A DNA stretch of 64,000 nt from contig CAZUBI010000001.1 in NCBI GenBank assembly GCA_964618625.1, forward strand, positions 254,930 to 318,929. The letters run 5' to 3'. A program made the translations under genes and the position numbers. Source of the DNA: an uncultured Candidatus Saccharibacteria bacterium (GTDB lineage Bacteria > Patescibacteriota > Minisyncoccia > UBA6257). The notes under the pieces are model-generated. The model saw only the letters and a list, made by a program, of their open reading frames with translations, ran no database searches and was not told where the DNA came from. Within the stretch, counting starts at the first letter, position 1; each line of letters starts with the position of its first letter. Positions 1-64,000 of the stretch are shown piece by piece.

Positions 1-160
1 TTTTACTGTTGAGAAAAAGCCCCACCGCTTTTCCTACACTATATTTTATTACATTTTAAATGCTTGTCAACCCACATGCGCAAAAATTATTTGCCTTGTG
101 GATAACTTGTTTCTTTAATTATACCAAAAAAAGTTTTGTCAAGCAATAATAAAGGGTAAT

Positions 161-1324
161 TTAATGCACCAAAAATGTTTGGCAAAGGGCTCCGATAACA
201 AGAGCTGTTATAAAAACTACAATTAAAACTTTATTTAAAGGAACTTGATAAGGCGGCTCTATTTCCCTTTGTTGTTTTGCTTTTTTTAAAACTAAAATAA
301 GCATTATCCCCTCAAGACCGCCTAACATTCCTCCAATAAAAGAAATGAGTTTTACTAAATTTTCTAAATGGAGGCAGTAAAGCAGTAATGGGCCAACAAC
401 TACCAAAAAATAACTTATAAAACGAGACCATTTAAAATCATAAATAAAACTATTCTTAATATAAGAAGCAAAAATTAAATAAGAGGTTGAAACCGCTAAA
501 AAACCAAGTATTGATCCTAATAAAACAATATTATTTCCTAAAATACCTTTTAACCCTTGAATAGCTTCTATTGAAGTTAAGGACCCACTCGCTCCTGATA
601 CTGTTAAAATAAAAATCAAATAACAAAAAGCAGGAATAAGCGTGCCGATAATAATAACCTTTTTTAATTTTTCCTTATTTTCTCCTTTTATTTTTAAAAC
701 TTTTGCCGCCTCAGGAATAGCCACCATTCCATTAAGAGCAAAAAAGACAACACCATAAGGAATTAACCAACCCCATTTATTAGTAAAATCAAAAAAATTT
801 AGATTTTCCGTTTTAAAATGAGGTAAAGCAAAAATGGCAATGATGAAAAATAAAAAAAGTAGGGCAAAAGATAAATAAAAATTAATTTTGGATAATCTTT
901 TACTTTTGCTTAAAATCGCCGAGCTTAACAAGAGCCAAAGAAAAACAACTAAAAATCCCTGCGGAAAAGAAAAATTAATCCAAATAGAACTTAAAATTAC
1001 CCGTAAAAATTGGGAGCCTAAAAGCAGATAAATAAGAAGGGAAAATGAAAAAGTAAAAAAAGTTATTAAAAGAATAAATCTTTTGGCTGAAGAATTTAAA
1101 TAATGCCCGACATATCCGGGCAAACGAAAATCTTGTTTTGTTCTTAAAACTATCTCCCCAAAGGCAAGATGAAGATAAGTAATAATAAAGCTAACAATAA
1201 TTAACCAGATTAATGTTGTGGCTAATCCAGAATGAACAGCCACATAAGGAAGCGTAAAAACACCAGCTCCAATAATTGTTCCAATTAAAACAGCAATAGC
1301 TTCAGGCACGACTAATTTTTTCAT
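161..1324 (-). CDS. integral membrane amino-acid permease-like transporter
   Basis: 387 aa, ~11 predicted TM helices; N-terminal IGAGVFTLPY motif as in Trp/Tyr-permease / amino-acid permease families. Confidence 0.5.
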   Translation of the reverse strand: MKKLVVPEAIAVLIGTIIGAGVFTLPYVAVHSGLATTLIWLIIVSFIITYLHLAFGEIVLRTKQDFRLPGYVGHYLNSSAKRFILLITFFTFSFSLLIYLLLGSQFLRVILSSIWINFSFPQGFLVVFLWLLLSSAILSKSKRLSKINFYLSFALLFLFFIIAIFALPHFKTENLNFFDFTNKWGWLIPYGVVFFALNGMVAIPEAAKVLKIKGENKEKLKKVIIIGTLIPAFCYLIFILTVSGASGSLTSIEAIQGLKGILGNNIVLLGSILGFLAVSTSYLIFASYIKNSFIYDFKWSRFISYFLVVVGPLLLYCLHLENLVKLISFIGGMLGGLEGIMLILVLKKAKQQREIEPPYQVPLNKVLIVVFITALVIGALCQTFLVH

Positions 1325-1325
1325 A

Positions 1326-1577
1326 CTAAACTACTAAATAAACCTCATCGCCTTCCCTCACTTTTTCATCAACTTTTACTCCAATTGCATCTCCTTTTTT
1401 CGCTTTTTCCACATTCTCATGCTCAATCTGAATTGAAGAAATATCTTGTTCAAAATCAGTGCCATGCCCTTTAATATGAACTCTATCTCCTACTTTGAGT
1501 GCGCGAGAAAGTTCAACAATGGCAACACTAATTTTTCCAAAATAATGAGTGATTTTTCCGATAAGTTTTTCCTCCAT
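1326..1577 (-). CDS. small beta-barrel protein (EF-Tu domain-2-like), hypothetical
   Basis: 83 aa, Gly/Val-rich beta pattern (GDRVHIKG...GDAIGVKV...GDEVYLVV). Confidence 0.3.
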   Translation of the reverse strand: MEEKLIGKITHYFGKISVAIVELSRALKVGDRVHIKGHGTDFEQDISSIQIEHENVEKAKKGDAIGVKVDEKVREGDEVYLVV

Positions 1578-1605
1578 AATAATTAAATAATTAATTTTTC
1601 GACCT

Positions 1606-4557
1606 TTATCCTTTTATGACTGCCAAAGGTTTTAATTGGACTATTTTTTTAGCTAACCCGGCTTGATGAACTACTTCTACTACTTCATCAACATCTTTAT
1701 AGGCCAAAGGGGCTTCTTCAGCCAAATCAGAAAGAGATCCTGACTTAACTATTATACCTTTTTTAGCAAGTTGTTGTAAAACTTCTCTACTGCTTGTTTC
1801 TCTTTTTGCTTCATGACGGGACATTGTCCTTCCAGCACCATGACAAACAGTATAAAAAGCTTCTTTTGATTTTTCAGTACCCATTAAAATATAGGAGGCT
1901 GTTCCCATTGTGCCGGGAATTAACACTGGCTGATCGGGAAAAGCCCTTGTTGCCCCTTTACGATGAACGATTAATTTTATCATCTCTCCATCTACTTCAT
2001 GCTCCTCTATTTTTGCAATATTATGAGCCACATCATAAACCAAGTCCATTGATTCTTCTTTTAGTCCTAGAACTTTTTTCCAAGCATTTCTGATCAAATA
2101 AGTAATCATTTGGCGATTGGACCAGGCAAAGTTTGCTGCTGCTCCCATTGCCAAAAAATATTCTTTTCCCTCAGGAGTAGAAAAAGGAATTGCCGCTAAT
2201 TCTCTGTCGGGGAGAGAAATATTATATTTATTCATTGATTGCATAAAAAGACGGATATAATCTGTTGCCACTTGATGACCTAAACCGCGAGAACCAGTGT
2301 GAATAAGAACTACTACTTGTCCTTTTCTAAGACCCAATTCCTCAGCTAATTTTTCTTCATATACCTCGGTTACTTCCTGAACTTCCACGAAATGATTTCC
2401 GGATCCGAGAGTCCCTACTTGATCCCGTCCTCTTTTTTTGGCTAAATCAGATACAAAACAAGGATCTGCTTTTAAACATCCCCCTGACTCACAATGTTCG
2501 ATATCCTTTTCTGTAGCGTATTCTTTTTCTTTTAAATACTCGATCCCTTTTCCTAAAATTCTGTCCATTTCAGCAATATTAAATTTAAACTTTCCCCCTT
2601 TCCCAAGACCAGAAGGAACAGCATGAAAGATTTCTTCTATTAATTTTTCCAGATAGGGCCTGATTTCTTTTTCAGTATGTTTTGATTTTAATAATCTAAC
2701 TCCACAGTTAGAAACTACAAAATTGTCAGCAATAAAGTTATGGTCAGGGTGATTTACAGTAAAATCATAAACAAAATTTTGATAAGGAATTTTTTCAATC
2801 TTTTCAATTATACCCCAAACTAATCCTTTATCGCCATAAGCATATTTTTCTTTATATTCGTTAAATGATAGAAAATTAAAAGCTACTCGGGGAATTCCTC
2901 GTTTTCTTATAATTCCGTGACTATTTTCTTTAAAGAGAGAATGATAGAGAAATTGAAAACTAATATATTCTGAGACATATTTCTTAATTATTTGAGGAGC
3001 CAATTTTTTAAAATCCCCTCTCTTTCGGTACAACTTTCTTATCTCTCGTCTTGCCCTATCTCTCATTTCTACTATTTTTAATTTTTTCTTTAAATAATTA
3101 GCAGCCAAACAGGCTTTTTTATGTTTGCTTTGATTATATTCATAATTTATAACGCTAAAAAATTTAATGAGGTTTTTACTCTCACCCTTTATTTGTAACC
3201 TTAATCCTACGGTCTTTCCATATTTTCCTTTATATTGATACCCTGGTACTTCTTTAATAGAATAAGTCTGAACGCCAAATTCCTTTAATAGTTTCCCTAT
3301 ATCTTTTAAAAATAATTTGGCATTATTTTTAAATTTTTCAGCTTTTTGCATATTTAACTGAAGAGCGCAAAAGTTATATTTATTAAGAGTTGATGGTGAA
3401 GAAAGCTCCGCTCCAAAAAACGAAGCTAAGAATAATCTTTTTTGCCAAAGAGGACAATTGAATATCCAATTAGGAATTCTATATTTTTGATGGGTTTTCA
3501 AACTATAAGGTGTTCCTAAGGCCACTAATAAAATAGCAAAGGCAGAAGAGCCTATTTTAATACTGTACTCTGTTCTTGAAAATTTATAATTTCTATAAAA
3601 AGTAGTTATGGAGTGGTTTCTTTGCCTTGAATATATTTTTGGTGGCTTAAATCCAATTTTAAAAATATCTTTTTGAATTTCTTTCAAATCTTCCGGGTTA
3701 CCATAGAATTGAACCACTCCTTTTTTATTATTTACAAAACTGATTACCCCATCGCCAAAAATATAACCCATTAGTTTTAAGATAGAAGGAAGAGAAGAAG
3801 AATTATAAGTTAAAGGTAATAAATGACGAGATCTTATTTGATTTAGAATTTGAGATGAAGCATTTCCTTTGTTAGTTTTATTAAATTTCTTTAAATATTC
3901 TTTAAATCGCTTCTCGGCTAAAATAATTTTAGAAGAAGGATGCTGATAGTGAATTCCTTTAAATGGATAAGTTAAAACAAAATCATCTTTATTTAAAAAT
4001 CTTGTTTCTTTCATTCCGTTTTCTGTTTGTATGGGATGTTCTCCAGTAGCTTTAATTTTCTCTCCAGAATCTGTAATTATCCGATAAATAGTAGGGTTAT
4101 TATATCTTTGAAAAAAATGTATTAATGGAGAATCAATAACTGCTTTTTTTCTCAAATCTATAGTCTTTACTTCTTCACTTCCCCAAGACGACTCCATTTC
4201 TTTAATAGAGAGGTAGGCTCCATTTTTAAGTAAAATTTTACTCTCTGGAGAGAGGCAATTGATATCATATCCCACTGAACCAGGAGAAATTATGCCATCA
4301 GGTAGTTTTGTGGCAAAAACTCCGCCAATTGGTGCGCCATAGCCTTCATGAATATCTGGCATAGCTAAAGAATATTTTACAATTCCAGGAAGAGTAGTTA
4401 GATTAACTAATTGACTCAAACTTTTGTCTTTCATTACCTCATCTAACATTTTTTCAGTAATATAAATCCTCGCTGGAACCAGCATATCCCTCCTAAAAGA
4501 TTTTGGGATTTCCCAAAGATAATTATTTAATTTTATTAAATCAGATTTATTAAACAT
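1606..4557 (-). CDS. rtcB: RNA-splicing ligase RtcB, interrupted by an intein
   Basis: N-extein MFNKSD...GYDIN and C-extein CGVRLLKS...GSGNHFVE...HGAGR together give ~466 aa of RtcB; a 517-aa insert sits between them. Confidence 0.9.
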   Translation of the reverse strand: MFNKSDLIKLNNYLWEIPKSFRRDMLVPARIYITEKMLDEVMKDKSLSQLVNLTTLPGIVKYSLAMPDIHEGYGAPIGGVFATKLPDGIISPGSVGYDINCLSPESKILLKNGAYLSIKEMESSWGSEEVKTIDLRKKAVIDSPLIHFFQRYNNPTIYRIITDSGEKIKATGEHPIQTENGMKETRFLNKDDFVLTYPFKGIHYQHPSSKIILAEKRFKEYLKKFNKTNKGNASSQILNQIRSRHLLPLTYNSSSLPSILKLMGYIFGDGVISFVNNKKGVVQFYGNPEDLKEIQKDIFKIGFKPPKIYSRQRNHSITTFYRNYKFSRTEYSIKIGSSAFAILLVALGTPYSLKTHQKYRIPNWIFNCPLWQKRLFLASFFGAELSSPSTLNKYNFCALQLNMQKAEKFKNNAKLFLKDIGKLLKEFGVQTYSIKEVPGYQYKGKYGKTVGLRLQIKGESKNLIKFFSVINYEYNQSKHKKACLAANYLKKKLKIVEMRDRARREIRKLYRKRGDFKKLAPQIIKKYVSEYISFQFLYHSLFKENSHGIIRKRGIPRVAFNFLSFNEYKEKYAYGDKGLVWGIIEKIEKIPYQNFVYDFTVNHPDHNFIADNFVVSNCGVRLLKSKHTEKEIRPYLEKLIEEIFHAVPSGLGKGGKFKFNIAEMDRILGKGIEYLKEKEYATEKDIEHCESGGCLKADPCFVSDLAKKRGRDQVGTLGSGNHFVEVQEVTEVYEEKLAEELGLRKGQVVVLIHTGSRGLGHQVATDYIRLFMQSMNKYNISLPDRELAAIPFSTPEGKEYFLAMGAAANFAWSNRQMITYLIRNAWKKVLGLKEESMDLVYDVAHNIAKIEEHEVDGEMIKLIVHRKGATRAFPDQPVLIPGTMGTASYILMGTEKSKEAFYTVCHGAGRTMSRHEAKRETSSREVLQQLAKKGIIVKSGSLSDLAEEAPLAYKDVDEVVEVVHQAGLAKKIVQLKPLAVIKG
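2707..4257 (-). mobile_element. intein with LAGLIDADG homing-endonuclease domain inside rtcB
   Basis: Starts with Cys (CLSPESKILLKNG, block A) and has a TGEHP block B. Two LAGLIDADG-like motifs (LMGYIFGDGVISF, LASFFGAELS). C-terminal blocks VYDFTVNHPDHNFIADNFVVSN are followed by Cys+1 (TGT at 2704..2706, read directly from sequence). Confidence 0.8.
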
Positions 4558-4562
4558 AAAAT

Positions 4563-4976
4563 TTAGATGTCAAAAAGAATTATTGCCTTCCAATCACCAT
4601 TTTTGTCTTGATTGATATTTAATTGATGATAAGTTGCGGCTTTTATTTCTTTAGAAAATTCTTTCACATTTCTGCCTTCTATTATTCCTTTTATAGAATT
4701 ATCTGTTAATTTTTCTATTTTTACCTTGTCAAAAATGCAATTATAAATATCTGATTTTGCTAAAACTTCATTTAAAAAATCCACCAAGAGCGCGTTGATA
4801 TCCAAAGAATGAATTTCTATTTGTTCTTTCTTCAAAACACTCTTTTGAAAAACATTTGGCTCAATAATATAAGTCATTCCTTCCAAAGCCCCTCTAAAAA
4901 TATCTTCTTTGCAAGAGGCTGTTATTTCTAATCTAATATCTGCTGGATGAGATAAAACCTTGTATTTATAACTCAT
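4563..4976 (-). CDS. archease (RtcB activator)
   Basis: 137 aa; HPADIRLEITASCKEDIFRGALEGM N-terminal motif; lies immediately downstream of rtcB. Confidence 0.7.
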   Translation of the reverse strand: MSYKYKVLSHPADIRLEITASCKEDIFRGALEGMTYIIEPNVFQKSVLKKEQIEIHSLDINALLVDFLNEVLAKSDIYNCIFDKVKIEKLTDNSIKGIIEGRNVKEFSKEIKAATYHQLNINQDKNGDWKAIILFDI

Positions 4977-5018
4977 TATAATAATATTTTACTAGAAAGT
5001 ATTGAACAAAACAATCTA

Positions 5019-5051
5019 TCAAAAAACGGCTAAGATATTATCTTGACCGTC
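5019..5051 (-). terminator. hairpin + U-run terminator downstream of rpsT
   Basis: acggctaagat/atcttgaccgt stem followed by a T-run on the minus strand. Confidence 0.45.
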
Positions 5052-5075
5052 TATTTATAATTCATTAAATAAGAA

Positions 5076-5336
5076 TTATTTCTTTACCACCTTTTTTGCT
5101 AATCTAGATTTATCTCTCGCTGCTTTATTTTTCTTTATCAAATTCACTTTTGCGGCTTTATCTAAAAGTTTATATGCTTTTGGGAGCATTTTTTTAGCTT
5201 CTTCGATTTTGCCATTCTCAATAAGTTTTAAAAAATCTTTCTTTGTTTTTTTTAAAACAATCTTTTTCTGTAAATTAGCTTTTCTTTTTTTAGAGCTCTC
5301 TTTAAGAGCTCTTTTTGCTGAACTTGTAATAGGCAT
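5076..5336 (-). CDS. rpsT: 30S ribosomal protein S20
   Basis: 86 aa basic protein; SAKRALKESSKKRKANLQKK typical S20. Confidence 0.9.
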   Translation of the reverse strand: MPITSSAKRALKESSKKRKANLQKKIVLKKTKKDFLKLIENGKIEEAKKMLPKAYKLLDKAAKVNLIKKNKAARDKSRLAKKVVKK

Positions 5337-5365
5337 AAAAGAATAAATCTTTATTGTGATTTAAT

Positions 5366-6313
5366 TTAACATCTTTGCTTGGAAAAATCAACCAAAAACA
5401 TCTCTAAAGCAACTTGCCCATCAATATTTCCTCTCTTTATTTTTCTGTCATAATAAAGAAGGCGTTGAAATATGGACTTAAGCGTTTCCAAGGGAATAAT
5501 TTTTGCCAAAGGATGTAATTTTTGAAAAACATAAGGGTGCATTGAAGGCGGTTTTGCTTGTAGACTTTTTATTATCAAAAGATTGCGAAATTGAAAAATA
5601 ATCATTTTTAAAATATATAAAGGATGTATTCCCTGATTCATTAATGTCTCTAAAAACCAAAAGGCTTTTTTCATATTACCTTCAACCAAATTATCCAAAA
5701 AAGAAAAAATATTACTGTTTAAAGGTAAAAATAAATTTTCTTCTATTAACTCTTTGCTGATCAAGCCCTTTTTTATCAAAGCTAATTTTTCTAAAGAGTA
5801 GTAAATTGAACCTGTGTCAGAAGGAAAACTTACTAATATTAACTGGCGACCTTCAGAAGTTAATTTTAAACCCATTTTTTGCTCTTCTTCTATTATCCAA
5901 CTCTCTAATCCTTTTTTCTTTAATAATGAAAATTCTTTTACTCCTTTAGCTTTTTGTTCCAACCATTTCCGTAAGGAACTACTACGAACAGTATTATCCT
6001 CATAAAATATAACCATTATATCTTTAGCTTCGTCTATTTTTCTGTTCTTTAAAACAGCTAACAATTCTTTTCGAAATTCAATATTGGTATTTTTAAACAA
6101 ATTCTTTATTGCCACTAATTTACTGCCAGAAAATAAAGTATTGCTTTTTAATATGTCCTCTAATGCGGAAATATCAAATGAAGCAGAAAGTTTGTCTGAA
6201 AAATCACACGAAAAAAACGGGGTGTTTTTATTTTTATCATAATAAAAATCCCTTACTTCAAAAAAATATTTATGCGAACGAAAATTATCTTCCCCAAAAA
6301 TAAAATACAACAT
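5366..6313 (-). CDS. holA: DNA polymerase III delta subunit
   Basis: 315 aa; N-terminal LYFIFGEDNF and C-terminal YDRKIKRG...ALEMFL pattern; located next to rpsT. Confidence 0.6.
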   Translation of the reverse strand: MLYFIFGEDNFRSHKYFFEVRDFYYDKNKNTPFFSCDFSDKLSASFDISALEDILKSNTLFSGSKLVAIKNLFKNTNIEFRKELLAVLKNRKIDEAKDIMVIFYEDNTVRSSSLRKWLEQKAKGVKEFSLLKKKGLESWIIEEEQKMGLKLTSEGRQLILVSFPSDTGSIYYSLEKLALIKKGLISKELIEENLFLPLNSNIFSFLDNLVEGNMKKAFWFLETLMNQGIHPLYILKMIIFQFRNLLIIKSLQAKPPSMHPYVFQKLHPLAKIIPLETLKSIFQRLLYYDRKIKRGNIDGQVALEMFLVDFSKQRC

Positions 6314-6315
6314 AA

Positions 6316-7632
6316 TTATTGAGATGGTATGTAGTCAGGGTCTATTGGCAAGGAAAAGGTAAAAATAGATCCTCTGCCTATTGCAGATTTGGCCCAAATT
6401 TTTCCTCCATGCCTATCAATCATATTCTTGGCTAAATACAAACCTAATCCGATTCCACCTGTTTGTCCTTTTAATGCCGCTTTGGATCTGAAAAACTTAG
6501 TGAATAATCTTGATAAATCTTCTCTGGAAATCCCAGTGCCTGTATCCTCAACTGAAATAAGTATAAACGGCTTTCCTTCAAAAGGATCTATTCTTATTCT
6601 AACATCCCCATTTTTTACATTATACTTAATCGCATTATCAACCAAGATTTCCAAAACCAATTTAATTCGCAATGGATCCATTACAAATGGCTTGAGTGAA
6701 AATTCTGGCCTGTGAAAAACTAACTTAACATCATCCATCTTTGCCACTGGTTCAAATTTGATTAAAACATTCTCTATAATTTTTTCTATGTCTGCCATAG
6801 AAAATTGAAAACCAAACCGTCCTTCTTCAATCTGCGCAACATTCAAAAGATCTTCCACGGTTTTTAAACTTTCTTTCATAGCCTTTCTTCCATCATCTAT
6901 AAGTTTTTCCTGCTCTAATGTTAAAGAACCCATTTCCTTTTTGGCAAGAATTTCTAATATCCATGATAAGCCAGAGAGAGGAGTTCGCAGTTGGTGAGCC
7001 ACTATCGTGATAAAATCGGATTGGGTTTTTTTTAATACTTCTTCTTTGGTTAAATCATGAATAATTCTCAAAAAACCATAGGTTTCCCCTTTTTCATCCA
7101 TAACTTTTGTCGTTATTATTTCCAAAATAAGTTCTTTTGGCTGATAAAATTTTACTTTTATTTTTCCTGGATAAGTATCTGTAGATTTTTCCAAAACAAC
7201 TGGAGCCAAGCTTGGAAAAATTAATTTAGACAAAAGCCCATAACGGGCGTCATTACTTAATTCAGGTGTAATATTTTTTCCCAGAAGCTCCTTTTTTGAT
7301 ATACCAAGAAATTCCTCCATAGCTTTATTAACTAAAATAATCTCAAAATTCTCAGTATAAGAAATAGCAGGATCATTAATACTGCCTATCATTGCGTTTA
7401 TCTGATTTCTTTCTAAATCCAAACGGCTAGCTGTATCAACCGCACCTAAAAGAATAACTGTTATTATTAAATAAAAAATTACTAGGGCAATATTAATAAG
7501 CCAATTTAAAGGCCAAATAATCCAAAGCACATTGAAAACAATCTGCGCTATAATCAAACCGCCCAAAAACCAGAAGGGCAATAATTGCGGCGAAGAAGAA
7601 TGTTTTTTTAGGTTTTGAAAAAAGTTAAACAT
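6316..7632 (-). CDS. sensor histidine kinase (2 TM, PAS-like, HisKA + HATPase_c)
   Basis: H-box HQLRTPLSGLSWILEIL; N/G boxes DTGTGISREDLSRLF...GGIGLGLYLAKNMI. Confidence 0.85.
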   Translation of the reverse strand: MFNFFQNLKKHSSSPQLLPFWFLGGLIIAQIVFNVLWIIWPLNWLINIALVIFYLIITVILLGAVDTASRLDLERNQINAMIGSINDPAISYTENFEIILVNKAMEEFLGISKKELLGKNITPELSNDARYGLLSKLIFPSLAPVVLEKSTDTYPGKIKVKFYQPKELILEIITTKVMDEKGETYGFLRIIHDLTKEEVLKKTQSDFITIVAHQLRTPLSGLSWILEILAKKEMGSLTLEQEKLIDDGRKAMKESLKTVEDLLNVAQIEEGRFGFQFSMADIEKIIENVLIKFEPVAKMDDVKLVFHRPEFSLKPFVMDPLRIKLVLEILVDNAIKYNVKNGDVRIRIDPFEGKPFILISVEDTGTGISREDLSRLFTKFFRSKAALKGQTGGIGLGLYLAKNMIDRHGGKIWAKSAIGRGSIFTFSLPIDPDYIPSQ

Positions 7633-7642
7633 ATATACAAAA

Positions 7643-10234
7643 TTATTTCATTTCCCCCCATTTATCTCCAATTCTTATATCTGCTTTTAAAGGCACTTTT
7701 AATTTAACCGCGTTTTCCATTATATTTTTAAAAAGTGGAGCTACTTCCTTTATTATCTCAGATTTTGCCTCCAGTATCAATTCATCATGAATCTGAATTA
7801 AAGTTTTTATATCATCTTCTATATGCTTGTTCTTAATAAGTTCTTGAATCTTTATCATTGCTATTTTAATAATATCTGCAGCTAATCCCTGAATAGGCAT
7901 ATTAAGGGCAATCCTTTCTTGTCCACGAGCTATGCGCCCAAAACCGCCTAACAATGGAAGAAACCTTTTTCTGCCGAAAATCGTCTCTGCATAACCCAAT
8001 TTTTTGGCATTTTCTAAAGAAAAATCAAGATAATTTTTAAGGCCTGAAAAATTAGAAAAATATTTTTCCCTAAAGCTCTTGGCTTCATCCAAAGAAATAC
8101 CTGCTTCCTGAGCAAATGTTTTATTGCCCATTCCGTAAATAATCCCAAAATTCAAAATCTTTGCCTTTTGTCTCATAGAAGGAGTAACTTGTTCATCAGA
8201 AATATTATGAATATAAGCAGCTGTGATTTTATGAATATCTTTACCTTGATTAAACGCCTCAATCATTCTAATATCCCCAGAAAGATGGGCTGCCAATCTT
8301 AATTCTATTTGGGAATAGTCTAATGAAACTAAAGAAAAGAATTCTTCAGAAATAAAAGCTTTCCTAATTTGTGTCCCCCAATCGCCTTTTTGGGGAATGT
8401 TTTGTAAATTAGGTTTTTCTGATGATAAGCGCCCTGTAGCTGTTCCTGTTTGTTTCCAAATTGTATGAATCCTGTTTGTTTTTGGATTAATAAACGAGGG
8501 AAGCGTATCAAGAAAAGAATTTTTTAATTTTTTTATTCCACGATATTTAATAATTAAAGGAATAATTCGATGGCTGCTTCTAATCTTTAATAACTCATTG
8601 GCATTAGTAGAAATTTTCTTGGTAGTGGTCTTTTTTAAATCTGATGAGGAAATTTTTAAGTCTTCAAATAAAATCTCGGACAACTGCTTTGGAGAACTGA
8701 TATTAAATTCTTTACCGGATAATTTATAGATTTTTTTTTCTAAAGTATTTATTTCTTTTTCCGCCTGTTTGGTTAATTTTTCCAACCAATTTTTATCTAT
8801 TAAAATACCATGTTTTTCCATTGAAGAAATCACGGAAATCAGAGGTTTTTCTTCTGTCTCCCAAACATTTTCTAATCCCAATGCTGTTATTTTATTTTTA
8901 ATAATTTCCCATAATGGAATCAACTTAGACAGAGAGCCTGCAAAAGAATCATCAATTTCCTGCCCGAGAAAAAATTTCGCAATAGAAGAAAATTCATAAT
9001 TTTTTCTTTCTGAATCTAATAGCCATACTAATATTTTTATATCTTCAAATAAACAACCAGAAAACTCTTCAATTTCCTCTAAAATAATCTTGGCATCATA
9101 ACTTATTAAATTCTTTTGAGACCAGTCTAATTGTTCCTTAAAAAAATCAACAAATTGGTGATTTGGAATATAGAACAAAGTATTATCTATAAAACTAAAT
9201 CCAATCCCATTAATTTCTCTCTGCCCAAATTTTTCACCTTTAAAATCTAAAAGTAATCCGATTGTTTGTTCCTGATTAATTTTTTGTTTCAATTTTTTTA
9301 TGTCTAAAGAGGTATTAATCATATTCAAAGAAATCTTTTCTGCAGGAGAAATATTTTCTTCAATATCAAATATCTTTGAAATTAAACTTCTAAAACCCAA
9401 TTCGCTTAACAAAGAAACTAATTTATCTTTTGGAGGAGGATTAAGTTTGGCTTTCTCTAGATCAAATTTTATTTTTATGTCCTTCTGAATTGTTACCAAA
9501 TGACGGCTAAAATAAGCCTGATCTTCATAATTCTTTAATTTTTCCAAAATCCTCGGGGAAACTTTAATTTTTTCTCCATCTTTTATCTTTTTATAAAGAT
9601 TATCCAATGTCCCAAATTCTTTTATTAATGTAGTTGCTGTTTTCTCGCCTATTGAAGGCACTCCTGGAACATTGTCTGAAGGATCGCCTCTTAACGCCTT
9701 CCAATCTATTAATTGTTCCGGTTTTAACTCAAATCTCTCAAAAACTTTTTCTTTATCATAAGTTACTTGATCTTGAATGCCGCGACGGAGCGTATAAACA
9801 AACACTTTGTCACTAATCAATTGCAGTGTATCCAAATCTCCTGTAACAATAAAAGATTGAACGTTTTTATTCTTCAATTTCTCAGTTATAGTTCCAATAA
9901 TATCATCTGCTTCATAACCTTCTTCCTCCAAAATCGGAATATTAAACGCTTGTAAAAGATTTTTTACTATTTGAATCTGTTCATAAAAATTATCCGGCAT
10001 TTTTACCCTCTGAGCTTTATATTCTTTATATTCTTTATGGCGGAAAGTCGGAGCTGCCATATCAAAAGTCGCCACAATATAATCTGGCTTTAAATCATTA
10101 ATCATCTTCAAAAAGAACAGCATAAATCCATAAACGCCATTAACTAAAACACCCTTTGGTGAAGTTAAGGGCGGAAGAGCGTGATAAGAACGATGTATTA
10201 AAGCATAAGAATCAATAACAACTAACTTTTTCAT
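7643..10234 (-). CDS. polA: DNA polymerase I
   Basis: 863 aa; 5'-3' exonuclease N-terminus; polymerase motifs QIELRLAAHLSGD, NFGIIYGM, QIHDELILE. Confidence 0.92.
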   Translation of the reverse strand: MKKLVVIDSYALIHRSYHALPPLTSPKGVLVNGVYGFMLFFLKMINDLKPDYIVATFDMAAPTFRHKEYKEYKAQRVKMPDNFYEQIQIVKNLLQAFNIPILEEEGYEADDIIGTITEKLKNKNVQSFIVTGDLDTLQLISDKVFVYTLRRGIQDQVTYDKEKVFERFELKPEQLIDWKALRGDPSDNVPGVPSIGEKTATTLIKEFGTLDNLYKKIKDGEKIKVSPRILEKLKNYEDQAYFSRHLVTIQKDIKIKFDLEKAKLNPPPKDKLVSLLSELGFRSLISKIFDIEENISPAEKISLNMINTSLDIKKLKQKINQEQTIGLLLDFKGEKFGQREINGIGFSFIDNTLFYIPNHQFVDFFKEQLDWSQKNLISYDAKIILEEIEEFSGCLFEDIKILVWLLDSERKNYEFSSIAKFFLGQEIDDSFAGSLSKLIPLWEIIKNKITALGLENVWETEEKPLISVISSMEKHGILIDKNWLEKLTKQAEKEINTLEKKIYKLSGKEFNISSPKQLSEILFEDLKISSSDLKKTTTKKISTNANELLKIRSSHRIIPLIIKYRGIKKLKNSFLDTLPSFINPKTNRIHTIWKQTGTATGRLSSEKPNLQNIPQKGDWGTQIRKAFISEEFFSLVSLDYSQIELRLAAHLSGDIRMIEAFNQGKDIHKITAAYIHNISDEQVTPSMRQKAKILNFGIIYGMGNKTFAQEAGISLDEAKSFREKYFSNFSGLKNYLDFSLENAKKLGYAETIFGRKRFLPLLGGFGRIARGQERIALNMPIQGLAADIIKIAMIKIQELIKNKHIEDDIKTLIQIHDELILEAKSEIIKEVAPLFKNIMENAVKLKVPLKADIRIGDKWGEMK

Positions 10235-10686
10235 AAATGAAATTCTAATATTCTTGTATTTTCTCCAGTTATTTTAAATTTTATTTTCAAATGACCTTTG
10301 GGAAGAATTTTTTTAATCTTATCTCCCCATTCAATAAAAATTAAATTCTGCGGATTTTTAATAATTCCTGAAAAATCCAATTCTTTAATTTCTTTGGGTT
10401 TTTTAACCCGATAACAATCTAAATGCCATAATGTTTTAAAAAAACGAGTTTTGCAAGGAAAACTTTTCATAATCAGAAAAGTAGGGCTAAAAAGTTTTTC
10501 CTTAAGCTTTAAACCCCTTGCTATTCCTTTAAGAAACTCGGTTTTACCTCCGCCTAAAGGGCCTTCTAAAGAGATAATTAAACCATTTTGTTTTGGGTTA
10601 TATCTCATTAAAACAGCCTGCATAAAAAAAGAGGCAATTTTTTGCGTTTCTTTTGGGCTTTCGCTAATAACTTTTATCTTCATCAT
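10231..10686 (-). CDS. tsaE: tRNA t6A biosynthesis ATPase TsaE
   Basis: 151 aa; P-loop LEGPLGGGKTEF. Confidence 0.8.
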   Translation of the reverse strand: MMKIKVISESPKETQKIASFFMQAVLMRYNPKQNGLIISLEGPLGGGKTEFLKGIARGLKLKEKLFSPTFLIMKSFPCKTRFFKTLWHLDCYRVKKPKEIKELDFSGIIKNPQNLIFIEWGDKIKKILPKGHLKIKFKITGENTRILEFHL

Positions 10687-10737
10687 TTGCTTATTCTTAT
10701 TATAACAACCTCTCGCTATCGCTCAAGAACGTTGAAA

Positions 10738-10776
10738 TGAAAATATATTTATTTAAATCAAATAAATATATTTTCA
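10738..10776. promoter_or_regulatory. perfect 17-bp-arm palindrome in the divergent tsaE / secretion-ATPase promoter region
   Basis: TGAAAATATATTTATTT-AAATC-AAATAAATATATTTTCA read directly from sequence. Confidence 0.5.
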
Positions 10777-10793
10777 TTATAGCATATACTTTA

Positions 10794-10802
10794 TGGTATA
10801 AT
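10794..10802 (+). promoter_or_regulatory. extended -10 (TGgTATAAT) ~27 nt upstream of the ATPase start codon
   Basis: sequence match to sigma70 extended -10 consensus. Confidence 0.45.
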
Positions 10803-10828
10803 AAATTATTATTAATAATGTAATCTCT

Positions 10829-13723
10829 ATGAAAGACTTCGCCAAAAAAAGGGAGGAAAAAATTAAAGCTCTTTGGCAAGAATCAAAAGAAAGAGAAGCG
10901 CAAAGGCTGGCTGAAAAACACAATTTTCTTTATGTTGACTTAAGAAAAGCGCCAATTGAAACAAGCGCTCTTTCTATAATCCCAGAAGAAGAAGCAAGAA
11001 AAACTAATATTATTGCTTTCCAAAAAATAGGAAATCAAATTAAATTAGCTGTTTTAGACCCATTTAACGCTGAAACAATAAGAACAATTGAAAAAATCAA
11101 AAAAGAAAGATATAAAGTTGCCGTTTTTGTTGTTACTGAGGAAAGCCTTAATTGGGCATGGAAAAATTATGCTTTTGTCCATGAGCACCAAAAAGAATTA
11201 TCAAATTTTATAGAAATAACTGACACTAAGTCAATTGAATTTTCCGATCTTCATCAAGAACTTTTACCCCTTCCCATAGAAGAAGTCACTTCATTAGTCT
11301 CGCTTATTTTAAAATCAGCTGTTGAAATAGACGCCTCTGACATTCATATTGAACCGCAGGAAGATTACGCTCTTGTTCGTTTTCGTGTGGACGGTGTCTT
11401 ATATGATGTTTCTGAAATAGAAAAAAAGAAACACCGCGGCATTAATCAAAGATTAAAGCTTCTGTCTGGTTTAAAATTAAATATTGAAAATATTTCCCAA
11501 AATGGCAGATTTACTATCCAAAATAATAAAAGTTTTATTGATGTCCGCGCTTCCAGCTTACCAGGTCCTCATGGAGAATTTTTAGTATTCAGGCTCTTAA
11601 ACCCCAAACGAGCCGCTTTTGGTTTAAAAGATTTAGGTATTGACCAAAAAAGTATAGATGTTTTTAATCATTCTTTATCAGCACCAAATGGAATGATTTT
11701 AATCACAGGACCTACAGGTTCAGGAAAAACAACTACTTTATACGCTTTTTTAAAAAAGAAGATTTCCCCAGGAATAAAAATTATCACAATTGAAGACCCA
11801 ATTGAATATCGGCTTGTTGGTGTAAACCAAACTCAGACATCAAAAAAATATGGTTTTGCTAATGGATTAAAATCCATTCTCCGACAAGATCCTGATGTCC
11901 TTATGATTGGCGAAATGAGAGATGAGGAAACAGTAAAAACCGCTATACAGGCTTCTTTAACCGGACATTTGGTCTTTTCTACACTCCATACAAATGAAGC
12001 CAGCGGCACTATTGCCAGACTGGTTGAATTAGGCGCTGACGTCCAAATGCTTCCAAATGCGCTTAAATTAGTTGTGGCGCAAAGATTAATTCGACGCCTT
12101 TGTCCTGATTGTAAAGAAAAATACCAACCAACTCCTGAAATGAAAGAAAGATTAATTGAGGCTTTTAGCATTCTCTCTCCAAAAAGTGGAGTAAAAATAC
12201 CGAAAAATATTCCATGTCTTTATAAATCAAAAGGCTGCGCAAAATGCCATTGGCTGGGATATAAAAGCCAGATTGGAATTTTTGAATACTTTAATATAAG
12301 TCCAAAAATTATTAAAACAATCAAATCCGACGCTGACCAAAATGAAATAAGATCGAAAGCCATTGATGAAGGAATGGTGCCTCTTTTTCATGACGGTCTA
12401 TTGAAAACTATTGAAGGCATTACTTCTTTGGAAGAAGTTATGAGAGTGGCAGGTGATATTTCCTATATCCAGGAATTATATAAAGAATTATTTTCTCAGG
12501 TTTTGACTCGAGGCGTAAAAGTAAGCAGCAAAGAAGAAAAGAAAATAGAAGAATTGCTTCAAAAGAATAAATCAATTTCCCCATTACTAAAAGATAAATC
12601 TTCTGAAAGGCAAATTGCCATTATTTTAGCTACTGCATTAAAATCACGAGCCACAGATGTTCACTTTGAACCAGAAGAAAAAACCAGTGAAATTAGGGAA
12701 AGAATTGACGGAGTGCTCCATAAATTAGTTTCTTTTGATATCAACGAGCATCCTAAATTAATTAATGAATTAAAAGCCCTCAGCGGTTTAAAAACAGAGG
12801 AAACGCAAACAATTCAAGAAGGAAGATTCCGGCTTATTCTTCCTGATGAATCTTTTGACCTCAGGCTTTCAATAATTCCAGGCGGATATGGGGAAAGCGC
12901 CTCCTTAAGAATCTTGGGCGGAGAAGAATCTTTATTAAATTTAGAAAGCTTGGGATTTTTAAAAGAACAGGAAGAAGAAATAGAAAAAGTATTAGAAAAA
13001 AAAGTCGGATTAATTTTAGCTGCCGGGCCTACTTCTTCGGGAAAAACCACAACTCTATTTACAATACTTAAAAAACTTGCCAAGCCAGATGTAAAAGTGA
13101 TTACTGTTGAAGACCCTATTGAATATCGTTTACCTGGAATTATGCAAACTCAAGTTAATGAGGAAAAAGGATATACTTTTTCCAAAGTCCTTCGAAGTTT
13201 GCTTCGCCAAAACCCTAACATTTTCCTAATTGGAGAAATTAGGGACAAAGAAACAGCTAAATTAGTCTGGCAGGCGTCTACAACAGGGCATTTAGTTCTG
13301 TCCACTATTCATACAAATGACGCTTTAGGCGTTTTATCTCGTCTACAGAGTTTAGAAATACCTTCAAAAGAATTGGTGCCTGCTATTAACACTATTGTTG
13401 CGCAACGATTAGTCCGTTGCCTTTGCCCTCATTGTAAAAAAGAAATAAAAATTCCATCAGAAATGTCCAAATTTATCAAACCATCCTTAAAATATTTCCC
13501 AAAATACAAAAAACCGATAAAAATTTACCAAGCTCAAAGTTGCGCCAAATGTAGTTTTACTGGATATAAAGGCCAATCAGGAATATTTGAAATACTTATA
13601 CCGCCTTCAAAAACAAAAGATCTTACAAAAGTAAAATTTTCAAAATTAATTAACAGCGCTGTTATTAAAGTTTTACAGGGAATTACCTCATGGGAGGAAA
13701 TAAAAAGAGTGCTTGGAGTATAA
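10829..13723 (+). CDS. type II/IV secretion (GspE/PilB-family) ATPase with two tandem ATPase cores
   Basis: 964 aa; T2SSE_N-like N-terminus. Two full cores, each with Walker A (GPTGSGKTTTLYAFL / GPTSSGKTTTLFTIL), Asp box, His box (FSTLHTNEA / LSTIHTNDA) and tetracysteine motif (CPDC..CAKC / CPHC..CAKC). Confidence 0.85.
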   Translation: MKDFAKKREEKIKALWQESKEREAQRLAEKHNFLYVDLRKAPIETSALSIIPEEEARKTNIIAFQKIGNQIKLAVLDPFNAETIRTIEKIKKERYKVAVFVVTEESLNWAWKNYAFVHEHQKELSNFIEITDTKSIEFSDLHQELLPLPIEEVTSLVSLILKSAVEIDASDIHIEPQEDYALVRFRVDGVLYDVSEIEKKKHRGINQRLKLLSGLKLNIENISQNGRFTIQNNKSFIDVRASSLPGPHGEFLVFRLLNPKRAAFGLKDLGIDQKSIDVFNHSLSAPNGMILITGPTGSGKTTTLYAFLKKKISPGIKIITIEDPIEYRLVGVNQTQTSKKYGFANGLKSILRQDPDVLMIGEMRDEETVKTAIQASLTGHLVFSTLHTNEASGTIARLVELGADVQMLPNALKLVVAQRLIRRLCPDCKEKYQPTPEMKERLIEAFSILSPKSGVKIPKNIPCLYKSKGCAKCHWLGYKSQIGIFEYFNISPKIIKTIKSDADQNEIRSKAIDEGMVPLFHDGLLKTIEGITSLEEVMRVAGDISYIQELYKELFSQVLTRGVKVSSKEEKKIEELLQKNKSISPLLKDKSSERQIAIILATALKSRATDVHFEPEEKTSEIRERIDGVLHKLVSFDINEHPKLINELKALSGLKTEETQTIQEGRFRLILPDESFDLRLSIIPGGYGESASLRILGGEESLLNLESLGFLKEQEEEIEKVLEKKVGLILAAGPTSSGKTTTLFTILKKLAKPDVKVITVEDPIEYRLPGIMQTQVNEEKGYTFSKVLRSLLRQNPNIFLIGEIRDKETAKLVWQASTTGHLVLSTIHTNDALGVLSRLQSLEIPSKELVPAINTIVAQRLVRCLCPHCKKEIKIPSEMSKFIKPSLKYFPKYKKPIKIYQAQSCAKCSFTGYKGQSGIFEILIPPSKTKDLTKVKFSKLINSAVIKVLQGITSWEEIKRVLGV

Positions 13724-13728
13724 AAAAA

Positions 13729-13877
13729 GGCCCATTAATCTGCAGGCAAATATCCTTCGAAACGAAGACTAAAGATCAACCCGAGGTATACCTCAGACAT
13801 ATAAATATATCCAAGATACCCATCTGCAGAGAACCCCTGACAAGCGTTTGCTTGCTTGCCTACAGATTAATAGACCC
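13729..13877 (-). ncRNA. candidate structured ncRNA (class unknown) in a convergent intergenic region
   Basis: 18-bp terminal helix ggcccattaatctgcagg / cctacagattaatagaccc. Its 3 non-WC positions are G-U only on the minus strand. Internal hairpins cttcgAAAcgaag, gaggTATAcctc, caagcGTTTgcttg. GC-richer than flanks. Confidence 0.4.
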
Positions 13878-13924
13878 TTTATTTTCAATTTGCAATACTA
13901 TTATACTATAGTCCATTAGCTTTG

Positions 13925-16063
13925 TCAACCCCTCACCTGCTTATCCACTTCTAAACTAATTTTCGTGGTATTAATAATTTCCTCCAATGGCATTGGGCTC
14001 CTTCTTTGATGCAAGCAAGAAGCTAAACTTTTTAACTCTTCAAAAAGCCCTTTATTTTGTTGACGCATTTTCATATCAGCTTTCACTCCATATGTTCTTA
14101 ACTTTTTATAATCATCCAGAATAAATACTCTGCCCTCAGAATATAACTCCATATATTCTTTACCAGCTCCGCTATCTCCCTGTGTTGTATAAACTAAATT
14201 AGCTAAAGAGCCGTCTTTAAATTTAATAGTGGAAACAAAATTATCAGTAGTAAGATAAAATGTGTCTTTTGGGGTTATTGCGCAAGCATCAATTTTTTCA
14301 ATTCCAGATTCAGCTAAATAGCAAAAAACATTAAACATATGGCAAGCATTGCCTAAAACTCTTCCTCCGCCTTCGCTGGTATTCACCCAATGGCTTGGCG
14401 CGAGATAAGAATCATTAACTCTATAATTAATTATTATCGGGCTGCGGCGATCCCTAATAGTTTCTTTTATTTTTTGAATGAACGGAGAAAAACGTCGATT
14501 AAATCCAACCGCGACAATTGGGGAATAATCAAAATTTTGTGTTTTTAATATATCCAAAATCTCTTTTAATTCTTCTTTGGTCAAGCATAATGGTTTTTCT
14601 ACAAAAATATTCTTTCCCGCTTTAAGAGTATCAATCACCATTTGAGCATGAAGATTATGCCTTGTACTAATGATAATAAGATTTATTTTGGGATCATTGA
14701 GTAATATTTTATAATCGGTTGTAGCAATACTCGCGTTATAGCGGCTGGCAAAATACTTGGCTTTTACCTGATCATGGGTACAAATTCCGCGAATTCTGTA
14801 AAATTCTCTTAATTTCATTAAATTAGGCAAATGCACGGTCTGGGCAAAACTTCCCACTCCAATAATTCCTAATTCAATTTTTCCTTCAATTTTTTGTGGA
14901 GTGGATAATTCAACAAACTGTTGCGAATCTTTTTCTTTTAAAATAGAGCCTGGATAAGAAAGCAAAACTGCTAATGGTTTTTTTTTGGAATTTAATAATT
15001 TATATGCCAAATCTGCCTGTTTTAAAGAATATTTTCCTTCAATCAAAGAACTAAAATCAATTTTTTTGTTTTTTAATAATTGCAGATAAGCCTGCATATT
15101 GCGATTTTCTGTCCATCTAACATAAGCATAAGGATAATCAATTCCTTTGTTTTCATAATCAGAATCTCCTCTGCCAGGGCCATAAGAAGTAGATATGCGC
15201 AATTCAATTTCCTTTTGATACCAAGGCAACCTATTAATTTTCAAACCAATATCCCCTACGACAACGACTTTCCCCTTTTTTCTTGTTGTTAATAACGCCT
15301 GATTAATAATTTCATCGTCTGAGGGATTAGCAGCAGTAATAATAGTCGCGTCTGCTCCTTGTGAATTAGTTAAATAATTAATTTTATTTAAAAGATTTTT
15401 AGTAGTAGGAGAAAAAATATTTGTTAATCCATTTTCTTTGGCTTTTTTTATTCTTTCTTTGGAAAGCTCAATACCAATCACCTTTATCCCGCTTGCCAAA
15501 AGAATCTGCGCAGTTAATTGGCCTATTAATCCTAACCCAACAACTACAGCACTTTCTCCTACGCGCAAATCAGCCTGCCTGACTCCTTGAAGAGCAATTG
15601 CGCCAACTGTGGCAGAACAAGCATCTTCAAAAGAAACTCCATTAGGAACTTTTACTGTTAAATTCCTTGGAACAGCTATAAATTCAGCATGGGAGGCAAT
15701 ATTTGCTCCTGCGCAAGCAACAATATCCCCTCTTTTAATATCAATTATATCCTTTCCGACTTTCATAACACGGCCGCAACAACTATATCCAGGAGTTACT
15801 CCCGCTTGAAGCATACCAGTTACTATTTTATAAGCATTGGAAAACCCCTGCTCTTTCACAAGCTTAATGCCTTTAGCTAATTTAGTTGGATGTTTTAAAA
15901 CCTTTAAAGGCAAAGGTTGCCCAGAAAAATTTAAACTTGATAATTCTGTGCCCGAAGAAATTAAAGAAAATAGATTTTCCACTAAAATCTGGCCTGCTCC
16001 GCAAGCCGGCGTTGGAACCTCTTCTACAACAACTTTTCCTTGTTTAAAAACTAATTGTTTCAT
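13925..16063 (-). CDS. bi-domain oxidoreductase (zinc-ADH/MDR N-terminal + Gfo/Idh/MocA C-terminal)
   Basis: 712 aa. N-terminal GroES-like/MDR with Rossmann GLGLIGQ. C-terminal second Rossmann GIIGVGSFAQTVHLPNL with Gfo/Idh/MocA-like fold. Confidence 0.7.
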   Translation of the reverse strand: MKQLVFKQGKVVVEEVPTPACGAGQILVENLFSLISSGTELSSLNFSGQPLPLKVLKHPTKLAKGIKLVKEQGFSNAYKIVTGMLQAGVTPGYSCCGRVMKVGKDIIDIKRGDIVACAGANIASHAEFIAVPRNLTVKVPNGVSFEDACSATVGAIALQGVRQADLRVGESAVVVGLGLIGQLTAQILLASGIKVIGIELSKERIKKAKENGLTNIFSPTTKNLLNKINYLTNSQGADATIITAANPSDDEIINQALLTTRKKGKVVVVGDIGLKINRLPWYQKEIELRISTSYGPGRGDSDYENKGIDYPYAYVRWTENRNMQAYLQLLKNKKIDFSSLIEGKYSLKQADLAYKLLNSKKKPLAVLLSYPGSILKEKDSQQFVELSTPQKIEGKIELGIIGVGSFAQTVHLPNLMKLREFYRIRGICTHDQVKAKYFASRYNASIATTDYKILLNDPKINLIIISTRHNLHAQMVIDTLKAGKNIFVEKPLCLTKEELKEILDILKTQNFDYSPIVAVGFNRRFSPFIQKIKETIRDRRSPIIINYRVNDSYLAPSHWVNTSEGGGRVLGNACHMFNVFCYLAESGIEKIDACAITPKDTFYLTTDNFVSTIKFKDGSLANLVYTTQGDSGAGKEYMELYSEGRVFILDDYKKLRTYGVKADMKMRQQNKGLFEELKSLASCLHQRRSPMPLEEIINTTKISLEVDKQVRG

Positions 16064-16066
16064 AAT

Positions 16067-18367
16067 CTAATCGGGAATTTGATCCCATTGTTCATCCTCA
16101 ACTAATTTAATAAAAGCTTCTACTGTTTCTTTCGCTCCTGGCTTTAGTTCTAAAACTTTGTTGGCATATTCAATAGCTTTTTCTTTATTCTGTATTTTAG
16201 CATAAGCAGCAGCTAAGCCAGTATATAAAGAAACGTCTTTGGGATCTATTTGAATTGCTTGTAAATAAAGTTTTGTTATAGCTTTATAATCTTTTTCTTT
16301 TATTAAAAGACTTATTACACCTAAAATCTGATTTTTAGCTTTAAAAGAAAAATTAAGCTCAGCTGCTTTTATTAAATTTTCATCGCGTTTTTCAAAATCG
16401 CTTAATTCATTATAAGCTAAACCTAAAATATAATAAGAAGTTGAGAGTTTAGGATTAATTTCAATAACTTTTTCTGCCTCTGTTATGGCTCTTTCTGTTT
16501 CTTTATTGAGTAGAAAGAATTTAGCAGCGAATAAGTAAGACTGCGGAAAATGCGGAAAACGAGAGAGTATTTCTTCGGTTGATTTTTCAGCCTGCTCAAG
16601 TCCATTTTCACCCCATTGTAAAAAGATAGTCTCTAAATCTGCAGCAGCCATAGCTAAATTAAACCGCCACGGCCTTTCTTGAACTGCTTCCCTAGCTTGT
16701 ATAACTAATATGCCAATCATCTTTTTTCTATATTCTTCATTAATATTTGAACTGTAAAGTGAATACATTTTTTTAATGCCTATAATTATATCGCCTTTCA
16801 AAAAAGCAGGTTTATTAATTACACCTCTTAATTCCTCATATGCTTTTTCATTTTCTCCTTGTTTAACAAAATAACCTACATTAAAAATTCCTTTGCTTAC
16901 TAAATAAGGTCTTATAACCCATTGTGTCGTGCTAAAAATAACTAAACAAACAACGGCAATAACTAATAACCCTTTCCCCATTCTTAAAGAATAGTTTTTG
17001 GAAGAACCTTTTTCTTTTGTCACTGGGGGTCCCGATTTATCGGGACGTAGTAATCCTATTTCTGAAAGCGATGAGATAAAAGCCAATAACAAAAAGAACA
17101 TTAAATAACTTTCGTGAAAATCAAAAATAAAAACATTCTGGATAAAATACCCTATCAAACCACCCGCTAAAGCCAATGACGGTAAAAACCATTCTTTCTT
17201 TTTTCTTAAACGATTCAAAAAATATAAAACTATCCCAAAAACAGAAAGGTAAGACAAAAACCCAAAAATGCCAGTAGTGGCTAAAACCTCCATTGGTTTG
17301 TTATGGGCTCTGTCAAAATAAAAATCCCCTGGCAAATATTTTAATACTTCTGGATTAAAATTTTTTACATAAGCAGCTTCATAATTTTCTGGGCCCCAGC
17401 CAAAGAATGGTTTTTGTAAAAAACTTTTCCAGGCTGTCCCAGCAGAAAAAAGACGAGAGAGAGCTGTTGGATCTGTTAGGGAAATAGAAGAAAACCTACC
17501 TAGAATTTTATTATTTTTTACAAAATCAGTATTTTTTGCGCCAAAAGTAAAAACAGATAAAACTAATATGCTAATTAAAAAAACAATGGCTATTTTCTTC
17601 AAAGAACTAGGAAGGTTGGACTCCTTTTGAATATCTGACTTTAAGAAAATAATGCCCAAAGCAATTAATATAATGCTTACTAAGTAACCCATCATTGAAC
17701 CTCTTGTCAAAGTAGCAAAAATGAGAAAACTTTGCCCGAGAAAAACAAGCAGCCACCAATTAAATAATCTTTTATCAAATATATATTGACGAGAATAAAA
17801 ATATAGAGCTAAAAAGGCGTTAAAAAGCAAATACACAGCGAAAAAAGAAGGGTTACCAGTATAGCCAGCCAAGCGACCACCAGTTAACTGGGCGGTAATT
17901 TTTCCTATACCAGAATAAGCTAAAATAGCCACTATTGAATAAAGAATACCTATTCCTACCTGGATTTTGAGAATTTTCTCTATTTCTAAATATTTAAAAG
18001 TCGTGGCAATAATTAAAAAGAAAAGCATAAAGTGCCAAATTCCAAATACTCCTTCCATTCTTTCATTTCCTGAGAATAAACTATAATAAAAATCTATTCC
18101 AAAAAGAGCGGAAATAAATATTATAATACCAAAAATAAGAACGGCTTTAGTTAATGGAGTTAATGAAATTGATGAAGTCGGACTTCCAAGGGAAGTTCGA
18201 CTTTTAACTAGCCAAAATACCCAAACCACTAACATTAAACCTACTATTATTCGAAAAGCTATGGCTTTGGCAGTAATAAAAGGAAAATAAGTGCTAGTAT
18301 CAACCAAAAAAGGCGTAAATAAAGCCGCAATTGTAAGATAAAATAGCGTTGTTTTTAATTTATTCAT
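16067..18367 (-). CDS. O-antigen ligase / Wzy_C-family polytopic membrane protein with C-terminal TPR domain (possible O-oligosaccharyltransferase)
   Basis: 766 aa; ~12 TM helices plus a large periplasmic loop; C-terminal TPR repeats (LGLAYNEL..., AAAYAKIQNKEKAIEYANKVLEL). Confidence 0.6.
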   Translation of the reverse strand: MNKLKTTLFYLTIAALFTPFLVDTSTYFPFITAKAIAFRIIVGLMLVVWVFWLVKSRTSLGSPTSSISLTPLTKAVLIFGIIIFISALFGIDFYYSLFSGNERMEGVFGIWHFMLFFLIIATTFKYLEIEKILKIQVGIGILYSIVAILAYSGIGKITAQLTGGRLAGYTGNPSFFAVYLLFNAFLALYFYSRQYIFDKRLFNWWLLVFLGQSFLIFATLTRGSMMGYLVSIILIALGIIFLKSDIQKESNLPSSLKKIAIVFLISILVLSVFTFGAKNTDFVKNNKILGRFSSISLTDPTALSRLFSAGTAWKSFLQKPFFGWGPENYEAAYVKNFNPEVLKYLPGDFYFDRAHNKPMEVLATTGIFGFLSYLSVFGIVLYFLNRLRKKKEWFLPSLALAGGLIGYFIQNVFIFDFHESYLMFFLLLAFISSLSEIGLLRPDKSGPPVTKEKGSSKNYSLRMGKGLLVIAVVCLVIFSTTQWVIRPYLVSKGIFNVGYFVKQGENEKAYEELRGVINKPAFLKGDIIIGIKKMYSLYSSNINEEYRKKMIGILVIQAREAVQERPWRFNLAMAAADLETIFLQWGENGLEQAEKSTEEILSRFPHFPQSYLFAAKFFLLNKETERAITEAEKVIEINPKLSTSYYILGLAYNELSDFEKRDENLIKAAELNFSFKAKNQILGVISLLIKEKDYKAITKLYLQAIQIDPKDVSLYTGLAAAYAKIQNKEKAIEYANKVLELKPGAKETVEAFIKLVEDEQWDQIPD

Positions 18368-20025
18368 AATTTAGAATTTGCTGCCGCTCTTGTCAATGGT
18401 CCAAAATAACCAGTAGTAATAATGTTTTGTAATGCCTGATAGCGCTTAACTGCTGCCTGAGTCAAAGGTCCAAAATAACCTGTTATTAATCCTTCTGGAT
18501 AAATCTCAGGCCCTAAAGCTTTTAAATATTGCTGCAAACAACTCACTTGATTACTATTCATTCCATAATAAAGGTCTCCGTAAAAAGATGAGCATACTGA
18601 AGAATTCTGACCTGCTGATAAAGCAAGTAATTGCGCCTGAAGCTTAACTATCTCCTGTTGAAGCATAAGAATTTTGGCTTGCAATGCTTTTATTACTTCT
18701 GCTTCAGCTTGATCTGAATCTTCTGACACAGTCACATCCCATGAAAAATAATAGCGTTTATCAGAAAAAGTTGACGTAAGAAAAGGAATTGTAATTAAAG
18801 CAATGTTTTTATCTCCAAAATCTGAAACAAAAATTTCATCCATATTACTTGCCTCAAAATCAAAAAAACCAACTTTATTTTGCCCATTATCTTGAATAAT
18901 AATATATGGAACACGAGAAATTTGAGTATTCTCTGGTATTTCCCATTCCATTTTTATAATATCCTTTCCACCAATAATCTTCTGCCACTTTGCGCTCCAA
19001 GAATTTAAAGAATCTGTTACTGACAAAGAAGCTCTTCCTGTTGTTGGTAAATAATAAGTATAAGGAAAAATCGTAAGATTTTTCAAATAAGGATTTTTAT
19101 AACAATATTTTTGACTTTTGGAACAATCATTAATCACATTAGTAATCAACCAATCCATAAAAATATCTGAAAAATCTTCAGAAAATCCATTCTTCTTTAA
19201 AGCATAATTAATAGCAGCTATACCTGATTCAGAAGAATGCAAAGAATCAACTAAAATATCAATGCCATAATGATCGACTAAATAATGAGTTAATAAATTT
19301 ACTTTGGCATAATCGTAATTAGTATTATCCCAATCTAATAAAGAAATCTTTGTACTATTTGAAAATTGTCGAATTCTTCTCTGTAAATTACTATCATCCC
19401 AATCTTTTCCATAATCCAATAAAGTTTCAGTATATTCAGCTCTGCCTTCATTAAGCCAGACTTCTTCATCAGGATTTTGTTTAAGAGTTATCAAATGCAT
19501 AAATTCGTGAGCCAAATGATACCTTAAGCTGTCAGAAGATAATAATAGAATATTATCAGCGTTTAAATATATTATTTGTCCTTCATTAGAACGAGAATAA
19601 AGTTGAGATGAATAGTTGTCTGCTGTTTGTATATATCCGCCAACGTCTTTTTTCATCTTATGTAATACGACGATCGTTCTTGAGTCGTTATCTATACCAG
19701 GATTGTCTTCAAAGCCAAAAGTTTGAGTTAAAATTGGATAGATTTTATATTCAAACCTATTGGCTAAGCTATAAATCTTATTATTAATATCTCTTTTATT
19801 TCCAGATGAAAGTTCATTAAACCATTCTTGATCTGCGTAAAAATATAATCTATTTGTGATTTTTATAAGCTCAGTATCTATTTTCCAACGAGCCAATGGA
19901 TCATAATCATATTGAATATTAAAAGAACGCTCTTGCCCCATAGAAATCGCCTGAGCAAAAACTGGAATAAAAAGTATTATCCCTAAAAGAAAACAAAGAA
20001 TAAATTTTCGCTGATAAGAAAACAT
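18364..20025 (-). CDS. secreted gluzincin metallopeptidase with coiled-coil and C-terminal PG_binding_1 domain
   Basis: signal peptide; HEFMHLI...NEGRAEY (HExxH + NEG third ligand); C-terminal YFGPLTQAAVKRYQ peptidoglycan-binding repeats. Confidence 0.65.
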   Translation of the reverse strand: MFSYQRKFILCFLLGIILFIPVFAQAISMGQERSFNIQYDYDPLARWKIDTELIKITNRLYFYADQEWFNELSSGNKRDINNKIYSLANRFEYKIYPILTQTFGFEDNPGIDNDSRTIVVLHKMKKDVGGYIQTADNYSSQLYSRSNEGQIIYLNADNILLLSSDSLRYHLAHEFMHLITLKQNPDEEVWLNEGRAEYTETLLDYGKDWDDSNLQRRIRQFSNSTKISLLDWDNTNYDYAKVNLLTHYLVDHYGIDILVDSLHSSESGIAAINYALKKNGFSEDFSDIFMDWLITNVINDCSKSQKYCYKNPYLKNLTIFPYTYYLPTTGRASLSVTDSLNSWSAKWQKIIGGKDIIKMEWEIPENTQISRVPYIIIQDNGQNKVGFFDFEASNMDEIFVSDFGDKNIALITIPFLTSTFSDKRYYFSWDVTVSEDSDQAEAEVIKALQAKILMLQQEIVKLQAQLLALSAGQNSSVCSSFYGDLYYGMNSNQVSCLQQYLKALGPEIYPEGLITGYFGPLTQAAVKRYQALQNIITTGYFGPLTRAAANSKL

Positions 20026-20072
20026 TGATTATATATTAACAAAAAAAAAGCAAAAAACAAATAACAAGAAAA

Positions 20073-20100
20073 CAAAAACCGCCTTGAAAGGCGGTTTTTG
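20073..20100. terminator. bidirectional rho-independent terminator
   Basis: aaaaACCGCCTTgaaAAGGCGGTttttt. Confidence 0.7.
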
Positions 20101-20118
20101 CAACCTGCAAGGAATGGT

Positions 20119-22131
20119 TTACATAGCATTCAACAACAGTGACGATGTCTTAAAGTCACCTAAGTCAAACGTATAGAAGTTAGTGTTTGTACCAGTGCTA
20201 ATTGTACCCCAATTAATTGATTCCAAAGCTACATAGTGAGATCCAGTAGTACTAGCAGTTAGGACAACTTGAAGAGTAAATTGTCTTGTATCATTCTCTT
20301 CAACTTGGAACACTACACCAGAACTATCATCACTATCACTTGATGAAGACTCAAGAAGTTGAGAAGCAACTGTAGAAGTACCTGCAGATGACGTAATGTC
20401 AAAAACAACACCCTGTCCAGCAGCGTCAGAACCATTATCATCTTCAGTAGTATCTTCAATATACATATCATCACCAAATGCTAATACATTAAAGACAATA
20501 GTGTAAGTTCCCTGATCGTTTTCACTCGCTGCGTCAGCAGAAAAACTCTTTATCCTTTCGACACTAACCAAACTCACTGAAATACCATCATCATAGACAA
20601 CGTGCGCTTCACCAACAGCAGTACCAGACATATCTCCAGTACCCAAATCTTCACCGGTTTCATCTTCTGCGTCAATGGCAGCGCGTTCAGTACTAGAAAT
20701 TTGAGCAAGAAAAGTATCTCCTGCGTCAAGAACGTCTGCTATTGAATTAAAGTCTGCCTTAACAAGGCATGTGTATGTCTCGCCTGCCTCAAGAACAAGG
20801 TCAAGATTATCAAATATAACTGTCTCTGTACTGCTAGTTACGCCTACTGTTGTATTTTCTGATCCTACTTTTTCTCCATCCACATAGAGATAAAGCGCAG
20901 AAACGAGATCATCTGGACCATTTCCAGTGCTTTCAACTGAAACAACATTCACAGGAATATCATCAATAGTAATGTCTGAGCTACCTTCTACCTCCATTGT
21001 GAATGAAAGAATTGATACGTTATCTGTATCATCTGTTGCATGAACATCAATTACATGCGCTTCATTAATACTTTCATCATCAAGAGCAATCTTAAGCTCT
21101 ATATTAGCTGATGTAGCATATGTATCAAACGAAAAAGTTGTAGCACCAACTCCTGGATCCTCGGAAATAGTTGCTCCTTGAGCATCTAGATACCGAATAG
21201 ATGAATAGTCAACAGTCCAAGTATCACCAGCATCAGCAGAATCAAGATTGTTAATGCCAGAAATCTTTACATAAAGAATACCTGTAGCTTCTGCAAGAAT
21301 AATGTTATTACCACTAAGTGTAACTGTCCTGATCCAGGTGTTGTCATCATCAAAAGTATCGGCATCTACGCGAGCAACTTCATTACTACCAAGCCATACT
21401 GAGACTTCGTCTGCAAATTTGTCAAACTCTCTACCAGCTGTAGCTGTGCCTTGAGCAAAAGTAAGCTGGATAGCTGTGATTCTAAGATCTGAGCCCTCAT
21501 CAGCTTCTATTTCAAGACCAGCAACTACAACATCATTCTCAGCTTCACCGACTTCCTCATTAGAAAGTCCGCTGGAAAGTTCATAGGCTACAACTGATCC
21601 TGCTCCACCCGTAAGAGCTGCTACAGTAGTTGTAGTAGTTGTATCTACGGGAGCAACTGTAGTAGTTGTTGTAGGAACTACTGGAGTACAATACAAAGCA
21701 TTGAATTTAGCTCTGGTTGTAGAACCAGCATAACCAGTCCCTTTAGTGAATCCCCAAGAAGCTAAAACCTCAGAAGCATATTTCTCCTGAAACTTAATTA
21801 CTGCGGCTTTGGTCAATGCACCGAAATAAGAAGTTTCATATCCAGAAGCACCAGCCCCAGAAATAGCCACTTGAGTGGCTGAATCTTGGTTTAATCCTTG
21901 CTGGAGTATCTTTACTTCAGCGCTTGTCATTCCTGAGGAAAGATCGCCAGTAAGACAAAGCCCTGTAGTAGTAGTTGTCTGCCCAGATATTTGTGCTTGT
22001 AGCGAAGTAATCTGAGCTAACAAAGCTGTAATCTGAACTTGAAGATCTGCAATTGTATCTGCGCCTGCTGAGCCAACCATAGAAACGGCAAAAGCTACAG
22101 CAATAACAGAAGCAATAATTTTATTTTTCAT
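20119..22131 (-). CDS. large secreted Thr-rich surface protein with N-terminal coiled-coil + PG_binding_1 module
   Basis: 670 aa; signal peptide; LQAQ coiled-coil; YFGALTKAAVIKFQ; poly-Thr linkers (TTTTTVAPVDTTTTTTV); acidic beta-rich C-terminal region. Confidence 0.6.
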   Translation of the reverse strand: MKNKIIASVIAVAFAVSMVGSAGADTIADLQVQITALLAQITSLQAQISGQTTTTTGLCLTGDLSSGMTSAEVKILQQGLNQDSATQVAISGAGASGYETSYFGALTKAAVIKFQEKYASEVLASWGFTKGTGYAGSTTRAKFNALYCTPVVPTTTTTVAPVDTTTTTTVAALTGGAGSVVAYELSSGLSNEEVGEAENDVVVAGLEIEADEGSDLRITAIQLTFAQGTATAGREFDKFADEVSVWLGSNEVARVDADTFDDDNTWIRTVTLSGNNIILAEATGILYVKISGINNLDSADAGDTWTVDYSSIRYLDAQGATISEDPGVGATTFSFDTYATSANIELKIALDDESINEAHVIDVHATDDTDNVSILSFTMEVEGSSDITIDDIPVNVVSVESTGNGPDDLVSALYLYVDGEKVGSENTTVGVTSSTETVIFDNLDLVLEAGETYTCLVKADFNSIADVLDAGDTFLAQISSTERAAIDAEDETGEDLGTGDMSGTAVGEAHVVYDDGISVSLVSVERIKSFSADAASENDQGTYTIVFNVLAFGDDMYIEDTTEDDNGSDAAGQGVVFDITSSAGTSTVASQLLESSSSDSDDSSGVVFQVEENDTRQFTLQVVLTASTTGSHYVALESINWGTISTGTNTNFYTFDLGDFKTSSLLLNAM

Positions 22132-22171
22132 TTTATTTAATCGAATTTTTGTTTAATTTTTATGTTATTAA

Positions 22172-22264
22172 CGACCTGCCTTGAAACTAATGAAGAGCGC
22201 TCTTTATGCACCCATCAGTTTCTCTTATGGGCAATAACTTTGCCTACCAAAGTTTTGGCAGGCG
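22172..22264 (-). promoter_or_regulatory. structured 5' leader with mutually exclusive helices upstream of the large surface-protein gene
   Basis: outer stem cctgccttgaaact/agttttggcagg overlaps inner hairpin aacttt-ggtaggc-aaagtt. Confidence 0.3.
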
Positions 22265-22297
22265 AATCCAAATTCTCTAAGAAGATTTAGTTTCGAC

Positions 22298-23188
22298 CTA
22301 ATTTTCCTCCAAAGAGTGGATTGACAATAATTTGTTAATACTTTCAATCTTATCTATCGCTGTCAAGCAATCTCCAGCTTTAAAAGCATTACTTGCTTCT
22401 AATAATAAATTCTTACATTTTATAATGTCACCTGGGGACCATCGATATAATTCATTCTGATTAGCAGTAAAATATTTCCCTAAATCTTCTAATTTATTTT
22501 GTAAATAACCAGGGCATTGATTAATTTCTTCAGTGGTTTCTATAATAAGAGCAAGAACCTGTGATTGGGAATTTTCTACACTTTTATTCAATTCTTCTCT
22601 TTCTTTTTCTTCTAAAGAAATCTTATCTGCAAGATTTTGTAAAGGCTTACTTCTTTCTTGAATGTCTTTTGAAATATTTAAAGCAACTTGTTTGTTATTT
22701 ATATTTTTAATTTCCTGAGAAACAATTTCTAAATCTTTTCCAATGTTTTTTGCAATAACACTTATCTCTTTCTCATAATTTTCAACTTTACTTAAATCTC
22801 CCATTCTTGCTTTTACAACTTCCAAACGAACAACAGGTTTTGTATTTTCAGAAGCAAGATAAATCTTAGCATTCTGGGTTAAAGTTTTTATTGGATATAA
22901 AATATTACCCGGTAAAGTTGTCTGGGCAAAAGCGAATGAAAAAACAAAGAAGAAAGCTAACAAGGAAGGAACTAATGTTTTCTGATATTTGGAAATAAAA
23001 GAAAAAACCGCCAGTTTAACTTTTGGTTTATTATATAAACCACTTTGCGGTTTGGTCTGTAAAATATTGGCTTTAAGCCAATTAGCCCAATCCTGATTGG
23101 ACTTTATTTGTTTTAAATCTTGTAATTTTTGAATAAGCTCTTTTTCTTGCATAATTTCTTCTACTACACAAGACGTAAAAAACAACAA
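22298..23188 (-). CDS. membrane-anchored protein downstream of the ECF sigma factor (putative anti-sigma factor)
   Basis: 296 aa, single TM (LLAFFFVFSFAFA); assigned by position after the sigma gene. Confidence 0.3.
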   Translation of the reverse strand: MLFFTSCVVEEIMQEKELIQKLQDLKQIKSNQDWANWLKANILQTKPQSGLYNKPKVKLAVFSFISKYQKTLVPSLLAFFFVFSFAFAQTTLPGNILYPIKTLTQNAKIYLASENTKPVVRLEVVKARMGDLSKVENYEKEISVIAKNIGKDLEIVSQEIKNINNKQVALNISKDIQERSKPLQNLADKISLEEKEREELNKSVENSQSQVLALIIETTEEINQCPGYLQNKLEDLGKYFTANQNELYRWSPGDIIKCKNLLLEASNAFKAGDCLTAIDKIESINKLLSIHSLEEN

Positions 23189-23192
23189 TTTG

Positions 23193-23696
23193 TTACACTT
23201 CTAATTGTTCTTTTAATGCCTGTAATGCCCTATGGATTATTACTCTTACATTTCCTTCTCTTTTCCCGAGTATTTGCGCAATCTCTTTGCTGGATAAATC
23301 ATCCACATAATGCCAAATAATGACATCAGCATAAACAGGTTTTATATTATGAAAAACTTTTTTAATTCTCTTCATTTCCAAAGTTAATTCTATCTTTTCA
23401 ATAAAAGTTGGTTGAGCAACTTGAAAATCAGCTATTTCCCCAACTTTATCCAAAGAAAGAGGTTTTTTGCTTTTTGCGCGATAAAAATCAATAATTTGAT
23501 TTCTTGCTATGCGATAAAGAAAAGCAGTTGGATTAGAAATCTCAGAACCTTGTCTTCTCCATAACTTTAAAAAAGCCAAAGAAGTTAAGTCTTGGGCTGT
23601 TTCTGTAGTGTCTACACGAAGATAGACAAAACGGAAAACTTTATCTATATTTTTGTCGTAAAACTCTGAAAATTCCTGTTTATCCATAATGAACAA
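23193..23696 (-). CDS. RNA polymerase sigma-70 factor, ECF subfamily
   Basis: 167 aa; region 2 (FLYRIARNQIIDFYR) and region 4 HTH (LSSKEIAQILGKREGNVRVIIHRA). Confidence 0.85.
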   Translation of the reverse strand: MFIMDKQEFSEFYDKNIDKVFRFVYLRVDTTETAQDLTSLAFLKLWRRQGSEISNPTAFLYRIARNQIIDFYRAKSKKPLSLDKVGEIADFQVAQPTFIEKIELTLEMKRIKKVFHNIKPVYADVIIWHYVDDLSSKEIAQILGKREGNVRVIIHRALQALKEQLEV

Positions 23697-23703
23697 CGAT
23701 TAT

Positions 23704-24648
23704 TTAAAAACTTGAAATTACTTTGGCTAATTTCTTAGAATCATGACGAAGCAATGGCCCTTGCCTTAATAGACGAGTGAAAATTACTTTTGGTTTTTTC
23801 CAGGAACTTAGCAATTTCCTATCGTATTTAACCAATTCAGCTTTTTCTTTATTATATTTGCCTAAATAATAATTTCTGGGTTTTTCAATATTAACAAGAA
23901 AATAGTCAATCACTCCTTTTCCAAGATATTTCTCTAATGTAGCAAAAAAATCCTCTTCTGTAAACTTATTTGTCTCTCCATATTTTGTCATTATATTACA
24001 AACATAAATTTTCTTTGCTCGCGATTTCTTTACTGCTTCTTTGATTCCTTTAACTAAAAAATTGGGAATAATGCTGGTATATAGATCGCCAGGCCCAGTA
24101 ATAATAATATCCGCATCCTTAATAGCTTTAATAGCTTCTTTATTGGCTTTAGGCTCTGGATTCAAAAAAACTTCTTCTATAAATAAATTCCCATCATGTT
24201 TGGGAGCGTCAATATTTGACTCTCCTACTACAAGAAAATCGTTTTCTAAACGGGCAAAAAGTCGCGTATAATCCAAAGTTACGGGAATAACTTTTCCTTT
24301 AATTCCTAAAATCTTTGACGCCTCTTTAACAGCTTGATTAAAATCACCTGTTATTCTTTCTAAAGCAGTGAGAAAAAGATTACCAAAACTATGGCCTTTT
24401 AACCCTGTTCCGTTTTCAAAACGATAATTGAACAAATTAGCTAAAACCGGACTATCAGATGAAAGAGCTACTAATACTCTTCTGATATCTCCCGGGGGTA
24501 AAATGCCAAATTCCTCCCGCAAAACCCCTGAAGAACCGCCATCATCAGCTGTTGTGACAATCGCAGATAAGTGAAAAGGGTAATTTTTTAAACCAGTTAA
24601 AACAGTAAATACACCAGTTCCCCCACCAATAACTACAATCTTTTTCAT
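23704..24648 (-). CDS. YvcK/CofD-family (UPF0052) gluconeogenesis-factor-like protein
   Basis: VVIGGGTGVFTVLTGLK...TTADDGGSSGVLR...PPGDIRRVLVAL. Confidence 0.75.
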   Translation of the reverse strand: MKKIVVIGGGTGVFTVLTGLKNYPFHLSAIVTTADDGGSSGVLREEFGILPPGDIRRVLVALSSDSPVLANLFNYRFENGTGLKGHSFGNLFLTALERITGDFNQAVKEASKILGIKGKVIPVTLDYTRLFARLENDFLVVGESNIDAPKHDGNLFIEEVFLNPEPKANKEAIKAIKDADIIITGPGDLYTSIIPNFLVKGIKEAVKKSRAKKIYVCNIMTKYGETNKFTEEDFFATLEKYLGKGVIDYFLVNIEKPRNYYLGKYNKEKAELVKYDRKLLSSWKKPKVIFTRLLRQGPLLRHDSKKLAKVISSF

Positions 24649-27083
24649 ACCACAAAATTGATGAGTTTGTCTTTAATGAAAACAACCTTCTTTATCTTTT
24701 TCTTACCTAAATGTTTTTTTACTAATGAAGAACTTTTTGCTAATTTTTCAGCTTCTACTTTATTAATGCCTTTTTTTGTCTTTATTTTGGCTCTTATTTT
24801 ACCATTTATTTGAGCTATTAACACAAAATTTATTTCTTCTGTTAAATGGGATTTAAAAGTAGGCCATTTTTCCTGGCAAACAGATTTTCGATGTTTTAGA
24901 TATACACTCCACAATTCCTCAGATAGATGAGGGGCAAATGGAGACAAAAGCAAAACCAAACTTTCCAAATGTTTCTTATCCACTTTTTCCAGAGGAACCT
25001 CATATAATTGATTAACATATTCCATTAAAGAACTAATGGTTGTATTAAAATGAAGTTTTTCTAAATCTTCTGTTACTTTTTTAATGGTTTTATGCCTGGT
25101 CTTTTCCAAATTTTTCAAATTCTCTTTTAGTTTTCTTTTTGCCTCTGTAGTCAAAATTAATTTTTCCTCTTTTTTCTTCTTTTTAGATTTTTTACAAGCT
25201 ATTGGATTTTTTTCAGTCACCAAATACCAAGCCCGATTAAGAAAACGATATATCCCGATAACTCCCTGACTACCCCATGGTTTTGAAAAAGATAAAGGCC
25301 CCATAAACATTTCATACATTCTCAAGCTATCAGTTCCATATTTTTTAATAATATCATCAGGGCTTATTACATTACCCCTTGATTTAGACATCTTTTCTCC
25401 ATCTTCGCCTAAAATAATGCCTTGATTAATCAAACAAGAAAATGGCTCTGAGGTAGAAACTATTCCAATATCATAAAGAAATTTATGCCAGAAACGGGCA
25501 TATAAAAGATGCAAGACCGCATGCTCCACTCCTCCAATATAAATATCAACTGGCATCCAGCATTTTTCTTTTTTAATATCAACTAATTTTTTCTTATTCT
25601 TTGGATCCAGATAACGCAAAAAATACCATGAAGAGCCTGCCCATTGCGGCATTGTATTTACTTCTCTTTTAGCAGGACCTTTACATTTTGGACACTTTAC
25701 GTTTACCCAAGAGGAAATATCTGCTAATGGCGATTTACTCTTTCCACTTGGTTGATATTTTCTAATTTCAGGTAGTTTTAACGGCAATTCACTCTCCTTT
25801 AGGGGCACGTTACCGCATCTAGGACATTTAATTATAGGAATAGGTTCTCCCCAATATCTCTGGCGGGAAAAAATCCAATCTCTTAATTTATAACGGACAT
25901 TTTTTTTACCCCCAATATAAAGAGCAATTTTTTCTTGAGCTATTTTTGAAGAAGTACCATTAAACGGCCCTGAATTCATTAATATTCCATCTGATGAAAT
26001 AACTTCTTTTACTGGCAAACGAAACTGCTCGGCAAATTGAAGATCCCGTTCATCATGCGCAGGCACACCCATTATCGCTCCTGTTCCATAACTCATTAAA
26101 ACATAATCAGACACCCAAATCGGCACTCTTTCCCTGTTAGCAGGATTTATAGCATACGTTCCAATAAATACTCCGCTTTTTTCTTTAATTTGAGCTTGCC
26201 TTTCAAAATCTGATTTTTGTGAAGCTTGCTCAATATACTTTTTTACTTCGGAGCTGGAACTTTCTGAAGTAATTTTTTTTATTAAAGGATGCTCTGGCGC
26301 TAATACTAAATAAGTAGCTCCAAAAATTGTATCGGTTCTGGTTGTAAAAACTTTAATATATTCTTCATGCCCAACAACTTTAAATTCTACATCAATGCCT
26401 TCGGAACGGCCAATCCAATTTCTTTGCATTGTTTTTACACGTTCAGGCCAATTCAATAGATCCAAATCCTTTAATAATTTATCTGCGTAAGCTGTTATTT
26501 TCAAAACCCATTGTTTTAATTCTTTTCTTATTACTAAAGTGCCGCAACGATCACATTTACCTCCAACAACTTCTTCATCAGCTAAAACAGTTTTACAAGA
26601 AGGACACCAGTTAACAGAAATTTCATCTTCATATGCTAAGCCATGCTTATAAAGCTGCAAAAATATCCACTGAGTCCATTTATAATAATTAGGATCAGTT
26701 GTATTAACTTCTCTCTGCCAATCATAACTAAATCCCATTGCCTGAAGCTGCTTGCGAAAATGTTTAATATTTTTCGCCACTACTTCTTTGGGGTTTTTCT
26801 TGGTTTTTATGGCATAATTTTCTGCTGGTAATCCAAAAGCATCCCATCCCATTGGATGTAAAACATCGTAACCTTTCATCCGATAATAACGCGACAAAAT
26901 ATCAGAAGCTGTATATCCTTCTATGTGTCCGACATGAAGTCCTTCTCCTGAAGGATAAGGAAACATATCTAAGATATAGATATGTTTCTTTTTAGGCTTA
27001 TCAGCAGTATGCCAAACTTTATAATTGTTTTTAGCCCAAATATTTTGCCATTTGGGTTCAATTTTATTAGGTTGGTAGGACAT
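24645..27083 (-). CDS. leuS: leucyl-tRNA synthetase
   Basis: 812 aa; HVGHIEGY (HIGH) and KMSKSRGN motifs; class Ia Leu editing-domain architecture. Confidence 0.92.
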   Translation of the reverse strand: MSYQPNKIEPKWQNIWAKNNYKVWHTADKPKKKHIYILDMFPYPSGEGLHVGHIEGYTASDILSRYYRMKGYDVLHPMGWDAFGLPAENYAIKTKKNPKEVVAKNIKHFRKQLQAMGFSYDWQREVNTTDPNYYKWTQWIFLQLYKHGLAYEDEISVNWCPSCKTVLADEEVVGGKCDRCGTLVIRKELKQWVLKITAYADKLLKDLDLLNWPERVKTMQRNWIGRSEGIDVEFKVVGHEEYIKVFTTRTDTIFGATYLVLAPEHPLIKKITSESSSSEVKKYIEQASQKSDFERQAQIKEKSGVFIGTYAINPANRERVPIWVSDYVLMSYGTGAIMGVPAHDERDLQFAEQFRLPVKEVISSDGILMNSGPFNGTSSKIAQEKIALYIGGKKNVRYKLRDWIFSRQRYWGEPIPIIKCPRCGNVPLKESELPLKLPEIRKYQPSGKSKSPLADISSWVNVKCPKCKGPAKREVNTMPQWAGSSWYFLRYLDPKNKKKLVDIKKEKCWMPVDIYIGGVEHAVLHLLYARFWHKFLYDIGIVSTSEPFSCLINQGIILGEDGEKMSKSRGNVISPDDIIKKYGTDSLRMYEMFMGPLSFSKPWGSQGVIGIYRFLNRAWYLVTEKNPIACKKSKKKKKEEKLILTTEAKRKLKENLKNLEKTRHKTIKKVTEDLEKLHFNTTISSLMEYVNQLYEVPLEKVDKKHLESLVLLLSPFAPHLSEELWSVYLKHRKSVCQEKWPTFKSHLTEEINFVLIAQINGKIRAKIKTKKGINKVEAEKLAKSSSLVKKHLGKKKIKKVVFIKDKLINFVV

Positions 27084-27089
27084 AAAAAA

Positions 27090-28073
27090 TTAATTGGTAG
27101 TTGTGGTAACTCCTGGCGGTGGTGTTTTTGGTAAACGCCCTTTAGGAATTTTTGGGGTTGGTATTGGCAATGCTTTCATAATATTTTCTATAGTGCTGGT
27201 GGCAAAACCTTGTTTTTCTAAAACCTGAACGCTTTGCTGTACCCTATTTTTCAATTTTTCTTTCAACTGCTCTGCTTTAGCCTGAACATGGTCTGAGTAA
27301 TCCCCTAAATTCGTTTGCTGAAGTTGTTCTTGTATACTATTCATTATTCGCAATTGTCGAAATTCTCCAGCTGGCGCAGATTTTAAAGGCTGTAGTTCCT
27401 GTAATTTATTTTCCAAACGATTCATAAACTCTTCCTGATTTTCAAATTTTAAACGAAGAAGGGGTAAGGTTTGATTAATGTTTTGACGAATTCTTTCAAC
27501 TTGAACAACAACTTCTGGGACTTTTTCTAAAATCCTATCTAAAACTTCTGAGTGACGAATCTCAGCTTCTGTGACTTTATCAAGAAGTTTGTCTATATTC
27601 GGATTTTCCGAAGTTTCTTTTAAGCTCTCCATCCTATCTCTTAATCTACTCATTGCGTTTGTATAATTATCAAACGCTTTTTCTAAAACTTCCTGCTTTG
27701 GAGCTTTTTGAGCTATTGCTTCTGCCTCAGCTAATTTTTCTGAAAGTATCTGCAATTGTACTTCACTCTTTTTTATTGGATCTCTAGTCCACCCTACTTT
27801 TAAACCTCTCCACCATTCTTTCAAAAAATAAAAAGGACTAGTAGGAAGTAACCCTACTCTTTTTAATCCTAAGGCTTTTGGAACAGAAAGTTCTTCTTCC
27901 TCTGGTAAAGTTGTTGTAGTTGTATCAACAATCGTAGTGGTCGTAGCATCTCCAACCGTAGTTGTTGTAGCATCAATAACAGTAGTTGTGGTTGTTTCTT
28001 CAGCAAATATTAAATTTACAGAAACTCCGCTAATTAAACCACAAAGAAATAAACCTAAAATTATTTTTTTCAT
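27090..28073 (-). CDS. secreted Thr-rich protein with DUF5667-like domain
   Basis: signal peptide; TTTT repeats; PTSPFYFLKEW motif also present in the 43966..45858 protein. Confidence 0.45.
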   Translation of the reverse strand: MKKIILGLFLCGLISGVSVNLIFAEETTTTTVIDATTTTVGDATTTTIVDTTTTTLPEEEELSVPKALGLKRVGLLPTSPFYFLKEWWRGLKVGWTRDPIKKSEVQLQILSEKLAEAEAIAQKAPKQEVLEKAFDNYTNAMSRLRDRMESLKETSENPNIDKLLDKVTEAEIRHSEVLDRILEKVPEVVVQVERIRQNINQTLPLLRLKFENQEEFMNRLENKLQELQPLKSAPAGEFRQLRIMNSIQEQLQQTNLGDYSDHVQAKAEQLKEKLKNRVQQSVQVLEKQGFATSTIENIMKALPIPTPKIPKGRLPKTPPPGVTTTTN

Positions 28074-28096
28074 ATTTTTATTTTAATTTTTTAATG

Positions 28097-29887
28097 TCAG
28101 GATGATAAAATAGAATTGTCGTCTTTATGAATTATATCACAAAATTTAGTAATTGTCATGCTTCCAATATCACCTTTTTTTCTTTTTCTTACAGCAATAT
28201 TTTTCTTTTTCTCTTCTTTATCTCCTACCACTAAAATATAAGGAATTTTTTGAATTTCTGCTTCTCTTATCCTCTTTGATAATGTTTCGCTACCAGCTGA
28301 AAGTTCAACTCTTAATTCTTTTTCTTGAAGCAATTGAATAACTTTATTGGCATAATCAATATTTTCTTCTTTCACTGGAACAACTACTACTTGAACTGGA
28401 GCTAACCATAAAGGAAATGCTCCAGCATAATTTTCAATGAGTATGCCCATAAATCTTTCAATGCTGCCTAAGATAGTTCTGTGCAACATAACCGGTCTCT
28501 TTTTGTTCCCATTTTTATCAATGTAAAAAAGATCAAATTTTTCCGGCATAATAAAATCCAACTGAATCGTGCCGCATTGCCAGCTTCTACCCAAACAATC
28601 TTTTAAATGAAAATCAATTTTTGGCCCATAGAAAGCTCCATCTCCCTCCTTTAAAATATAATCCATCTTTTTTTCTTCTAAGGCCCCCTTTAGTCCATTT
28701 GTGGCATTTTCCCATATTTCATCAGAACCCATTGCGTTTTCCGGCTTAGTGCTGAGTTCTACATGATAAGAAAATCCAAACCTTTTATATATGCGGCCAG
28801 TTAAATCTATAACCTTTTTTATTTCATCCTTAATCTGCGCTGGAGTCATATATATATGAGCGTCATCCTGAGTAAAGCACCTTACTCTAAACAGACCTGC
28901 CAAAACCCCAGATAACTCATGCCTATGAACTAATCCCAATTCCGCCACTTTTAATGGCAAATCTCTATAGCTATGCAAAGAATTTTGATAAATTAAAATT
29001 CCTCCTGGGCAATTCATTGGTTTGATAGCATAATCTTCTTCATCAATCTTTGTGAAATACATATTTTCTTTGTAATGATCCCAATGGCCCGACTTCACCC
29101 ATAATGTTTTATTCAAAAGTATTGGAGTTTTAACTTCAGTATAACCACTTTCCCGATGCTCTTTTTTCCAATAATCTTCTAAAATATTTCGTAGAATCAT
29201 TCCTTTGTTATGAAAAAAAGGAAAACCAACTCCTTCATCGTGAAAACTAAATAAGTCCAATTCTTTGCCTAATTTTCGATGGTCTCTTTTTTCCGCCTCT
29301 TCTAATAGATATAGGTATTCTTTTAATTCTTTTTCTTTTGAAAAAGCAATTCCAACAATCCTTTGCAACATTGGATTCGTCTCCTTGCCGCGCCAATAAG
29401 CACCGGAAACTTTACTAAGCTTGAAACTTAAAGGAAGATCTTTACTATTTTTTACATGAGGCCCACGGCATAAATCTACAAATTCACCTAGTTGATAAAT
29501 TGATACTGTTTTTGGAGCTTTAATTTTTTCTTTTTTATCTTTAATACTTAATATTTTATTTTGTTCTGTGGTTCCATATTTTTCTAAATCCTTCAAAAGC
29601 TCAATTTTGTAAGATTGCTTTAATTTTTTAAAAATATCTTTTGCTTCTTTCAAAGAAATATCTTCCTTTTTAAAAGATATTTCTTGTTTAATAATTTTTT
29701 TCATTTCTACTTCAATTTTCGGTAAATCTTCTATAGATAAAGTTTTACCAATATCTATATCATAATAAAAACCGTTTTCTATTGTTGGCCCAATACCAAA
29801 TTTAGCCTTAGAATATAAATTCTTTACAGCTAAAGCTAATACGTGAGCCATAGAATGGCGAATAATTTCTAAAAGATCTTGTTTCAT
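28097..29887 (-). CDS. thrS: threonyl-tRNA synthetase
   Basis: 596 aa; HSMAHVLA (editing domain); class II motifs HRHELSG, FTQDDAH. Confidence 0.9.
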   Translation of the reverse strand: MKQDLLEIIRHSMAHVLALAVKNLYSKAKFGIGPTIENGFYYDIDIGKTLSIEDLPKIEVEMKKIIKQEISFKKEDISLKEAKDIFKKLKQSYKIELLKDLEKYGTTEQNKILSIKDKKEKIKAPKTVSIYQLGEFVDLCRGPHVKNSKDLPLSFKLSKVSGAYWRGKETNPMLQRIVGIAFSKEKELKEYLYLLEEAEKRDHRKLGKELDLFSFHDEGVGFPFFHNKGMILRNILEDYWKKEHRESGYTEVKTPILLNKTLWVKSGHWDHYKENMYFTKIDEEDYAIKPMNCPGGILIYQNSLHSYRDLPLKVAELGLVHRHELSGVLAGLFRVRCFTQDDAHIYMTPAQIKDEIKKVIDLTGRIYKRFGFSYHVELSTKPENAMGSDEIWENATNGLKGALEEKKMDYILKEGDGAFYGPKIDFHLKDCLGRSWQCGTIQLDFIMPEKFDLFYIDKNGNKKRPVMLHRTILGSIERFMGILIENYAGAFPLWLAPVQVVVVPVKEENIDYANKVIQLLQEKELRVELSAGSETLSKRIREAEIQKIPYILVVGDKEEKKKNIAVRKRKKGDIGSMTITKFCDIIHKDDNSILSS

Positions 29888-29947
29888 AATACTGCCTATT
29901 TAAAGGTTGTTAATTATTATATGTTTTATATTAAAAACTTTCAAGCA

Positions 29948-32900
29948 TCAGCCCTCTATTGGCTCAATTTCTTCCAATCTTTCCCCAATAATCTGATAAC
30001 TGCCATTTCTTTTGTCCATCCTGCCTTCTACTAATAAGACTTTGTCTTCTCCAAGCACGGCTAAATTATTAGCTAATACTGCTGGATATAAAACGACTTC
30101 AATAGAATTATTATAATCAGCCAAGCGTGTAAAAACCATTGGTTTTCCCATTTTTGTTCTTACCTTTTGAATGTGTGAAATAAAACCGCAAACTTTGATT
30201 TTTCTTCCAAGATGACGAGGGTCTAATTGGCTGACTGTAAGAGCTATTTTACCTAAAACATTTTTATAACTATCCAAAGGATGACCAGTGAGATAAATAC
30301 CTAAATATTCTCTTTCCCAGTTTATTCTTTTTGTTTTATCAGGCGGCTTAATTGAATTATTCCTTTTTAAATACTCAAGTATATCATCGGATTTGCTCTC
30401 ATTGAATAAACTCATTTGCTGGTCATTTTTATGATTATGAAATCGATAAACCCAATCTAAGATTTCTTCCAAGTGATCGTTCATTAATTCCCTATCACCA
30501 AAACAATCTAATGCTCCGGCTCTAATAAGGCTTTCCAAACTTTTCTTATTTAGAGCCTGACGCGGCATTCTTTTCAAGAAATCAGTGAGATTTTTAAAAA
30601 TGCCGTTATTTTGCCTTTCTTCTTGAATTATGGTGGCAACTCCTTCTCCTACGTTTTTTATAGCCGCTAAACTGAAAAAAATATTTCCTGTTTTTTTGTC
30701 TGTACCAAATTCTGCAAAAGATTCATTTACAGAAGGAGACATTACTTTAATACCTAATCTTTGGCATTCAGCTATTTCAATGGCAATTCTGTCTAAATTA
30801 CCAAAGTCTGAAGTCAAAAGAGCGGCCATAAAAGCATTTGGATAATGGGATTTAAGCCAAGCTGTTTGATAAGTGATACGCGCGTAAGAAGCACTATGAC
30901 TTTTATTAAAACCATAACGCGCAAAAGGTTCTACCCAAGCCCAAATTTTTTCCGCGATTGGTTTCTTAATATCATTCTTTATCATTCCTTCTATTAATTT
31001 TTCTCTCTGAGCTTGTAATAATGTTTTAATTTTTTTACCAACAGCTTTTCTAAGAACATCAGCTTCAGCCATAGAAAAACCTCCTAAATCATGGGCTATT
31101 TGCATAAGCTGTTCCTGATAGATGCAAATGTTATAGGTTTTTTCTAAAATTGGTTTTAATTTAGGATGAAGATAAATTATTTTTTCTTTACCCCTCTTAC
31201 GGTTAATAAATGATGGAATGAATTCCATTGGTCCGGGGCGATACAAGGAAAGCATAGCTATAATGTCTTCAAATTTTGTCGGTTTTAATTCCTGAAGATA
31301 TCTTCGCATACCCGCCGACTCCACTTGGAACAGTCCAACTGTATTTCCATCAGAAAGCAATTTATAAACTTTTTTATCTTCATATCCCACTTTATCTAAA
31401 TCTATTTCATCACCATAAACCTTTTTAATAATTCTTAAAGCGTTTTTTATAATGGTTAAATTGGCTAATCCTAAAATATCAACTTTAAGCAATCCTATTT
31501 TCTCCAAAGCATACATATCATACTGGGTTATTACTTCTTGATCATTCCTGCTTGAATGTTGTAAAGGGCTATAATTAACTAAAGGTTCGCGAGAAATAAC
31601 CACTCCAGCGGCATGAGTGGAGGCATGGCGAGCCACGCCTTCCAATTGCTGAGCCATATCAACAATATCCTGAGCGTCGGTATTGGTTTCATATAATTGC
31701 CTAAGCTCTGGAACTACACTTAATGCTTTTTTGATTGTTATATTTGGTGGAAGAAGTTTGGAAATTTGATCTCCTAAAGCGTATGGATGGCCTAAAGCCC
31801 TAGTAACGTCGCGAACAGCTAAACGGGATTTCATTATTCCAAAAGTAATAATCTGAGCCACATGATCCTGACCATATTTTTCAGTAATATAATTGATTAA
31901 ATCCGCTCTTCTATTATCGGCAATATCCAAATCTATATCTGGCGGTTGAATTCTTTCTGGGTTTAAAAAACGCTCAAAATAAAGCCCATGCTCTAATGGA
32001 TCAACAGATGTGATATCCAAAACATATGCAATTAAACTTCCAGCTGCAGACCCTCTTGTATTAGTTAATATTCCTTCTTCTTTGGTAAAACGAATAAAAT
32101 CTTCAATAATCAAAAAATAATCGGCAAAACCGGTTTTCCTGATAACATCTAATTCATAATCAAATCTCTCTTTTGCTTCTTTATTTTTTAGAGAATAAAT
32201 CTTTTTAAAATTTTCTAAGGATAACTTTTTCAAATATTGGAAAGAATCTTCTCCTTTGGGTGTAGTAAAATGTGGCAAGATTACTTCTCCAATATCCAAT
32301 TCCAAATTGCACTGTTCAACTATTTTCTTAATGTTTTCGAATAATTCAGGATGGTCAGAAAAATCTTTTGCAATTTCTTCTGGCGATTTAAAATACAATT
32401 CCATTTCTTTCATACTCAAACGATCTTCATTCTCAATATCAGTTCCCGTTTGAATTGCCAAAAGAACATCTTGAGCTTCTTTATCTTCTTTTTTAACATA
32501 ATGAATATCAGTTGTTATAATTGCCGGAATATTTAATTCTTTGGAAATTTTCAACAACCCATCATTTATTTTCTTCTGATCTGGCAATTCTGGATGATGT
32601 TGTAATTCTAAATAAAAATTATCTTTTCCAAAAATTTTCTGATATTCTTTAGCTAATTCTAATGCTTTTTTAAAATCTTCCACCAAAAGCGCTGAAGGAA
32701 TTTCGCCTTTCGCGCATGCCGAAAGCACAATCAATCCGTCACTATGCTTCTTTAAAACTTCCTTGTCTATACGAGGTTTATAATAAAAACCTTCCAGTTC
32801 CCCGATAGTAACCAGTTTTAATAAATTACGATAACCTGTTTTATTTTTCGCCAAAAGTACAAGGTGATATAATTTAGCATCAACTTTTGGCGTTTTATCA

Positions 32901-33124
32901 GTAAGAGAACGCGAAGCCAAATAAACTTCACAACCAATTATCGGTTTAATCCCCATCTTTTTGGCAAGAGAATAAAATTCTATTGCCCCATACATTACCC
33001 CGTGGTCAGTCAAAGCCAACGCATCCAAGCCCATTTCCTTTGCTTGCTTTAAAAGCTGCTCTGGACGGGGCAAGCCATCTAATAAAGAATAGTGGCTATG
33101 GACATGAAGATGGGTAAAATACAT
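29948..33124 (-). CDS. dnaE: DNA polymerase III alpha subunit
   Basis: 1058 aa; PHP domain HLHVHSHYSLLDG; polymerase core and OB-fold. Confidence 0.92.
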   Translation of the reverse strand: MYFTHLHVHSHYSLLDGLPRPEQLLKQAKEMGLDALALTDHGVMYGAIEFYSLAKKMGIKPIIGCEVYLASRSLTDKTPKVDAKLYHLVLLAKNKTGYRNLLKLVTIGELEGFYYKPRIDKEVLKKHSDGLIVLSACAKGEIPSALLVEDFKKALELAKEYQKIFGKDNFYLELQHHPELPDQKKINDGLLKISKELNIPAIITTDIHYVKKEDKEAQDVLLAIQTGTDIENEDRLSMKEMELYFKSPEEIAKDFSDHPELFENIKKIVEQCNLELDIGEVILPHFTTPKGEDSFQYLKKLSLENFKKIYSLKNKEAKERFDYELDVIRKTGFADYFLIIEDFIRFTKEEGILTNTRGSAAGSLIAYVLDITSVDPLEHGLYFERFLNPERIQPPDIDLDIADNRRADLINYITEKYGQDHVAQIITFGIMKSRLAVRDVTRALGHPYALGDQISKLLPPNITIKKALSVVPELRQLYETNTDAQDIVDMAQQLEGVARHASTHAAGVVISREPLVNYSPLQHSSRNDQEVITQYDMYALEKIGLLKVDILGLANLTIIKNALRIIKKVYGDEIDLDKVGYEDKKVYKLLSDGNTVGLFQVESAGMRRYLQELKPTKFEDIIAMLSLYRPGPMEFIPSFINRKRGKEKIIYLHPKLKPILEKTYNICIYQEQLMQIAHDLGGFSMAEADVLRKAVGKKIKTLLQAQREKLIEGMIKNDIKKPIAEKIWAWVEPFARYGFNKSHSASYARITYQTAWLKSHYPNAFMAALLTSDFGNLDRIAIEIAECQRLGIKVMSPSVNESFAEFGTDKKTGNIFFSLAAIKNVGEGVATIIQEERQNNGIFKNLTDFLKRMPRQALNKKSLESLIRAGALDCFGDRELMNDHLEEILDWVYRFHNHKNDQQMSLFNESKSDDILEYLKRNNSIKPPDKTKRINWEREYLGIYLTGHPLDSYKNVLGKIALTVSQLDPRHLGRKIKVCGFISHIQKVRTKMGKPMVFTRLADYNNSIEVVLYPAVLANNLAVLGEDKVLLVEGRMDKRNGSYQIIGERLEEIEPIEG

Positions 33125-33187
33125 AATATATAAGTCAAGCAGTTAAAACTAAAAGTATTTTATCATAAGAAATAGAAAAGGCAAAAC

Positions 33188-33834
<647 letters not shown>

Positions 33835-33838
<4 letters not shown>

Positions 33839-34704
33839 ATAAATTATTAGTAATTCTAGGACATACTGCTTCTGGTAAATCTGATTTAGCTATTAAGATG
33901 GCTAAACTTTTTAATGGGGAAATTATTTCAGCAGACTCACGCCAGATATATAAAGAAATGAATATTGGAACAGCAAAACCAATAAAAGATAATCTGCATC
34001 ATTTATTAGATTTAATTAATCCTGACAAACATTTTTCTGCGGCTCAGTATAAAGAATTAGCGTATAAAACTATAGAAGATATACAAAATAGAAACAAATT
34101 ACCAATTCTTTGCGGCGGTACTGGTCTTTATATTTCGTCAGTTATTGAAAACTGGCAATTTCCAAAAATTCCCCCTCAAGAAAAATTAAGAAAAGAATTG
34201 GAAAAAAAGTCCACAGAACAACTTTTTGAAATTTACCGAAAAATAGACCCTAATGGGGCAAAATTTATTGATAACAAGAATAAAAGAAGATTAATCCGCG
34301 CAATTGAGGTCTGTAAAGCCAATAACAAACCTTTTTGGCAACAAAGGAAAAAAGCTAAATCTGTTTTTGATACTTTATTAATCGGTATAAGATTGCCAAA
34401 AGAAGAATTGAAGAAAAAAATCACAAAAAGAATCAAGAAAATGATGAAAATGGGATTGGAAACAGAAGTAAAAATATTAGTCAAAAAATACAGTTGGATT
34501 TCTTCGCTTCAAACTATTGGATATCAAGAATGGAAATTATATTTTGATAACAAAATTAATAAAAAAGAAGTCCAAGATTTAATTGAACTTCATACTATTC
34601 AGTATGGTAAACGACAAATGACGTGGTTTAAAAAAATGAAAAATGTAAACTGGATTGAAAAACCTGAAAAAGCAATAGAAATATTAAAGTTGTTTCTTGA
34701 ATAA
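33835..34704 (+). CDS. miaA: tRNA dimethylallyltransferase
   Basis: P-loop GHTASGKS; ADSRQIYKEMNIGTAKP. Confidence 0.88.
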
Positions 34705-36162
34705 TTTTTCCAATGATTTTGGATCAGCTGCTCCACGTGTTTTTGCCATTGCCTGACCAACTAAAAATTGAAGCGCGTTTTCCTTTCCTTTTTTATAATC
34801 CTCAATTGTTTTGGGATTATTTTTTATTATTTCCAAAATAATCGGTTCTAATTTACTTACGTCACTAATTTTCTCTAATCCTTTTGATTTTATTATTTCT
34901 TCTGGTTTACCCCCTTTTTCTACCATCTCTGCCAAAATATCTTTACCAGCCCGGGAAGATATTTTATCTTCAAATAAAAGAACCATTAATTGAGAAAAAC
35001 TTTTGGAAGTTATTTTAAGTTTTTCCCATGCAATCAATTTTGATTCCATTAATCCTTTCAAATCACTGGTTAAATAATTATAAGCTAAATTAATTGCTTT
35101 TTCTTTATTTTCCAATCCAATACCATCAAATTCTCCAACTACTTGTTCAAAAAAATTCATTAATTCTTCATCTTGAATCAATAAATTAATATTTTCTAAG
35201 AAAGTGTATGATTTTGTAATTCTTTCTTTTCTTTCCCATGGCAATTCAGGCATTTGTTTTTTTATTTCTTCTAAATTAAATAATCCGTCTGATTCATCTT
35301 TTGAATAAATGCGCAATCGTGGTAAATCAGGTTCTGGAAAATAACGATAATCTTGAGCTTCTTCTTTCAAGCGTTGAGAATAAGTAATTTCTTTTTCTGC
35401 ATTCCATCCACGAGTTTCTTGAATTACTTTTTCTCCCTTTTCTAAAATTTCCTTTTGCCTTTGAATTTCAAAATCAATTGATTTTTCCACTGCCCGAAAA
35501 GAATTTAGATTTTTAATTTCCACTTTTGTCCCTAATTTCTCATCCTTAGACAATGATATATTCACTTCACAACGCATCTGGCCTCTTTCCATATCTGCTT
35601 CTGAAACGCCTAATGTTCTCAAAAGCAATTGAAGCCCCTGAGCAAATAACCTTGCTTCTTTTGCACTATGTATAACTGGTTCTGTCACTAACTCCATTAA
35701 CGGAACACCTGCCCTATTAAAGTCAATCAAAGTTGACTTTCCATCTGCAGAATGAATTAACTTACCAGTATCTTCTTCCAAATGAACACGGGTAATTTCA
35801 ATTTTCTTTTTAGATTCTTCTAAATCATTACTTAGAAATAAAGATAATTCTCCTCCTTTACATAGAGGCATATCATATTGGGATATCTGATAGCCTTTTG
35901 GTAAATCAGGATAAAAATAATTCTTTCTATCAAATTTAGAATACTCGGGAATTTCTGAATTTAAAGCCAAGCCAACCGTTATAACCTGCCCCAACGCTTT
36001 TTTATTTATAATAGGAAGCGTCCCTGGATGCGCAGTACATGTTGGACAAATATTTCTATTAGCAATCTTTTCTTCTGGATTATTTAAACAATCACAAAAC
36101 ATTTTTGTTTTGGTTTTTAATTCTGCATGCACTTCCAGTCCCAAAGTTGGTTTAAATTCCAT
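34684..36162 (-). CDS. gatB: Asp/Glu-tRNA amidotransferase subunit B
   Basis: MEFKPTLGLEVHAEL...MFCDC. Confidence 0.9.
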   Translation of the reverse strand: MEFKPTLGLEVHAELKTKTKMFCDCLNNPEEKIANRNICPTCTAHPGTLPIINKKALGQVITVGLALNSEIPEYSKFDRKNYFYPDLPKGYQISQYDMPLCKGGELSLFLSNDLEESKKKIEITRVHLEEDTGKLIHSADGKSTLIDFNRAGVPLMELVTEPVIHSAKEARLFAQGLQLLLRTLGVSEADMERGQMRCEVNISLSKDEKLGTKVEIKNLNSFRAVEKSIDFEIQRQKEILEKGEKVIQETRGWNAEKEITYSQRLKEEAQDYRYFPEPDLPRLRIYSKDESDGLFNLEEIKKQMPELPWERKERITKSYTFLENINLLIQDEELMNFFEQVVGEFDGIGLENKEKAINLAYNYLTSDLKGLMESKLIAWEKLKITSKSFSQLMVLLFEDKISSRAGKDILAEMVEKGGKPEEIIKSKGLEKISDVSKLEPIILEIIKNNPKTIEDYKKGKENALQFLVGQAMAKTRGAADPKSLEKLFKKQL

Positions 36163-36206
36163 ATCATTAAATAATCTTTTAAGTATTATAACTAATATTT
36201 GCTATC

Positions 36207-36235
36207 ATTGCCACTGTTGACAGAATAAAGATAAA
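36207..36235 (+). promoter_or_regulatory. sigma70-like promoter for tmk (TTGACA-17-TATATT)
   Basis: consensus -35 and -10 with 17-bp spacer ~75 nt upstream of the tmk ATG. Confidence 0.5.
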
Positions 36236-36308
36236 AATGTATATTAAAGATAATCAAACTAACGCGTGTAACTTGAAAAAATAAAAAAAAGAAAGGATGT
36301 GAAAAGAA

Positions 36309-36947
36309 ATGAGAACTGGTATTTTTATTGCTTTTGAAGGAGGAGAAAATTGCGGGAAAAGCACAGTAAGTAAATTCCTTGTGGAAAAGCTCAACGAGAT
36401 GAACTTTCCTACTATATGGACCAGAGAGCCAGGCGGAACAAAATGCCCTGTGTCAGAGAAGATTAGAGAAATCATTATAGATCCAAAAAATAAGATCTGT
36501 GATAAAACCGAAGCATTACTTTTTGCTGCTTCTCGAGCACAGCATATCAAGAAGCTTATTCTACCTTGTTTAAAAGAAGGTACTAATATAGTGAGTGACC
36601 GGTTCGTGCTTTCATCGTATATATATCAAGGAATTGGAAGAAAGCTTGGTATATCTATAGTCAAAATTATTAACGACATCGCTTGCAAAGGATTAGAACC
36701 AGACATAACCTTCTTATTAGATTTAGATGTAAAAAAAGGAGAAGAAAGGACTCCTAAAAAGAAAAAGGACAGAATAGAAAAGGAGAAACCTTCTTTCCAC
36801 CGACTGATTAGACGAGGATATCTCAAACTTACAAAGAAAGATCCAAACATAATAATCGTAAACGCTGAACTGCCTGTAGAAAAAGTATGCCAAAAAGTCC
36901 TAAGACAGACTCTGAAAATAATAAAAATGAAAGGAAGGAAAGTATAA
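36309..36947 (+). CDS. tmk: thymidylate kinase
   Basis: FIAFEGGENCGKST P-loop; DRF-like LID region. Confidence 0.88.
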   Translation: MRTGIFIAFEGGENCGKSTVSKFLVEKLNEMNFPTIWTREPGGTKCPVSEKIREIIIDPKNKICDKTEALLFAASRAQHIKKLILPCLKEGTNIVSDRFVLSSYIYQGIGRKLGISIVKIINDIACKGLEPDITFLLDLDVKKGEERTPKKKKDRIEKEKPSFHRLIRRGYLKLTKKDPNIIIVNAELPVEKVCQKVLRQTLKIIKMKGRKV

Positions 36948-37636
36948 TGAGTAATAAATGGGAGAAAGAACTGATGCGGAGGTTAAAAACGCTTTATTTT
37001 ATGGCAAAACAAGATGGCAGGATGTTTCCAGAACATAATCTAAACCATGCCCAAAGAGTCAAAAATTTGTGTTTTTTCATAAACGAAAAAGATTCTTTGA
37101 ATTTAGACAAAGAAATCCTAACAGCTTCAGCCCTTTTGCATGATATTGGCTATATCTCAGATGATAGCCCAAAACATGTCAAAAGTAGCATTCAAATTGC
37201 TCAAGGATTATTGCCTAAAATACAATTTCCAAAAAATAAAATCGCTTCTGTAATAGTGTGCATAAAGAATCATGACACTGTCCCGGGAAGATTAGGATGG
37301 AAACAAAGGGTGCCAATGGAATGTAGAATTCTTAGAGACTCAGATGCCATTGAATCTCTAGGGTGTCTTGGTATTATTCGTTATGCATCATGGGGTGGCA
37401 GGCATCAAATGCCAATCTATAACCAAAAATCACAAGAATTGGTTGATGATAAAAACAGCGTTTTCCCTAACATTGATTTAATGAAAAACATCAAAATCCG
37501 AACCGCAGAACTAATAGCTAGATGTTGTACGAAGACAGGAATGGAAATAATGCAAAAAAGATTAGAAATAATGCAAAAGTTTATTTTTGAGATTGAAAAA
37601 GAAATTAACTTTGCAAAAAATTTAGGAGGTGAATAA
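36947..37636 (+). CDS. HD-domain phosphohydrolase
   Basis: H...HD motif (LLHDIGY); probable start at ATG overlapping the tmk stop (TAATG); the listed ORF begins 60 nt earlier. Confidence 0.6.
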   Translation: MSNKWEKELMRRLKTLYFMAKQDGRMFPEHNLNHAQRVKNLCFFINEKDSLNLDKEILTASALLHDIGYISDDSPKHVKSSIQIAQGLLPKIQFPKNKIASVIVCIKNHDTVPGRLGWKQRVPMECRILRDSDAIESLGCLGIIRYASWGGRHQMPIYNQKSQELVDDKNSVFPNIDLMKNIKIRTAELIARCCTKTGMEIMQKRLEIMQKFIFEIEKEINFAKNLGGE

Positions 37637-37638
37637 GA

Positions 37639-38295
37639 ATGAATTTTATTGAAGTTATCAAACCGCAATTTTTTATTGAAACGCCTATTGACGGTGGAGA
37701 AATCCTAGAAAGAATTGAACGTTTTGGTAGAATATCTCATAAAAGCGAAGATAAAATAGAAGCTGGAACTGCTGAAATTTTCATAAAAAAGCTTTTGGAA
37801 ATGGGGCATGAAAGTGTATTAGAGCATGTAAGTATCTCCGCTAGATTTATCTGTGATAGGGGTGTTTCTCATGAATTAGTCAGACATCGAATTGCTGCTT
37901 ATACGCAGGAGTCAACACGTTATTACAATTATTCAGGGGCTATCAAATTTATAAAACCTTTGTTTTATAAAGAAGGGACTAAAAATTATCAAATCTGGTA
38001 TCAATCTTGTTTAGCATCAGCTGACACCTATAGAATATTAATAATACAAGGAAGTAAACCAGAAGAGGCAAGAAGTGTACTACCCAATTCTCTAAAAACA
38101 GAAATTGTTAGCACTTTCAATTTAAGACAGTGGAGACATGTTTTAAAAATGCGCTGTAATATCAACGCCCATCCACAGATAAGAGAGATAATGATTCCTA
38201 CTCTCAAAAGATTTCAAAAAGAAATTCCTATTATTTTCGATGACTTAATTATTGAGAAAAATCAAAGTCTCTCATTCCCTTTCTATACTACTTAA
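37639..38295 (+). CDS. thyX: flavin-dependent thymidylate synthase
   Basis: ThyX signature RHRIAAYTQESTRY (RHR...S.RY); 218 aa; RBS GGAGGTG upstream. Confidence 0.75.
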   Translation: MNFIEVIKPQFFIETPIDGGEILERIERFGRISHKSEDKIEAGTAEIFIKKLLEMGHESVLEHVSISARFICDRGVSHELVRHRIAAYTQESTRYYNYSGAIKFIKPLFYKEGTKNYQIWYQSCLASADTYRILIIQGSKPEEARSVLPNSLKTEIVSTFNLRQWRHVLKMRCNINAHPQIREIMIPTLKRFQKEIPIIFDDLIIEKNQSLSFPFYTT

Positions 38296-38317
38296 TTTAA
38301 ATCAACGAATTTAAATT

Positions 38318-38352
38318 AAAACCGCCCTGTGGAAAATTCCCGGGGCGTTTTT
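38318..38352. terminator. bidirectional terminator between thyX and rplK
   Basis: cgccc-tgt-ggaaAAttcc-c-gggcg followed by TTTTT. Confidence 0.6.
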
Positions 38353-38382
38353 ATGTACCTATTATATATCTCTGTTATATAT

Positions 38383-38808
38383 TTATTTTTCTATTTCTAT
38401 ACCCATACTTCTCGCTGTTCCTTCCACCATTTTCATAGCCGCTTCTATGTCTGTTGTATTCAAATCAGGCATTTTCCTTTTAGCAATTTCTTCTACCTGC
38501 TTTTTTGTAATCTTTCCAACTTTATCCTTTAAAGGATTACCAGCTCCTTTTTGTATCCCTGCTGCTTTGCGTAATAAATCAGAGACTGGCGGTTGTTTAA
38601 ATTTTAAATCAAAACTTCTGTCTTGATAAACTGTAATTTCTACAGGAATGATATCTCCAGCTTGATCTTTTGTCTTTTCATTGAATCGCGTGCAAAATTC
38701 CTGAATATTTAAACCGTGCTGACCTAAAGCAGGACCAACAGGTGGAGCAGGGTTAGCCTGTCCAGCAGGAATCTGTAAAATTAAAGTTGTTTTTATTACT
38801 TTTCCCAT
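38383..38808 (-). CDS. rplK: 50S ribosomal protein L11
   Basis: [22 protein letters not shown]. Confidence 0.93.
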
Positions 38809-38819
38809 ATTTAAATATT

Positions 38820-39365
38820 TTAATCTTTTTTAACTTGAAGAAAGTCTAAATCTACCGGAGTATCTCTTCCAAATAGAGACACTAATACTTTAACTCTTCC
38901 CCTTTCGTGGTCTATTTCATCCACTTTCCCTTGTTTGTCTTTAAAAGGTCCGTCAATAATAGTAACTAAATCTCCTTCTGTAAAATCTATTTTGTATTTT
39001 GGCTCTTCCTCCCCCGTTTTTTTTAAAATATTCTTTATCTCGTCGTCTTGGACAGGACGAGGAGTTGTCCCTGCTCCAATAAAACCTGTCACCATTGGGG
39101 TATTTCTTACAACATACCACGAATCATCAGTAACAATCATTTCAACAAAAACATAGCCTGGATATATTTTTTCTTCAACAACAGCGCGCTTACTATGCTT
39201 TATTTTTATTTTTTTCTCTTTAGGCACTAAAACATTAAAAATCTTATCCTGCATCTGTAAAGACTCAACTCTTTGTTTTAAACTCCGAGCTACCGCGTCT
39301 TCATATCCAGAATAAGTATGAATTACATACCAGTTTCTTCCTAAATTTATCTGCTGTTTTGGCAT
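38820..39365 (-). CDS. nusG: transcription termination/antitermination factor NusG
   Basis: NGN domain [11 protein letters not shown] plus C-terminal [21 protein letters not shown]. Confidence 0.9.
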
Positions 39366-39398
39366 AAATCAATTAACAATAAAGAATTAATACAAATA

Positions 39399-39629
39399 TC
39401 ATTTAATAAGAGTGCTCATGGCACGCATGAATCCAAAATCAATAAGCCCAAGAATAATAGCAACAGTGAAAGAAAGCCCAAGAACACCCAAAGTATAACG
39501 TATTGTTTCTTTACGCGTAGGCCAATTTACTTTCTTTAATTCTTGAATAGCTCCTTTAAAATACCTTTTTATATTTTTCATTTTTTTCTTTTTAAAAATG
39601 CCCCAAAGGGCACTTTTATAGTCTATCAC
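39399..39629 (-). CDS. secE: preprotein translocase subunit SecE
   Basis: 76 aa; VNWPTRKET + single TM. Confidence 0.85.
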   Translation of the reverse strand: MIDYKSALWGIFKKKKMKNIKRYFKGAIQELKKVNWPTRKETIRYTLGVLGLSFTVAIILGLIDFGFMRAMSTLIK

Positions 39630-40180
39630 AAACCAAGTTTTTTATCAATCTTTTGCATCCCCTGTAAAACCAACCCTACGAACTCTTTTAAAGGAAGCTC
39701 TAATAAAGATTCACATTGTTTAATAATTTCCCGGTTAGCCCCTTTAGCAAACCCCCTTTCTTTAAAACGATTTAAAATATTATCAATTGTCACATCTTTT
39801 ATTTGCTTGGAAGGTAATACTAAAACAGACGCGACAATTAAACCAGTTAAAGGATCCACACAAAATAAAGCTTTTGCCATTTTGGTTTCAGGAGCAATAC
39901 CATGAATTTCATTATGAGTTTTTACCGCTTCTACAATTTCTTGATCTACACCCTGTTTCTGTAAAAACTCTGCTCCTATTAAAGAATGTTTTTCTGGCTT
40001 GTCTTTTGTATCCTCATAATCTATATCATGAAGTAGTCCAGTTATTTCCCATTTTTCTTCATCTTCTTTAAAATATCTTGCTAATTCTTTCATGGCAGCT
40101 CCACAAGCTAAACAATGCTTAATCAAATTAGGCGTTTTAACTTTATCAGTTAACATTAACAAAGCTTCATTTTCATTCAT
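39626..40180 (-). CDS. HD/HDIG-domain hydrolase
   Basis: H..LLHDIDYE motif; 184 aa. Confidence 0.6.
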   Translation of the reverse strand: MNENEALLMLTDKVKTPNLIKHCLACGAAMKELARYFKEDEEKWEITGLLHDIDYEDTKDKPEKHSLIGAEFLQKQGVDQEIVEAVKTHNEIHGIAPETKMAKALFCVDPLTGLIVASVLVLPSKQIKDVTIDNILNRFKERGFAKGANREIIKQCESLLELPLKEFVGLVLQGMQKIDKKLGL

Positions 40181-40282
40181 AATAGATACTCGTCTTATAA
40201 AAATTAATTCTAAGAATTATTATAAGATAGAAAAAAATAATGTCAATATCGCTTGACAAGATAGGGATTTAGTGTAGAATAA

Positions 40283-40383
40283 TATGCAATGAAGCTGAAT
40301 CTTATGAAACTTACTAAATTACTCAATGGGAAGGCTATAACCTGTTCATAAAAATTTTGCAGCGATTCAGCTTCATTGCCATA
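40283..40383. repeat. long inverted repeat (17-21 bp arms, ~62-nt spacer), MITE-like or RNA element
   Basis: tgcaatgaagctgaatc ... gattcagcttcattgcc (rc match) read from sequence. Confidence 0.5.
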
Positions 40384-40463
40384 CATCTTCGTATTGAACC
40401 TTGAAAAAAATTTAAAAAGAGGAGGAAAAATAAAAGAAATAAAATGAAAGGATAAAGAATTAA

Positions 40464-40613
40464 TGAGAAAGCATATTTTTATAGAAATACTAGAAAACGG
40501 CACTAAAAAGGATTGTAAAAATTCAAGAATGAGATCAAAGATTATTTCTAGATTTAAGAAAATAAAAATTGAAAAAGAAAAAGAATTAAAAAAAGAAAAG
40601 GAGAAAAGATGAA
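40464..40613 (+). CDS. possible 49-aa Lys/Glu-rich small ORF translationally coupled (ATGA overlap) to the next ORF
   Basis: RBS aagaggagg upstream; MRKHIFIEILENG...KEKEKR; low complexity, speculative. Confidence 0.2.
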
Positions 40614-40974
40614 ACTGATAGAAAAGTGTAATCATACTACAAATGGAGGTTCTTGCAACACAAAGAAGAATCAAGAGACAGGGTTGTATGAACCATGTGT
40701 GTTTTCAGAATGGACAGCATGGAAAAAACAATGTAAAGGTAAAGGCAAAAAAGAAACAATAAGATTTCTTCAGGATACTATTGTGTCTCTGGATTTAAAA
40801 ATGTGTCAGTGCAGAAAAAGAATAGAAAAAACATGGTGTAATCATAAGAAAACGGAAATGGAAATAAAAAATATTAAAAAACAGGTTCAAAAAGAAATAG
40901 ATAAAATTAATTCTAAAATTGAATCAATCTTAAGATCAAGTCGCTATAGCAAGAATCATCTAATCAAACTATAA
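40609..40974 (+). CDS. hypothetical Cys-rich small protein
   Basis: 121 aa; six Cys; followed by a clean terminator. Confidence 0.4.
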   Translation: MKLIEKCNHTTNGGSCNTKKNQETGLYEPCVFSEWTAWKKQCKGKGKKETIRFLQDTIVSLDLKMCQCRKRIEKTWCNHKKTEMEIKNIKKQVQKEIDKINSKIESILRSSRYSKNHLIKL

Positions 40975-41027
40975 TCTAATCATTATCTTCTCCTAATAAC
41001 TCATAATTATAAAGCTAGCTAGCAAAT

Positions 41028-41052
41028 AGGGAACCATCTGGGGTTCCCTTTT
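41028..41052 (+). terminator. rho-independent terminator
   Basis: GGGAACC-atctgg-GGTTCCC + TTTT. Confidence 0.65.
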
Positions 41053-41058
41053 AATTTA

Positions 41059-41136
41059 TTTGATTTCTAAAAGCTCAACTTCGAATATAAGAGTTGCATT
41101 TGGAGGAATTGCGCCAGGTTTTCCATTTTCGTTTTT
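41059..41136 (-). pseudogene. 26-codon C-terminal remnant of an FKBP-type peptidyl-prolyl isomerase
   Basis: minus-strand translation KNENGKPGAIPPNATLIFEVELLEIK* matches the FKBP C-terminus (GxIPPNATLVFDVELL); in-frame TAG immediately upstream, no start codon. Confidence 0.6.
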
Positions 41137-41170
41137 CTATTCTATCATAACTTAATCTATTTTTCAAAAT

Positions 41171-41218
41171 AAGAACCTTCGCTTCGCTCAGAATCTTGTT
41201 TCTCGCTTCGCTCGAAAT
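41171..41218. repeat. ~50-bp conserved intergenic element, copy A (tandem ~22-bp half-sites)
   Basis: aagaaccttcgcttcgctcagaatcttgtttctcgcttcgctcgaaat; related copies at 54935..54987 and 60758..60809 (rc). Confidence 0.6.
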
Positions 41219-41219
41219 A

Positions 41220-42197
41220 TTAAGAAGTTTTTTTGTATTTCTGTTTAATTACATCCCGTAATATTTTTTCAACGCGTTTTATGCTTTCATCATCAAGTAT
41301 AGAAATTGAAATTGCTTTCTTACCTATTTTTTTTATATCACTAAGTTTTTTCTTTATCTCGTTTTTATCGAATAAATCGGACTTACTCAAAAAAACATAT
41401 TCAACCTTATCTAAAAGTTTTTTGCTGTAAGCTCCTAATTCATTCCTAATAATTTTGTAATCTTTTATTGGGTCAGGTGATTCTGCGGAAATAAAATGAA
41501 AAAGTGTTTTTGTCCTGTCAATATGGCGTAAAAATTTAATACCAAGACCTTTATTATCAGAAGCCCCTTCAATAAGTCCGGGAACGTCAGCCAATATCAA
41601 TTCATAATAAGCGCCCAAATTTGGATTGAGTGTTGTAAATGGATAATTAGCCACCTTGCTTTTAGCGTTTGTTAACTCATTCAACAAACTGGATTTACCT
41701 ACATTCGGCAAACCAACAAATCCAACATCAGCAATCAGCTTAAGCTCAAGCCTTAATTCATATTCTTCGCCAGGCAAACCTTCTTGAAATTGGGTTGGGC
41801 TTGTATTGGTAGACGATCTAAATTTAAAATTACCCTTGCCACCCCTGCCGCCTTTAGCTATAAGCAGCCGTTGTCCAATAGAAATAATCTCCGAATCTTC
41901 GCCAGCAGATAAATTATGAACTAAAGTGCCAATCGGTACTTTTAAAATAATATCTTTACCGTTTTCCCCATCATGAAGCTGAGGTTTTCCATTTTCACCA
42001 TCTTCTGCTACCAATTCTTTTTTACCGCGAAACTGGGAAAGAGCGCCAATATCAGATACACCCTCCAAATAAACGCTGCCTCCTTTACCGCCATTGCCGC
42101 CAGTCGGTCCAAGACTCATCAACACTTTACTAAATGCCACTGCACCGCGGCCGCCATGACCAGCTTTCACTTTAATTTTTATATCATCAATTAACAT
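41220..42197 (-). CDS. obg: GTPase Obg
   Basis: Obg-fold glycine-rich N-terminus (KAGHGGRGAVAF...GGNGGKGG) plus G-domain GLPNVGKSS. Confidence 0.9.
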   Translation of the reverse strand: MLIDDIKIKVKAGHGGRGAVAFSKVLMSLGPTGGNGGKGGSVYLEGVSDIGALSQFRGKKELVAEDGENGKPQLHDGENGKDIILKVPIGTLVHNLSAGEDSEIISIGQRLLIAKGGRGGKGNFKFRSSTNTSPTQFQEGLPGEEYELRLELKLIADVGFVGLPNVGKSSLLNELTNAKSKVANYPFTTLNPNLGAYYELILADVPGLIEGASDNKGLGIKFLRHIDRTKTLFHFISAESPDPIKDYKIIRNELGAYSKKLLDKVEYVFLSKSDLFDKNEIKKKLSDIKKIGKKAISISILDDESIKRVEKILRDVIKQKYKKTS

Positions 42198-42323
42198 TTA
42201 ACTAATTTCTTTAGCTTCCATTCTACCCCTTCAGCAAGCTCAGGACAAACAAAAAATCTAAATCTTACCCATTTTTGCGCAAAGGGCTAAAGAGTATCAA
42301 ATCTCCCTAAAAAATTAAAGTAA

Positions 42324-43412
42324 TTATAATCTTTGAGTATCCTCCGTTGTTTCCTTTCTTTTCTTCTTTTTCAAAAGAAAATAGGCAACTATTCCAAGTA
42401 TTACAATTAAAGCAATTATACCCAGAATCAATGCCCAATTTGAACCTTCTCTTTCAACTCCATCCCCAGGTACTGTTCCATCTACGCCGTAATAAGGTAA
42501 ACCTTCTTCATCGTATTCTTCCTCCTCTACTACTCCTTCTGTTGTAATATTCAAAGTATAAGCAACAAGTTCCTTGCTGCAATACCTGTCACAGATAACA
42601 CCAATGAATACATTCTCACTCTTTGTTATTGGTACAGAATTTGTAACAATTGCACCAGGATTTGACGCGTATTCTTCTTTTAATACACTCCTATTGCTAT
42701 CATATACGGTTATGTTTATGCTTGCCTCGCTTGACGGAGTTACTTTAGCAGCCAAGGTTTGTCCTTTCTTAACAGCTACTTTGTAGAAATCCTTGGCATC
42801 TGTACCTTCTTTTCCAGAAAGATAAGATTTATATTCTCCTGATCCAACACTCATTGCTTTTTCAACTGTATCCCCGGCATCTGTCTGGCTTCCAGCATCA
42901 TAACGATCTATCAAGGATATATCTAGCGAATGTGAAGCTATCGTCCAAAGATCAGATCCTGTCTTTATGTAATATTTGTAGGAGGCTTTATCTGCATTTG
43001 GCAACCAAGAACTGCTAATTGACTCGGGTGTCTTATGAACAACTGCGTCATCTTCAACTACTGCTATTCTATCTTCATTATATAAAACCAGAATAGCAAT
43101 TGCTTCTTTAGATGCAGCAGTAAATGTACCCTTAATGTTGACTTCCTGTCCAGGTTTTACATTCTCAAGATAAAAGTATTCTGTTTCTTTATTCTCAAAA
43201 CTTCCCCCTCCCTGGTAACTTCCTGGTTCCAGTTTAACTGCTGTTTCAAAACCATCTCCGCCTTTTGGTAAAGCCTCTTGAGCATTAACAATTCCTATTA
43301 CTCCAATTAAAAGAATCCCAAAAAAGACAGCTATTGTTAAATTTTTAGCATTAATGGTTCGGCTTTGCTCACCATTAATCCTGAGCTTACTGAACGGATT
43401 AAATTTTGCCAT
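42324..43412 (-). CDS. hypothetical cell-surface protein with N-terminal signal/anchor and C-terminal TM anchor
   Basis: 362 aa; beta-rich; C-terminal ALILGIIALIVILGIVAYFLLKKKKRK. Confidence 0.45.
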   Translation of the reverse strand: MAKFNPFSKLRINGEQSRTINAKNLTIAVFFGILLIGVIGIVNAQEALPKGGDGFETAVKLEPGSYQGGGSFENKETEYFYLENVKPGQEVNIKGTFTAASKEAIAILVLYNEDRIAVVEDDAVVHKTPESISSSWLPNADKASYKYYIKTGSDLWTIASHSLDISLIDRYDAGSQTDAGDTVEKAMSVGSGEYKSYLSGKEGTDAKDFYKVAVKKGQTLAAKVTPSSEASINITVYDSNRSVLKEEYASNPGAIVTNSVPITKSENVFIGVICDRYCSKELVAYTLNITTEGVVEEEEYDEEGLPYYGVDGTVPGDGVEREGSNWALILGIIALIVILGIVAYFLLKKKKRKETTEDTQRL

Positions 43413-43431
43413 ATATTTTAAATTTTATTAA

Positions 43432-43465
43432 TATTTAATTAGCACTTACATTTAATTAGCACTTA
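43432..43465. repeat. perfect tandem duplication of a 17-bp unit in the promoter region of 42324..43412
   Basis: atttaattagcacttac x2. Confidence 0.7.
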
Positions 43466-43517
43466 CGACCTCTTTGATTATACCATCTTTAAAAATCTAG
43501 GGCTATTCTTTCCATTC

Positions 43518-43853
43518 CTAAGGTAGAAATCGAACATCATTACATTTGCGATTTATACATTTAATCTTTTCTACAATGGGTGCTTCCATACATTCGTATT
43601 CACAATAAAAGCAGTTTTCTAAAAACTGCTTTTCGCTTTTTCTTAATTCAACCAAATCTGCGTCTTTATGAACTAAATGATAGCAACCAAAAGGACACAA
43701 GTCTCCGCCTTCTACTATGCAATCAGAATCTACATCACAATAATTTGTCTGTTCTAAAAAAGCAAATATTTCCTCTTCTAACTTATTGCAATCAATTTCA
43801 GGGACAAAAATATTTTTCCAGATAAAAAATCCTCCCACGCCCAAACCAACCAA
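43518..43853 (-). CDS. hypothetical membrane-anchored Cys-rich small protein
   Basis: 111 aa; 12 Cys in the ectodomain. Confidence 0.4.
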   Translation of the reverse strand: MVGLGVGGFFIWKNIFVPEIDCNKLEEEIFAFLEQTNYCDVDSDCIVEGGDLCPFGCYHLVHKDADLVELRKSEKQFLENCFYCEYECMEAPIVEKIKCINRKCNDVRFLP

Positions 43854-43965
43854 AACTATTAAAATAATTATTGGTAATATTACCTTTTTTATAATCCAAG
43901 TTTCTTACTAATTTTTTATTAAATTTTGTATGCCGATCTTTTGTTTTTTAGATATAATCATCTTT

Positions 43966-45858
43966 TTAATCCTGGAATTCGGGTAGCTTTATCTCAACTT
44001 TGGCCTCTTTTCTTAAGTTTTTAAGTAAATTAGATCTCATAGTCCATGTCTTCTGTTCAGTAAGGGTCTTTTTGATTTCTTCTCTTGCCAGTTCAAGGTT
44101 GGGTTCCTGAGCCGGCTTTTTCTCTTCAACTTTAATAATGTGATAACCATAAGGTGTTTTTACTACTTCACTAATCTCTCCCGCCTCAAGAGCAAAAACG
44201 GCTTTTTCAAAATTAGGTGTCATCTTGCCTCGAGAAAAAAAGCCAAGGTCTCCGGCCTTATCTTTTGTACCAGGATCTATTGATTCCCTCCTAGCCAGCT
44301 CCGTAAAATCTGTTCCGTCTTTCAACTGGCTTAAAACCGCTTTAGCTTCTTCTTCTGTTCTGACCAAAATATGAGATGCCCTCACCTCTTCCAGCTTGGC
44401 AAAATTAGTCTTGTATCTTTCAAAATAATCCTTGATTTCTTGTTCAGTAACAGTTACTTTACTGGCAACAATTTTTTCCGTTAAAATTTGCAGTTCAACT
44501 TGCCGCCTTAACTCCTCAGTAGTCATACCCACTTCAGAAAGCTTTTCCGCAGTAACTTTAAGTTCATCTATTTTTTTATCAATTTCTTCCGACCTCACTA
44601 CTATATTTTGTTCTTTTGCTTTTTGCTCAATGATAATTTCGATAATCATAAATTCAAGGACGCCTTCACCAACAAGAGGTATAAATCTCTGAACAAATTC
44701 ATCCTCTGTCTCCTCAGCTTTCTGCCATGTGGCGACTTGCCTCATTTGGGATTCATTACTTTGGATATAAATCCAAAGTCTCTGAATAAATTCATCCTTA
44801 GTGATTTCTACACCATTGACTATTGCTGCCACATCTTCCTTGCCTTCCGTAGCCTTGGCAGAGGAGGATTTTTCTTCCTCAATTTTAGAAACTTCCTCCC
44901 CGGCTTCTTTTAATTCTATAAATTTGAAGCTTTTGTAAAATAATTCAAATTTATCGTCTTTGATAGCTCCATTGCCAATGCGAAATACCCTTCCATTATG
45001 TTCTACTATTATTGATTCAGAGTACCAATCAGGGTATTGCGACGGAGTAACAATAATTTTGAGCGCTTGAATATTATTCAACCTAATACTTTCTCTTTCT
45101 TCAAAACGACCCGTTTCATAAAATTGCCTACCAATTTCACTAATGACTTCGTCTTTTGACTTTTGAGAACTATCATAAAACCAAAGTCCCCACAAGATAT
45201 CTTCTCTTATTTCTTGTGGCGCTACACCTATTCCATTTTCAAAATCCACCCTTCTCCAATCACTCGGATATTTAATAGTGTATCCCACTTTAGAATCAAT
45301 AAATATTTGCCAATCAATTGTTTTTATTGTTTGCTGTAATTCTTCCTTTTTTGCTCCAGTTACTGCTTGGACAGCTTCTTCTGAACCCTTTCTTGAAACC
45401 TCCATTGCCTTTTTGATAGCTGGCTTGGCCTCCTCAGGAACTTTTTCAAATACTTCTGCCAATATTTCTTGATGCTTTAAAGTTTTTTCAGTAATTAAAA
45501 TTGCTAATTCCTCAATGTCCTTTCCTTTGTTTTGAGCGTCTTGAGTTTTTATGTTAGCTAACCCTAAAAATTCTTGATATTTCTTATTGGCTTTCTCCAA
45601 AGCCTTGATTTGATTCTTTTCTGCCATTGCCATTACCTCGGCTAATTTCTCTTCAGCATATTTTAATGCTTTCTCAGCTTTCTTTTCAACTCGAAAAGTA
45701 AAAAACATTCCTATTCTTTCACCCAAAGTATCAAGAAAATAAAATGGGCTGTCAGGAGTAAGACCTGGATCTGGTAATTCTATCCCCTGAGCCAAAACCT
45801 CTGCTCCAAAAGAAAGAATTAAAAATAGTAATGTTGTTAATAAAATTATTTTTCTCAT
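43966..45858 (-). CDS. parvulin-type peptidyl-prolyl isomerase (PrsA/SurA-like) with N-terminal DUF5667-like domain
   Basis: C-terminal rotamase HILV...GDLGFFSRGKM...GYHIIKV; N-terminal PDSPFYFLD motif shared with 27090..28073. Confidence 0.7.
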   Translation of the reverse strand: MRKIILLTTLLFLILSFGAEVLAQGIELPDPGLTPDSPFYFLDTLGERIGMFFTFRVEKKAEKALKYAEEKLAEVMAMAEKNQIKALEKANKKYQEFLGLANIKTQDAQNKGKDIEELAILITEKTLKHQEILAEVFEKVPEEAKPAIKKAMEVSRKGSEEAVQAVTGAKKEELQQTIKTIDWQIFIDSKVGYTIKYPSDWRRVDFENGIGVAPQEIREDILWGLWFYDSSQKSKDEVISEIGRQFYETGRFEERESIRLNNIQALKIIVTPSQYPDWYSESIIVEHNGRVFRIGNGAIKDDKFELFYKSFKFIELKEAGEEVSKIEEEKSSSAKATEGKEDVAAIVNGVEITKDEFIQRLWIYIQSNESQMRQVATWQKAEETEDEFVQRFIPLVGEGVLEFMIIEIIIEQKAKEQNIVVRSEEIDKKIDELKVTAEKLSEVGMTTEELRRQVELQILTEKIVASKVTVTEQEIKDYFERYKTNFAKLEEVRASHILVRTEEEAKAVLSQLKDGTDFTELARRESIDPGTKDKAGDLGFFSRGKMTPNFEKAVFALEAGEISEVVKTPYGYHIIKVEEKKPAQEPNLELAREEIKKTLTEQKTWTMRSNLLKNLRKEAKVEIKLPEFQD

Positions 45859-45897
45859 AATTTGTTACTTCTGTTACGTTTTTATATTATTAACTCC

Positions 45898-46248
45898 CTA
45901 TCCTAAGCGCCTTCTTTTTAGATGAACAACCAGACAAGAAATAAAATACAAAACTACGGCGTCAAAGAGTCCAATAAAAATAAGTCCGAGCAGATTTGGT
46001 CCCCCAATATCAAAAAACATTGCAGGATTAGTTGTGGTCAACCCTAATGCTCTGATAATTAGAAGAGGAGGAAAGAATAAGACAACTACAATGATAAACA
46101 CAAAAATATTGACAATGGGTATATTATGCAAAGCTAGTGACAATAGAAGAAAAGGAGAAATCAAAAGAAAAATTATGGATGCTGTTAATTTTCCCAAAGT
46201 AGGTTTTAAAAACTCTAATATATTCATTTGTTTTTTAAGTAAGTTCAT
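45898..46248 (-). CDS. hypothetical small membrane protein
   Basis: 116 aa, 3-4 TM helices. Confidence 0.35.
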   Translation of the reverse strand: MNLLKKQMNILEFLKPTLGKLTASIIFLLISPFLLLSLALHNIPIVNIFVFIIVVVLFFPPLLIIRALGLTTTNPAMFFDIGGPNLLGLIFIGLFDAVVLYFISCLVVHLKRRRLG

Positions 46249-46379
46249 TTTTAAAATCTAATTCATCGATTTGTATTAAATTAACTAAAGCTTCAAATTC
46301 TTTTTGATCCACGCCTTTCATTTTTTTAAAATTTTAACAACCCCCTTATTAGCATCAACCTCAACTAAATCGCCATCTT

Positions 46380-47003
46380 TTAACCAAATTTTCTTTTTGG
46401 TTTTAATAATTTATTTATTTTCTCTACAAGTTGTTCTTTTTCCTGATTATTATAATATCCTTCTATTTTACCAATAAGTTTTCCGCCTTTAAAAAACAAT
46501 AAAGCAGGAAGCTTTTTTATTTTATATTTCTTCAACAAAGAATCATCTTTTACTTCTGTTTTTTTATATTTTATATCCTCATCCTGAAATAATTCTTTTA
46601 TTGGAATTGAACGAAGTAAACATTCTATTGAGTTATTTTTAAATAATTCTGCTACAGCCAATTTGGTTGATTTTAAAATCTGAATATCAAATTTGTCTTG
46701 AGAAATTAAAAAACCTGGATGAATCGGCTGAGCTCCATATCTATCAACAAATAGATCTGAAATTTTCCTTGAATCTTCTTTAATCTCTTTTTTTATTTTT
46801 CTATACTCCTTTTCGGTTTTAGCAACTCTTATCGCACCGATCGGACAAGCTTCCTCACACTTACCACAGTTGATACATTTAGAATTATCAACTGCTATTG
46901 TTTTATTTTTATCATCCCAATAAAAGGCGCCAACAGGACATACTTCTATTCCGCCACAATCTTCTGTGTTGTCACAAATCTTAAAATTTATTAAAACTGC
47001 CAT
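46380..47003 (-). CDS. 4Fe-4S dicluster ferredoxin domain fused to a thioredoxin-like fold
   Basis: CxxCxxCxxxCP (CINCGKCEEACP) plus a second Cys cluster; C-terminal Trx-like beta-alpha pattern without CxxC. Confidence 0.5.
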   Translation of the reverse strand: MAVLINFKICDNTEDCGGIEVCPVGAFYWDDKNKTIAVDNSKCINCGKCEEACPIGAIRVAKTEKEYRKIKKEIKEDSRKISDLFVDRYGAQPIHPGFLISQDKFDIQILKSTKLAVAELFKNNSIECLLRSIPIKELFQDEDIKYKKTEVKDDSLLKKYKIKKLPALLFFKGGKLIGKIEGYYNNQEKEQLVEKINKLLKPKRKFG

Positions 47004-47033
47004 ATTTTTTATTATATTAATTATTCTTCTCCC

Positions 47034-47066
47034 ATTCTACCAAAAAATCGCCTCTTTGGCGATTTT
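47034..47066. repeat. repeated terminator-like hairpin, copy 1 (AAAAAATCGCCTCTTTGGCGATTTT)
   Basis: 7-bp stem AATCGCC/GGCGATT, loop TCTTT, flanked by an A-run and a T-run. Confidence 0.8.
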
Positions 47067-47100
47067 AATGTGTTTCGACTGGGTTTAAACCATAATTAAT

Positions 47101-47937
47101 TTACGATGAATTAAGGACTTCTGATATTTTCAATTTCCCAAATTCATTGAATATGGTTTTAATACCAACCTCATTTTTCCACCATCCATTTTGTGCAAAA
47201 TTGCCAGTTGGTGTTACGGCTGAATTTACTCTGTACAACTTTGTATCTTGTGGAATATATTTCATCATATGTGCCCATGATCGCCTCATAGCAAACCATA
47301 CGGTTACGAGAATTATAGAATTATATGGTAATCCCAATTGATCCATCATATTCAATCCACCGCGCACATTATCTGGAACACTAATTGCAGTATCATGAAT
47401 AACTATACTTTCAGATGGAACATCATGTTCTATAGCCCATTCTTTAAATATTAATGCTTCTGACTTTTCTCGTTTTTCATAAATAGGCATACCACCAGAA
47501 ATGAAAATCTTAGGGGCCAACCCTTGTTTATATAAATCAACCGCAACTTCAATTCGTGATAAACTTTTACTTCCAAAGACAAAAATGACATCAGAAAGCT
47601 GAGGTGTATCCTCTTCACCAAAATATTTTGTTATGTCTTGCATTAAATTATCTAATTCCCTGTCTCCATCTTGAACCATACGTAATGTCCTAGAAACAAT
47701 TTGTGATTGTGCCTTCGCGCCAAGCACGACTAATTCCTGCCATGTGAGATTTTGATAAAAAATGTCAACAGGTAATCCAATTAATTCAAGCCAGCGAATA
47801 AATAATTCAAATCTAGCAAAGTGTTTATTTTCTTTCCCTATCGCGACTGGACGTTTCGCCTCTCGCTTAAGAATTGTTTCCAACTCTTTTACTGCGGGTA
47901 ATTCTGCTGAGTTTTTCCGATTTGAAATAATATTCAT
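47101..47937 (-). CDS. DUF218 (YdcF/ElyC-like) domain protein
   Basis: VIFVFGSKSLSRIEVAVDLYKQGLAPKIFISGG. Confidence 0.55.
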   Translation of the reverse strand: MNIISNRKNSAELPAVKELETILKREAKRPVAIGKENKHFARFELFIRWLELIGLPVDIFYQNLTWQELVVLGAKAQSQIVSRTLRMVQDGDRELDNLMQDITKYFGEEDTPQLSDVIFVFGSKSLSRIEVAVDLYKQGLAPKIFISGGMPIYEKREKSEALIFKEWAIEHDVPSESIVIHDTAISVPDNVRGGLNMMDQLGLPYNSIILVTVWFAMRRSWAHMMKYIPQDTKLYRVNSAVTPTGNFAQNGWWKNEVGIKTIFNEFGKLKISEVLNSS

Positions 47938-47945
47938 ATTTTAAT

Positions 47946-47978
47946 TCTACCAAAAAATCGCCTCTTTGGCGACTTTAT
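47946..47978. repeat. repeated hairpin, copy 2
   Basis: ctaccaaaaaatcgcctctttggcgacttt. Confidence 0.8.
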
Positions 47979-48892
47979 TATAATAACTTTTCTTGAGAAT
48001 ATCTTTTAAAGGCGTAAGTATAAATTAAATAAAACGCAGCATAACCTCGGTATTCTCCAAATGATTTGAATAATTTTCTCACCTTTTGCTCTGAAACTCT
48101 TTCCTTTTCGTTCAAATAAGCAGTCACGCTTATTCTTAGCCCCATATCATTAGCTGGAAGAACGTCATATCTGCCCATGCCCCGACACATCATATATTCA
48201 ACTGTCCAAGGACCAACACCTCTGATTTGAGTCAAAACATCCAAAATCCTTTCTTTATCCCATTTTTTCATTTTTTCTAGATTTATTTCTTGTTCGGCAA
48301 CTTTTTTTGATACATCAACTATATATTCAGATTTTTTAAGGCTAAGTCCAAGTTTTTTGATTTCTTCAGGTTTAACCTTAGCTAAAGATTCAGGGGAAGG
48401 AAAAGTATAGTATGTTTTACTGTTTATCTTTATTGACTTCCCATATTTTTCTACTAATCTTTTTCGTAAAGCGACAGCCACAGATAAGGCAATCTGTTGT
48501 TCGGTTATGGCAATTATTAAAGCCTCAAATACTGTCGGGGTTTTTGGGGGTCTTAAACCATAGAGATTTTTAATTATTTGAGCAAATTTTTTGTCTTTTA
48601 AACCAATTTTATAAAATCCCCTTATATCATCATCTATTCCAAGCATCCATTTTATCTTTTCTTCAATTAATGACTTCCCAGCTTTATCTGGCAAAATCTC
48701 TATTGAAAGTTTTGGTTTTTCTACTAAGCCTACTGACCTGACTTTTATAAGCTGAGTTTTGTCTTTGATTTTGAGAGCTCGCTCGTATACTCCATTACTA
48801 TAGTAATCAACACACTGAACAGGAAATCTTGAATAGAGACTCCCAACTAAATCAAAATTAAAGGGCGGTTTGGGTGTTATAAAGAATTTCAT
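47978..48892 (-). CDS. HhH-GPD DNA glycosylase (AlkA-like, DNA-3-methyladenine glycosylase II family)
   Basis: HhH-GPD motif LTQIRGVGPWTVEYMMCRGMGRYDVLPANDMGL. Confidence 0.75.
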   Translation of the reverse strand: MKFFITPKPPFNFDLVGSLYSRFPVQCVDYYSNGVYERALKIKDKTQLIKVRSVGLVEKPKLSIEILPDKAGKSLIEEKIKWMLGIDDDIRGFYKIGLKDKKFAQIIKNLYGLRPPKTPTVFEALIIAITEQQIALSVAVALRKRLVEKYGKSIKINSKTYYTFPSPESLAKVKPEEIKKLGLSLKKSEYIVDVSKKVAEQEINLEKMKKWDKERILDVLTQIRGVGPWTVEYMMCRGMGRYDVLPANDMGLRISVTAYLNEKERVSEQKVRKLFKSFGEYRGYAAFYLIYTYAFKRYSQEKLL

Positions 48893-48934
48893 TATTCTAA
48901 TTTTACCATACTATATTAAAAATTCTCAGCTTAA

Positions 48935-49045
48935 ACAAAAAACCGCCTCTTTGGCGATTTTAATGTATCTCGGTCTCCCGATAAAAAAGTTCGACGGCTA
49001 TCCCTAGGGCTATGGAACGATGTTGGAACCTATTTGGCAAAACTA
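48935..49045. repeat. repeated hairpin copy 3 with ~85-nt conserved extension
   Basis: aaccgcctctttggcgatttTAATGTATCTCGGTCTCCCGATAAAAAAGTTCGACGGCTATCCCTAGGGCTATGGAACGATGTTGGAACCTATTTG. Confidence 0.75.
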
Positions 49046-49615
49046 CAATAATCTTTTTTCTTTAAAGTTCTCTATATCTTCTGGCCGAAGAAGCACTGAT
49101 AAATCTGCATATTTTTGCATACCAAGTGAAGGAGCGTGTGAAAACCCAACATATTCTAGTTTCTTTTCTTTATGTTTAATATAGCAAACAGCTGGAATTA
49201 AGTCTGTATCAGAACTAACCAAAATAGCAGTATCATATAAATTATCTATTGCCCCTACGATTAAATCAACGGCTATTTTAACATCCGTGCCTTTTTCTCT
49301 TATTTTCCCTTCATCATACATAATTTTGCCACGTTTTATACTAAATCCTTCTTTTTCGATTCCTGATAAAAATTTCTGTTGACCTCGTACAATTTGTTTA
49401 CTCTTTTCAGTACCATTAAAATTTCTGGCAATTCCAACATAATATCTTTTTGATATACATTGACGTTCCCCAACGAGAAATTCTACAAACTTACTATAAT
49501 CGAACTTTAATCCTTCTGGGAAGCTAATCTCTTCATGTTTAAGATATTTGTAGAAATTATTCCCATCAATATAAACGACAACTTTCTCTTTTCTCTTAAA
49601 AGGTATGGTAGCCAT
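49043..49615 (-). CDS. NYN-domain (LabA-like) predicted RNase
   Basis: VVYIDGNNF...DVKIAVD...LVSSDTDLIPAV. Confidence 0.65.
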   Translation of the reverse strand: MATIPFKRKEKVVVYIDGNNFYKYLKHEEISFPEGLKFDYSKFVEFLVGERQCISKRYYVGIARNFNGTEKSKQIVRGQQKFLSGIEKEGFSIKRGKIMYDEGKIREKGTDVKIAVDLIVGAIDNLYDTAILVSSDTDLIPAVCYIKHKEKKLEYVGFSHAPSLGMQKYADLSVLLRPEDIENFKEKRLL

Positions 49616-49736
49616 ATACTTTAATTATACCATAAAAAAAAACTACCCTTGCCCAAAGGCAGGAGTAGTGCTTATAGTACTTTCATTATAGTCCTATTAA
49701 TTATTTTGTCAAGAGGATAATTGTGTATAAATTTTA

Positions 49737-49835
49737 TCAAAAAATCGCCTCTTTGGCGATTCCATGTATCTCGGTCTCTCGATAAAAGAACTAGACGGCT
49801 GTCTCTATGGAACAATGTTGGAGCCTATTTGACTC
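49737..49835. repeat. repeated hairpin copy 4 with conserved extension
   Basis: aatcgcctctttggcgattCCATGTATCTCGGTCTCTCGATAAAAGAACTAGACGGCTGTCTCTATGGAACAATGTTGGAGCCTATTTG. Confidence 0.75.
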
Positions 49836-50346
49836 TGTTATTTTCAACAAACTTTAAATAAATCTCCCTTAATAATCTCGCATCATCTAAGGCGTTATGC
49901 TCTTGGTACTTCGAAAAATCAACCCCCAATCTTTTACAAAATTTATTCTTATTTTCATTAAATTCCTCGGGATTAACTCCTGCAGCAAAAAGCATAGAAG
50001 CAAAATCAATAGGTATCCAATGAAAAGGATCTTTTTCTTCCTCAAGCAGTTTATAAAGATAAATCGCATCAAACTGACCAACATAAGCCAACATATATGG
50101 CTTTGAATCACCAATAAATTCCTTAATCTTCTGGACAGCAATTTTTCTACTTATTTTAAGTTCTGTAAGACTAGGGCTAATATTTTTCTTTACCCACTCG
50201 TCAATTTCACCATCATACTCTAACTCCATATACAATTCCTCGCCATTCGATCTAACTAAACCGATTGAGAGTATTTCTCCTTTGTATGGATTTAAACTTG
50301 AAAACTCTGTATCAAGAAAAATAATATTATTAGAAAATGGTTTCAT
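49825..50346 (-). CDS. DEDDh 3'-5' exonuclease (DnaQ-like fold)
   Basis: Exo I FLDTEFS; Exo III HNALDDARLL. Confidence 0.7.
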   Translation of the reverse strand: MKPFSNNIIFLDTEFSSLNPYKGEILSIGLVRSNGEELYMELEYDGEIDEWVKKNISPSLTELKISRKIAVQKIKEFIGDSKPYMLAYVGQFDAIYLYKLLEEEKDPFHWIPIDFASMLFAAGVNPEEFNENKNKFCKRLGVDFSKYQEHNALDDARLLREIYLKFVENNRVK

Positions 50347-50357
50347 ATATACCTCAT

Positions 50358-50388
50358 TTTACCAAAAAATCGCCTCTTTGGCGATTTT
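50358..50388. repeat. repeated hairpin, copy 5
   Basis: ttaccaaaaaatcgcctctttggcgatttt. Confidence 0.8.
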
Positions 50389-50425
50389 CCTTAGAACAGA
50401 AAGAGTTTTGTGATATGATATATCC

Positions 50426-50935
50426 ATGAAAGAAATTGAGCTTAAATTTAAAATAAAAAACTACAATAACACTAGATTAAAGATTGAAAGTACGGGTGCT
50501 GAATACAAAGGCAAATATAGACAGTTAGACCTTTGGCTTGATACTAAGAACAAAAGGCTTAAGCGTGAAAAAGAGGGATTAAGAATTAGGCAGCAGAATA
50601 ACAAGTCTGTGCTAACCTTTAAAAAAACTGAGCAATCTGATGGTAAATTTCGTGAAGCCGAGGAATTAGAAACAGAAATAAGCGACCCTAAAACCGCTCT
50701 TGAAATATTTAAAAGATTGGGGTTTGAAACGCGTGTAGAGATTAGAAAAGAAAGAGAAGTTTGGAAACTTGGCAAGGTAGAAATAAGTCTAGATGGAGTT
50801 AAAGACCTAGGTACATTTTTAGAACTGGAGGGTTCAAAGGAAAATATAGAAAAAGTTATTACAAAACTTGGGTTTAAAAGTCTATCGCGAATCATCAAAC
50901 ATTACGGAGAACTTCAGGAAGAAAAAAGAGGTTAG
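50426..50935 (+). CDS. CYTH-domain protein (triphosphate tunnel metalloenzyme / class IV adenylate-cyclase-like)
   Basis: N-terminal EIELKFKI (ExExK signature); 169 aa. Confidence 0.7.
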   Translation: MKEIELKFKIKNYNNTRLKIESTGAEYKGKYRQLDLWLDTKNKRLKREKEGLRIRQQNNKSVLTFKKTEQSDGKFREAEELETEISDPKTALEIFKRLGFETRVEIRKEREVWKLGKVEISLDGVKDLGTFLELEGSKENIEKVITKLGFKSLSRIIKHYGELQEEKRG

Positions 50936-50962
50936 GATTGAACTCTAGTTTCTCTTAAGCTA

Positions 50963-50993
50963 TTCACCAAAAAATCGCCTCTTTGACGATTCT
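50963..50993. repeat. repeated hairpin, copy 6 (degenerate)
   Basis: tcaccaaaaaatcgcctctttgacgattct. Confidence 0.7.
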
Positions 50994-50999
50994 AATTTG

Positions 51000-51071
51000 C
51001 TGCGGGACTTGGACTCGAACCAAGATCTTCTCCTCCAAGGGGAGACGTGACTACCATTGCACCATCCCGCA
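51000..51071 (-). tRNA. tRNA, probably Gln(TTG); unusual C at position 33
   Basis: hand-folded cloverleaf: acceptor TGCGGGA/TCCCGCA, T-arm CTTGG-TTCGAGT-CCAAG, anticodon arm TCTCC-CCTTGGA-GGAGA. Confidence 0.5.
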
Positions 51072-51800
51072 ATTTTTATAAATACCTTCAATCCATCCTT
51101 GAATCTTTCGATTCAAATTTATGCTTTTCTTCACAGAAATCCTAATTAATCCAAAATAATCTTTGCCAACATTTTTCCGATGAGTATTAATTTTGTTCTT
51201 TTTCCAAATTATTTTTTGAAAATCTTTTATAGGAAAACCTGTAGCTCTAGACCAATATTGTTGTACTTTTTTCAATTTATGCCGAGCCGTTACATGAAGA
51301 TAAATACGAACATTAATTTCTGATTTCGGTATTTTACAAATTTCATAAAGCCATTCTAAAAATATCTTTATTAAATATGGATCTGAATTTCCTAATTGAA
51401 CTAAACTTCCATTCAATTTTTCTTTACTGCCTTCCCCCCAATACAAAGCTGTACCAATCATCCATAAATCTCTTTCGCTAATATTCTTTATTTCATTTAT
51501 CGCTTCTTTTTTTATTTTCTTTGTAATAATCCTTTTTTGGTTTTTTCTTGCAAGGGCTCCGCGAAGCGCAGCTGATAATTTCTTTTTTGTTAATCTCTGT
51601 TTTTGTCTTTTACTTAACCCAACGCTTCTCAACCATAAAGACAATGTTGATTTGGCAACAGGAACTTTTTCTAATATTTCGGAATAAGAAAAGCCTCTCT
51701 TACGAAGCTTAATAGCTAATTCCTTTTCTTTATATTTTAATATCATCTGAACCACTATTAGTATTACTCTAATTATACTATCATGGTTCGATATTGTCAA
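51051..51800 (-). CDS. HTH + LAGLIDADG-like motif protein (putative free-standing homing-endonuclease-like), paralog of 57974..58603
   Basis: N-terminal HTH (ELAIKLRKRGFSYSEILEKV); ALYWGEGSK resembles LAGLIDADG (..GfiDGEGs); 3' end overlaps the tRNA 5' end by ~20 nt. Confidence 0.45.
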   Translation of the reverse strand: MTISNHDSIIRVILIVVQMILKYKEKELAIKLRKRGFSYSEILEKVPVAKSTLSLWLRSVGLSKRQKQRLTKKKLSAALRGALARKNQKRIITKKIKKEAINEIKNISERDLWMIGTALYWGEGSKEKLNGSLVQLGNSDPYLIKIFLEWLYEICKIPKSEINVRIYLHVTARHKLKKVQQYWSRATGFPIKDFQKIIWKKNKINTHRKNVGKDYFGLIRISVKKSINLNRKIQGWIEGIYKNCGMVQW

Positions 51801-51829
51801 AATACTTTATAAAGTTGGGAAGTTAAAAG

Positions 51830-52738
51830 TTAAACTTTAAGATATTTATTCATTGCCCAGAAGCTGGATACTATTCCTAAGAATATACCAAATAGTGTTT
51901 GATATAGAAGAATATACCAAAAATGCGACCAAAAATACAGACTCATGCTTATTTCAGCAATAAAAGATTCTACTCTAGGGCTACCCCACATAACAAGAGG
52001 GATTAAGATTAAAATCGCAACAAAAGAAGCGATTATGCCCTGAAGCGCTCCTTCTAAAAGAAATGGACCGCGAATAAACCAATTAGAAGCTCCAACTAAT
52101 TTCATTATTTCAATCTCGCCTTTTAGAGAATAAATTGCCATGCGAATCGTGTTAAAACTAATAAGAAGACTCAAAAACGCTGCAATAAGGATAACTAAAA
52201 TAGAGCCTAATTTTATTCCCACTGATAAAGCGTTAATCCTTTCAATCACTCTCTGGTTTTCCATTAAATCTACTGTAATTAATTTCTCTTTAAAAACTGA
52301 ATTATTAATGTCATCAATAATTTCTGTATAATATTTTGTGTCTTTAGCTTTGATATTTAGAGAAGCGGCTAAAGGATTTTCCCCTAATTCTTCCAATGCT
52401 CTTTTTATAGTCGGATTTCTGCTACTTTTTTCTTCAAAAATTTTCAATGCTTCATCTTGGGATATATATTCAATTTTAGCAATTTTTTCACTGCCTATAA
52501 GATCATCGCGAATTCTTAAAATATCTTCTTCTGGAACATCTCTTTTAAAATAAATGCTAATATCCATCTTTTCTTTCAAAATATTAATAAGATTATTGCT
52601 AGCATCATTAAATATTAAAATTGAACTTAAAATAATCAAACTGATAGTCAGCATTACTATGCAAGTAAAAGAAAGCCAATTGTTTCTAACTAACCCTTGC
52701 CAAGCTGTGCGAAAAACTCTTTTTATTAGAATAAACAT
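51830..52738 (-). CDS. ftsX: cell-division permease FtsX
   Basis: 302 aa; 4 TM with large periplasmic loop; follows ftsE. Confidence 0.8.
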   Translation of the reverse strand: MFILIKRVFRTAWQGLVRNNWLSFTCIVMLTISLIILSSILIFNDASNNLINILKEKMDISIYFKRDVPEEDILRIRDDLIGSEKIAKIEYISQDEALKIFEEKSSRNPTIKRALEELGENPLAASLNIKAKDTKYYTEIIDDINNSVFKEKLITVDLMENQRVIERINALSVGIKLGSILVILIAAFLSLLISFNTIRMAIYSLKGEIEIMKLVGASNWFIRGPFLLEGALQGIIASFVAILILIPLVMWGSPRVESFIAEISMSLYFWSHFWYILLYQTLFGIFLGIVSSFWAMNKYLKV

Positions 52739-52781
52739 GTGATTAAATTGTTAAATTGTCTCGTTGTTAAATTGTTTTTAA

Positions 52782-53465
52782 TTATATAAGATATTTTCCT
52801 TCCTCTTCATCACGAATAATTTTTCCTTTATCCAAGCTGATAACCCTTTTCTCTAAAGTATTTATTACCTCTTTATCATGAGTGGCTAAAATTATAGATG
52901 TGCCGAGTTCATTAATCTTCATTAAAAGTTTTATAATCTCCCATGTATTAATCGGATCTAAATCCCCTGTAGGCTCATCCGCTAATATTAACTCTGGTCT
53001 TTGAGCCAAAACGCGGCATATAACCACCCTTTGTTTTTCTCCAGCAGAAAGTTGATGTGAAAAATTATTCGCTTTTTCCTCTAGACCTACTAGTTTTAAT
53101 AATTCAGGAGCGTCTTTTTTTATTGCTTGCTCAGAATAACCAGCCACTTCCATGGCAAAAGTCACATTTTCATAAGCTGTTCTATTAGCTAATAATCTGA
53201 AGTCCTGAAATACCATCCCAATCTTCCGTCTAAGAAAAGTTACTTCTCTGGGTTTAAATTTATTAATATCCTTATCGTCAAAAAAAATTCTCCCTTTGGT
53301 TGGAAGCTCTTCTTTTATCAACATTTTTAAAATTGTCGTTTTTCCTACTCCTGATCTTCCTACTAAAGAAACAAATTCTCCTGATTTTACTTCAAAAGTA
53401 ATATTATCCAAAATTAAAGAACCGTTATAAGCCTTTGAAACATTTTTAAAATAAACTAATGGCAT
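52782..53465 (-). CDS. ftsE: cell-division ATP-binding protein FtsE
   Basis: Walker A GRSGVGKTT, ABC signature LSAGEKQR, Walker B ILADEPTG. Confidence 0.88.
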   Translation of the reverse strand: MPLVYFKNVSKAYNGSLILDNITFEVKSGEFVSLVGRSGVGKTTILKMLIKEELPTKGRIFFDDKDINKFKPREVTFLRRKIGMVFQDFRLLANRTAYENVTFAMEVAGYSEQAIKKDAPELLKLVGLEEKANNFSHQLSAGEKQRVVICRVLAQRPELILADEPTGDLDPINTWEIIKLLMKINELGTSIILATHDKEVINTLEKRVISLDKGKIIRDEEEGKYLI

Positions 53466-53467
53466 AA

Positions 53468-54220
53468 CTAAAAATTTAAAATTTTATCTAAATTTCCATC
53501 TAGCACCTCATTAACATTACCTATTTTTTTACCAGTGAGATGATTCTTTACTAATTTATAAGGATGAAGGACATAAGAACGAATCTGATTACCCCATTCA
53601 ATTTTTATTTTTTCGCCCTTTAATTCTTTCAAAGTTTTTACTTTCTGTTTCTCAGCTAATTGATGAAGTTTAGCCCTTAAAACAGTCAAAGCTTTTTCTT
53701 TGTTCTTAAACTGCGATCTTCCTTCCTGGCAACCAACAACTATCCCAGTAGGCTTATGGCGTACCCTTACAGCTGTTTCCACCTTTTGAACATTTTGCCC
53801 GCCTGGACCTGAAGAACGAAAAGTCTCAATTTCTAAATCGCTTTCTTCTAATGGAAGTTCTTTCGCCTCAATAATCGGCAAAACCTCCACTAAAGCAAAA
53901 GAGGTGTGGCGAAGTTTAGCAGAAGAAAAAGGAGAAATTCTTACCAAACGATGTACACCATTCTCATTTTTTAAAATTCTATAAACATCATCTCCGCCTA
54001 TCTCTGCAATAGCGTTTTTAATGCCGCCATATTCATTTTCTCTCTTGTCTAATAATGAAAATCTCCAATTTTTCCTTTCTGAATATTTCTGATACATCTT
54101 TAAAAGCATCAAAGTCCAATCTTCGGCATCTTGACCGCCAGCACCGGCATACACAGAAAGTGTTATATTATTTCCTCTAGGCATCCTGAGAATTTTACCA
54201 AATTTAGGCCTGAAAAACAA
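53468..54220 (-). CDS. prfB: peptide chain release factor 2 homologue lacking N-terminal domain 1
   Basis: SPF tripeptide (RISPFSS), GGQ (SSGPGGQNVQKVETAVR); TTG start; in-frame stop 10 codons upstream; only 24 nt from pcm. Confidence 0.7.
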   Translation of the reverse strand: MFFRPKFGKILRMPRGNNITLSVYAGAGGQDAEDWTLMLLKMYQKYSERKNWRFSLLDKRENEYGGIKNAIAEIGGDDVYRILKNENGVHRLVRISPFSSAKLRHTSFALVEVLPIIEAKELPLEESDLEIETFRSSGPGGQNVQKVETAVRVRHKPTGIVVGCQEGRSQFKNKEKALTVLRAKLHQLAEKQKVKTLKELKGEKIKIEWGNQIRSYVLHPYKLVKNHLTGKKIGNVNEVLDGNLDKILNF

Positions 54221-54243
54221 CTTATAAAAATAAATTTTATTCT

Positions 54244-54882
54244 TTATTCTTTATCAGTAATTAAAGGAACAAAGGTAAATCCTTGAAAACGCTTAATATC
54301 AAATTCATTTTCCGCTTTTTTTATCCAAAGTTGTACTTCTCCATTAAGAGGAGTAACTATTCTTCCGCCTGTTTTTAATTGTTTCAGCCAATCTTTAGGA
54401 ACTTCACTTACTGCAGCTGAACAAAGAATCTTATCAAACAGAACTTCCTTTTCATAACCTTTAGAGCCGTCAGCGCAAATAAATTCTACGATGCCTTTTT
54501 TTATAAAATTGTATTTTGCTACGTTTCTTTCTCCAAATTCTTTTAATTCAGGAATTCTTTCTATAGCAATTACTTTTCCTTCGGGTTTTTGACTTACAAT
54601 ATAACCCAAAAGAGCACTTGTCCATCCAGAACCAGCGCCAATATCCAAAATCTTTTCTCCTGCTTGCGGCTGAAGAAGCTCTAATATAAATGCCACTGTA
54701 AGGGGCTGGGAAATAGTCTGTCCAAAACCAATCGGTAATGGAATATTTGAATAAGTATCATCTTTATACTTAGAAACTACAAAATTCTTTCTATCAATAG
54801 CAAAAAATGCCTCTATAATATGAGGGGATTTTAAATAACCTGAATCAATAATTTCCTGAACAAGATCTTCTTTTGATAACAT
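54244..54882 (-). CDS. pcm: protein-L-isoaspartate O-methyltransferase
   Basis: GQTISQPLTVAFILELL; SAM motif ILDIGAGSGW. Confidence 0.85.
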   Translation of the reverse strand: MLSKEDLVQEIIDSGYLKSPHIIEAFFAIDRKNFVVSKYKDDTYSNIPLPIGFGQTISQPLTVAFILELLQPQAGEKILDIGAGSGWTSALLGYIVSQKPEGKVIAIERIPELKEFGERNVAKYNFIKKGIVEFICADGSKGYEKEVLFDKILCSAAVSEVPKDWLKQLKTGGRIVTPLNGEVQLWIKKAENEFDIKRFQGFTFVPLITDKE

Positions 54883-54934
54883 TATTAATAGTTCTAACCA
54901 ATTATATCATAAAAAATTCTTTAAAATCAGAAAT

Positions 54935-54987
54935 AAGAACCTGTTCGCTTTGCTCCAGAACCTTGTTTCCTCACTCCGTTCAGAAAT
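54935..54987. repeat. ~50-bp conserved intergenic element, copy B
   Basis: aagaacctgttcgctttgctccagaaccttgtttcctcactccgttcagaaat; ~50 nt upstream of the pcm start. Confidence 0.6.
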
Positions 54988-55057
54988 AAAAGAAGTCCTT
55001 GTTGTTAAATCAAAAGGGCTTTTCTAAATAATATATTGGTCAAAAGAATAAGGTAAT

Positions 55058-55879
55058 CTATTCACCAATTCTGTAGTCTATGTCTTTTGGAGGAACAACC
55101 CGTCCGCCTTCAATATCTCGCTTGAGATAAAAACGGGGTTTGCCTATGACATCAAAAATTGTTTCATAAGGCTCAAAAGAAATCGCTTCTTCTCCAAAGT
55201 TTAAATTATTTAAATCTCGCACCATTAATACAAGCGTAGCAACAGCTGAAATTAAAGTAACTGATAAAAGAAGGGATGGTAATACAGGAACTCTAACCAA
55301 AAATATACAAAATATAAGTGTTGCTGCTAAAGATAAAATAACTAACCACTCCATCTTACCTAACTTATCCTTACCATCCATATATAACTTTTCTCTTGCT
55401 GTCGTTATCTGATTCAAAAGAGGTAACAAATTAGCGTAAGTTTCATCCTCTTTAACCGTTTCTAATTCTTTCACCTCTGCAAGTGATTCTATGATAGCAT
55501 TAAAATAAGGATCGAGTTTACCATAATCATCCCATTCTACTTCAAAAAACTTGCAAACATATTTATCAATAAGCTCTTGCTCTTTTTTCACCCATTCTCT
55601 CTGTTTGGGAAAACCATCCAGAATCTTTACAAATAAATAGTAAGTTTGTAATCCACTTACTTCTATTGCTACATTTGCTCTTATTCTTTGAAATCGCGAA
55701 TAGAGATCTGTAATAAAAAAACCTACAAGGATACCAAAAAGAAGGCCTGTCATTCCTAAAATGGAATTAATTGTCTCGTTAACTTCTCCGCTTGTTGGGA
55801 GGAAAAAAACAAATAAGAAGGATAGCGCTATTACTATAACTATTAGATATTTGGTTTTAATTTTTCTAAGAAAACCCAT
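55058..55879 (-). CDS. hypothetical membrane protein
   Basis: 273 aa, 4 TM helices. Confidence 0.4.
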   Translation of the reverse strand: MGFLRKIKTKYLIVIVIALSFLFVFFLPTSGEVNETINSILGMTGLLFGILVGFFITDLYSRFQRIRANVAIEVSGLQTYYLFVKILDGFPKQREWVKKEQELIDKYVCKFFEVEWDDYGKLDPYFNAIIESLAEVKELETVKEDETYANLLPLLNQITTAREKLYMDGKDKLGKMEWLVILSLAATLIFCIFLVRVPVLPSLLLSVTLISAVATLVLMVRDLNNLNFGEEAISFEPYETIFDVIGKPRFYLKRDIEGGRVVPPKDIDYRIGE

Positions 55880-55911
55880 AAAAAAATATATAAATTATTT
55901 TAATTATTAAT

Positions 55912-56307
55912 CTACATTGGAAGTAATCCTGTGCATCTCCAGTTTATCTCTGCCATTTTTGTTTCTACATTAATTACACAAGCAGGATTACAACCTTCTT
56001 TTTCTATATCTAAATCTATCCACCAAGTCCCAGTAACTTCATTGCATATATAAGTATCTTTCAGCTTATCACCGCATTGGCCCTGAATAGCAATTTCTTT
56101 AGCTTCTGACAAACTAAGTTTTATATCAGTGCCTTTTTTCTGGCAAAATTCCTCAGAAGAAATTGTAGTTGTCGTAGTTAATCCAATTGTCGTTGTTGTA
56201 GCAGAAGGAAGATTTATTGTTATAATCCCTTGATTTATTAAATATCCTCCAACAAACAACAATCCTAGTATTATAAAGAAAATTGAAGCTGATCCTTTTT
56301 TATTCAT
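55912..56307 (-). CDS. hypothetical secreted Thr-rich / Cys-rich small protein
   Basis: signal peptide, TTTTIGLTTTTT linker, 6 Cys. Confidence 0.4.
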   Translation of the reverse strand: MNKKGSASIFFIILGLLFVGGYLINQGIITINLPSATTTTIGLTTTTTISSEEFCQKKGTDIKLSLSEAKEIAIQGQCGDKLKDTYICNEVTGTWWIDLDIEKEGCNPACVINVETKMAEINWRCTGLLPM

Positions 56308-56393
56308 GTTTTTATTTTATATATTTGTTCTTATTTTACTATATTCTTAGTTAAAGCGAAAGTAAGAATTAATGAATAATGTCAGAATCTGTT

Positions 56394-57077
56394 TTAAACA
56401 TTAACTAACCTTTTGTTCTGCCAATATTCATAAAATGGTCCAATGATAAAACCAAACAAGAAATAGAAAATTAAATCTTCTAAAGGAATCCCGATGATAA
56501 TAATTCCACTTAAATATTGGGACATCCATGTTTTATGTATAAAACCGGGAAAAAGCCAAATAAAGGCATAATAAGATGGTAGCGATACAATAGCCATTAA
56601 AATCCCGCTGGCTAAAGCATTCAAAAACAGATCTCTTCTAGTATACAATATATAGATAGCTGCTGTTATCATTGCTATTGTACTAGCCCAAAATGAAGTA
56701 ATATTTAATCCCCAAAATAAAAAAGCAATTATAAAAAATAAAATCAAACAAATATTAAAGGCTCCGGTATCATTAGTCTTTTTAATGCGTTTTGATAATC
56801 TTTTTTTATATATAGCTCCATATAAAACCGCAGCTATACCACCATTACTAAATCCCAGTAGAAAATCCTCTATTCCTACTCTTGTATTAGTAATAGTTTC
56901 TGGCCTCCACCAATCAATTGTCCACCAAAGATAAGCAGTAATTACACTACCTATACCTACTAAAAAACTCATGAAGATCATTTCTTTTCTATAATCCTTA
57001 CGAAAGAAAAATAAAATCGCCCAAGGAATCAAAAAAACAATCGTTCCAACTAAATATGCATATTTAAAATTCAACAT
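56394..57077 (-). CDS. hypothetical polytopic membrane protein
   Basis: 227 aa, ~7 TM helices. Confidence 0.4.
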   Translation of the reverse strand: MLNFKYAYLVGTIVFLIPWAILFFFRKDYRKEMIFMSFLVGIGSVITAYLWWTIDWWRPETITNTRVGIEDFLLGFSNGGIAAVLYGAIYKKRLSKRIKKTNDTGAFNICLILFFIIAFLFWGLNITSFWASTIAMITAAIYILYTRRDLFLNALASGILMAIVSLPSYYAFIWLFPGFIHKTWMSQYLSGIIIIGIPLEDLIFYFLFGFIIGPFYEYWQNKRLVNV

Positions 57078-57174
57078 AATTTTCTGTAATTATAACCTAT
57101 TTGACTTCTTTAATTCAATAGAACCGTCTCTTCCAATTTTATAAAAATTGCGAAGCTTCATGATCAGAAAATTT

Positions 57175-57203
57175 AAAAAGGAGTAGACTACTACTCCCTT
57201 TTC
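57175..57203 (-). terminator. terminator downstream of the tRNA-rpmG transcription unit
   Basis: GGAGTAG-acta-CTACTCC flanked by A/T runs. Confidence 0.55.
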
Positions 57204-57401
57204 CTTTCTCTATTAATTAGGTCTCTATTAATCTGAAGCAATGTTTCCCTGATAAATTTTGTTTTTATATATAGAAAATAAAAATGTATTTTCAAGGTTC
57301 AAGCTAAACTAAGAATACTCTATTTTAGAGTATTCATATTATATAATATCTATATGGAAAAGTCAATGGTTGAGACAAGTCCACTGAAACTTTAGTGAAA
57401 G

Positions 57402-57474
57402 CAGGGGCGGCAGGGCTTGAACCTGCGACCTGCGGTTTTGGAGACCGCCGCTCTCCCAACTGAGCTACGCCCCT
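57402..57474 (-). tRNA. tRNA-Trp (CCA)
   Basis: hand-folded: AGGGGCG acceptor, GCTC/GAGC D-stem, anticodon loop CTCCAAA, T-arm GCAGG-TTCAAGC-CCTGC. Confidence 0.85.
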
Positions 57475-57631
57475 ATTTCTTCATTTCCTTATGACTAGTG
57501 TGTTTTCTGCACCAAGAACAATATTTTTTTAATTCTAATTTACGCTCAACAGTTTTTTTGTTTCTGCGCGTATAATAATTGATATGTTTGCACTCTGTAC
57601 ACTGTAATCTTACTATAAATTCTTTTTTCAT
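57473..57631 (-). CDS. rpmG: 50S ribosomal protein L33 (absent from the ORF track, under 60 aa)
   Basis: translation MKKEFIVRLQCTECKHINYYTRRNKKTVERKLELKKYCSWCRKHTSHKEMKK* verified codon by codon; stop TAG overlaps the tRNA-Trp 5' end by 2 nt. Confidence 0.9.
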   Translation of the reverse strand: MKKEFIVRLQCTECKHINYYTRRNKKTVERKLELKKYCSWCRKHTSHKEMKK

Positions 57632-57683
57632 AGCTAGTATTTATCTGTTGTTAATTGATATTTGTTAGTTGTTAGTTGATCTG

Positions 57684-57755
57684 AGCCGATGGAGGGAATT
57701 GAACCCACGACCCCTTTCTTACCAAGAAAGTGCTCTACCACTGAGCTACATCGGC
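57684..57755 (-). tRNA. tRNA-Thr (GGT)
   Basis: GCCGATG acceptor, anticodon arm CTTTC-TTGGTAA-GAAAG. Confidence 0.8.
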
Positions 57756-57763
57756 TGGACTTG

Positions 57764-57846
57764 TGGGTGCGGTAGGACTCGAACCTACGTAGACCTAAGG
57801 TCGCGAGATTTACAGTCTCGTGCAATTGCCGCTATGCGACGCACCC
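57764..57846 (-). tRNA. tRNA-Tyr (GTA), long variable arm
   Basis: GGGTGCG acceptor, anticodon arm CGAGA-CTGTAAA-TCTCG, variable hairpin GACC-TTA-GGTC. Confidence 0.8.
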
Positions 57847-57910
57847 GTAAATTCTATCTCAGTCATTCATTTTGCCACCTAGGCAAATATTTATCAAGTT
57901 TTCAATACAG

Positions 57911-57983
57911 AGCCACCCATCGGACTCGAACCGACAACCTACGCATTACAAATGCGTTGCTCTACCAATTGAGCTAGAGTGGC
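57911..57983 (-). tRNA. tRNA-Thr (TGT)
   Basis: GCCACTC acceptor, anticodon arm ACGCA-TTTGTAA-TGCGT, T-loop TTCGAGT. Confidence 0.85.
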
Positions 57984-58603
57984 AAAGACTGATTATTGGA
58001 ATATTTTTCTATCCAATCTAAGATCTGATCAAATAATCTTTTATCAGCATATCTTATAGAAACTGTTCCGTATTTTGATTTTTTCTTATAGCTTCCTGCT
58101 TTGCCTTGATGAATATAAGAAGAATAAAATTGTTTTAAAGAAATATTGGTAATTTCTGACCATTGTTTTTTAATCTTAGTTTCATCTTGATCCTCGTATA
58201 AATGAAGCGATATTCTTAATCGATTTTCTTGAATACCACAAATATTTCGGAGAAATTTTAAAAAAACTTTAATCATCTCTGGATTACTATTAACGAAATC
58301 CACATAATTGCCACTTCTTTTTGTTCCCTCAGCCCAATAAAGCATAATTCCTGCTATCAATAGAAGCTCATCATCTTTACTTAATTTCTTTTTTATCTTA
58401 AATGGAAGTTTATAAAATTTATGAAAATAAATTAAGTTTGCTGCATTACTTCGATTTCTTCTTGGAATATCATTTTTTTCTAACCAATAACGAACTTTGT
58501 TATTAGAGATTTTAAGATCTTGCGCTATTTGAAACATTGATCTTTCTTTAATCTTGTACAAAAAGCAAATATCTTCAACTAATTTTTGATGTCTATCTAC
58601 CAT
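57974..58603 (-). CDS. HTH + LAGLIDADG-like motif protein, paralog of 51051..51800
   Basis: HTH (MFQIAQDLKISNNKVRYWLEKN); LIAGIMLYWAEGTK motif; stop overlaps the 5' end of tRNA-Thr(TGT) by ~10 nt. Confidence 0.45.
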   Translation of the reverse strand: MVDRHQKLVEDICFLYKIKERSMFQIAQDLKISNNKVRYWLEKNDIPRRNRSNAANLIYFHKFYKLPFKIKKKLSKDDELLLIAGIMLYWAEGTKRSGNYVDFVNSNPEMIKVFLKFLRNICGIQENRLRISLHLYEDQDETKIKKQWSEITNISLKQFYSSYIHQGKAGSYKKKSKYGTVSIRYADKRLFDQILDWIEKYSNNQSLPL

Positions 58604-58623
58604 AAGCCATAAAAGACGATTAA

Positions 58624-59265
58624 TTATTCCCCACCTTTCTTTTCGTACAATTCTATTAATAAACCCTGAACTACGTTATCTTCTTTATCTATTCTATAAG
58701 CCTGAAGTAAAGTCCAACGAGCAGAAGAAAAATCTTCCTGCCAGAGATAAATACGAGCTAGATTTTTAAAAATCGTAATATCGTCTGGATCATTTTCAAT
58801 CTTTTTCAATAACTTTTTTTCTTCATCCTTTGTATTTAAAATATGCGAGGCATCTGTATTATCTTCTATTAACTTTCCTTCGCCAAAAGCTTTAATAATA
58901 CCATTCTCTTTATCTTTTATATCATCATTGTTTTTCCTTTTTCTAATGCTTGATAAATTTTTAAAAATTGTTCTATCAATTCTTAAAATTATTATTCGTG
59001 AACGAACTAAAGATTTTTCTATAAAAAGAAAAAACTGGTTACAGGCTTTTTGATAATTCTCTTTATTAAAAATCCTGCGAAACCTTTCTAAAAATCTTTG
59101 TTTTCCTTTTATTATTTCTCCCTCTTCTGGTTCTTCTGTAATCTTTTCACTTTCTTCGCTTTTTTCGCCTTTAAATATAAAAATCAAACCAACTATGCCT
59201 AGAATAATCAAAAGGGGCGGAAGAATATTAAACATATTAAATTTTGAAACGAATAAAACGACCAA
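58624..59265 (-). CDS. hypothetical membrane-anchored protein with TPR-like C-terminus
   Basis: N-terminal TM; C-terminal LARIYLWQEDFSSARWTLLQAY. Confidence 0.35.
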   Translation of the reverse strand: MVVLFVSKFNMFNILPPLLIILGIVGLIFIFKGEKSEESEKITEEPEEGEIIKGKQRFLERFRRIFNKENYQKACNQFFLFIEKSLVRSRIIILRIDRTIFKNLSSIRKRKNNDDIKDKENGIIKAFGEGKLIEDNTDASHILNTKDEEKKLLKKIENDPDDITIFKNLARIYLWQEDFSSARWTLLQAYRIDKEDNVVQGLLIELYEKKGGE

Positions 59266-59821
59266 CTTCTATATTCTCGCCAAATTTGGCAACAGCTTCC
59301 TGAATTAATTGATCAATGTTTTTAGTTTCGTCTTTAATAAAAATCTGTTTATTTAAGCAAACTTGTTGAAATTCCTTTTCAAACTTGCCATCAATTATCT
59401 TTTTTATGATTTCTGGCGGTTTATTGCTTTTTTTAAATTCTTCCATATATTCTTTCTTCTTTTCTTCAATTATTTCTTCGGGAATTTCTTTGGAAGAAAC
59501 GTATTGTGGATTTAAAGCTGCTATGTGCATTGCTAAATCATAAGCCAGTTTTTTAAAATCAGGATTATTAGCCACAAAACTAGTTTCGCAACGCAATTCT
59601 ACTAAAACGCCTAATTGATTATTTGAATGGATGTATACTTCTATCATCCCGGATTTTGTGTCATTATCCTGCTTTTTCTCAGCTCGCAATTGCCCTTTTT
59701 TCTTTAATATTGCATTTGCTTTAGAAATATCCCCCTTTGCTTCTTCCAGGGCTTTTTTACACTCCATTACAGGGGCAAAAGTTTGTTTTCTTAATTTTTG
59801 AACATCATCAATTGGTACCAT
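59237..59821 (-). CDS. tsf: elongation factor Ts (short form)
   Basis: UBA-like N-terminus KLRKQTFAPVMECKKALEEA. Confidence 0.85.
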   Translation of the reverse strand: MVPIDDVQKLRKQTFAPVMECKKALEEAKGDISKANAILKKKGQLRAEKKQDNDTKSGMIEVYIHSNNQLGVLVELRCETSFVANNPDFKKLAYDLAMHIAALNPQYVSSKEIPEEIIEEKKKEYMEEFKKSNKPPEIIKKIIDGKFEKEFQQVCLNKQIFIKDETKNIDQLIQEAVAKFGENIEVGRFIRFKI

Positions 59822-59844
59822 TGTTATCTATTAATTGTTAGTTA

Positions 59845-60606
59845 TTATTTGTCTTCCTTTGCCTGTTTTATGGCTTGATCCACTTTATCTAAAATATAAT
59901 CAATGGAGGACTTTGCGCTATCATTAGCAGGAATCGGATAATTTATAGAGGTTGGATCATCATCAGTATCTAATACTGCCACAATTGGAATTTTTATTAT
60001 GCGCGCCTCTTTTGCCGCAGTATCATGAATTTTAGGATCTATAATAAATAAAGCATCAGGCAACTTAGACGTATCTTTTAAACCGACAAATTGCTCTTCC
60101 AATTTAGCCATCTCCTCCTCTAGTTTCCTTCTCTCGTGTTTGGTATATTTTTGCCATTCACCAGATTTCTTTTTTTCTTCCAATTCTTTCAAATATTTAA
60201 TCCTCTCATTTAATGTTTTAAAATTTGTTAAAGTTCCGCCTAACCAACGATTAGTAACATAGGGAAAATTATATTTTTTTGCTAATTTTTCAATCCCGTT
60301 TTTTGCTCCTGGTATAGCTCCGACAAAAAGAATTGTACTACCTTTTTTAATTATTTCCTTCATAAAATCCAAAGCCACTTCTAATGCTTTTGCTGTTTCG
60401 CCTAAATCAATGAAAGATACCTCTGTACTGGATTTAAGAGTAAAATATGCGGCTTGAGGATGATTGCGGGTCTTCTTATGACCATAATGCACTCCCGCTT
60501 TTTCCATTTCAACTTCTTCAACTGATTGTTGTTTTTCTTCTACCATATTGTTGTGTTTTTCTAATCTACCACAAAAGATGGTAGGAATCAAGAAGTTTAA
60601 AAACAC
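59845..60606 (-). CDS. rpsB: 30S ribosomal protein S2
   Basis: AGVHYGHKKTRNHP...; 253 aa. Confidence 0.9.
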   Translation of the reverse strand: MFLNFLIPTIFCGRLEKHNNMVEEKQQSVEEVEMEKAGVHYGHKKTRNHPQAAYFTLKSSTEVSFIDLGETAKALEVALDFMKEIIKKGSTILFVGAIPGAKNGIEKLAKKYNFPYVTNRWLGGTLTNFKTLNERIKYLKELEEKKKSGEWQKYTKHERRKLEEEMAKLEEQFVGLKDTSKLPDALFIIDPKIHDTAAKEARIIKIPIVAVLDTDDDPTSINYPIPANDSAKSSIDYILDKVDQAIKQAKEDK

Positions 60607-60630
60607 TACGACTGAAAAGCCGTAGTGTTA
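60602..60630 (-). promoter_or_regulatory. hairpin in the rpsB 5' leader
   Basis: CACTACG-actgaaaagc-CGTAGTG immediately upstream of the rpsB start. Confidence 0.3.
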
Positions 60631-60757
60631 CAGTGGGACTTGTCCTCAAATACGAGAACATTTATTATATTATCACATTATATAAACTAAAGTCAACCCT
60701 TCCCCTATATTTTTATTGCTTTTTTAAGCTTTTTTTGCTACAATTTCTTTATTCCTT

Positions 60758-60809
60758 AATTTGAGCGAAGCGAAAATCAAGGTTCTGTGAACAAAGTAAA
60801 CAGGTTCTT
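60758..60809. repeat. ~50-bp conserved intergenic element, copy C (reverse orientation), in the rpmE 5' UTR
   Basis: aatttgagcgaagcgaaaatcaaggttctgtgaacaaagtaaacaggttctt; ends 13 nt before the rpmE ATG. Confidence 0.6.
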
Positions 60810-60822
60810 ATGATACAAACTT

Positions 60823-61113
60823 ATGAAAAAAGACATCCATCCAAAATACAATACTAAAGCAACTGTAAGTTGCGCTTGCGGGGCTAAATTTGATGTTGGC
60901 TCTACTATTGATAAAATGGAAATTGAAATTTGCTCACGCTGCCATCCTTTTTATACCGGGCAAAAAAAATTGATAGATACTGCTGGTCGTGTCCAAAAAT
61001 TTAAAAATCGACTTGAAAAAACAAAGAGTATCAAAAGTAAAAAACCTATCTTGAGTAAAATTGAGAAAAGAAAGAAAAAAAACAAACAAAAAGGCAAAAA
61101 ACTCGCTAAATAG
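60823..61113 (+). CDS. rpmE: 50S ribosomal protein L31 (Cys-containing, with Lys-rich C-terminal tail)
   Basis: MKKDIHPKY...CACGAKF...CSRCHPFYTG. Confidence 0.88.
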   Translation: MKKDIHPKYNTKATVSCACGAKFDVGSTIDKMEIEICSRCHPFYTGQKKLIDTAGRVQKFKNRLEKTKSIKSKKPILSKIEKRKKKNKQKGKKLAK

Positions 61114-61128
61114 CGGAAAAAGAAATAA

Positions 61129-62175
61129 ATGAAATTAGAAAAATTAGAAAAAGAAAAAGAAAATCTTTTTAAGAAACTCGGTAGCCCTGAGTTTCTTTCA
61201 AATAAAAAGAATTTTGAAGAAGCTTCCCGTAAATTGAAAAAAATTGAAGGCGAGATAAATTTTCTTAAAACACTCGCAAAAACAGAGAAAAAGATAAAAG
61301 AAGCTAAAGAAATTTTAGCTGAGGCGACTGATGATGAACTTTTGTCTTTGGCAGAAGAAGATTTAAAAAAGAATAAACAATTAAAAGAAAAGATTTTAGC
61401 AGAAAAGGCAAAAAAATTGGAAGAAAACAATAATGCATCTGTGATTAAAGGCATTGTGGTGGAGATTAGGGCTGGAACTGGAGGCGAAGAAGCGGCATTA
61501 TTCGCTCATAACTTATTCAGAATGTATAATCGATATGCTGAAAACAAAGGATGGCCAATTAAAATTATTAATATGAATAAAACGGCATTAGATGGCTTAA
61601 AAGAAGGAGTAATGGAAATAAATAATAAAGAATCTTTTGAAAACCTAAAATACGAAGCTGGTGTGCATCGAGTTCAAAGAATACCATTTACTGAAAAATC
61701 TGGACGTATTCACACTTCTACAGCAACAGTAGCCATTCTTCCTCAAGTAAAAAATATAAAGATAGAAATCAAGACAGAGGATTTAGAAGAAACATTTTTT
61801 CGTTCTTCGGGTCCAGGCGGACAAAACGTCCAAAAAGTAGAAACAGCAGTGCGTATTATACACAAACCTACAGGCATAGTAGTTACCTGCCAAAGCGAAA
61901 GACAGCAAAAACAAAACAGGGAAAAAGCTTTGGAATTCCTAAAAAATAAAGTTTTTAATAAAAAGCAAAAGGAGGCGATAGGAAAAACAGAAAAAGAAAG
62001 ACGCGACCAAATAGGTCGCGCCGAGAGATCAGAAAAAATTCGTACTTATAATTTTCCACAGGATCGTATCACTGACCATCGTATTAAAAAATCCTGGCAT
62101 AATATTGAACAAGTCCTCAATGGAAATTTAGATGAAATAATTAGAGATATTAAAAAGGAATATCATCAGGAATAA
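61129..62175 (+). CDS. prfA: peptide chain release factor 1
   Basis: GGQ (SSGPGGQNVQKVETAVR); tripeptide region RIPFTEKSGRIHTS (PFT instead of PA/VT). Confidence 0.88.
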   Translation: MKLEKLEKEKENLFKKLGSPEFLSNKKNFEEASRKLKKIEGEINFLKTLAKTEKKIKEAKEILAEATDDELLSLAEEDLKKNKQLKEKILAEKAKKLEENNNASVIKGIVVEIRAGTGGEEAALFAHNLFRMYNRYAENKGWPIKIINMNKTALDGLKEGVMEINNKESFENLKYEAGVHRVQRIPFTEKSGRIHTSTATVAILPQVKNIKIEIKTEDLEETFFRSSGPGGQNVQKVETAVRIIHKPTGIVVTCQSERQQKQNREKALEFLKNKVFNKKQKEAIGKTEKERRDQIGRAERSEKIRTYNFPQDRITDHRIKKSWHNIEQVLNGNLDEIIRDIKKEYHQE

Positions 62176-62596
62176 TTTCCCCTGATTCTTCTTCCAAAAC
62201 AGGAAGATCTTCCTTATTTGAATCCGCTTTTTCTGGCGGCATTTTTAATTCTTCTCCTTCTTCTTGCATTCTTCGGGGACCAAAACTAATATTTTCAGAA
62301 ATAATTTCAATTCTGGTTCTTTTTTGTTCATTCGCATCAACCCAACTTCTGGATCTAATTCTTCCTTCCACAAAAACCAAACGACCTTTAGCAAGATACT
62401 GATTGCATGACTCAGCCATTTTTCCCCAAACTACTACATTATGAAATTCCACTTCTTGTTGTTTTTCCCCATTTGCATTTACCCACGCTCTATTAGTAGC
62501 TACCCCGAAATTAGCTACTGATTTACCAGAAGGCGTATTATGGAGCGTAACATCTCTAGTAAGATTACCAATAATAAACACTTTATTTAAATTCAT
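62150..62596 (-). CDS. ssb: single-stranded DNA-binding protein
   Basis: OB fold; acidic C-terminal tail DDIPF. Confidence 0.88.
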   Translation of the reverse strand: MNLNKVFIIGNLTRDVTLHNTPSGKSVANFGVATNRAWVNANGEKQQEVEFHNVVVWGKMAESCNQYLAKGRLVFVEGRIRSRSWVDANEQKRTRIEIISENISFGPRRMQEEGEELKMPPEKADSNKEDLPVLEEESGEIIPDDIPF

Positions 62597-62654
62597 AATT
62601 TTATTTCCGCCAGGTGGCGGATTATCTAATGTTTTCGACCCTGCCCCTCTGTTT

Positions 62655-63143
62655 TTATTCTTCTTTAAGGATTTCGCTAAGTTTTTTATCTAATTCCTCA
62701 AGACTAATTACTTTTTCCTCTTCTTTGCCCTCTATAGCTTTTTTATCCACCGAAGCTTTAGCGAAGGTAGAAACAGAAGAAGGATCCTTTTGTTTCCTAA
62801 AAACAGGCTTCCTGAAGGTGGAGCGCGGAACTTTTCGTTTTTCTTCCGGTTTTATATTCAAAACCATAAAGCGAATAAAGTCATCATTTAGCCTGAGTTC
62901 TTCTTCTAAGCGCGCCAAAGAATCTTTAGATAATTTAAATTGAATATAGCCAAAATAAGCATTCCTTTCTTTCTTTACAGGATAAGCCAACTGTTTTAAT
63001 TGAGGCGATTGACTAAAAATTGTCAAGGCGCCTGATTTTTCTAATTGCTTCAATAAATTATCAAATTTTTGCTCAATTGCTTTCTCCTCTAATCGAGACG
63101 AAAACCAAAAAGATAATTCATAATTATTATTTTTCTGTTCCAT
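62655..63143 (-). CDS. rpsF: 30S ribosomal protein S6 (with C-terminal extension)
   Basis: YELSFWFSSRLEE...GYIQF. Confidence 0.8.
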   Translation of the reverse strand: MEQKNNNYELSFWFSSRLEEKAIEQKFDNLLKQLEKSGALTIFSQSPQLKQLAYPVKKERNAYFGYIQFKLSKDSLARLEEELRLNDDFIRFMVLNIKPEEKRKVPRSTFRKPVFRKQKDPSSVSTFAKASVDKKAIEGKEEEKVISLEELDKKLSEILKEE

Positions 63144-63147
63144 AAAT

Positions 63148-64000
63148 CTATTTTTTTGTAATTTGCTTCAAAAGTTCTTTTCCGATTTTAGAATTTTCTT
63201 TTAAAAACGTCCGCGCTGTTTCAAATCCTGCCCCCAATTTTATCTCACCAAAACTGTAAGTTATTCCTCTTTTCGTAATAATGCCTTCTTTAACCCCCAT
63301 ATTTAATAAATCGCCGTAATAAGAAATGCCTTCGTTATAAAGAATATCAAATTCTGTTTCCCTGAAAGGCGGAGCAACTTTATTCTTTACTACCTTTGCT
63401 TTTATGCGCGATCCTATTATTTCATCTCCTTTTTTAATTTGAGCCCTCCTTTTTAATTCAATCCTCACTGAAGAATAAAATTTTAAAGCTTTTCCTCCTG
63501 GGGTAGTAACAGGATTACCAAACATCATCATTCCTATTTGCATTCTTGTTTGATTAGTAAAAATAATTGCTGTGTTGCTTTTATGCGCTATCGCGGCTAA
63601 TTTCCTTAAAGCTCTACTCATTAATCGAGCCTGCAATCCAATTTGTTGATCGCCCATTTCTCCTTCTATTTCAGCTTTTGGGGTTAATGCTGCCACTGAA
63701 TCAACAATGATTAAATCTATTGCTCCTGAACGAACCAAAACTTCTACTATATCCAATGCCTGTTCTCCATTATCAGGTTGAGATATCAATAATTCTTTTG
63801 TTTTTACTCCAATTTTATTAGCATATTCTGGATCAAGAGCATGCTCTGAATCAACAAAAGCCGCCCTCCCCCCTTTTTTTTGAACTTCAGCCACAATATG
63901 AAGAACTAAAGTAGTTTTTCCAGAAGATTCAGCGCCATAAATCTCAACAATTCTTCCTCGTGGAATGCCGCCCACTCCTAAAGCCAAATCTAATGACGGT
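63148..64000 (-). CDS. recA: recombinase RecA (N-terminus beyond window end)
   Basis: [25 protein letters not shown]; the reading frame stays open to the window edge ([10 protein letters not shown]). Confidence 0.9.

Follow-up and report, generated by a model that had tools for sequence, protein, structure and literature searches.

In the window, by which the whole 64-kb stretch of DNA analyzed here is meant (about 12% of the roughly 533-kb genome), release factor RF2 is encoded by a prfB gene that lacks domain 1 altogether. We consider it very likely that this gene is the canonical prfB, most probably the source of the only class-I factor for UGA and UAA, and that its domain 1 was deleted in the ancestor of a large Paceibacteria/Parcubacteria clade. 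The positions of the features discussed are listed in Table 1.

The family and the extent of the loss were established with profile searches. The protein was matched by Pfam over positions 100 to 194 of the 194-position PCRF profile and over the entire RF-1 domain. The NCBIfam model for prfB, TIGR00020, was matched from position 116 to 349 of 353, so that about 115 N-terminal positions are missing, which bears out the first-pass annotation in its claim of an RF2 homologue without the whole of domain 1 that keeps SPF and GGQ. The score of 327.4 bits lies below the TIGR00020 cut-off of 370 bits because profile positions 1 to 115, which correspond to domain 1, are missing, yet RF2 is by far the best family, as the same protein reached 229 bits with prfA, 102.2 bits with PrfH and 50.8 bits with ArfB.

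The remaining part of the protein is strongly conserved. When 50 truncated and full-length sequences were aligned, 56 columns proved invariant, including the Ser and Phe of SPF (S84 and F86), the RHTSF loop (R92, H93, T94, S95, and F96), GGQ and the IRSY region. Just four clade-specific substitutions part the truncated RF2 proteins from 91 full-length ones. The residue after SPF is Ser in 84 of the 85 truncated proteins and Asp or Asn in 82 of the 91 full-length RF2 proteins, suggesting that some change in decoding properties is possible. The other three are Gln in place of Asn after GGQNV, K220 in place of Glu and I235 in place of Phe. An AlphaFold2 model of the window protein (pLDDT, 85.3; pTM, 0.82) found its best matches in free RF2 of Thermus thermophilus and Escherichia coli (2ihr and 1gqe; TMq, 0.83 to 0.84; 41 to 46% identity), and comparison with ribosome-bound RF2 gave E-values down to 1.7e-27. 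On this model, the protein has the RF2 fold.

The prfB open reading frame starts with TTG, as the first-pass annotation had it, and encodes 250 amino acids up to a TAG stop at 53468..53470; it lies on the minus strand, which that annotation had left unstated. A public gene call (P0001), 100% identical to the window RF2, uses the downstream ATG and has 238 amino acids. Domain 1 is missing with either start. An in-frame stop is present upstream of the TTG, at 11 codons rather than the 10 previously given, and the pcm stop is as close as claimed, with the spacing corrected from 24 to 23 nt (59 nt from the ATG). The pcm gene itself is complete and scored 169 bits with TIGR00080 (cut-off, 159 bits). 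As only 23 nt separate the TTG from a complete pcm, domain 1 does not fit in any frame, in agreement with the earlier claim. A profile of RF2 domain 1, built from nine full-length Patescibacteria RF2 proteins, likewise gave no match when run on six-frame translations of the whole 64 kb, and it did detect the positive-control loci L005 and L089.

The classical +1 frameshift site was also reported to be lacking, and this was confirmed. A programmed +1 frameshift (CTT TGA) near codon 26 is common in prfB, if not universal. Within 53400..54900, no in-frame CTT TGA site was present at the window prfB. Three CTTTGA strings occur in this interval, all within prfB, which is open throughout, and an offset check placed the string at 54114 out of frame.

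Table 1. Positions of the features discussed, given in the window unless a locus is named
Feature	Position	Strand	Evidence or remark
RtcB RNA ligase with intein, 983 aa	1606..4557	minus	Intein_splicing at residues 109-617
Archease	4563..4976	minus	directly 5' of RtcB
rplK (L11)	38383..38808	minus	N-terminal and RNA-binding domains both present
ftsX	51830..52738	minus	closes the conserved prfB-ftsE-ftsX block
ftsE	52782..53465	minus	begins 2 nt past the prfB stop
prfB without domain 1 (RF2 domains 2-3-4 only)	53468..54220	minus	ORF list, Pfam, TIGR00020
GGQ catalytic motif (GGC GGG CAA)	53795..53803	minus	G128, G129, and Q130 invariant in 50 sequences
SPF tripeptide (RF2 'anticodon')	53927..53935	minus	sequence; conserved S84, P85 (at least 90%), F86
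Alternative prfB start, ATG	54182..54184	minus	238-aa form in public gene calls (P0001)
Spacer between pcm stop and prfB TTG	54221..54243	minus	23 nt; no CTT TGA frameshift site
pcm (protein-L-isoaspartate O-methyltransferase)	54244..54882	minus	complete, 212 aa
prfA (RF1, 348 aa, with its own domain 1)	61129..62175	plus	NF001859, 400 bits, profile 1-344 of 347
RF2 variant, locus L022	L022:9908-10669		
RF2 variant, locus L029	L029:9845-10711		
RF2 variant, locus L039	L039:7840-8796		
RF2 variant, locus L021	L021:2-868		
RF2 variant, locus L062	L062:97-1026		

The short gene occupies the place of a canonical prfB. The closest full-length relative is a 367-amino-acid RF2 (P0088; GCA_040753135.1), which is 63% identical to the window RF2 over the shared part and is encoded by a contiguous 1,104-nt open reading frame without a frameshift site. 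At its locus (L005), this gene stands in the arrangement PCMT-prfB-ftsE-ftsX, as in the window. The same arrangement at L089 holds a classical frameshifted prfB (CTT TGA C). The block prfB-ftsE-ftsX follows the short prfB in every clade member examined (the window, L001 to L004, L086, L088, L092, and L093). The shared pcm-prfB-ftsE-ftsX position indicates that the short gene is the positional orthologue of canonical prfB.

A pcm (PCMT) gene directly 5' of prfB was thus seen in three lineages of the CPR (in the window, at L005:3158-3898, and at L089:2657-3640), and this pairing holds whether RF2 is truncated, full-length or frameshifted. The PCMT of L089 has 327 amino acids, with a long N-terminal extension. 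On the other side of the block, a 249-amino-acid open reading frame without a family match adjoins ftsX in the window (50960..51800, minus strand). A 43-amino-acid open reading frame overlapping it reads '…GWCNGSHVSPWRRRSWFESKSRSK…' and resembles a spurious translation of a putative tRNA gene.

The observation made on one gene by the first-pass annotation extends to related genomes. In a collection of 5.8 billion proteins, about 87 clusters were found that are 63 to 100% identical to the window RF2 and share its short N terminus, with lengths of 234 to 258 amino acids, a few obvious fragments excepted. Their proteins start 12 to 25 residues ahead of the AGAGG motif, which opens domain 2. The source labels of this clade are Paceibacterota, Pacebacteria, Parcubacteria, Minisyncoccia or Patescibacteria. 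The truncated proteins form one clade, apart from the longer RF2 proteins, in a neighbor-joining tree, which fits one ancestral deletion; the sister lineage has the 367-amino-acid RF2 at the same locus. The short prfB lies behind the same pcm on contigs from four independent samples. The gap upstream of the short gene is 45 to 183 nt in L086 and L088 and 620 nt in L093. Domain 1 was not found with the domain-1 profile in ten loci of the truncated clade and their flanks, and the 620-nt gap of L093 held no domain-1 remnant. This gap (L093:9382-10000) is noncoding, without an annotated gene, and contains imperfect repeats of about 30 nt (…AAATCCTTCGC(T/C)T(C/A)CG…TCAGG…).

In a representative library clustered at 50% identity, the truncated clade is collapsed and is missing among the best matches, the top match there being a 348-amino-acid protein with 60% identity. 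Three RF2 calls of 247 to 255 amino acids (P0098, P0100, and P0110) fall outside the truncated clade. All three were candidates for further truncations. For P0100 this was rejected, as its locus, L089, carries the frameshifted prfB called from an internal start: the 360-nt gap after PCMT holds an open reading frame, ORF0, that ends in CTT TGA C, and the +1 frame runs into the called gene. P0098 and P0110 group with P0100 and are presumed to be the same kind of miscall.

To our knowledge, domain 1 of class-I release factors is kept almost everywhere, including lineages reported to be without RF3, such as Thermus. It is also kept in RF1 of the organisms studied here. The prfA gene of the window lies about 7 kb from prfB, downstream of rpmE. 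Three more genomes of the truncated clade encode full-length RF1 proteins of 358, 350, and 353 amino acids on the same contigs as short RF2 proteins of 245, 249, and 243 amino acids, so that RF1 is full-length in all four truncated-clade genomes examined. Ribosomal protein L11 is the partner of RF domain 1 on the ribosome, and its gene in the window is intact. A full-length RF1 together with an intact L11 indicates that the loss of domain 1 is specific to RF2. The proposal of a streamlined termination system therefore stands for RF2 but not for the system as a whole. TGA terminates 12 of the 63 nonoverlapping open reading frames of the window, among them long genes and several at 4-nt gene overlaps, so UGA serves as a stop codon and the organism needs RF2 activity. 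Among the window open reading frames scanned with Pfam and NCBIfam, which represent part of 12% of the genome, no EF-G-like GTPase of a possible RF3 kind was found.

The tripeptide of RF1 is usually PAT or PVT. The PFT of the window RF1 might have pointed to a changed specificity, but this reading was rejected: relatives have PAT (L092), PTT (L091) or PET (L048), and the middle residue appears simply variable.

An RF2-like protein without domain 1 could instead be a paralogue of the PrfH, ArfB or rescue type with stalled or damaged ribosomes as its substrate, a full-length prfB then lying elsewhere in the genome. A PrfH/ArfB-like paralogue was the counter-case named in the first-pass annotation, and we regard it as very unlikely. 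PrfH (RFH; TIGR03072), the rescue factor associated with RtcB2, does resemble the window protein in having domains 2 to 4 and GGQ without domain 1 (PMC1586002), but its decoding residues are altered, whereas the window protein has kept both SPF and the recognition loop of RF2 intact, and the 102 bits reached with the PrfH model fall short of its cut-off of 166.65 bits. The window does contain an RtcB gene, the sole one in this 12% of the genome. It lies 50 kb from prfB, with archease as its partner, the pairing seen in tRNA-ligase modules, whereas rtcB2 and prfH are adjacent in RtcB2-PrfH operons; the upstream neighbor of prfB is pcm. ArfB (ICT1) shares the GGQ catalytic domain and has about 140 amino acids, with a basic C-terminal tail and no codon-recognition domains, which the window RF2 has. 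The ArfB model, NF006718, matched the GGQ stretch only (residues 120 to 155; 50.8 bits; cut-off, 100 bits). Moreover, the window gene is a prfB orthologue by position, sitting in the ancestral slot in which sister lineages have a full-length prfB, and a genome of about 0.5 Mb is unlikely to carry paralogues.

A split gene, with domain 1 encoded separately and joining RF2 in trans, seems highly improbable. Domain 1 forms a helical bundle that is flexible and autonomous (PMC1586002), and 12% of the genome was seen; however, a profile able to detect its positive controls found no domain-1-like open reading frame in the window, nor in the sequence flanking ten related loci. The graded shrinkage to about 45 amino acids and the independent complete losses in other CPR lineages, described below, argue for erosion and not for relocation. 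There is hardly any chance that the gene is a pseudogene remnant or an artefact of annotation or assembly, such as a miscalled frameshifted prfB. Miscalls from internal starts of +1 frameshift genes exist, as checked for P0100 and presumed for P0098 and P0110, but in the window the upstream gene ends 23 nt away and leaves no hidden N-terminal coding sequence. The identical arrangement recurs in four independent samples, and about 87 clusters have an intact open reading frame, with 56 invariant columns. Conservation and the upstream gene boundary effectively refute this explanation.

Published data on domain 1, RF3, and L11 make a minimal yet canonical RF2 the best-supported reading. Domain 1 is the least conserved domain of release factors (PMC1586002). 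According to the account of Mora et al. (2003) in PMC1586002, it is dispensable in vitro for codon recognition and hydrolysis and required to stimulate nucleotide exchange on RF3; E. coli RF1 and RF2 without it keep codon-specific release and lose their action on RF3, and truncated RF1 works in vivo. Those constructs carry the same deletion, made in the laboratory, whereas the deletion described here was fixed by evolution in a large clade and in RF2 only. RF3 itself is dispensable in E. coli and missing from Thermus, Thermotoga, Chlamydiales, and spirochaetes, and RF2 can dissociate via spontaneous intersubunit rotation (bioRxiv 10.1101/600445). On ribosomes without L11, RF1 is inactive and RF2 more active, as Tate et al. 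(1984) are quoted by a reviewer in PMC1586002. The retention of domain 1 in RF1 may reflect this reported L11 dependence, which is that of RF1 and not of RF2.

From these data, we infer that the window gene is probably the sole copy and that its product would function as RF2, independently of RF3. The part lost is the N-terminal three-helix domain 1, and the codon-recognition superdomain (domains 2 and 4, with SPF and the RHTSF loop) and catalytic domain 3 (GGQ) are retained. The minimal RF2 would bind the A site and read U(A/G)A via SPF. It would then open so that GGQ reaches the peptidyl-transferase center, and peptidyl-tRNA would be hydrolyzed as by full-length RF2. Contact with the L11 stalk and recycling by RF3 are not expected, and the factor would probably depart from the ribosome spontaneously upon intersubunit rotation. 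The deletion of domain 1 would also have taken the classical +1 frameshift site, and with it this kind of autoregulation. Expression is probably from a tight operon, pcm-prfB-ftsE-ftsX, and the UAG that ends the gene would be read by RF1.

Compared with canonical RF2 (TIGR00020; 1gqe, 2ihr, and 4v5e), the window RF2 shares domains 2 to 4, SPF, GGQ, RHTSF, the fold, and the locus as found in sister CPR lineages. It differs in the absence of domain 1 (about 115 residues) and of the +1 frameshift site, in Ser for Asp or Asn after SPF, and in a shorter C-terminal tail. The bacterial forms without the N-terminal domain treated by Burroughs and Aravind (PMC6514570) are PrfH and ArfB. In the searchable literature, a coverage outside which subscription journals lie, we found no account of a naturally occurring RF2 that lacks domain 1.

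Other members of the CPR have RF2 genes at different stages of reduction. Genome contigs were scanned with motifs from the RF2 alignment (PGGQNV[QN]K and GVHRLVR[IL]SP), and the matches listed were at most 56% identical. Among these, 36 of the 41 RF2 loci, which come from across bacteria, are open for 97 codons or more ahead of the shared region, indicating that domain 1 is present, and the remaining five are all CPR or CPR-like. In L029 (Saccharibacteria) and L022 (Kiruna2 bin), RF2 starts 14 to 26 residues before AGAGG and is without domain 1; L022 has SPY in place of SPF. In L039 (Saccharibacteria), L021 (Paceibacterota), and L062 (Patescibacteria), the domain is reduced to about 45 amino acids around the PDFW helix. 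The RF2 genes of L022, L029, and L039 follow a tRNA-Thr(CGU) gene, in the first two directly.

In the representative library, most RF2 proteins have 90 to 135 residues before AGAGG, and short forms are a minority. The latter include four 'mini' RF2 proteins (P0221, P0152, P0263, and P0137) and the 85-residue form of P0101, which nests among full-length relatives. In a small, crude neighbor-joining tree, these reduced proteins fall in several separate positions, which suggests that in Patescibacteria domain 1 of RF2 has been eroded repeatedly and step by step. We find it rather likely that a minimal RF2 is the sole UGA factor of a class-level CPR clade in which RF1 keeps domain 1, with erosion having proceeded repeatedly and in stages in other Patescibacteria.

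The natural deletion from RF2 and not from RF1 in a large clade, along with the partial and complete losses that arose independently elsewhere in the CPR, constitutes a series of evolutionary knock-outs. The series favors the idea that cells can terminate at UGA and UAA without domain 1, and it indicates that RF1 and RF2 are asymmetric in this respect, in keeping with the older L11 data. If a minimal RF2 is indeed the sole UGA factor, termination at UGA in these organisms would by its nature depend neither on RF3 nor on the L11 stalk, and RF1 and RF2 would differ genuinely in their use of domain 1 in vivo. As the laboratory deletion was already active in vitro, the natural loss is noteworthy rather than shocking. 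A compact RF2 of about 240 amino acids may be useful for biochemical and structural work.

The truncation also has consequences for annotation. The score below the TIGR00020 cut-off leads to the name 'PCRF domain-containing protein' for these proteins at NCBI, and with such a score and a generic name, pipelines may count prfB as missing. This would skew completeness estimates and could raise a false suspicion of stop-codon reassignment.

Several other genes of the window showed unusual features. The secE-nusG-rplK cluster (37639..39629) is followed by thyX, which is encoded on the opposite strand, and not by rplA (L1), indicating that L1 is encoded elsewhere or missing. A T2SSE/PilB-type ATPase of 964 amino acids (10829..13723, plus strand) is unusually long, with two profile stretches, and may be a tandem fusion. 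DUF5667 was detected in two proteins encoded on the minus strand (27090..28073 and 43966..45858), in one of them (630 amino acids) as a fusion with SurA-like and PPIC-type rotamase domains.
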